Origin: Candidatus Sigynarchaeum calidifontis
GTDB lineage: Archaea; Asgardarchaeota; Lokiarchaeia; Sigyniarchaeales; Sigyniarchaeaceae
Length of the DNA stretch: 31,996 nt
Assembly (NCBI GenBank): GCA_030587475.2
Contig: JAUQYZ020000009.1
Location: 1-31,996 of the forward strand
Direction: 5' to 3'
Shown: piece by piece, positions 1-31,996 of the stretch
Layout of the letters: each line of letters begins with the position of its first letter
How positions within the stretch are numbered: the stretch's first letter is position 1
Notes under the pieces: model-generated
Database searches by the model: none
Seen by the model: only the letters and a program-made list of their open reading frames with translations
Told to the model about the DNA's origin: nothing
Made by a program: the position numbers and the translations under genes

Positions 1-8
1 AGAGTCGT

Positions 9-1115
9 TTGTTGCTATATTTCTTCCTTTCGTGGGTCGCGTTCGGTGCTTTTCTTATCACGTCTGACGGGATAGCGACATTAATACAAAATGTATTGCT
101 CTATCAAATCAGCTATGCTTTCATAGCCCCGCTCACCGTGATCTTTTGGTTCGCCTTCGTTGATGAGGCGATGCATGAAGGTCTCGGGATCAAGAAAACT
201 GTTGTTGCATTCGTCGCGTGCACGGTAATGTCAACATTCGTACTTCTCGTTCCTGGACAGTTCGTCGTGGCGGATGGCATTCTCGAGCATGACAGCTTGG
301 TGGTCTACTCGATTCCAAACGAAAACCTCGCTTTCTGCTGGCTCCAGATAGTAAATATTGTGTTTTCACTTAACGGCCTCGCTTACCTGTACTGGGGCGT
401 GAACACGTTCCGGAAGTCTCCGCCTGCGCTTAAAAAACGAGCTCGCAGCTTGCTCTTGTTGTCGATCTTGATGGTCGTTAGCTTGGGTATCCAATTCGTC
501 GCCATTGGCGAGCTCGAGTTCCTCTTGATCATTCAATCGATCTTGATCGTTCTAATCGTCATTGGAACGCTCATCGTCATTAAAAATGAGCCCAGGATCG
601 CGCATTTGTTGCCTTACACGGTTTACAAGCTCATCATCACGAGCAAGAATGGTCCGAAGTATTACACGAAATCTTGGGCCGAATCCGGTATTGATGATGA
701 TATGCTTGCCGGTCTCATGAGTGCAATAGGTACGGTTGTAAAAAATACCATGCAGAAGATCAAGACCGGTGCAATCTCCGAGATCAAGATGTATAAGGGC
801 GTGATGCTAACTGAGATGCGATATTTGCCTGTCAACATCGTCCTCGTGGCATCAAAGGCATCTGGTGCGCTTAAGCAATCCCTCGAGGGATTTAGTGAGG
901 AATTCGTGAAAATATTTTATAATTGCTTGTATGACAAGGACGGATTCGCCATGGAAGTCTTAGACGCTAGCTCCACCTTTACAGAAACGAAGATGGGACC
1001 TTTAATCACCAAGTATTTCAAGAACGTTCCATCTTTCGATGCCGGTGCTAGTGGAAGCGTGTTATCCAGCGTTGCAGCGTCCAGTGTGGGGGATAAAAGC
1101 AATCCATCTCCTTGA
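9..1115 (+). CDS. Multi-pass membrane protein with C-terminal longin/roadblock-like domain (probably 5'-truncated by the window edge)
   Basis: About 6 hydrophobic segments in the first ~190 aa, then a soluble domain YKLIITSKNGPKYY...DDDMLAGLMSAIGTVV...ISEIKM...VLVASK...LKQSLEGFSEEF, which fits the pattern of Asgard longin-like domains. Confidence 0.65.
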   Translation: MLLYFFLSWVAFGAFLITSDGIATLIQNVLLYQISYAFIAPLTVIFWFAFVDEAMHEGLGIKKTVVAFVACTVMSTFVLLVPGQFVVADGILEHDSLVVYSIPNENLAFCWLQIVNIVFSLNGLAYLYWGVNTFRKSPPALKKRARSLLLLSILMVVSLGIQFVAIGELEFLLIIQSILIVLIVIGTLIVIKNEPRIAHLLPYTVYKLIITSKNGPKYYTKSWAESGIDDDMLAGLMSAIGTVVKNTMQKIKTGAISEIKMYKGVMLTEMRYLPVNIVLVASKASGALKQSLEGFSEEFVKIFYNCLYDKDGFAMEVLDASSTFTETKMGPLITKYFKNVPSFDAGASGSVLSSVAASSVGDKSNPSP

Positions 1116-1178
1116 TCTTACATTTCTCTTCTTTCTTTCGTATTAAACCATGCATTTCACCGGTTTAGGGTTCGGGAA

Positions 1179-2318
1179 CTATGAATATTTCGTGGCATTC
1201 ATGAATGCCATGTAAATCGACCAAAATCTAATATTCTTCAGGAGTGCAAATGCTCGCCGTATTCTTCCCTTGTTGAGAAATGGCTCGCTGAGGCGTTCGA
1301 TTGTAATATCGTTCATTTTCTTGAACCGATCGTAGGCTTTCATATACTTTCCCGCGAAATAAGGCGTTTTTTTCCACCAGATCTCAAATCGATTGATTTC
1401 CTCGATTAACCGGGATGTACGATTGGTATCGGTTGCTTTCTCGGCGGCAATCACGAGTTTCCTTGCCAGAACACGTGCAGCCACGAAAGCAACCTTGATT
1501 CCCCCACCCGTGAACGGGTTGGTAAATGCCGCAGCGCAACCGATGAGTATTACATTTCCCTTGGAAAAATTCGGGATTCCACCGATCGCAGCCTGCTTGG
1601 CTTGCATCTCAAAAAACGGCCCATTATATTCGTCGGTTCCCTTAATAAATCCGAGCTTGCCTTTTCCTGAGCCGTAAGGAAATATATACTTGTAACCTCC
1701 ACGATATTTTGCACTATACCAAACGTTCATGATGTGGTCGTCAGCAGCATCGTTTGGAACCAGATATTGCATGACCGTGACGATCAAGGGCTTCTGGAAG
1801 CCCATCAACGTGCGAATTCGTGAGTTCGGACCATCCGCCCCGATGACAACCCGACCGAGGGGGGTAAATCCAGACGCACAAGCCACCCTTGCCAGCCCTC
1901 CTTCCATAATCACCTTCAAGACCTCATCCCAGCAAATGTTCCCCCCAGCACGCGTGTATATATCGATAACATGGCGTAAAAACGCTGGACGATTCAAAAT
2001 ACATTCTTTAGTCCGGCTTTCTACTACTCGTTTTGTGCCCCAATATTCGCGAGCGATGGTCACGTGCGTGGTGATGTCGCTCGCCACAGCTCGGATCGGG
2101 GCGATTTCTTCGAGAAACTCCTCACTCACGCCCTCGCCGCACTTGTGGTGATAGCGGTCATATTCTGCCGGATCAGCATGTTTCTCGATCAGCAAGATTT
2201 TCAGAAGCGATCGCGTGTCAAATAGCTTCAAATAGCATGCTACGGATGCTCCCGCTGGCCCTGCACCAACAATGATGATGTCAAAAATAGGGTCGCGTGC
2301 TGTATTCTGCCCGCTCAT
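1179..2318 (-). CDS. Geranylgeranyl reductase-family FAD-dependent oxidoreductase
   Basis: GAGPAG dinucleotide-binding motif, KCGEGV, GADGPNS, YKYIFP, NPFTGGGI. The ORF-track start at 2348 lies inside the IS inverted repeat, so ATG 2318 is preferred. Confidence 0.8.
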   Translation of the reverse strand: MSGQNTARDPIFDIIIVGAGPAGASVACYLKLFDTRSLLKILLIEKHADPAEYDRYHHKCGEGVSEEFLEEIAPIRAVASDITTHVTIAREYWGTKRVVESRTKECILNRPAFLRHVIDIYTRAGGNICWDEVLKVIMEGGLARVACASGFTPLGRVVIGADGPNSRIRTLMGFQKPLIVTVMQYLVPNDAADDHIMNVWYSAKYRGGYKYIFPYGSGKGKLGFIKGTDEYNGPFFEMQAKQAAIGGIPNFSKGNVILIGCAAAFTNPFTGGGIKVAFVAARVLARKLVIAAEKATDTNRTSRLIEEINRFEIWWKKTPYFAGKYMKAYDRFKKMNDITIERLSEPFLNKGRIRRAFALLKNIRFWSIYMAFMNATKYS

Positions 2319-2334
2319 AATCACGGTTATACGT

Positions 2335-2352
2335 CTTGAGTTTTTCAACTTA
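2335..2352. repeat. IS terminal inverted repeat (downstream of transposase)
   Basis: Exact reverse complement of 3801-3818. Confidence 0.95.
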
Positions 2353-2355
2353 TGC

Positions 2356-3690
2356 TCATTTTGATGATTGAGACTCCACCTTCCACGGATTTTCTGCTGC
2401 CCACTTGTACAAGTGGTGAAATATCCAATCTATCATTTGACAGCCTTGACATTGTTCCTTGAGACTTGAAATATAACTTATTAATCGACCTTGGCAATAT
2501 TGCGTGAATCCTTCCTTGAGTTGGCCTATCGTTCTTGAATCCACGCCATCCACGGTCAAGAACCCGTGTACCTTGGCCCACATCAAGAACAAGTAATAAA
2601 GGAACGTCAAGACAATAAAGCAATACTGTCCATTTAGTTCTCGCCACTTGCATCCATGTAGGTCGAGGTCCTGGTTCATGTCCCGGTATAACGTCTCGAT
2701 CGTCCATCTAAGTGCATAAATCGCCAAGATCGTGGCGGCATCCCAAGCCAGGTTGCTCGCCACGAAAACCCGGAACTTCCGGCCGGCGGCGGTAGTGACC
2801 TTTTCTGCGTCATCGGTTTCATTATGTTCAGGTCTTGGCTTCGTGCAGTCGATGAACACAGCTACATGAAACCCGATCTTCGGGATAAATACCTTCCGCG
2901 TTGCAGTCAAGTATTTCCGAACGACCTTCGTCTTTGGATTGGTCACGACCGTTTCTTTAAACTCTTTCGGGGGAATAGTGTTGAATAAGGCTTCCAGTGA
3001 ATACTTCTTTCGCTCTAAATCGACGTTCCAGTTTCGCTTGGGTCGAGACACGTAATCTCGCTTGAGCTGCTTGAGCACGGTCACGTTTTCCTTTGTCATG
3101 AAGAAACTATCCATGACAACGATGCGAGGCGCGCCGGGCAGTTGGCACACGGCCGCAAACAACGCCCGGGCGATTTCATTTTTCTCCTTGAAAACGGCCT
3201 CGGCACCACGCGCTTGTAACTCTTCGAGACGACGATAGAACGTGAAATCGACCGGATATTCCACACCCTTGCGATAATAGTGGACGGAGATCATCGAGTG
3301 CCCGAGAATGCGCTTCCTTTCGGTCGTCGAATGGAACCAGCTTACGCCTTCCATGCCCTCACTCGAGTGCGGGATGATGTGCTCGTCAAGTACAAGAATC
3401 CCGTCTTCCCGCATTTTCAACGCGGGATCGTCTTGGATGTGCCCGATCGTTTCCCGATATAACCCTGGCATCCCGGGCGCTATCTCATGGATGCCCCGGT
3501 AGAAGCGCGCCTTGCTCTCGCCCGCCACGACCTCGGCTTGAACTCGATTCACCGACGTGCAAGAGCTCAAGATCTTGCCCATGACCAACGCCGTCACGAG
3601 GCGTGCTGGGATTTCCTCGGGATCCCAGGTTCGATTGACGAATTTCCGCAAGAAATCATTAACCAGCTCGTGGGATTCGAGGTATTTCAT
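2356..3690 (-). CDS. DDE transposase (IS701/IS4-like)
   Basis: LVLDEHIIPH (D1), VVMDSFF (D2), YALRWTIETLYRDMNQDLDL (Y-x2-RW-x-IE signature); bounded by the TIRs. Confidence 0.9.
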   Translation of the reverse strand: MKYLESHELVNDFLRKFVNRTWDPEEIPARLVTALVMGKILSSCTSVNRVQAEVVAGESKARFYRGIHEIAPGMPGLYRETIGHIQDDPALKMREDGILVLDEHIIPHSSEGMEGVSWFHSTTERKRILGHSMISVHYYRKGVEYPVDFTFYRRLEELQARGAEAVFKEKNEIARALFAAVCQLPGAPRIVVMDSFFMTKENVTVLKQLKRDYVSRPKRNWNVDLERKKYSLEALFNTIPPKEFKETVVTNPKTKVVRKYLTATRKVFIPKIGFHVAVFIDCTKPRPEHNETDDAEKVTTAAGRKFRVFVASNLAWDAATILAIYALRWTIETLYRDMNQDLDLHGCKWRELNGQYCFIVLTFLYYLFLMWAKVHGFLTVDGVDSRTIGQLKEGFTQYCQGRLISYISSLKEQCQGCQMIDWIFHHLYKWAAENPWKVESQSSK

Positions 3691-3800
3691 GATTCACGCG
3701 AATATTCCACGATCATTCTTATATCCGTTCTCATGGGTTTCTCCGCCGTGTCACGATGCAGAGCTGGCACGAGATGCCATTCTTGTCGTTAAATCAAGGT

Positions 3801-3818
3801 TAAGTTGAAAAACTCAAG
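3801..3818. repeat. IS terminal inverted repeat (upstream of transposase)
   Basis: Exact reverse complement of 2335-2352. Confidence 0.95.
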
Positions 3819-3830
3819 ATACGTAAAAGG

Positions 3831-3838
3831 AATATAAA
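3831..3838 (-). promoter_or_regulatory. Archaeal TATA box, probably the original promoter of the GGR-like gene
   Basis: TTTATATT on the minus strand. In the reconstructed empty site it lies at about -30 to -23 from ATG 2318. Confidence 0.5.
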
Positions 3839-3853
3839 TCCATTATGGCCCGG

Positions 3854-5083
3854 TTATTTGGCTAGTCGCAACCGCTTCAAGAACCGGTACAAGAGCATTG
3901 CGGGATAGTTTGTCCAGTAGGTTTTCATGAAGTTTTTCTCCATGATGTGCTCGAGCGGGTGGCCATCTGGGCCGCCCTCGCACGATTCCACGCCACCAAG
4001 GACGTCGCCGGTTTCCGTGTATGCTCGGGCCCGGCAGCCCCCGCACGTGTTCTTGTACAAGCATCTACCGCATTTCCCCCCGACCTCGCGGTTCCGCAAC
4101 TTTTGCACGAGCGGGTGCGTGTCCCAGATGGTCTTGAGCGCGTGCGGGTCATCGAGCACGTTTCCGAGGTAGATATCGAGAAAATTACACGGGTAAACGT
4201 TCCCCGCGTGATCGATGTTGAAGTAGTTGTTGCCCGCGCTGCAGCCACGGGACATGATGGACATGAACGCGTGTTTTTGCACTTTCCGCCAAGTCTCTTC
4301 CCTAACCGGGTGTGGCATGCAGTCCCACGGGGTAACCGGGTTCCCATAATGCTGAATCTTGTAGTGATCGTACACGCGCAGTTCTTCGGGGGAAAGTTGC
4401 AAATCCTTGTACTCAACAGCTCTTCCGGCGCTAAACATGGGATAGGCATCCTGGAACACGTGGAATCCCCCTTTTTTCTTCAAGAACTTGCCGATTGCCT
4501 CCATCTCGCTCAAGTTCTTCTTGGTCACGACCATACCAGACGTGATGTACATGCCTTTTTTGAGGGCGAGGTCGATCGCGTTCATCGCCCGCTCGTAGGC
4601 ATCGACCTTCGGCGGCCGGAGTTCCCTCACGAGTTCGGGATCGAGCGAGTCCAGGGGAATGTTAAGCGTGAGCGTGAAGTCCTTGTATGCCCGCGTGAAT
4701 TCATCGACCATCTCCTCGGTGAGAAGATAGCCGTTCGTGCCCATTTCGACGTGTTTCAGCGTTTTCTTGAGTTTCTTGAAATCATCGGCAAGGGCAATGA
4801 TGTCGTTAAATCGGAGCGTCGGTTCAGCACCCACGAAGCAAAATATCTCGAAGCGCATCTCACCTATTTGCGGGAGTAAATATTCACGGATCTCGTCGAT
4901 AGTAAGCTCGGGTTGCAAGTGTGCCGGGGTTACACCACGCACGATATCGGATCGAGGTACATCCTTCTCGGCATCCTTGATCCGCTTGGCCTGGTAGCAG
5001 AAAACACAGCGGTAATTGCATTTCTTCGTGAGTTCGAATGACACGAGATGTGGATGAGGGTAATCAAGGACACGGGATTGCAT
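3854..5083 (-). CDS. Radical SAM protein with SPASM domain (AhbC/D-NirJ-PqqE-like)
   Basis: CNYRCVFC (CxxxCxxC), GAEP, TNG; C-terminal CSAG...GNVYPC...CGRCLYKNTCGGCRARAY...C SPASM cysteine pattern. Confidence 0.9.
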   Translation of the reverse strand: MQSRVLDYPHPHLVSFELTKKCNYRCVFCYQAKRIKDAEKDVPRSDIVRGVTPAHLQPELTIDEIREYLLPQIGEMRFEIFCFVGAEPTLRFNDIIALADDFKKLKKTLKHVEMGTNGYLLTEEMVDEFTRAYKDFTLTLNIPLDSLDPELVRELRPPKVDAYERAMNAIDLALKKGMYITSGMVVTKKNLSEMEAIGKFLKKKGGFHVFQDAYPMFSAGRAVEYKDLQLSPEELRVYDHYKIQHYGNPVTPWDCMPHPVREETWRKVQKHAFMSIMSRGCSAGNNYFNIDHAGNVYPCNFLDIYLGNVLDDPHALKTIWDTHPLVQKLRNREVGGKCGRCLYKNTCGGCRARAYTETGDVLGGVESCEGGPDGHPLEHIMEKNFMKTYWTNYPAMLLYRFLKRLRLAK

Positions 5084-5148
5084 GGCATGATCCCTTCACG
5101 CGGCCAGGGTTTAAAAGGAACCGGGTTCCGAATAAAGAAACGGCCTAT

Positions 5149-5961
5149 TCATGTGTCCTTCATCGCCTCGACCTCGAGCCTCTCCATTGGCACGTGAACC
5201 TTTCCCTCGTCATCAAGGGGATGCCGGTCGACGTACCCGCCAACGACAGCATCGACGAACGTGGCTCGCAGCCGGTCTGGGATGCGTTCGATGTACGGGA
5301 GACAGGTGGTGCGGATCCAGCCCGCGAGCCCCTTCGTCCCGTCTTGCACCATGTCTTTGGGTAGAAGCTCCACCCGGATCGGCTTCAAACCTGCATCGAT
5401 GAGCAAGGCCTTGTACTCGTCGGCCCCGTGGAAGGAATACGGGAACGAGAAACCATTGAAGTACACGCTCCACGTTTTGCTCTTGATCACGTCGTTGATC
5501 ACGCTAATGACCGTGCTAGCATTCCCCTTGCCCCCCATCTGCACGAGCATCCTGCCGTTTGGTTTGAGGGAACGGTGGATCCCTCGGAGCAAACCCTGAT
5601 GATCATTGATCCAGTGCAGCGTGGCGTTGGAGAACACGACGTCGAACTCGCCATCGAACTGCATCGACGTGGCATCTTGCAAACGGAACTCCAGGTTCGG
5701 GTACTGCGACGATGTTTGCTCCTTGCGCGCTAACTCGACCATTGCGCGTGACGCGTCGATGCCGAGCACGGAACCTCGCGGCAAGAGTCGCGCGATGGCG
5801 GCCGTGACCTTTCCATCCCCCGATCCGATATCGAGCACCCGCTCGTCGCCGCGCAAGCCCAGCTTGCCGATGAGTTCCCCCGCCCATTGCTGCTGCGCGG
5901 ACGAGTTCGAGCGATAATCTTTCGCGTCCCACGAGTACACGATGGCCACCGAGATGCGCAT
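5149..5961 (-). CDS. Class I SAM-dependent methyltransferase (trans-aconitate methyltransferase-like)
   Basis: VLDIGSGDG motif I, GIDAS, FDVVFSNATLHW, LKPNG. Start uncertain (ATG 5961 or a downstream GTG). Confidence 0.88.
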   Translation of the reverse strand: MRISVAIVYSWDAKDYRSNSSAQQQWAGELIGKLGLRGDERVLDIGSGDGKVTAAIARLLPRGSVLGIDASRAMVELARKEQTSSQYPNLEFRLQDATSMQFDGEFDVVFSNATLHWINDHQGLLRGIHRSLKPNGRMLVQMGGKGNASTVISVINDVIKSKTWSVYFNGFSFPYSFHGADEYKALLIDAGLKPIRVELLPKDMVQDGTKGLAGWIRTTCLPYIERIPDRLRATFVDAVVGGYVDRHPLDDEGKVHVPMERLEVEAMKDT

Positions 5962-6096
5962 GGATGACGTTTCCGGCAATTGAATATTCAATCAATCCAA
6001 CGAGTTAATATTTTAAGCCTTATGTGGATTACATCTACATCCGTTTCCACATCAAGACTAGCAGCTGCTCATGGACAAAGGAGGGCGTCGACAGCC

Positions 6097-7368
6097 GTGC
6101 AAGACGATCAAGAGGGATCGAAAGCCGAGGAAGACATCGAGCAGTTGAAAGCCCGCCTCGAGTCCTTGATCGCCGGCATCTTGAGCGACACGGGGGAAAT
6201 CGCGGAGATCATCAAGAAAATCAGGCACTCGCCCGCTTTCTATCCTGGCATGGTAGAAGATATGCCTGGCATCGAAAAGAAGATGCACGAGTTGAAAAAC
6301 TTGCTTCGCTCGATAGACGGCTTCGGGCGATTTTCATCTTCCCTTCCATTAACGTTGTTTCCGATTCCTCCATCGTCTCAACCAGTTCTTGCTAGTATCG
6401 ATTCATTTTTGCAACCATTCAATCAACACATTGAATTCAAGGGGCCTTACAGCACCTTGAATGAGTTATTCAACCAAGGCTTGAATCTTGGTTCCATCAT
6501 CGAATTCCACTCGAGTTCCATTGCAGGTATGGATGCTTGCACCACTTGCGCCTTTATCATGATCGATGCCTACATGAGATCCGATACGATCGAAACGAAA
6601 AACGTGCGGTTCGTGACAGCGGAGCCGATGCGCTATAGCACATTCTTCAAGCGGCTCGAGCCCGCTATTGGCCAGGAAGCACGGCTCGATTGCATCAAAG
6701 TAACGGCCATCGACACGGATCGGGATGCAAGAGCATTGTTGGAAAACCTTGCTTTCACGCTCGACGTGCCGAAACATGGTCTCGTGATTTTTAACTGCAT
6801 AGACACGATCATCGCGTTAATGGGGTATGATAACATGGCCAGGCGCGACCGGCTCAAGTCCGCCCTGTTCCAAGCACTTCGACAAGTTGCCCATGATAAA
6901 AACGCGATCGTGGTCGTCACCTCTCTTATCCTAGGCAAGCCCAGGCAGTACGAGCGAGAAACCTACGATTACATGGCGAGCGTCGAGCCTCAATCTGTGG
7001 GTTGCATCAAGCTTCGCGTCCTCGGACGCGGGCAAGCCTACATCAACTTACGGGATGACGGCATCTTCGTGAGCAGCGAGCCCGTTTCCTTCGCCCCGGC
7101 ACCCGTGGGTACCTCCATCACCTCATCAGCAAATGCTGACAAGGTGGATGCCGTGGCGATGCACAAGGTCGAAGCATTCAATGAATTGATCCTTTCATTG
7201 CAAGACGCGGCGAATGGTGATCCCGTGGCAATCGAGGTTGTCGTGGACCGTGCAATGTCTCGCAAGATTGTTTCCAATGCCGATGATGCAATGTCAATGT
7301 TGGAGATATTAAAGAAAATGCACTTGCTCGTTATCGTGGAGAATGGCAAGGTCGCCGCGGCACGTTAG
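6097..7368 (+). CDS. Divergent RadA/RecA-fold protein with degenerate Walker motifs, N-terminal coiled coil and C-terminal winged-helix-like domain
   Basis: YSTLNELFNQGLNLGSIIEFHS resembles RadA LDELLGGG..GSITE; LVIFNCID sits at Walker B; ALRQVAHDKNAIVVVTS resembles L..LA......VVVTNQ. GTG 6097 follows AAGGAGG; the frame is open from 5980. Confidence 0.6.
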   Translation: MQDDQEGSKAEEDIEQLKARLESLIAGILSDTGEIAEIIKKIRHSPAFYPGMVEDMPGIEKKMHELKNLLRSIDGFGRFSSSLPLTLFPIPPSSQPVLASIDSFLQPFNQHIEFKGPYSTLNELFNQGLNLGSIIEFHSSSIAGMDACTTCAFIMIDAYMRSDTIETKNVRFVTAEPMRYSTFFKRLEPAIGQEARLDCIKVTAIDTDRDARALLENLAFTLDVPKHGLVIFNCIDTIIALMGYDNMARRDRLKSALFQALRQVAHDKNAIVVVTSLILGKPRQYERETYDYMASVEPQSVGCIKLRVLGRGQAYINLRDDGIFVSSEPVSFAPAPVGTSITSSANADKVDAVAMHKVEAFNELILSLQDAANGDPVAIEVVVDRAMSRKIVSNADDAMSMLEILKKMHLLVIVENGKVAAAR

Positions 7369-7632
7369 ATTCCCTTATTTCTGCTTTCCGGATTCAGCTG
7401 TCTTGTTTTAACCTGCACCTTTGTAGCTGAAATGATGATCATCACTGGAAGGTAATGGGCACGTGTAGACGATTCCGGGACAACGAGATTGGATCTATTT
7501 GTATAAGGCCAGAAAACCGGCCTTTTAGAAGAGAAAATCACGAGCTCGATTCCGGATGTACAAGGATTGGATTTATATTGAAAAGCTCGATAAGATAGAA
7601 AGACTTTTTAATCACCACGTGTAATCTCATCT

Positions 7633-8268
7633 ATGGCAATCATAACAAAGGATGCAAGAGATACTTCCCAGCCTGAAGTTATCCCTGTCTTGAAAAGTAA
7701 AAGGGAACATTATTTCTCGACGTTCGATCTCGTAATCATCGCCTTGCTCGCCGCGCTTGGTAACATCATTTCAGCAAGCCTTGACTATTTCAAGTTCGTG
7801 TTTCCAAAGGCAGGTCCTCCATTCTTCCAATTATTCAGCGGGTATCATCTCATCTGGATGATCCTCGCGTTCGGTATCACGAAAAAGCATGGCTCCCCGA
7901 CGTTCGTCGCTGCCATAAAAGGCATCTTCGAGTTTATGTCATGGGATGCATTTTTCGGGCCATGGGTAATCGTCTTGAATATCGTCGAAGGAGTGGGTAT
8001 CGACGTCGGATTCATGTTTTCCAGGAAACTCCGATCGGACCGCGTCCGGTGCTTGATCGCCGGGATCCTGGGGAATCTCTTCCAGCCGCTCGTTTCATAT
8101 AGCATCGTGTTTTATTACATCGGGAGGCCATTCCCCGATCCCACGATCCTCCTCATAGCGATGGGTTTCTCGGTGACGTCTGGCGCCGTGATCGCCGGCT
8201 TGCTTGGACACCAACTGTTACAAGTCTTGCGACGTAAAGACGTGCAGACCTACATGGCTTCTGCTTGA
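7633..8268 (+). CDS. ECF transporter substrate-binding (S) component
   Basis: About 6 TM helices in 211 aa, FSTFDLVIIALLAAL start, KKHGSP, EG.GID.GF, SGAVIAGLLG. Confidence 0.75.
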   Translation: MAIITKDARDTSQPEVIPVLKSKREHYFSTFDLVIIALLAALGNIISASLDYFKFVFPKAGPPFFQLFSGYHLIWMILAFGITKKHGSPTFVAAIKGIFEFMSWDAFFGPWVIVLNIVEGVGIDVGFMFSRKLRSDRVRCLIAGILGNLFQPLVSYSIVFYYIGRPFPDPTILLIAMGFSVTSGAVIAGLLGHQLLQVLRRKDVQTYMASA

Positions 8269-8461
8269 GCATCAACCGGGTTGCAATCAGTACATTTCTT
8301 CTATGTATTTTCTATTCCATATTCATCGGTGCTCGCTTCTCAACTATTCGCAATGTAGCTTGCCAAGCTTGCTATTCAGGCGTGAGTTCTTCACGTGAAT
8401 GCCGACCGGATGGAATTTCATGACCAAGCATACCGTTGAAAGTCGATGATGCACGATTTTT

Positions 8462-10438
8462 TCATGGCATCGGCGCACGCAACCAGGCCAGGTTGAATCG
8501 GTAGTGCAAATGACTGGAGATCAAGTGTATGATGCCATCCGGCGACTGCACGGCGGCTAAATAACCCGCGGGTTCAGCGTGCGTGGCATCCATCGTGAAA
8601 GACTTGATGAAATCCGCAGATGGAAGCACTTTCCCCTTTGTATCCCCGTCAGATACGAGTCGCTTGCACGTCCACGATTTTCCCTCGTCAAACGAGAGCG
8701 CCGAAAACATCCCGTGAATGGTTCGTGGTTTTCCCGCGGCGTCGACGATTTCAATCCCCGTTACGTCGGTTCCATCCCTTTTACGTTCGCCCGTGAAACC
8801 GACAAAGAGCAGGGGGCCTTCCCGAAGGCGCATCAAGACAAGTCTCTGCCCGCCGCCGATCGGCGGGAACGGGCTGGGCGAGTAGGTCCACGTCTCGCCG
8901 CCGTCCGCGGAGCGGCTCGCGGGCATCCTGCCATCGATCGTGTCTCCCCTGCCGAACGCGAGCAACGAGCCGTCGGACAATTCGACGACGCTCGCGTGGA
9001 TGCCGGCGATCCATGCCCCTGAATTGCCGGCCTTGAAGACCGGAAATGGCTTCCCAAGGCCAAGATCGCGCCATGTCTTCCCGCCGTCCTTGCTCGCGTG
9101 AATCGCGGTGCCGCCACCACCCCCGGGATTCGCGTCGCACAGCTGCAGCAGCGTCCCGTCCCGGAGCTGCCTCGTGCATGCGATGACCTGGTTCCGCGTG
9201 CGGTGCATGAACCCTTCGTGTTCGTCATTTATCACGCGAGGCTTGCTCCACGTCGCCCCGTTGTCGGTGCTCTCGCGCATGACCATGGCCAAGTGCGTCC
9301 ATGTCTGGGCTTCCTCGATGCCGTTGAAATGCAAGATGCGCTTGCCGTCGTTGAAAAGCGAGGAGCCGGTCATGTTTCGATCCGCTGCTTTGAAGAAGAG
9401 GGACGCGGGTTCCCACGCGACATGTCCTTGGCGCAGCCGGGAGGACAAGATATTCATCTCCCGGCCTCGCTCGGTCGTCGTGTTGAACCAGCACGCGATC
9501 ACGTCCCCGTTGTTGCACCAGGTGATCGCCGGGCAATGGCTATGCTTGTAGAAGGGTACGAGTGGCTCGTCATCAGTAACTTCCGGTTCGATGACGTACG
9601 GTACCGGGTCGGCGAAAAACGGCTTGTCCATGTCCACGGCAGGGTGCCAGTCATGACATGATTGCTGAACACCTCGGAAAAATGCTGGGGGGCGGGGCGG
9701 GTCCAGTAACTGCCCGTTAGGCATGGCCGCCTGCACGACGCGAAACCCGATGAACCGGGACTTGTCTTCGGGCAGCGCTGCCAGTCGGTTCGCCGAGCGG
9801 AGGTACCACGCGAGGGTCTCGTAGCTGCCGCCCCTCGTGACCTTGAAGTCCCCATGCTTGTATCCCGCCGGGTCGACTTGCACGCCCGCGACATACGGCC
9901 CATACCAATCCAGGCACCATTCCTCCACCAGCCCGTGCATGTCGTGCAAGCCGAACGGGTTCGCCGGCCTTCTCCGGGTGGCGACCGTGTCGCCACCATC
10001 GTCGCTGGATATGGCTGCCTTCCAATCATCGGGATTGTCGATGCGGTGTTCGGGGGGCAAGCTGTCTCCCGTCCAGTACTGCGTCGTCGTTCCCGCGCGG
10101 CAAGCATATTCCCATTCCGCCTCGGTCGGAAGCCTGTATGGTTTGCCCTCCTTCTCGGAGAGCCACTTGCAGAAAGCCATTGCATCGTTCCAAGACACGA
10201 AAACGACCGCTGCATCGTCCGTTTCACTCACGTACGCGATGCCACGATATCGCTCGTGTTCTTTTCGAAACATCTCGAATTGTGCATTTGTCACGGGCGA
10301 ATCGGCCATGAAAAAAGGATTGCTGATGCAAACCTCGTGCACGGGCACCTCGTCCCAGTCTCCATCCTTCTGGCCCATCAAGAACTTCCCGGCAGGAACG
10401 GAAACAAGCGTCATGCCGATCGAGTTTTCAATTTTCAT
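8462..10438 (-). CDS. FGE-sulfatase (SUMF1/EgtB-like) domain fused to BNR/Asp-box sialidase-like beta-propeller
   Basis: RLPTEAEWEYACRAG, NPFGLHDMHG, RGGSY, IGFRV; Asp-boxes STDNGATW, SKDGGKTW, SADGGETW, SFDEGKSW. Confidence 0.88.
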   Translation of the reverse strand: MKIENSIGMTLVSVPAGKFLMGQKDGDWDEVPVHEVCISNPFFMADSPVTNAQFEMFRKEHERYRGIAYVSETDDAAVVFVSWNDAMAFCKWLSEKEGKPYRLPTEAEWEYACRAGTTTQYWTGDSLPPEHRIDNPDDWKAAISSDDGGDTVATRRRPANPFGLHDMHGLVEEWCLDWYGPYVAGVQVDPAGYKHGDFKVTRGGSYETLAWYLRSANRLAALPEDKSRFIGFRVVQAAMPNGQLLDPPRPPAFFRGVQQSCHDWHPAVDMDKPFFADPVPYVIEPEVTDDEPLVPFYKHSHCPAITWCNNGDVIACWFNTTTERGREMNILSSRLRQGHVAWEPASLFFKAADRNMTGSSLFNDGKRILHFNGIEEAQTWTHLAMVMRESTDNGATWSKPRVINDEHEGFMHRTRNQVIACTRQLRDGTLLQLCDANPGGGGGTAIHASKDGGKTWRDLGLGKPFPVFKAGNSGAWIAGIHASVVELSDGSLLAFGRGDTIDGRMPASRSADGGETWTYSPSPFPPIGGGQRLVLMRLREGPLLFVGFTGERKRDGTDVTGIEIVDAAGKPRTIHGMFSALSFDEGKSWTCKRLVSDGDTKGKVLPSADFIKSFTMDATHAEPAGYLAAVQSPDGIIHLISSHLHYRFNLAWLRAPMP

Positions 10439-10492
10439 AGCTGATACGGCTCGAGCAGTGGTTGTGACAACAGTTCGCGTTGGTTGACTTGT

Positions 10493-11038
10493 TCAATAGA
10501 TGAAAGAGGACTTGTATTCGAGCGGTGAAGCCTTGCACATGGGACACGTTGGAACGTCGTCCGACTCGGAAACGGGCGGGTAGTTAAATGAGCGTATATG
10601 CTCGCGACCCTTGACACGAGTGAGCAGCTCATCGCTGGTGAACAGCTTCCCGCCACAACGGGGGCAACGTTCATCCATGTAAGAAACATGGTGGTTCGGG
10701 TCAAATGGATCTTGCATTTCTTTGAATTCGACAAGAATGGCGAGCCACTCCTTCCACGTGGGTGGCGCGGGATTGACGTGTTGCATGGTAAAGCCGGGCC
10801 CAAAAACGCGCTCGATGGCCTCTTTGAGCACGGCATGGAATTCTGCCCCGCAGTTCGCACATAGAACCCGCTTGGAAAAGAAATAATCGTAACGCCCGCT
10901 TGGTGTACCGATCGGTTCCCTGTTTGGGTGCATTGCTAGTCCGAAATGCCCGTGTTCGTCGACCCAGCAGTCTTCATCCCCTAGAACTACGCCAAACAAG
11001 CACGATGAACACCCGAAATCGTAGGCGCGCGTGGTTAT
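10493..11038 (-). CDS. Multi-CxxC zinc-ribbon hypothetical protein
   Basis: CANC, CPRC and CPMC motifs, plus an in-frame CSSC just upstream of the called TTG at 10999. Start uncertain. Confidence 0.65.
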   Translation of the reverse strand: MTTRAYDFGCSSCLFGVVLGDEDCWVDEHGHFGLAMHPNREPIGTPSGRYDYFFSKRVLCANCGAEFHAVLKEAIERVFGPGFTMQHVNPAPPTWKEWLAILVEFKEMQDPFDPNHHVSYMDERCPRCGGKLFTSDELLTRVKGREHIRSFNYPPVSESDDVPTCPMCKASPLEYKSSFIY

Positions 11039-11064
11039 CCACCTCTTTCATTACACTTTTCTGG

Positions 11065-12699
11065 CTATTCCGATGCGTGTGGTGACATTCCGAACAATCT
11101 CTCGATATATCCTCTCGCAGAATCTTCCCAAGAAAACTTTTCGAACAATACGATCCCATTCGTGATGAGTTCACAATACCGCGGCTTGTTTGCATAATAG
11201 GAAGTGGCTTTTCCCAGCACCCTCACGAGTTCATCGACCATTGACCAGAACACCGGGTTGAGCTTGTTCACGGGTTCTTGGATAGAGCGCCTTTCATCGA
11301 ATTTCGTGCTGAGAAGGTATTTCCAATTTTCGGCAGTTTCGGTGCTCGGGTGCTCCCGGTATAGAAAACCTGTTGGCTTGCTAAGATCCTCGCCATGATA
11401 CTTGCGGCAAAAGGCTATGATACGTTCATTCAAGCCCGTCGTTTCCACGGGGCATACTTGCTGGATGAGACCACCCGTGGCACGTGCAATGACCGGCACC
11501 CCGTTCGCGTATCCTTCATTTGCCGCGCCGAACGGTTCGTAATACGAGGGCATGATGATGTAGCTCGCCGCCTTCTGGAGTTCTTGGTATCCCGCGGATA
11601 GACGGAATGGAAACACCATCACGTTGCCCGGGAATTCGGCACAGAGCCCTTCGAGATACGAGATCCCGTTCAGGCCGTGCGGTCCTGGAATGGGCGCAAA
11701 CACGAAATAACCGGATTCTTTTCCCGCGCGGTGCAAGAACCGGTACGCCGCAGCCGCGGCAACATCGAATCCTTTTTGTTTCGGGTCGTCCCTGCCGAAC
11801 ACGAGAAAAATGGGCTTGTCGTCGGCAGCGAGGTCGATTTTATTTCCCCATCTCGGCGCGATGTCATCACGGCTCCGCAACAGCCTCGCGAACTCGATCC
11901 TGGCCTCGCGCTTGATGGCCATGATGGCCTTCACGTCACGCGCGGTGCGGGGGAAATTCATCGGCACGAAATTGCCGTTGTTGATGCCGATTATTGGCTT
12001 GCTCGCGAGCAACGGCTGGAGTTTCTCGGCCAGGCAATCCCGCTGGAGCACGTCGGTCGTGAGCTCGATGGCGTATTGTTCCGAGACGGCGGCCAGCCCT
12101 TGCATCAAGGGAATGCAGTGTTGCAGCACGGTCTGGCCACGCGGGTCGCCCCTGAGATCGGTATCGTAAACATTGTGCAGCGTGAGGTAACACTGGGCGA
12201 GCGGTCCCAGCTTCATCGATTCGACGACCAGGGCGGTTTCCCAATCTTGCAAGCATATTTTATAGGGGGGTTTCACCTTGTCCGACAAGAGACCGAGCAC
12301 GGCAGGAACCGACTTGCACAAGAAATGTGCATCGTTGAAAAGAGCATCGTGCCGCCACGTGTCAATGTACGGGTTTTCACCTGCTAAAAAGAACCTATCT
12401 GCCTTCACGAGATAGATGGCATGGGCTGGTCGATCTTTCCTTGGTTGCGCTTTCAAGAGCCAGATGTCGTGAAATTGACCGTTGTGGAAGGCTCGAGCGG
12501 CCATCCCCGTGTCCGCGATTTCCCCGTCGCGCATGGCGCGCCTGGTGCGCTCGATGTTCTGGAAACACGGGGTGATCAAGATCGTCGGGTACCACCGGGA
12601 CACTTCGGGGGGTAACAGCTTCATGACTGCCGCGAGGCCGCCGACCGGCGCGAATTCATTTTCGAATGAAACGAACACGATGGTCCCGGTTTCGTTCAC
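11065..12699 (-). CDS. GT5 glycogen/starch synthase-like glycosyltransferase
   Basis: SFENEFAPVGGLAAV, QDWET, TLHN, AVSEQYAIE, GINNG, GRDDPKQKG, MPSYYEPFG, ARATGGL, FSWE. Confidence 0.85.
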   Translation of the reverse strand: MNETGTIVFVSFENEFAPVGGLAAVMKLLPPEVSRWYPTILITPCFQNIERTRRAMRDGEIADTGMAARAFHNGQFHDIWLLKAQPRKDRPAHAIYLVKADRFFLAGENPYIDTWRHDALFNDAHFLCKSVPAVLGLLSDKVKPPYKICLQDWETALVVESMKLGPLAQCYLTLHNVYDTDLRGDPRGQTVLQHCIPLMQGLAAVSEQYAIELTTDVLQRDCLAEKLQPLLASKPIIGINNGNFVPMNFPRTARDVKAIMAIKREARIEFARLLRSRDDIAPRWGNKIDLAADDKPIFLVFGRDDPKQKGFDVAAAAAYRFLHRAGKESGYFVFAPIPGPHGLNGISYLEGLCAEFPGNVMVFPFRLSAGYQELQKAASYIIMPSYYEPFGAANEGYANGVPVIARATGGLIQQVCPVETTGLNERIIAFCRKYHGEDLSKPTGFLYREHPSTETAENWKYLLSTKFDERRSIQEPVNKLNPVFWSMVDELVRVLGKATSYYANKPRYCELITNGIVLFEKFSWEDSARGYIERLFGMSPHASE

Positions 12700-12720
12700 G
12701 AGTCATTGCACCCTTTCTGG

Positions 12721-13404
12721 TTAGATCGAAGGGCTTCTCTGCGCCGGGGGCGCGGGACAAAGCCGTTTTCCAAGCTTGATGAGGGCATCGATTAGCTGGC
12801 AGACGAGATATCCGATCGCGAGCGGGATCATGTTGAGCAGGAAGATAATTAGCAAGTAATCAGGGGCCACGAAAAAGCCCATCACGGCATAGATTGATAC
12901 GATGTCGCCGGGGCGGAGCGGGTTGCTGGTGCCGAAGACGCTGGCAAGCACCTCTGGATCCACGCTCGCGAGCAGCATTCCCGCGATCAAGAAGCCGATG
13001 GCAAATGCCAGAGCCAGGATTACCGTGAAAACCAGCATCGCGTTTTTCGATGGCTTGGTCCTGCCCGTGCTGATGAAAAGCGTGATATATGCAACGATCA
13101 TGACAACGGCCGGGATCCAGGTGCCTTTGAGGAAATCGCCCGAAAAGACTTCAAAGGAGATGTTCAAGGCATTGAGGGCCCATAGAAACCCATAAACATG
13201 GCTCACCGTGACAAGGGCAGTGAGGTTCCAGCTCCAATCAAATTCCCTTTGCGTTAACGTGTCGAGCAGCTTCGGTTCCCGGGACACGCGCCACCTGAAG
13301 TAACGCGTGATGAGGGCGTTCAAGACTGCGAGGAACGCGACCATGGACACACAAAGGACGACGATGCCCGTGGTGAGATCCCCCGCGGACACTTGTTGCA
13401 TCAT
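12721..13404 (-). CDS. Integral membrane protein (about 6 TM)
   Basis: Hydrophobic segments throughout; its start overlaps the GH38 stop (ATGA at 13401-13404). Confidence 0.75.
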   Translation of the reverse strand: MMQQVSAGDLTTGIVVLCVSMVAFLAVLNALITRYFRWRVSREPKLLDTLTQREFDWSWNLTALVTVSHVYGFLWALNALNISFEVFSGDFLKGTWIPAVVMIVAYITLFISTGRTKPSKNAMLVFTVILALAFAIGFLIAGMLLASVDPEVLASVFGTSNPLRPGDIVSIYAVMGFFVAPDYLLIIFLLNMIPLAIGYLVCQLIDALIKLGKRLCPAPPAQRSPSI

Positions 13405-16400
13405 GGCTTTCTCGCACCTCCTCTGTCTTGCATGAACTTGTTCTTGATTTCACCCGTGAATTTGGACCATGCTTGTACCAAGGATTTATTCACCCGTTGC
13501 ACCCCGGCCAGAATCGGCAATTTCATCGAGGGCGTGAACACGCTGCTCCAGATCCACTTGAGAAGCGAGACCGACACCAGCGCGATGATCGCAGCCGCGC
13601 CCAGCGGGAGCACGTACCAGTACAAGACCTTGTACAGGTCCGTGTCGACAAGGGAATACAAGAAGCCGGGCAAGGTGCCGAGCTGCGACCAGTAACTCGC
13701 GGGTGCCGCGCTGACGACGAGCAGGACCGGTAAGACCGCATAGGCAGCGACCGGTGCCAAGGCCGTCCCGATGGCAGCTGCGTAAACGCGCCCCTTCATC
13801 GAGACTTGTTTCGGTAGAGCCAGCACGATGATGAAGGCCAGCGTGCCGACGATCATGGTCCCGGTGAAAAACCCGGGAACGAAGAAATCGAACAAGTTGT
13901 TACGGATCGTGTGTGTCCAGGGAGACCACGCGCCCCCGCCAGGAACATCATAGCCCGGATTGAGGAACTCGATGGCCGGGGAACCAAAATATCCCTTGGA
14001 CACGAGCCAGAACGAGATCCACGTGCCCATCGCTAGCATCGGCACGAGGATCGGTATGGCGACCTGGTACACGATAAACCGGGCGATCTTTTGCCCCGTC
14101 CCGATCCTTTCATTGACGGGATCGGTTAGCGGATCGGTTCCCGCCAATCTCGCCTCCTGTTTCAATCTAACGGCGGTCGCCAGCAAACACAAGATGAAGA
14201 TGGCGAGCACGACCGCGAGCACGGCGCCCGTTCCCAGCTCGGCATCCGTGATTGCCGGCCTGTCCAGCACGGTCCACGCGCGGCTTACTTGGATGTTCCC
14301 CGATGTATCCACTGCACAAACGCGGAAGTAAGCGGGACGAGACACGATGGCGTCGAGGGCTACCTCCCCGCGATACTTGCCCGGGCTGGCTTGCGACATC
14401 GGAATCCTCGTCCACGATTGCCCCTCGAAGGTCTCGTTGAAGCAATACTCGATCCAAGCCGCTTGGATGGCCGAGCCTTCTGTATCGGTGATATCCGCTT
14501 CCAAAACGATCCGGTCGCCCGAGAAGGCGTCTACCCGGCGGAGGGCACCTATCCGGGGCCCGTTGATGTCGAGGGCTCGCGGTCTCATGAGCACGGATTG
14601 CCACCCGTAGGGGCCGATCGTCGTGTTGAAGCCCGCGAGATCCGAGGCGATGCTTCCCGTGGCATCGTTCGAGAAGGTGGAATTGAAGGCGTCATCGTGG
14701 TTGAGACTCGTCGCGATGCTCGCCGGGATGGTCGTGCCAGCGGCGTTGACGAGGAGCGCGACGACCTCGTTCTCTCTCCATGCCTTCCGGAGGCCAAGGG
14801 ACAGGACGCGAGAGTCGTTTACCGAGAAGAAACTCTCGCGTTTCGGCAAGGTACCGGCGTGCTGCTCGCCCGACACGAACGGCGTTATCGGGAAGTTCCA
14901 CGCGTAGCCTAGCTTTTCCCGGGTCACCTGGTTGACCTCGCCCGCGATCGACGGGTCGAAAGTCGTGATGCAATACGTGAAGTTAAAATACCCGTGATCC
15001 GTGGACGTGACGTCATCGGGCGGGACGGGGCTCGTGTTGTTCGAGGATCGCACGAGGATGCCCTCGAGCTGGTTGCCCACGCGCCTGTATCCGTGGATGC
15101 CGTAGTTTATCCAGCTCGCCGCGCGGGAGCTGTTTTGCACGGAAACGTGATACAAGGCCGGAAAGTAAACACCATCTTCATCATGTGTGGTGAAGCCAAA
15201 CGGAGCGTCGTACTGGTGGCTTGCTCCCGTGACGTTGAACGCGAACCGGATCGCCATGGCCGTCCCGTTTTGCGGCTGGAAATCCATTTCGTCCTTGAAC
15301 TCGACCCGTTTCATGCCATCCGCGAGGATGATCGACCGGTTGTATTCCGAACCCGCGATTGCATAGCACAACTTCACGTGAATGCGGGTCGGGCCACGTT
15401 CTTCCACGACGATTTGCGGCACGAGAGCCGACACGTTGTACTGGATTCCACGAAAATCATAGATCCACGCGTTTCCGATCTCGTTATACGCGAGCAATTG
15501 CCACGGATCTATCGTCCCGTTAAGCACGTTCCAACCAAGATCCTTGTCACGAATCCTTAACTCGTTCTTGCCCGTCGCGTTGAATGTAATCGTGTAATGC
15601 GTGTTGTCAATCGTGAAGCCCGTGGACGTGAATGACCCGGAGAGGGACGTCGTGTTTGCCTGGTACGCGGCGAGCGGCTGTAAAAAGTACGTCTTGTACC
15701 CGGTTGCCGGCACCGTGGCGATGAACGAGACCGAAAACTTGTTCAAGAACTGGCTTCCGGTCGTCGCGTTCTTGACCGGGCGTACCTGGGACGGGATGAT
15801 GCTGCCCGTGTCCGGGTCGATGACCTCGATGTCGACGGTGGAGTTTCGCACTGTCACCGGGAACGCGGCCATGGACACGGGGACGTCGACCGGCTCGGTA
15901 CGCTCCCAGCCCATGGGATTGAAGAGCACGACGGGACGCGCCGTCGCGTTCGGAAAGGTCGTGTCGATGTTGTCGACCATGATGCCGAGAATGCTCGCCT
16001 GGAGATCCTGCAAGACCGGCATTTCCTGGTAGAACACGCGCATGTTGTCCTCGTAGACTGCTTGCCGGGACGTCCCCGTGATGGAATCGTGGTGGTGGCT
16101 GGCGCACGCCTTGTACCATGCTTGCTCGAACGATGGTTCCGGGTAGGTGAACGTCGGGAATGCTTGCTTCGCGATGGTCGCGAAGGTCTCGAAGGTGGTC
16201 AGCTTGTGCTCGAAGAACCGGGTGTAGTTCTTCATGTTCACGCGGCTCGTGTAATAGCCCGAAAACACGGGGTTCAAGTCCCGTCCGGGAGTGATGGACG
16301 TGTGCACGACGCCGCCCGCCGCGAGTAACGGGCCGAGGCGGTCGAAGAACATCTTCGGCGTCCCGATCTTGCAGACGTAGCCCGTCTTGTCCGCCTCCTG

Positions 16401-17288
16401 GGCGTTCCACGCATCGACAAAGCCGGGGAGCTCCCAGTTCGGGTTCGAGAAATCGGAGCCATAGAACACCATCATGTCGCCTTGATCGTTGCTCAAATCG
16501 CCGGGATTGACAGTGTGCTGGAACGGGTTGTTGGTGGGCCGGATCCACTCGTGGATTTTCCGTATGAACTCGTTGACATTGGCGAAATCAGTGGCAGTAA
16601 CTTGTCCATCGTTGCCAAAGCCATGATTATAATGCGGCATCTTGTAACCATGAATCCGGGAGCCATCCACGCCGGTCCAATTGAAAACACCATCCCACAT
16701 GCCGATGCCCGTCCTGCAGATGATGCAGTACTTCAAGCCGAGCTTGTTGTAAAGTGTGGGCGTCCCGGCTCCGAAACCGAAGACGTCGATTTCCCAGCCG
16801 GTGGTTATCGTCGCGCCCAGCACGTCCCGCGCCCACTTGATACCGATGGCGGCGTCTTGAACCAATCCAATTTCACCAGCAATATTGACCTCTGGCTGGG
16901 ACACGAAGCCCTGGACGATCTCGAGGCGCCCTTCCTTGATGAATCGCAAGATATCCTGCTGGTAATCCGGGTAATGCTCCCAGAAGTACTTGATGGCCAC
17001 TACCTGGTCGAGCACGAAGCACATGTCCTCTTGGACACGCATTTGGTCAAGAGCATTGCGCACGTTCGCCGACCATCGTTCTGCTTCGGCATGCCATGGA
17101 TCGAGCCACCACGGGTCGAAATGCGTGTGCGGGACGATGAAAACGACCTTGTATCCTGCATTTATACCGCGATCGGCGCTTCCCATGTAGTTGAACCACG
17201 TGGAAACGCCCGCGAACGCGGTGAGGCCGCAAACGAGCAAAACAAAGACTGCCTGGTGTTTCGTGAACTTGATATGCCGCGGTTTCAT
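13401..17288 (-). CDS. Membrane-anchored GH38 alpha-mannosidase-family glycoside hydrolase
   Basis: PHTHFDPWW (Zn-binding HxD), IDVFG (nucleophile), GYYTSR, HHDSITGT, LFNPMGWERT; N-terminal TM/signal segment and about 5 C-terminal TM helices. Confidence 0.9.
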   Translation of the reverse strand: MKPRHIKFTKHQAVFVLLVCGLTAFAGVSTWFNYMGSADRGINAGYKVVFIVPHTHFDPWWLDPWHAEAERWSANVRNALDQMRVQEDMCFVLDQVVAIKYFWEHYPDYQQDILRFIKEGRLEIVQGFVSQPEVNIAGEIGLVQDAAIGIKWARDVLGATITTGWEIDVFGFGAGTPTLYNKLGLKYCIICRTGIGMWDGVFNWTGVDGSRIHGYKMPHYNHGFGNDGQVTATDFANVNEFIRKIHEWIRPTNNPFQHTVNPGDLSNDQGDMMVFYGSDFSNPNWELPGFVDAWNAQEADKTGYVCKIGTPKMFFDRLGPLLAAGGVVHTSITPGRDLNPVFSGYYTSRVNMKNYTRFFEHKLTTFETFATIAKQAFPTFTYPEPSFEQAWYKACASHHHDSITGTSRQAVYEDNMRVFYQEMPVLQDLQASILGIMVDNIDTTFPNATARPVVLFNPMGWERTEPVDVPVSMAAFPVTVRNSTVDIEVIDPDTGSIIPSQVRPVKNATTGSQFLNKFSVSFIATVPATGYKTYFLQPLAAYQANTTSLSGSFTSTGFTIDNTHYTITFNATGKNELRIRDKDLGWNVLNGTIDPWQLLAYNEIGNAWIYDFRGIQYNVSALVPQIVVEERGPTRIHVKLCYAIAGSEYNRSIILADGMKRVEFKDEMDFQPQNGTAMAIRFAFNVTGASHQYDAPFGFTTHDEDGVYFPALYHVSVQNSSRAASWINYGIHGYRRVGNQLEGILVRSSNNTSPVPPDDVTSTDHGYFNFTYCITTFDPSIAGEVNQVTREKLGYAWNFPITPFVSGEQHAGTLPKRESFFSVNDSRVLSLGLRKAWRENEVVALLVNAAGTTIPASIATSLNHDDAFNSTFSNDATGSIASDLAGFNTTIGPYGWQSVLMRPRALDINGPRIGALRRVDAFSGDRIVLEADITDTEGSAIQAAWIEYCFNETFEGQSWTRIPMSQASPGKYRGEVALDAIVSRPAYFRVCAVDTSGNIQVSRAWTVLDRPAITDAELGTGAVLAVVLAIFILCLLATAVRLKQEARLAGTDPLTDPVNERIGTGQKIARFIVYQVAIPILVPMLAMGTWISFWLVSKGYFGSPAIEFLNPGYDVPGGGAWSPWTHTIRNNLFDFFVPGFFTGTMIVGTLAFIIVLALPKQVSMKGRVYAAAIGTALAPVAAYAVLPVLLVVSAAPASYWSQLGTLPGFLYSLVDTDLYKVLYWYVLPLGAAAIIALVSVSLLKWIWSSVFTPSMKLPILAGVQRVNKSLVQAWSKFTGEIKNKFMQDRGGARKP

Positions 17289-17460
17289 TGCTAAACACTC
17301 GGGGGACGAGATCCTTGATTGTTTGAAAAATTCGCTCGGAAACTATTTAATCCCACGTCTATACCGCCTCGCTCGGTAAGATCGATCGCAAGTGGCAAGG
17401 CAGGCCATTCGCCTTCATGATGTTGGGTAAACAACCTGCATGAAAACGTGTAGTGAGAAC

Positions 17461-17889
17461 CTAGGATCGATCTAGCCAGGCAAGTACGCTACTCTTGTAT
17501 TTCGCGAAATCCTTGATGATATCCGTCAACGCATCGTAAACGAGGTTTGCATCTATCCCCCCATATATATGGATGATCCTATTTCTCATCTTGATGAGCT
17601 GAATGTAACGGTTTGTATCTTCCTTCTGGATAACGCCGAGGCGTTCCAGCACGCGCATGCAGTCTCCATATGATTTTGGAGGGCCAGCACCATGCGTTCT
17701 TGAGATGATGTGCGTGCACACGTCGATGAATAGCTGGCTAATGACCTCGAACGCCCGTTCTCCTTGCAATTGTAGATTGAAGCTCTTTGCGTACGTTTCC
17801 CGAGTGTTTTCAAGGATCTGTTTTATAGCGTCGATGTATTTTTCACCATCGACGAATTTTTCTTTGATTCTCTCCTTGTCTACTTCCAC
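17461..17889 (-). CDS. HEPN/DUF86 (HepT-like) RNase toxin
   Basis: RNRIIHIY matches R-x4-H-x-Y; PKSYGD; adjacent to an MNT gene. Confidence 0.88.
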   Translation of the reverse strand: MEVDKERIKEKFVDGEKYIDAIKQILENTRETYAKSFNLQLQGERAFEVISQLFIDVCTHIISRTHGAGPPKSYGDCMRVLERLGVIQKEDTNRYIQLIKMRNRIIHIYGGIDANLVYDALTDIIKDFAKYKSSVLAWLDRS

Positions 17890-17895
17890 GAGCGC

Positions 17896-18312
17896 TCACC
17901 CGCGTATTCGCTCATCGATGATGCGTCGATACCATTCGACGTGGTCGTAATACCTGGGTAAAAGCCATTCCGTGTAAGTAGCCCGCGCGGTCCCGTCATC
18001 GCGGTCATACAAATCGAGGCCAGTTGAAATCACATTGAATTGCACGTGAAGCGGTAAATCGTCGATTGCATGTACATCAATGTTGCCATTTCGACTTGCA
18101 AGCTCCATTTCCATACTTAGTTGCGTAAGCCATGCGGATCGTTCAAGAGGCGGCATTTTTTTCCATGCCGGATGATGGACGAAGATATCAATGTCGCTCC
18201 ACCATCCCGCGTTTCCTGTAGCTACGGAACCTCCCAAGATGGCGAAGTCACAGCCGCTTGCTTGCAGCACCCGTGCGAGTGCGGCTTTCAAGTCGCCTTC
18301 TTGACTCGTCAA
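17896..18312 (-). CDS. Minimal nucleotidyltransferase (MntA-like antitoxin)
   Basis: GGSVATG...SDIDIFV and NIDV motifs; lies directly upstream of the HEPN gene. Confidence 0.85.
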   Translation of the reverse strand: MTSQEGDLKAALARVLQASGCDFAILGGSVATGNAGWWSDIDIFVHHPAWKKMPPLERSAWLTQLSMEMELASRNGNIDVHAIDDLPLHVQFNVISTGLDLYDRDDGTARATYTEWLLPRYYDHVEWYRRIIDERIRG

Positions 18313-18477
18313 GGTTGGCCACCGAGATGTGTATCGCGGCGTGAAAAAAAATAGTTACCGATCTAACCGAGCAACCGGGTGAATCGTGAAAAATGAAATC
18401 GGGACCGAAGTCATCTTCGAGGCTCATGCAGGGCGTCCATCGAATTCTATCCAGAGAAAATTAAAAAAGAAGAGGGT

Positions 18478-18639
18478 TCAATCAAATTTCAGCAAGAATT
18501 GCTTGGCGCACGTGGCGCACGCGATCTGGCTGCCGCCGTACGTGCCGAAGAAGTTCTTGTCGACGAGCAGCTCGGCGCTGCAATGCGGGCACGACAATAC
18601 CCGCGACAGCGGGCCATTGCACATTCCGCAGGTTGCCAT
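18478..18639 (-). CDS. Small zinc-ribbon protein (three CxxC)
   Basis: MATCGMC...CPHC...CATC...LLKFD. Start could be as far up as ATG 18771; the longer ORF-track version overlaps GH4. Confidence 0.45.
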   Translation of the reverse strand: MATCGMCNGPLSRVLSCPHCSAELLVDKNFFGTYGGSQIACATCAKQFLLKFD

Positions 18640-18886
18640 CGCGAGGTCGACCGGGGCCGGCATGCGCTGTCGAGGCATCGAGGCGTTGGCCGAATTGCTA
18701 GAGATGCGGGCGATCATCGCGACGCTGGCATGCCAGCACGATATGATGCTCGTGCTCGCCAACGTCATCATCTCGCCACGTTTTTCCGCACGACCTTGGT
18801 GGGATGTGAATTTGGATGTGACCATCAATTGCTTGGAAAATTCGTCTGGATACCATTTTTCCACGCGAAAAAAATGGAGAAACGGA

Positions 18887-20194
18887 TCACGCCAGCTGGA
18901 TCTTGATATAATTCTTTTGGAGTTCCAGCATCTCGTCGAGTATCTGTTTTGCTTGCCACGATGTCTCGACAACCGGATCCGCGAGAAGAGCTTGCAGTGC
19001 GATTGATTTGGATTTCTGAAGGATCGCCTCGACCACGAGATCTTGAACCGATGCTTGCGTTCGCAGCAAGGCCGCGAGCCCCTTCGGGTACTCGCCATAC
19101 GCGATGCCCTTGACTCCTTGCCGATTCACGATGGCGGGACACTCGACCACGAGATCTTGTGGCAAGTTCGAATACACGCCCGTGTTCGGCACGTTCACGG
19201 ACGGCTCGATGTAATTCTTGTCCGTGACGATGCCCTCGATGATCGGGACCGCGCGCTCCTCGTCAGGCACGACGCACGACGCGCCCTTTCCCTTCTCGAT
19301 GCGACGGACCAGTCTCTTGTGATCCGCCATTAACATGTCCTCGTAGGTCCTCAAGAAGCGCCGGATCGCGGGTATATCCGCCCGCTCCCATGCCCAATGG
19401 ACGTATTCCCCGAAATGGCTGTCCGGCGTGTAGGGGATGTAGCCGTAGGTTTCCAGGACGAAGGCGTTCAAGGTCAGCCCGTCGTAGGCCTTGAGCGATC
19501 GCAAGAACGCGGGCCCATCTCGACGGATTGCCGGGTACAAGTCGGCCCCAGACGCCTTGTCCTTGATATCCAGGATAACGCCGAAGTGGTTCAGCCCGCC
19601 CGAGACGATGTCGAGGTCATTCTTTGCTTTCCCCGTTATCTTCTCGATGTACGGCAAGAAATGCTCGTACTCGTGGCATAACCCCACGAATCTCAAGGAG
19701 GGAAACTTTCTCTTGATAGCAAGGCAGATCCGGCTCATCGGGTTCGAGAAATTGATGAAGAACGCGTCGGGACAGATTTTCACGACGTCGGCACAGATAT
19801 CGAGGATGGGCGGGATGACGCGGATCGAGTGGAACAAGCCACCAGGCCCGCCGTTCTCCCCCGTGACTTGCTTGTTCCCGAATTGCAAGGGAACTCGGTA
19901 ATCCATGTCCAGGAGCATGAACCGGGGCGGCACCTCGATCGAATTGATGACGAAGGTCGCGCCCTTCAGTGCGTCCCCCCTGTCGAGCGTGGACTCGATG
20001 GCGAAATCGAGCTTTCGCTCGTGAACCGCTTCCGTGCAAGCCCTGCTGACGAGATCGAGGGCCTCCTTGTTGATGTCGTGGAGGCAGATCGTCGCCCCCT
20101 TCAGCACCTCGCTCGCGAGGATACTGCCGACCGTCCCGAGCCCGAACTGGAGCGATCCCGCACCTACCAGCACGATCTTTTCCTTCCTTCCCAT
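18887..20194 (-). CDS. GH4 NAD+-dependent alpha-galactosidase/alpha-glucosidase (MelA-like)
   Basis: VGAGSLQF, GENGGPGGLF, NFSNPM, GLCHE, GLNHF, DSHFGEY, VVECPA, QALLADP. Confidence 0.92.
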   Translation of the reverse strand: MGRKEKIVLVGAGSLQFGLGTVGSILASEVLKGATICLHDINKEALDLVSRACTEAVHERKLDFAIESTLDRGDALKGATFVINSIEVPPRFMLLDMDYRVPLQFGNKQVTGENGGPGGLFHSIRVIPPILDICADVVKICPDAFFINFSNPMSRICLAIKRKFPSLRFVGLCHEYEHFLPYIEKITGKAKNDLDIVSGGLNHFGVILDIKDKASGADLYPAIRRDGPAFLRSLKAYDGLTLNAFVLETYGYIPYTPDSHFGEYVHWAWERADIPAIRRFLRTYEDMLMADHKRLVRRIEKGKGASCVVPDEERAVPIIEGIVTDKNYIEPSVNVPNTGVYSNLPQDLVVECPAIVNRQGVKGIAYGEYPKGLAALLRTQASVQDLVVEAILQKSKSIALQALLADPVVETSWQAKQILDEMLELQKNYIKIQLA

Positions 20195-20203
20195 TGTACT
20201 TGT

Positions 20204-21478
20204 TCACATCCTTTCAGTCTTAGAATTAGCCACGATTTTAATGATGTTTAGTACCATCTGCACCGCTTTCTCCATCCAGCTCACCGGGATGAACTCTTTC
20301 TTGCTGTGGAAATTGATCCCGCCGGCGAAGAGGTTGGGGCATGGCAGTCCCATGAACGAGAGGCGTGCCCCGTCCGTCCCGCCGCGTATGGCCTTGCGAA
20401 CTGGCTCGATACCCAGCTCCTTTATCGCGGCCTCGGCAATGCGAACGACGCCCGGTTTTTGGTCAATGATTGCCTTCATGTTCCGGTAGCCATCCTTGAA
20501 TCCCACGGAGATCTTGGCCCCTGGCCAGCGCTGTTGCACCCTCGAGATGCCCTCCTTGACTGCCTGGATCTTGGCATCGAGGGCTTGCTGGTCGAAATCC
20601 CGCAAGATGAAATCGACCGTGGCATCGTTCACGCTGCCCGACACGCGCGTCACGTGGTAATAGCCCTGGTGGTCTTTCGTAGTCTCGGGGGCTGCATCAT
20701 CGGGGAAGATAGCAAGGATATCGCGCATCACGCGGTTCGCGTTGATCATCTTGCCATATGCATACCCGGGGTGCACGTTGTATCCTTGTATGCTGATCGT
20801 GCCGGATGCAGCATTGAAGCACTCGGCCTCTATCACGCCCAGCTCGTCTCCATCCAGGGTGAAACCAAAATCGACGCCAAGCGCCTTCACATCGAGGTGG
20901 TCGACCCCCCGGCCGACCTCCTCGTCCGGCGTGAAGACCAGCTTGATCTCGCCGTGGCGTACATCGGGATGCTGCACGAGCCACGATGCCGCGGCCATGA
21001 TTTCCGCCACGCCCGCCTTGTCATCCGCCCCCAGCAGCGTGGTACCATCGGCCGTGACCAACCGCTCGCCCACCAGGCGCGAGAGGATCGGACTTTCCTC
21101 GGGCGTGATGAACAGCGCGGGGTTGGCAGGGAAGGTGATGGTTCCCCCGGTATACATGATGACACGCGGCTGCACGTTCTCGCCAGGCTCCTCCGGCGAC
21201 GTGTCGAGATGGGCGATGAAACAGATCGCTGGGACAAGCGATTTATATCCCGACTCCATGCTCGAGGGAATGGTGGCTATCAAGATGCAATGCTCGTCCA
21301 GAATGACGTCGGTCAAGCCCATCTCCTTCAATTCCTGCTCGAGCATCCGTGCCAAGTCGAACTGGCATTTCGTGCTCGGCGCGGTTTCCTTATCGCTTGC
21401 CGAGGTCGTGTGCACCCGGGCATATCGCAAGAACCTGCGCAACACGTCTGGCTCGTCGCTTTTTGCCGTGGTCGCCAC
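20204..21478 (-). CDS. pepT: Peptidase T (M20B tripeptidase)
   Basis: RFLRYA, AHLDTS, DGTTLLGADDKAG, FTPDEEVG, VHPGYA, IRGGTDGARLSFMGLPCPN, FHSKKE. Confidence 0.95.
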   Translation of the reverse strand: MATTAKSDEPDVLRRFLRYARVHTTSASDKETAPSTKCQFDLARMLEQELKEMGLTDVILDEHCILIATIPSSMESGYKSLVPAICFIAHLDTSPEEPGENVQPRVIMYTGGTITFPANPALFITPEESPILSRLVGERLVTADGTTLLGADDKAGVAEIMAAASWLVQHPDVRHGEIKLVFTPDEEVGRGVDHLDVKALGVDFGFTLDGDELGVIEAECFNAASGTISIQGYNVHPGYAYGKMINANRVMRDILAIFPDDAAPETTKDHQGYYHVTRVSGSVNDATVDFILRDFDQQALDAKIQAVKEGISRVQQRWPGAKISVGFKDGYRNMKAIIDQKPGVVRIAEAAIKELGIEPVRKAIRGGTDGARLSFMGLPCPNLFAGGINFHSKKEFIPVSWMEKAVQMVLNIIKIVANSKTERM

Positions 21479-21493
21479 CTTGCTTGTTGAAGC

Positions 21494-22672
21494 TTACTCG
21501 CCATGGAACGGCGCGTCCTTGATGTTTTTCAAGAACCGCGTCGCGATCTTGAGCACCGGGATGGCTGCCCGGTACTTGGTATTTATGTGATTTATGGTTT
21601 GGACTATTTTTTTTCCCCAGTGGTGCCAGATCGCGTCGATTATCCGGTCGATGTCGGCCAACTCGTCCCAGCGGGGGTTCAGGATGCCCTCGGTGTTTCG
21701 TTTCGCGAGTAACCGCCGGAAATCCTCGATGCTCTCGATTGGTTCCTTGCACCACGTGCATCCTGTCCCCGCGAACACGTCGACGTGTGCATCGGAACTG
21801 CCGACGACGGGGCGCGGGTGCCTTTCCAGCTCGGCACGCGCCCGCCAGGCAAAGTACCCGAAAAGGGGCTGGATGCGAAATGCCTCGTCGACCAGGGGAA
21901 CGTTCCCCTTCACCTTCCGCACGAAGTTCCGTGTGGCTGGCTCGACGAACATGTGCGTCGTCTGGTTGACCATCTCCACGGCGTCGACGTCACGCCACAA
22001 CCGGTCCGAGTACGCATTTTCGAAGTAAAACGGGTGGACGAGGATGGCGATGCCACCATCATCATGGAACAATCGAACGATGTCTTCGGCGAGCAGCTTC
22101 CGGAGGCGCGACAGGCCGCCGTGGTCCTCGATGAAGGTGCGCGGCAGCCCCGCCCCGATGAGCTCCACGCCCTTCGTGGGGAACCGGCTTGTCCCGCGAG
22201 CGACGAACTCCGCGCAGCCCGGGAACGACACGAAGCGGGCCGGGAGAATATTTTTTTTCTTGAGTTTCTCCACGATCGCCCCGGTCTCGTAAGACTGGTG
22301 TAGCACTTTTTCATTCGGGATGCGTGTCTTTCCATCTGCACCTAATGACCAGACGTGGTCGGTGAACAGTAAACCATCGAGGTACCGGCCTTTGCCAACA
22401 AGGGCAAGTATTGATTCGAAATCGCCCTCGCCATCGCTCAGCGACGTGTGACAGTGGCAATCCAACAAGAACGCGTCCTTGTCGAGGCCAACGGGCATCC
22501 AGGGTTTCAAGTTTGGCCAGTCCTTCGCGTAGCGCGCGAAATAGGTCGCGATCTTGTCTAGCCCGAGCTTTACCATGGCCTTTCCGAGGATCGCGTCCAT
22601 CGGGTTCCATGTAGGCCCGCCTTTTTCCGCGGCGGGGAGTTTCTCTGCGGTCTTGAACTGGTGAAACGGCAT
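21494..22672 (-). CDS. PHP-domain metal-dependent phosphoesterase
   Basis: DCHCHTSLSDG, FTDH, GCAE, VHPF, AVEMVN, GSSDAH. Confidence 0.85.
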   Translation of the reverse strand: MPFHQFKTAEKLPAAEKGGPTWNPMDAILGKAMVKLGLDKIATYFARYAKDWPNLKPWMPVGLDKDAFLLDCHCHTSLSDGEGDFESILALVGKGRYLDGLLFTDHVWSLGADGKTRIPNEKVLHQSYETGAIVEKLKKKNILPARFVSFPGCAEFVARGTSRFPTKGVELIGAGLPRTFIEDHGGLSRLRKLLAEDIVRLFHDDGGIAILVHPFYFENAYSDRLWRDVDAVEMVNQTTHMFVEPATRNFVRKVKGNVPLVDEAFRIQPLFGYFAWRARAELERHPRPVVGSSDAHVDVFAGTGCTWCKEPIESIEDFRRLLAKRNTEGILNPRWDELADIDRIIDAIWHHWGKKIVQTINHINTKYRAAIPVLKIATRFLKNIKDAPFHGE

Positions 22673-22772
22673 AGTGGACGGCCTGTTCGAAAGCTCGTGA
22701 CTTCTTGAGAAAAAATCTCTCGACGGGGGTAATATAGTTGATACCCAAAGGCTAGAAACGAAGGTGGATCAT

Positions 22773-23303
22773 CTACTTCTTTGGAGTCGTGAGGAAATAG
22801 ATGCCTGCTTCCTGCTCGGCCTCGTCGTAGGCCGTGGTGTACCGGCTTCGCAAGTTCATCAAGCTATCGAGGCATTTCTTGTAGCCTTCTTGTAGCGTGC
22901 TCAACGTGCTTCCGAGCTCTTGTTTTTTAACGAACTCTTCGACTTGCGTCGCGAGCGATGCCGTTTTTCGTTCACCCTCGGCGATCGCTGCCTTTATCTT
23001 CGTGATCTTGGCATGCTGCTTTTCAAGCCGCTTGATGTCGTTCGGGTTTTCCGTGAGGATGTTGTACGTGGTACGCTCCTCGCGAGCCAGCTCGTCTTGG
23101 AGTTTGGTCCCGTTCGCAATCAGAGCGTCGATCTCCGAGTCCAACTTGGTTTTCAAGCTCGGATCCATCGCCAGGGCTTCCTTGGCCTGGGCAATCTTTC
23201 TTGAATACTCGTCGAACTGGGATAGCTGGATCTTGATGGCTTGCTTGATGCGTTCTATCTTGATCCGCTCTTCGGGGTCATCCGTCTCCATCGTGATAGC
23301 CAT
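22773..23303 (-). CDS. Coiled-coil protein, paralog B
   Basis: Heptad-rich and charged; shares terminal motifs with 23354-23869. Confidence 0.8.
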   Translation of the reverse strand: MAITMETDDPEERIKIERIKQAIKIQLSQFDEYSRKIAQAKEALAMDPSLKTKLDSEIDALIANGTKLQDELAREERTTYNILTENPNDIKRLEKQHAKITKIKAAIAEGERKTASLATQVEEFVKKQELGSTLSTLQEGYKKCLDSLMNLRSRYTTAYDEAEQEAGIYFLTTPKK

Positions 23304-23353
23304 GAGGATTCATGATGGATTTTGTATAAACCCTACACCTTTAAATGGATGGC

Positions 23354-23869
23354 TCAAGCGATGGGCGTGAAGAAATGAATTCCCGTTTCTTGCTCCGCTT
23401 CAGAATATATGTCCGGAAAGTGCTTTCGTGCGGCCGCTAACTTTTCGAGAACGCGCTTATATTGCACGGAAAGGGCATTCTTTAGTTCGGGGCCTGTTTC
23501 ATTGCACGCCTTCGCGTGTTCAACGGTTTTTGCTTTTTTTTTGAGCTCTTCATCGATACTGAGCAATTTCGCCTTGAGGTCGTTCACGGTCGCGTATAAT
23601 CCGTTGATTTTTCGTTCGTTGCGTGATCGCTGTGCGATCAAGTCCTTGAGGGTCGTGCTCACTTCGATGATCTTGCTTGATATGCTCATTTGTTCTTGCT
23701 TGAGTTTTTGCATGTCTCCGGGTAATTTTTCCAGCTCACTTTGCGGGATCGTGCATAGTTTCATTATCTCTTCAATTGCTTTCGAATAACTCTCGAACTG
23801 GTACAAGTATTGCTTGATCGAGTTTGAGATCTGTTCACGTATCGGCCCTTCTATGGTCATGAAAGCCAC
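23354..23869 (-). CDS. Coiled-coil protein, paralog A
   Basis: Heptad-rich; IKQYLYQFESYS and YSEAEQETGIHF match paralog B. Confidence 0.8.
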   Translation of the reverse strand: MAFMTIEGPIREQISNSIKQYLYQFESYSKAIEEIMKLCTIPQSELEKLPGDMQKLKQEQMSISSKIIEVSTTLKDLIAQRSRNERKINGLYATVNDLKAKLLSIDEELKKKAKTVEHAKACNETGPELKNALSVQYKRVLEKLAAARKHFPDIYSEAEQETGIHFFTPIA

Positions 23870-24217
23870 CCCGTGCCGTTTTCACCTCTTGGAAATATCT
23901 CTCATCCTGGACTATTCAACTCATCCCCGAAGATCCATGCTGTTTTTCGTAAGCAAGAGCATGTTTTAAAGGAGCACGGTTTGTCCTTCTATTTTTTGTA
24001 TCCCATGATGTAATATGAAATACACGCCTATAGAAATCGAAAAATTTTCGCGTTCCGGTGCGATGCCACGAAACATCGCATTTGTTTTCCGTTACAGAAT
24101 AAATCATCGCAGTAAGATATATTACATCGCCGATCCAAGTCATTCACACATCAAAACACGAAGCTGGGCAACAAAGGCTTTGAATGCTTTATTCAACATG
24201 GCTACTTTGGTGAAAAC

Positions 24218-24802
24218 GTGTCGAGGGAGCAACGCGGGATAAATCCCGAATATACATTTAAAATAGTCGTTGGGGGCGCTGGTGGCGTGGGAAAAACCAC
24301 GCTTCTCCATAGGTTCTTGCATAATGTATTCAAGGCGGACACGAGCTTGACCGTCGGCGTCACGTTCAAGACAAAGGAACTCACCCGCAACGGTCAGAAA
24401 GTAACGCTGGCGTTGTGGGATCTCGGCGGCCAAGACCGCTTCCGCTTTTTGCAGCCGACATTTTGCCAAGGAGCCCGAGCAGGCATCGTTTTCTTCGACA
24501 TGAGCCGGTTCGGCACCATGGAGCAAGTAAAGGATTGGGTTGCAATGTTCCGCCAGTACGCCTACCCTCATATCCCGATCATCCTTGGTGGAACCAAGCT
24601 CGACATCGTCGATCCACGAACGCTCCGCGATGCCACGGATTACGCAAAAGAGATGGTTGATAAGCTCGGGCTAACCGGCTTCGTGCCCACGTCAGCGAAA
24701 AGCGGGGAAAATGTCGAGGAGATCATAACGACTCTCGTTGACATGCTCGTGGCGCAAGCATTGAGCTCGAAAGACACCGCCGTCCCGACGAGCGCGCCTT
24801 GA
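24218..24802 (+). CDS. Rab-like small GTPase (Ras superfamily, Asgard type)
   Basis: G1 GAGGVGKT, G2 T in TVGVTF, G3 WDLGGQ, G4 TKLD, G5 TSAK; RabF-like segments; no C-terminal Cys prenylation motif. Confidence 0.93.
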   Translation: MSREQRGINPEYTFKIVVGGAGGVGKTTLLHRFLHNVFKADTSLTVGVTFKTKELTRNGQKVTLALWDLGGQDRFRFLQPTFCQGARAGIVFFDMSRFGTMEQVKDWVAMFRQYAYPHIPIILGGTKLDIVDPRTLRDATDYAKEMVDKLGLTGFVPTSAKSGENVEEIITTLVDMLVAQALSSKDTAVPTSAP

Positions 24803-25127
24803 AATCACTCCTTCCTTGTTAGCGCCTTCCGTTTCAACGTAAATCGAAGGTTGATCACGACCAGCCGTCTGTATTTCTTGTTACATCTTGTAAGGAAAGG
24901 CGTGATGGCGGCATCAAAAATGCAATTTCCGCATCAAAGGCCTTCAGATTGAAAAAAAATTGCGATAATAAACGTTGGGATGAACGAACGTTCAAATCGA
25001 GCCGCAGATGTTGTATTTCTTTCAAATAATCTTTAAATCCACACGCCATATGAGGATGTCATAAATCGATGGTCTTGCACGGGTGTCGGAGGCACCCGGC
25101 GTTTTCGATGACCCCCTTGAATAGAAC

Positions 25128-26468
25128 GTGATGCCCATTCCCGCGGACAACATCCAGGTTTTTTGGGGCTGCTTCATTCCTCAGCGGTTCCCTTGGCTAG
25201 AGAAGAGCATCCGGAGCGTCTTGACGGCCTTGAAGATCCCGTTTTCGGAGAACGGCAGGTTCACGTGCTGCCCGGAACCTTCATACAAGAACATCGACGA
25301 GAATGCATGGTTGCTCACGGCGGGCCGCAACCTCGCCGTCGCCGAGCAGAACGGTCGCCGCGACATCATCACGCCATGCAACGGCTGCTTCGAAACGCTC
25401 AAGGCCCTCAAGATCATGATGCGGGAGGACGACAAGGTCAAGAAAAAGGTCAATGACTTGCTGGCGACCCTGCATCCCCCCCTGGCATTCCACGACACGA
25501 TCGACGTCTTGCATTTCGCCGACTATTTCTGGCGGATAAAGGAAACCATCAAGGACGGCATCAAGCGGCCGCTGGAAGATCTCAAGGTCGCGGTGCACTA
25601 CGGCTGCCACCTCATCAGGCCGAGCAGGGAGATCCAGCTCGAGAATCCGTTCGAGCCAAAGATCCTCGACGAGCTCGTGAAGATCGTCGGTGCCAAGTCC
25701 GTGCAATACACGGACAAGCTGCTCTGCTGCGGTGGTTCCTACGAGCGAGCTGGCCAGAAGGAGGCCAGCCTCAACACGGTCCAGCGTAAATTGCAACACA
25801 TGAAGGAGGCGGGCGCGCAAGTCGTGCTCGTTTCTTGCCCGAATTGCTATTTACAATACGAGATGGAGCAAGCCAGCTTGCAAAAGCTGGACGTGGACGT
25901 GCACCTCCCCGTGTTCTTCATAACCGACTTGATCGGGCTTGCCCTTGGTCTTTCGCCAGAAGAACTCGGTATCGACATGCACGTGATCGACCCCGGCCCT
26001 GCCTTGCAAGCACTGGGCAAGATAATGAAAACGCGGGAGGCGGTCGTCGTCAAGGATTTCGACATCGACGAGATCGAGCGATGCCTCGCGTGCGGCGCGT
26101 GCAAGGACGACTGCCCGAGCTGCAAGAATGGTACCATGGATCCCCCTGCCCTCTTAAAAAAAGTCATTTCGGGTCAATTGGAAGACGTGTTGAAAGACCC
26201 GAGCATTTGGGCGTGCCTGGACTGTTATACATGCACAGAACTCTGTTCTTTACGATTAGGCTGGCATGATGTACTCAAGAAACTTCGGAACATGGCGGCG
26301 GAGAAAGGATACATCACGAAAGGATTCGAACGACAATCTGATACCTTTTCGAAGTTGCTGCGGGTCATTCCGCCATCCAAGGCCAAGCGAAAGCAACTGG
26401 GCCTGCCAGATATGCCCGGTCCAGACGCGAATGACTTGAAAGAAAAGTTGAATGAAACAAACGGATGA
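25128..26468 (+). CDS. Heterodisulfide reductase HdrB-HdrC fusion protein
   Basis: Two CCG domains (WGC..TCCPEP..PCNGC; HYGCH..LCCGG..SCPNC) followed by CLACGACKDDCP and WACLDCYTCTELC (2x[4Fe-4S], HdrC-like). Confidence 0.9.
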   Translation: MMPIPADNIQVFWGCFIPQRFPWLEKSIRSVLTALKIPFSENGRFTCCPEPSYKNIDENAWLLTAGRNLAVAEQNGRRDIITPCNGCFETLKALKIMMREDDKVKKKVNDLLATLHPPLAFHDTIDVLHFADYFWRIKETIKDGIKRPLEDLKVAVHYGCHLIRPSREIQLENPFEPKILDELVKIVGAKSVQYTDKLLCCGGSYERAGQKEASLNTVQRKLQHMKEAGAQVVLVSCPNCYLQYEMEQASLQKLDVDVHLPVFFITDLIGLALGLSPEELGIDMHVIDPGPALQALGKIMKTREAVVVKDFDIDEIERCLACGACKDDCPSCKNGTMDPPALLKKVISGQLEDVLKDPSIWACLDCYTCTELCSLRLGWHDVLKKLRNMAAEKGYITKGFERQSDTFSKLLRVIPPSKAKRKQLGLPDMPGPDANDLKEKLNETNG

Positions 26469-27727
26469 AGCGGAGGAGACATCGTTTGAATTGGACGAAT
26501 TATACCCATCACGAAGGAAAGCTCAAGGACGACAAGGTATTCGACGGCTGCGGCATCTCGGCATTCATCAACACCGACGGGCGCGTCGAGAACGGCTCCC
26601 GGATCACGGACATGCTCACTTGCTTGCAAGACCGGGAGAATGGGCTCGGTGCCGGGTTCGCGGTCTATGGCTGTTTCCCTGATCGGAAGGACGAGTACGC
26701 GATGCAAGTCATCATGGAAGATATGGAGACCCAGCAGCGGGTAAAGGAATACTTCAAGAGCAAGGGCACGGTCGTGTTCGACGAGAAAATCCAGGTCAAG
26801 GAATCAATGACCTTTTCCCGGCAGCCGGTCTTGTGGCGGTATTTCTTCAAGCCACCTACCAGCATCCCGCGGGAGGAACACGACGAGTACGTCATGAAGG
26901 TGCACATGGGCCTCAACTTGTCGTTCAGCCGGAAGGCGTTCATGATGTCCGGGGGCAAGAACATGGCGTGCTTCAAGGGAAACGGCTGGAGTTACGAGAT
27001 CGCCGAGTATTACCGCATCGCTGATCTTTACAAGGGATACATGTGGCTCGGCCATTCCCGGTTCCCGACGAACACGCCTGGTTCGTGGTTCGGCGCGCAT
27101 CCCTTCAGCCTGCTGTCCTGGGCTTGCATTCACAATGGCGAGATCACGTCGTATGGCACCAACAAGCGCTATCTCGAAGCATTCGGTTACCACTGCTTGC
27201 TAGGCACCGACACGGAGGTCATCGCTTACTTGTTCGACCAGCTCGTCCGCCGGCACGGCATTCCCGTGCCGATCGCGGCGCTCGCGTTCAACCCGCCGCT
27301 CTACGACGTGATCGACAAGATGCCCCGGGAGCAACAACTCGTCATGAAAAACATCCGCATGACCTACCGGTCTTGCTTGCTCAACGGGCCGTTCTCCATC
27401 GTCGTCGGTTCCGAGCTGGACGGCAAGCCAGCCATGATCGGCCTCACCGACAGGAAAAAGCTGCGCCCCCAGCTCATCGGCGTTTCCGCCGATGAAAAGA
27501 CCTTCTACATCAGCTCCGAGGAGGCGTCATTCCAGCGCCTTGCAATATCGGAAGTGAACCACGCGGATATCACGTCGGTCTGGGCGCCCCACGCGGGGAC
27601 GCCATTCATCGCCAGGCTTGGCGATGGGCTCGTTCGCAAGGGAACAGAGAAGCCATTCGAGGGTATCAAGATATCGATCAAGGAGGAGGCGCCCGTCATG
27701 CCGCCGTGCGTGCTCGGCGCGAGATAA
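26465..27727 (+). CDS. Glutamate synthase amidotransferase subunit (class II GATase, GltB domain 1)
   Basis: Propeptide followed by CGI, then RENGLGAGF, HSRFPTNT, AHPF, HNGEI, TDTEV, NGPF, DRKKLRP. Alternative start TTG 26486 after GGAGG. Confidence 0.9.
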   Translation: MKRRRHRLNWTNYTHHEGKLKDDKVFDGCGISAFINTDGRVENGSRITDMLTCLQDRENGLGAGFAVYGCFPDRKDEYAMQVIMEDMETQQRVKEYFKSKGTVVFDEKIQVKESMTFSRQPVLWRYFFKPPTSIPREEHDEYVMKVHMGLNLSFSRKAFMMSGGKNMACFKGNGWSYEIAEYYRIADLYKGYMWLGHSRFPTNTPGSWFGAHPFSLLSWACIHNGEITSYGTNKRYLEAFGYHCLLGTDTEVIAYLFDQLVRRHGIPVPIAALAFNPPLYDVIDKMPREQQLVMKNIRMTYRSCLLNGPFSIVVGSELDGKPAMIGLTDRKKLRPQLIGVSADEKTFYISSEEASFQRLAISEVNHADITSVWAPHAGTPFIARLGDGLVRKGTEKPFEGIKISIKEEAPVMPPCVLGAR

Positions 27728-27748
27728 ACACGTGGAGCGTGAACGTCC

Positions 27749-29269
27749 ATGAGCATACAACACAAAGTCTTCCCCAAATTTCGCGTGTGCGTGGATCAAG
27801 GCCGGTGCAAGAAATGCACGAGATGCGTCAACGCATGCTCTTTCGGCGTGCTATCATTCAATGGCGAGCGCGTCGTCGCGGATAACGACAAGTGCGTCGA
27901 TTGCATGCGGTGTGCCGTGTTTTGCCCAGCCGAGGCCATCCATATCGAAGATGATCCCATGAGCTACAACCCGCACGGGACGTACACCGAGCGCATCCGC
28001 AAGATCGACTGGTACCAGGCATCGACGGGCGGCGTCCTCCTCGCGTCGACGGGTACCGATATCAACTACCCGGTCATTTTCGATGATATATTACTCGATG
28101 CGTGTCAGGTCACGAATCCCTCCATCGACCCGCTCCGCGAACCTGTGGAGACCAAGGTGTTCCTGGGCTCCAAGCCATACAAGCTCGATTTCCAAACCGC
28201 GCCCGGCGATGAAAACGACGTGACGATGAAAACCCGTTTCCCGCCCAACTTCGAGATGTCCATGCCTATCATGGTCGGCCACATGAGCCTCGGCTCGATC
28301 AGTTTCAACGCGTGCATGTCCATTTACAAGGCAGTCTCCGAGCTCGGGATCGTCGCCGGTTCGGGCGAGGGTGGCCTCAACGAAGCGTTCTATCCATACA
28401 AGAACCACCTCATCACCGAGATCGCGTCGGGGCGCTTCGGGGTCGACATCAACTACCTGCACGGCGTCGCCGGTCTGGAGATCAAGATCGGCCAGGGCGC
28501 CAAGCCAGGCCACGGCGGGCACCTGCCCGGCGAGAAGGTCACGAGTCTCATCAGCGAAACGCGCATGATCCCCAAGTTCTCGGACGCGCTGTCGCCATAC
28601 CCGCACCACGACATCTACAGCATCGAGGACCTCCAGCAGCTCATCTCGGCGCTCAAGGAGGCGACCCGGTACCTGATCCCGATCGGCGTGAAGATCGCCG
28701 CGGTTCACAACGTGGCGCCGATCGCGTCGGGTATCGTGCGCGCGGGCGCCGATTTCCTCACGATCGACGGCTTCCGCGGCGGGACGGGGGCTGCCCCGCG
28801 CATCATCCGCGACCACGTCGGCATCCCCATCGAGGTCGCCATCGCGGCGGTCGACGAGCGGCTCCGCGCCGAGGGCATCAGGGAAAAGGTTACCGTGATC
28901 GCCGGTGGCTCCATCCGGTACTCGGCCGATCTCATCAAAGCCATCGCGCTCGGCGCCGACATCTGCATGGTCGGCATGCCCGTGCTACTCGCGCTCGGCT
29001 GTCGCTTCTGCCAGCAATGCCACACCGGCAACTGCGCGTGGGGCATCGCGACGCAGCGGCCCGACCTGGCCAAGCGCCTCGACGTCGACGTGTCTGTCCA
29101 GCGCATCAAGAATTTATTCCACGCCTGGAACGAGGAACTCAAGGAGGTCCTGGGAGCCATGGGCATCGACTCGGTCGAGTCCTTGCGGTCGAACAGGGAT
29201 CGATTGCGGTACATGGGCCCGAACCCGCACATCGCCGAGGTTCTTGGTATCAAGCACGTGGGGGAATGA
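27749..29269 (+). CDS. Archaeal-type glutamate synthase FMN-binding subunit with N-terminal 2x[4Fe-4S] ferredoxin domain (GltB domain 2)
   Basis: CKKCTRCVNAC, CVDCMRCAVFCP, MSLGSIS, GSGEGG, ASGRFGV, EIKIGQGAKPGHGGHLPGEKV, PHHDIYSIEDL, GGTGAAP, CRFCQQCHTGNCAWGIAT. Confidence 0.95.
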   Translation: MSIQHKVFPKFRVCVDQGRCKKCTRCVNACSFGVLSFNGERVVADNDKCVDCMRCAVFCPAEAIHIEDDPMSYNPHGTYTERIRKIDWYQASTGGVLLASTGTDINYPVIFDDILLDACQVTNPSIDPLREPVETKVFLGSKPYKLDFQTAPGDENDVTMKTRFPPNFEMSMPIMVGHMSLGSISFNACMSIYKAVSELGIVAGSGEGGLNEAFYPYKNHLITEIASGRFGVDINYLHGVAGLEIKIGQGAKPGHGGHLPGEKVTSLISETRMIPKFSDALSPYPHHDIYSIEDLQQLISALKEATRYLIPIGVKIAAVHNVAPIASGIVRAGADFLTIDGFRGGTGAAPRIIRDHVGIPIEVAIAAVDERLRAEGIREKVTVIAGGSIRYSADLIKAIALGADICMVGMPVLLALGCRFCQQCHTGNCAWGIATQRPDLAKRLDVDVSVQRIKNLFHAWNEELKEVLGAMGIDSVESLRSNRDRLRYMGPNPHIAEVLGIKHVGE

Positions 29270-29276
29270 GGCTATC

Positions 29277-30113
29277 ATGCAGAAAACCGTGGACAACATT
29301 CACGTGGATGCATCGAGCAAGATCGTCACCATCGATGCAACAATCAACAAGACCCCGCTTCGGTACCAGTTCTTAAACGAGCAAATCCACCGCGTGATCG
29401 ATGATGGCTACAAGAACATCGTGATAAAGAACGTCGCGGGCCAGCGGTTCATCGGGGCCGCGCTGGTAGGCGACATCAACATCAAGATACATGGCACCCC
29501 GGGCAACGATCTCGGGATCTTCATGGACGGGCCCTCGATCGAGGTGTTCGGGAACGTGGAGGACCAGGCCGGCAACACGATGAACGGCGGCAAGATCGTC
29601 ATCCACGGCTCTGCCCGGGATGTCATCGGCTTGTCTGCCCGCGGCGGCACGATCTACGTCCGGGGAGATGGCGGGTACCGGTGCGGCGTGCACATCAAGC
29701 AATACCAGAGCAAGCGGCCCGTGTTCGTGTTCGGTGGCCGGGTTCGCGACTTTTTTGGCGAGTACATGGCCGGCGGGATACTCGTCGCGCTCGGCTTGAA
29801 TATAAACGAGGACGGGTCCTTTAACGTGATAAAGGAGTACCCGGTTGCCGGGCGCTCGATCGGGACGGGCATCCACGGGGGCAAGATCATCCTCGCGCGG
29901 AAAGCGGAGGAGATCCCGTGCGATTTCCTCGGCACCGGGACAAAGGTTGCCGACCTCGAGGAAGATGACATCCAGGACATCAAGCCCATACTCGCCGACT
30001 TTTGCAAGGCGTTTGGCATCGACGCGGCCAGGATCTTGAAGTTAGATTTTAGCAAGGTCATCCCGCTGAGCAAGCGACCCTTCGCGCACAATTACTGTTC
30101 CAAGATGGTCTGA
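29277..30113 (+). CDS. Glutamate synthase GXGXG beta-helix subunit (GltB domain 3)
   Basis: NVAGQRFIG, GTPGNDLG, GNTMNGG, GDGGYRCG, FFGEYMAGG, GTGIHGG. ATG 29277 is 7 nt after the FMN-subunit stop. Confidence 0.9.
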   Translation: MQKTVDNIHVDASSKIVTIDATINKTPLRYQFLNEQIHRVIDDGYKNIVIKNVAGQRFIGAALVGDINIKIHGTPGNDLGIFMDGPSIEVFGNVEDQAGNTMNGGKIVIHGSARDVIGLSARGGTIYVRGDGGYRCGVHIKQYQSKRPVFVFGGRVRDFFGEYMAGGILVALGLNINEDGSFNVIKEYPVAGRSIGTGIHGGKIILARKAEEIPCDFLGTGTKVADLEEDDIQDIKPILADFCKAFGIDAARILKLDFSKVIPLSKRPFAHNYCSKMV

Positions 30114-30293
30114 TACCATCTTTTTCCATCTAGGTCTGGCCAGCGTTGGTTCCCTTTGCGCTCGAGACGCTCGGGCTATCGAGAACAGCGGGTTGAACGC
30201 CTCGCCCGAAGGCTTGGGATAATATCTTTAGGGACAAATGACATATGAAGGCATTTTTATTTATGCTTTCGATAGAAATCGCAGTGATCGAAA

Positions 30294-30506
30294 ATGATCG
30301 ATAACGAGATTGCCCGCAAGGTCAAGGATCTACCCGGCGCGTCCAAGCGAAAGGTGTTGGCATACATTGAATCGCTGGAAAAACAAAATGATGCAAAAAA
30401 GGGGCAGAAACGAACACTATCGTTTGCCTGGGAAGGGTGTTTGGCGAGTTTAGCGAAAAGTAAAACCGCGATAGATTTGCAACACGCCATTCTGGAGTGG
30501 CATTGA
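30294..30506 (+). CDS. Putative antitoxin (DUF2281-like)
   Basis: LP...KRKVLAYIESL...LSFAWEGCL...AIDLQHAILEW; stop overlaps the PIN gene start. Confidence 0.72.
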   Translation: MIDNEIARKVKDLPGASKRKVLAYIESLEKQNDAKKGQKRTLSFAWEGCLASLAKSKTAIDLQHAILEWH

Positions 30507-30883
30507 TGTTCCTTCTCGATACCAACGTGTTTTTGGAAATTCTGCTGGGCCAGACCAAGGCAGCATCTTGCAAGAAATTCATAATCGATAACGAAGGCGA
30601 TCTCATCATTTCAGATTACACGATCCACTCGATCGGGATTATCTTGTTCAAGTCGGCGCGCCAGGCGGATTTTAAAACATTCCTCGATGATGTTCGACCG
30701 GCATTTACTATAGCAACTGTTCCCGCCACACATCTCGAGGAAGTCATCGATGCGAGCAAGATTTACGGCTTGGATTTTGATGATGCATATCAAGTCGTGG
30801 TTGCAAAAGCCAGCGGGGCCTCGATCGTTACCATGGACCAACATTTTTCAAAAGTGAAGAACATTCCCGTGATTTTCTTATAA
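30506..30883 (+). CDS. PIN-domain (VapC-like) toxin
   Basis: MFLLDTNVFLE, LDFDDAYQ, IVTMDQHF; TGATG overlap with the upstream antitoxin. Confidence 0.9.
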   Translation: MFLLDTNVFLEILLGQTKAASCKKFIIDNEGDLIISDYTIHSIGIILFKSARQADFKTFLDDVRPAFTIATVPATHLEEVIDASKIYGLDFDDAYQVVVAKASGASIVTMDQHFSKVKNIPVIFL

Positions 30884-30990
30884 AGGTGATCTTTATCATC
30901 TTGGCGATATGCTTTGGAATATGGTTCGGGGTCGATCTTTATAACCAGAATACCAAGCCCTTATAACATTTGTTTGAAGAGTGAAGAAAG

Positions 30991-31950
30991 ATGAAAAAAG
31001 AGGAGCGTATCGTTTTTTTTTTCATTTTTTTTCTTTGGATACCTGTCATCAATCTTACCATTTTCTTTTTTAGCCTCAATTCATTTGAAATACCGCAGTT
31101 GAATTGGATGTTTCTGGGTTACATGATTTGGCAAGGTTGTTATATCGCATATACGTTATTTCTGGTTGTAAGACATGAGAACATCCACCAATCCTATCTG
31201 AAGCATAGAATTGGAGCGGGATTTGGACTGGTTGGCGTTGGTGCGATTTATTGTTACCTGTTCGTTTTAATCAATCCGAATTTACCATCTCTGGTTAGTG
31301 AGTCTTCGGTTCTCCATTATATAATTGATCTCTTCCAATGGTTCGGAATCCCCGTCGGGATTTATTCAGCATTCGTCGCGTTATTATTCGGATTATTTGT
31401 CGTTCTGTTTGGCCCTGTAAATCCACTCATAAAGCTAATCACTTATGATTTTTTCCCCATCCAGCTCGAGAATGTCGTTAACATCCATGATCCACGGACA
31501 GGTATTATCATTGGCAAGAAAGGCATAATTAAAGTGCGGGATGACAATTCCTCGAAAAAAGAAACGAGGATTACAATGTTCCTTTATTCATTTAAACGCG
31601 CGGTTTATCCAGTGGCCTTTATCAAGCTCGGATCAAATCGCCTCGACAATTGGGTAATAGAAAAGTTTAAACAAGAGAAAATCTTGTGCGATTTTCTAAA
31701 AAGAATTGAAAGCGTGGAGGATTTAAGTGAATCGATGAAAAAAATAGTCGAAATTGCCAGAACTAGTTTAATGCCCGAAAGAAATGAGGAAGCTGAAATG
31801 ATATTGAAGAACCGGATTATTAGGGAGGTTATTCCATGGACTGGAGGCGTACTCTGTGATAAATGCAAGGGAATAGTAAATGTTGATCAAGATGGGAAGC
31901 AATTCTCTTGTATTTTTTGTAATGACCGGTTTTTTGATCTAAATCGCTGA
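30991..31950 (+). CDS. Membrane protein (about 4 TM) with C-terminal zinc ribbon
   Basis: Hydrophobic N-terminal half; CDKC...CIFC at the C-terminus; visibly AT-rich; tttataa boxes upstream. Confidence 0.75.
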   Translation: MKKEERIVFFFIFFLWIPVINLTIFFFSLNSFEIPQLNWMFLGYMIWQGCYIAYTLFLVVRHENIHQSYLKHRIGAGFGLVGVGAIYCYLFVLINPNLPSLVSESSVLHYIIDLFQWFGIPVGIYSAFVALLFGLFVVLFGPVNPLIKLITYDFFPIQLENVVNIHDPRTGIIIGKKGIIKVRDDNSSKKETRITMFLYSFKRAVYPVAFIKLGSNRLDNWVIEKFKQEKILCDFLKRIESVEDLSESMKKIVEIARTSLMPERNEEAEMILKNRIIREVIPWTGGVLCDKCKGIVNVDQDGKQFSCIFCNDRFFDLNR

Positions 31951-31996
31951 GGAGCTCCCACCTTTATAGACAGGGTGCATCGAACGAGTCGATCAC

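Follow-up and report, generated by a model that had tools for sequence, protein, structure and literature searches.

An HdrB-HdrC fusion heads a split glutamate synthase operon in Candidatus Sigynarchaeum calidifontis: a probable new variant with a putative thiol donor

According to textbooks, glutamate synthases are reduced either by NAD(P)H, through GltD, or by ferredoxin; for the widespread split enzyme of archaeal type, no electron donor has to our knowledge been established. In thiol:fumarate reductase TfrAB, an HdrB/HdrC-like module oxidizes thiols and drives reduction by a cytoplasmic flavoenzyme, TfrB using coenzymes M and B (CoM/CoB) in methanogens. For the archaeal-type split glutamate synthase, an F420-dependent form whose 'subunit 4' (MTH193) resembles FrhB was proposed, and the methanogen FGltS was proposed to use such an FrhB-like subunit (PMC3087415, PMC9012536), the F420-dependent form being one that 'remains to be proven' (PMC3087415). 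Outside methanogenesis, Hdr-like CCG proteins operate with a lipoate-binding protein and lipoamide dehydrogenase (Lpd) in the sulfur-oxidizing sHdr-LbpA system (PMC6067878, PMC11094781). A literature search found no description of an Hdr-linked glutamate synthase.

The 32-kb contig JAUQYZ020000009.1 of Candidatus Sigynarchaeum calidifontis (GCA_030587475.2), analysed here as one window of 31,996 nucleotides, carries four packed plus-strand genes at 25128-30113, in the order HdrB-HdrC fusion (HdrBC), Ntn amidotransferase (GATase), ferredoxin-FMN subunit and GXGXG subunit. The HdrBC stop codon overlaps the GATase start in the ATGA at 26465-26468, and on the sequence these two genes are translationally coupled; gaps of 21 nt and 7 nt separate the GATase gene from the ferredoxin-FMN gene and the latter from the GXGXG gene. 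These reading frames and junctions agree with the preliminary description of the locus. Two candidate archaeal signals on the same strand were also read from the letters: a TATA-box-like TTTAAAT at 25032-25038, about 93 nt upstream of ATG 25131, as candidate promoter of the four-gene operon, and an oligo-T run at 30121-30125, 8 nt after the GXGXG stop codon, as its candidate terminator. At an orthologous locus (L088), a similar TTTAAAT and a downstream palindrome align with the candidate promoter.

The last three genes are predicted to encode a split archaeal-type glutamate synthase catalysing Gln + 2-oxoglutarate + 2e- -> 2 Glu. The class-II (Ntn) glutamine amidotransferase subunit (26465-27727) matches GATase_2 and GATase_6, and its catalytic Cys29 (nt 26549-26551), behind the conserved propeptide M.W.NYT...FDGCGI, is invariant in 34/34 family members, to which the propeptide is common. 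In the following gene (27749-29269), an N-terminal 2x[4Fe-4S] ferredoxin domain (Fer4 families on residues 15-70; C20/23/26/30 and C49/52/55/59) is fused to an FMN-binding glutamate synthase domain (Glu_synthase PF01645, 420 bits) that matches the GltB FMN domains of PDB 7MFM, 2VDC and 6S6S at 1e-56 to 1e-58 and aligns to GltB residues ~856-1170. C418/C424/C429 of this subunit are spaced as CX5CX4C, like the cysteines that bind the 3Fe-4S cluster in GltB, with C421 as an additional cysteine, and these four together with all eight ferredoxin cysteines are invariant in 30 sequences. The last gene (29277-30113) encodes the GXGXG beta-helix subunit (PF01493, 94 bits). The marks of the split archaeal-type enzyme, namely the amidotransferase Cys, the FMN/Fe-S site, the GXGXG part and the 2x[4Fe-4S] domain, are all present.

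With GltB-GltD the operon shares the Ntn amidotransferase, the FMN domain with its CX5CX4C cluster site, the GXGXG beta-helix and, judged by glnA and amt neighbours in relatives, the GS-GOGAT role, whereas in Sigynarchaeum GltB is split in three genes, the FMN subunit has its own ferredoxin domain, and no GltD is encoded beside the GltB-type genes, the HdrB-HdrC fusion holding the partner position. The proposed F420-dependent form likewise has its GOGAT in three pieces, one of them a ferredoxin-FMN subunit, and a modular fourth gene presumed to determine the electron source, but that fourth gene is FrhB there and HdrB-HdrC here.

HdrBC (25128-26468) is 446 aa long from its first possible start, GTG 25128, or 445 aa from ATG 25131, the ATG agreeing better with orthologue N-termini. 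Its HdrB-like part (residues 9-297, nt 25152-26018) has two intact CCG motifs, C15-X31-C47C48-X35-C84xxC87 and C160-X39-C200C201-X35-C237xxC240, for two predicted non-cubane 4Fe-4S clusters, while the HdrC-like part (residues 308-445, nt 26049-26462) has two CxxCxxCxxxC 4Fe-4S motifs, C319xxC322xxC325xxxC329 and C363xxC366xxC369xxxC373. The cysteines of both CCG domains had been said to look intact, and all ten are indeed present: nine are invariant in 40 sequences and C15 is nearly invariant in a 14-sequence alignment. All eight HdrC cysteines are conserved among HdrBC relatives. Two CCG domains (PF02754, 4.9e-29) and Fer4_8 are recognized by Pfam; in NCBIfam, the scores for HdrB (TIGR03288, 257 bits vs a cut-off of 345) and HdrC (TIGR03290, 80 bits vs 160) both fall under the curated equivalog level. 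The nearest solved proteins are genuine HdrB (2.9e-62) and HdrC (8.8e-17), the HdrB part being ~40% identical to methanogen HdrB, and LutA, another CCG-fold chain, is far more remote. In Foldseek comparisons the AF2 model (pLDDT 88.6) reaches target-normalised TM-scores of 0.90-0.91 with HdrB chains (rmsd 2.0 Å at 0.91) and 0.56-0.63 with HdrC chains, at 33-37% identity. Judged by motifs and model, thiol chemistry at the HdrB part is plausible. Its likely direction would be oxidation of a thiol, not reduction of a disulfide.

The complete CCG pattern (CX31-39CCX35-36CXXC), the two HdrC motifs and the fold are those of CoB-CoM heterodisulfide reductase (PDB 5ODC, 7BKB, 8RVU). Different from that enzyme, which has an HdrA (or HdrE) partner in a CoM/CoB-making organism, the Sigynarchaeum parts are fused B then C, no HdrA, MvhD or hydrogenase gene is adjacent, the host is not a methanogen, and the scores lie under the equivalog cut-offs. 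With TfrAB the operon shares the concept of an HdrB/HdrC-like thiol-oxidizing module feeding a flavoenzyme; the catalytic partner is a fumarate reductase flavoprotein there but GOGAT here, and the similarity of HdrBC to TfrB (NF004898, 2.7e-21) is much weaker than that to HdrB.

A neighbourhood survey of HdrB-C fusions, which had been suggested at the outset, found the linkage kept in every fused relative with enough flanking DNA to be counted. GATase is present in 49/49 genome loci with DNA downstream of HdrBC, and so are the FMN and GXGXG genes wherever the contig continues; the same glutamate synthase genes follow in 68/68 metagenome loci, a count that leaves aside 12 loci lacking these genes whose contigs end at most 425 nt after HdrBC; and exact-protein look-ups returned the same arrangement at all seven loci, including the window's own clade of 65-81% identity. 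Among 121 sampled Asgard genomes, ten of the 11 fused HdrBC genes lie ~1.2 kb from a Fer4-FMN gene, and the eleventh is on a separate contig from it. The hosts comprise Asgard archaea, ANME-2, Coriobacteriia, Actinobacteria, Armatimonadota, Peptococcaceae and Sumerlaeota, and the four-gene unit recurs without change in clearly more than 100 uncultured archaeal and bacterial hosts. Such conservation, seen at each related locus that is informative, puts the arrangement far outside what chance would give. The trees of HdrBC and the FMN subunit are congruent (Mantel r 0.93, 0/2000 permutations as high, 22/33 splits common). Dozens of fused-HdrBC loci are flanked by glnA, amt and ANTAR regulators, neighbours that place the operon in a nitrogen assimilation context.

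In two sister Asgard operons (G041 and G058), a Pyr_redox_2 + Rubredoxin_C NAD(P)H flavoprotein lies between glnA and the GATase gene, that is, in the HdrBC slot, which fits an electron-input role for HdrBC. Synteny across phyla, translational coupling, congruent trees and this flavoprotein in the same slot support HdrBC as a dedicated electron-input partner of glutamate synthase. The preliminary description had cast HdrBC as a thiol-oxidizing electron input; the input part is supported by these four lines, and the thiol part has indirect support from the intact HdrB-type active-site cysteines, the HdrB-like fold and the thiol-linked partners that some lineages, though not this one, co-encode.

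Some lineages add disulfide-reducing partners. Eight genome loci from Peptococcaceae, Clostridia or Thermacetogeniaceae, and one metagenome locus (L139), have the order glnA-GXGXG-Lpd-lipoyl domain-HdrBC-GATase-FMN, in which the Lpd carries GGTCLNRGCIPTK and the lipoyl domain, of ~80 aa, carries ..TNKA... A lipoyl domain also stands at the contig start of L154, Lpd is present in a different gene order in L149, and the operon is extended with HdrC-HdrB-HdrA/MvhD in L158 and L162. Co-encoded Lpd and a free lipoyl domain liken the Peptococcaceae versions to sHdr-LbpA, from which the Sigynarchaeum operon differs in that DsrE, TusA, sulfur-transferase genes and HdrA are lacking and the partner is glutamate synthase; the sHdr-LbpA-like pair of Lpd and lipoate-binding protein is absent from the window, as from its own clade. 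Since the operon has neither Lpd nor a lipoyl protein nor any further thiol-system gene next to it in the window or in most loci, the lipoyl link is drawn from a minority of bacterial lineages.

That GltD, HdrA and hydrogenase are missing beside the operon holds for the whole 32-kb contig but not for GltD-like genes genome-wide: the search that had been proposed returned two Fer4_20/GltD-like ORFs, one adjoining glutamate dehydrogenase (C218) and one within an HdrA cluster (C175), along with HdrA-like genes. Apart from the four-gene operon, no GOGAT was found in the genome. The same genome encodes Lpd, three GcvH and two LplA, all away from the operon; their presence says little, because GcvH (in 112/121 sampled Asgard genomes) and Lpd-like genes (in 5/5 carriers checked) are near-universal in Asgard genomes.

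Taken as one enzyme, the operon may encode a split archaeal-type GOGAT with HdrB-HdrC as fourth subunit and a dithiol as electron source, a reading to which a probability of roughly 0.5 is given. In the HdrB part, the pair of non-cubane 4Fe-4S clusters would oxidize a dithiol to the disulfide; the electrons would cross both 4Fe-4S clusters of the HdrC part, enter the 2x[4Fe-4S] ferredoxin domain of the FMN subunit and go on to the 3Fe/4Fe-4S cluster and FMN, where 2-iminoglutarate formed from 2-oxoglutarate and glutamine-derived ammonia, released by the Ntn-Cys amidotransferase subunit, would be reduced. The top donor candidate would be a dihydrolipoyl group bound to a protein, either of the GcvH type or with a lipoyl domain, that Lpd or the oxidation of glycine or 2-oxoacids would recharge, with another thiol pair as the alternative. 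Gene structure, motifs, fold, conserved linkage and the setting in nitrogen assimilation are observed; that the chains form a complex, which way the electrons run and that a thiol supplies them is inferred. The E0' of lipoamide, ~ -290 mV, lies below the estimated -70 to -100 mV of the GOGAT acceptor couple, and a dithiol can therefore drive the reaction.

More specifically, HdrBC might directly re-oxidize the dihydrolipoyl group of GcvH or a free lipoyl domain, making a thiol-driven glutamate synthase in this strict sense, which is offered as a tentative proposal. Electrons and ammonia from glycine cleavage or 2-oxoacid oxidation would then enter glutamate, bypassing NAD(P)H and ferredoxin, and an operon-encoded Lpd or HdrA-HdrCB would recharge the same carrier.

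The linkage evidence would equally be accounted for if HdrBC were a true fourth subunit but a mere iron-sulfur adaptor, with no thiol/disulfide chemistry at its CCG clusters, that relays electrons to the Fer4-FMN subunit from ferredoxin or from a different redox partner, for instance an HdrA-type or hydrogenase module whose genes lie in another part of the genome. CCG proteins do serve enzymes without a known thiol substrate, as exemplified by the weaker NCBIfam matches of HdrBC to SdhE, GlpC, GlcF and LdhH and by the structural match to LutA; most loci, the window included, have no thiol-system gene nearby, and the genome holds ~17 CCG proteins besides its HdrA-like genes. However, a four-cluster wire seems redundant when the FMN subunit has its own 2x[4Fe-4S] domain, the HdrB part retains the full cysteine pattern and fold of a disulfide-reducing site and is much closer to HdrB than to LutA, and the Lpd and lipoyl protein directly before HdrBC in eight genome loci are hard to explain without thiol chemistry. 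An adaptor function is considered somewhat unlikely.

Less probable still is a redox-sensing or regulatory subunit, in which a thiol/disulfide switch would adjust glutamate synthase to the redox state of the cell and the electrons would come from ferredoxin at the Fer4 domain, which could take them directly, or from a GltD-like protein in trans, for which the ORF beside glutamate dehydrogenase on C218 is a candidate. One 100% complete Asgard genome (G083) has a GATase-FMN-GXGXG operon, its FMN subunit 70% identical, but lacks HdrBC upstream of it and has no fused copy anywhere else, and HdrBC is therefore not indispensable everywhere. Against regulation, a regulator would seldom persist as the coupled first gene in more than 120 loci across phyla, the HdrBC tree tracks that of the catalytic subunit with a closeness unusual for a regulator, and the slot is occupied in sister operons by an NAD(P)H flavoprotein, an electron donor rather than a sensor.

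It is very unlikely that the trio is a related enzyme, N-methylglutamate-synthase-like or another GltB-like oxidoreductase, with HdrBC as a link in another pathway. The GATase_2 score is modest (41.7 bits, Pfam), and a further Asgard genome (G007) pairs GltB-like FMN and GXGXG genes with HdrA/MvhD-HdrC-HdrB-FrhB and no amidotransferase, but the invariant Ntn Cys, the strength of the match to the GltB FMN domain, the glnA, amt and ANTAR neighbours and the lack of a second GOGAT in the genome argue for glutamate synthase. Oxidation of CoM-SH and CoB-SH, the pair first named for HdrBC, which would tie glutamate synthesis to the methanogenic heterodisulfide cycle, is hardly credible despite the resemblance to methanogen HdrB and one related locus (L047) from an ANME-2 archaeon, a maker of these coenzymes, because the host is an Asgard MAG and not a methanogen, searches of its 89%-complete genome turned up neither McrA nor ComA, carriers are mostly bacteria or Asgard archaea, and the Hdr scores miss the equivalog cut-offs.

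The HdrBC operon is real and probably a new variant of glutamate synthase with a putative donor, and probably an undescribed thiol-linked electron feed into nitrogen assimilation. In this Asgard genome it is the only recognisable GS-GOGAT route to glutamate, and the conserved Hdr-like subunit would offer a concrete answer on the donor for many uncultured anaerobes, including Asgard archaea, ANME-2, Coriobacteriia and Peptococcaceae. If thiol-driven, the enzyme would couple nitrogen assimilation to a cycle of thiol and disulfide, perhaps that of lipoate, and extend HdrB non-cubane cluster chemistry past methanogenesis and sulfur oxidation; if the dihydrolipoyl reading is true, it would add a new class of GOGAT electron donor and a new job for lipoate and HdrB-type non-cubane clusters.

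The window is the entire 31,996-bp contig C6 of a 5.0-Mb MAG (269 contigs, 89% complete), and its four packed plus-strand genes were recovered with the order and junctions given in the preliminary description. They encode an HdrB-HdrC fusion (HdrBC, 25128-26468), a class-II glutamine amidotransferase (GATase, 26465-27727), a 2x[4Fe-4S] ferredoxin fused to an FMN-binding glutamate synthase domain (27749-29269, 420 bits) and a GXGXG protein (29277-30113), the last three assigned by Pfam and NCBIfam. The first two genes overlap at ATGA, the following two junctions are gaps of 21 nt and 7 nt, and an oligo-T run lies 3' of the last stop codon. The earliest start that HdrBC could use is GTG 25128, while ATG 25131 better matches the orthologue N-termini. 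Pfam and NCBIfam divide the protein into an HdrB-like part containing a pair of CCG domains, the cysteine motifs that hold non-cubane clusters, and an HdrC-like two-cluster ferredoxin; both CCG motifs follow the CX31-39CCX35-36CXXC pattern, confirming that their cysteines are intact, and both HdrC motifs are complete. All of the fused family shares the C-terminal motif ..P.SK.KRK.LGLP.. (residues 415-427, window ~26370-26408), whose R421 does not vary in 40 sequences; the segment may serve in docking.

The DNA upstream of HdrBC has a TATA-like TTTAAAT at 25032-25038, then the palindrome ATGAGGATGTCAT at 25050-25062 and, at 25080-25098, a hairpin of CGGGTG...CACCCG with TTTT after it; the region 25032-25106 may act as an operator or leader. 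A similar TATA box and palindrome align in the orthologous locus L088, and the aligned upstream regions of five orthologous loci retained little beyond the TATA-like box and the palindrome common to one locus; an Rfam search of the window returned no match. The operon is directly preceded by a Ras/Arf/Roc-family small GTPase gene (24218-24802, plus strand), which also precedes it in the nearest Lokiarchaeia contig (L086/L087) and is typical of Asgard gene content. Downstream is a VapBC-like pair (30294-30883, plus strand), made up of a 70-codon ORF (30294-30506) and a PIN-domain gene (30497/30506-30883) whose start it overlaps. The minus strand carries a DDE transposase (2356-3690), an FGE-sulfatase/BNR fusion (8462-10438), a 1295-aa GH38 alpha-mannosidase-like protein (13401-17288) and a GH4 glycosidase (18887-20194), a glycan-degradation gene content with no relation to the HdrBC-glutamate synthase (GOGAT) finding.

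The Ntn cysteine of the GATase, placed behind a conserved propeptide, is invariant in 34/34 sequences. The FMN domain aligns with GltB of solved NADPH- and ferredoxin-GOGATs, and the cluster cysteines of its subunit are invariant with GltB spacing. Genes flanking the operon in relatives include glnA (17 + 16 loci), ANTAR response regulators (9 + 14) and, in many, amt/PII. In the window's genome, no locus other than this operon matched the amidotransferase, FMN or GXGXG subunit of GOGAT. Nothing on the 32-kb contig resembles GltD, HdrA or hydrogenase, in line with their reported absence beside the operon; the lack of gltD holds for contig C6 but not for the genome, since contig C218 bears a GltD-like ORF next to a glutamate dehydrogenase gene. 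An Hdr-linked glutamate synthase was not described in the literature searched. Another Asgard locus (L084, G007:C25) has the order HdrA/MvhD fusion, HdrC, HdrB, FrhB-like, GXGXG and Fer4/FMN without an amidotransferase, a GltB-like module joined to a complete set of Hdr genes.

The linkage of HdrBC to GOGAT genes is real and was observed in four independent samples, the survey of neighbourhoods in relatives having borne out the proposed association. A genome collection held 54 loci with a fused HdrB-C relative, and GATase, then FMN and GXGXG genes as far as the contig extended, came next in all 49 that continue downstream, the other five stopping at a contig edge. The same order was found in 68/68 informative metagenome loci, the 12 exceptions having <=425 nt after HdrBC, and in 7/7 loci from exact-protein look-ups, four of them from the window's own clade. 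Fused HdrB-C occurred in 11 of 121 sampled Asgard genomes, ~1.2 kb from the Fer4-FMN gene in ten and on a different contig from it in the eleventh. The nearest proteins (62-89% identity) belong to Sigynarchaeota, Lokiarchaeia, Promethearchaeota and Hodarchaeota MAGs, which places the window's host among the Asgard archaea, and operon hosts comprise Asgard archaea, ANME-2, Coriobacteriia and other Actinobacteria, Armatimonadota, 'Hebobacteria', deltaproteobacteria, Peptococcaceae, Thermacetogeniaceae and Sumerlaeota. Pelotomaculum thermopropionicum, considered as a possible cultured carrier with expression data, proved to have gltB-gltD-type genes instead of the HdrBC operon. Trees of HdrBC and the FMN subunit (36 loci) have major clades in common and share 22/33 splits, with a Mantel r of 0.93 that was reached by 0/2000 permutations and is partly due to shared host ancestry. 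In the 100%-complete Asgard genome G083, GATase-FMN-GXGXG genes (L082, G083:C81; FMN subunit 70% identical) stand without HdrBC, ~1.2 kb of nearly ORF-free DNA occupying its place, and the rest of that genome yielded no fused HdrBC.

Three lines of evidence point to an electron-input role of HdrBC. A second Asgard split-GOGAT class, located at L081 (G041:C4) and L083 (G058:C21), has the order glnA, Pyr_redox_2/Rubredoxin_C flavoprotein, GATase, FMN, GXGXG and ferredoxin, so that an NAD(P)H flavoprotein sits exactly in the slot of HdrBC; G041 has both operon types. The cofactor inventory would form a plausible wire in which two non-cubane clusters are followed by two in HdrC, two in Fer4 and the 3Fe/4Fe-4S cluster, with FMN at the end. 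The HdrB part is closely related to true HdrB (2.9e-62 across the full length) and much further from LutA, scores to other CCG families in NCBIfam being far lower; the AF2 model of HdrBC (pLDDT 88.6) matched HdrB at a target-normalised TM-score of 0.91 and an rmsd of 2.0 A. Complex prediction for the FMN subunit with HdrBC, using own alignments, gave scores of 0.00 and 0.01, which argue neither for nor against. HdrBC is likely a dedicated fourth, electron-input subunit of GOGAT (probability about 0.75). In methanogens, an FrhB-like subunit has been proposed for such a role (PMC3087415, PMC9012536).

Of the preliminary reading of HdrBC as a thiol-oxidising input module, the input function stands as likely, but the CoM/CoB pair was rejected for this Asgard archaeon because neither McrA nor ComA was found in its 89%-complete genome.

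Lipoyl components occur in the window's genome, which has one Lpd-like (lipoamide dehydrogenase) gene split over C113 (end) and C129 (start), a glycine-cleavage GcvH (lipoyl carrier protein), two orphan GcvH paralogues and two LplA-type ligases; on C177, another Pyr_redox_2 ORF continues into a transposase domain of the IS110 type. Their presence proves little, and co-occurrence with the operon cannot discriminate, since such components are almost universal in Asgard archaea: GcvH was found in 112/121 genomes (1-9 GcvH-like copies per genome) and Lpd-like genes in 5/5 carriers checked. A GcvH-like gene in G041 (L090, G041:C5) lies beside a pyridine-nucleotide disulfide oxidoreductase, ~2 kb from HdrC-HdrB, and was rejected as linked to them because an opposite-strand PGK gene intervenes. 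Near the operon, Lpd, lipoyl and HdrC-HdrB-HdrA/MvhD genes are absent in the window and its clade.

Elsewhere, such genes join the operon itself. Eight genome loci (Peptococcaceae, Thermacetogeniaceae, Clostridia) have the order glnA, GXGXG, Lpd, free lipoyl domain, HdrBC, GATase and FMN, with the redox-active CLNRGC present in Lpd and a lysine within ..TNKA.. in the ~80-residue lipoyl domain. Among metagenome loci, Lpd and the lipoyl domain occur together in L139, the lipoyl domain at the contig start in L154, and Lpd in another gene order in L149. An HdrC-HdrB-HdrA/MvhD module follows HdrBC-GATase-FMN-GXGXG tightly on the same strand in L158 and L162, and lies one gene away, also on the same strand, in L137. 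Both additions are disulfide-reducing modules, as would be required by a thiol/disulfide shuttle that ends at HdrBC. The potential of dihydrolipoamide, about -290 mV, set against a GOGAT acceptor couple that we estimate near -70 to -100 mV, indicates that dihydrolipoamide could drive GOGAT. On this indirect evidence, a dithiol, possibly lipoyl, is a plausible donor, and for the joint statement, in which HdrBC is the electron-input subunit of GOGAT and draws on such a dithiol, the odds would be roughly even.
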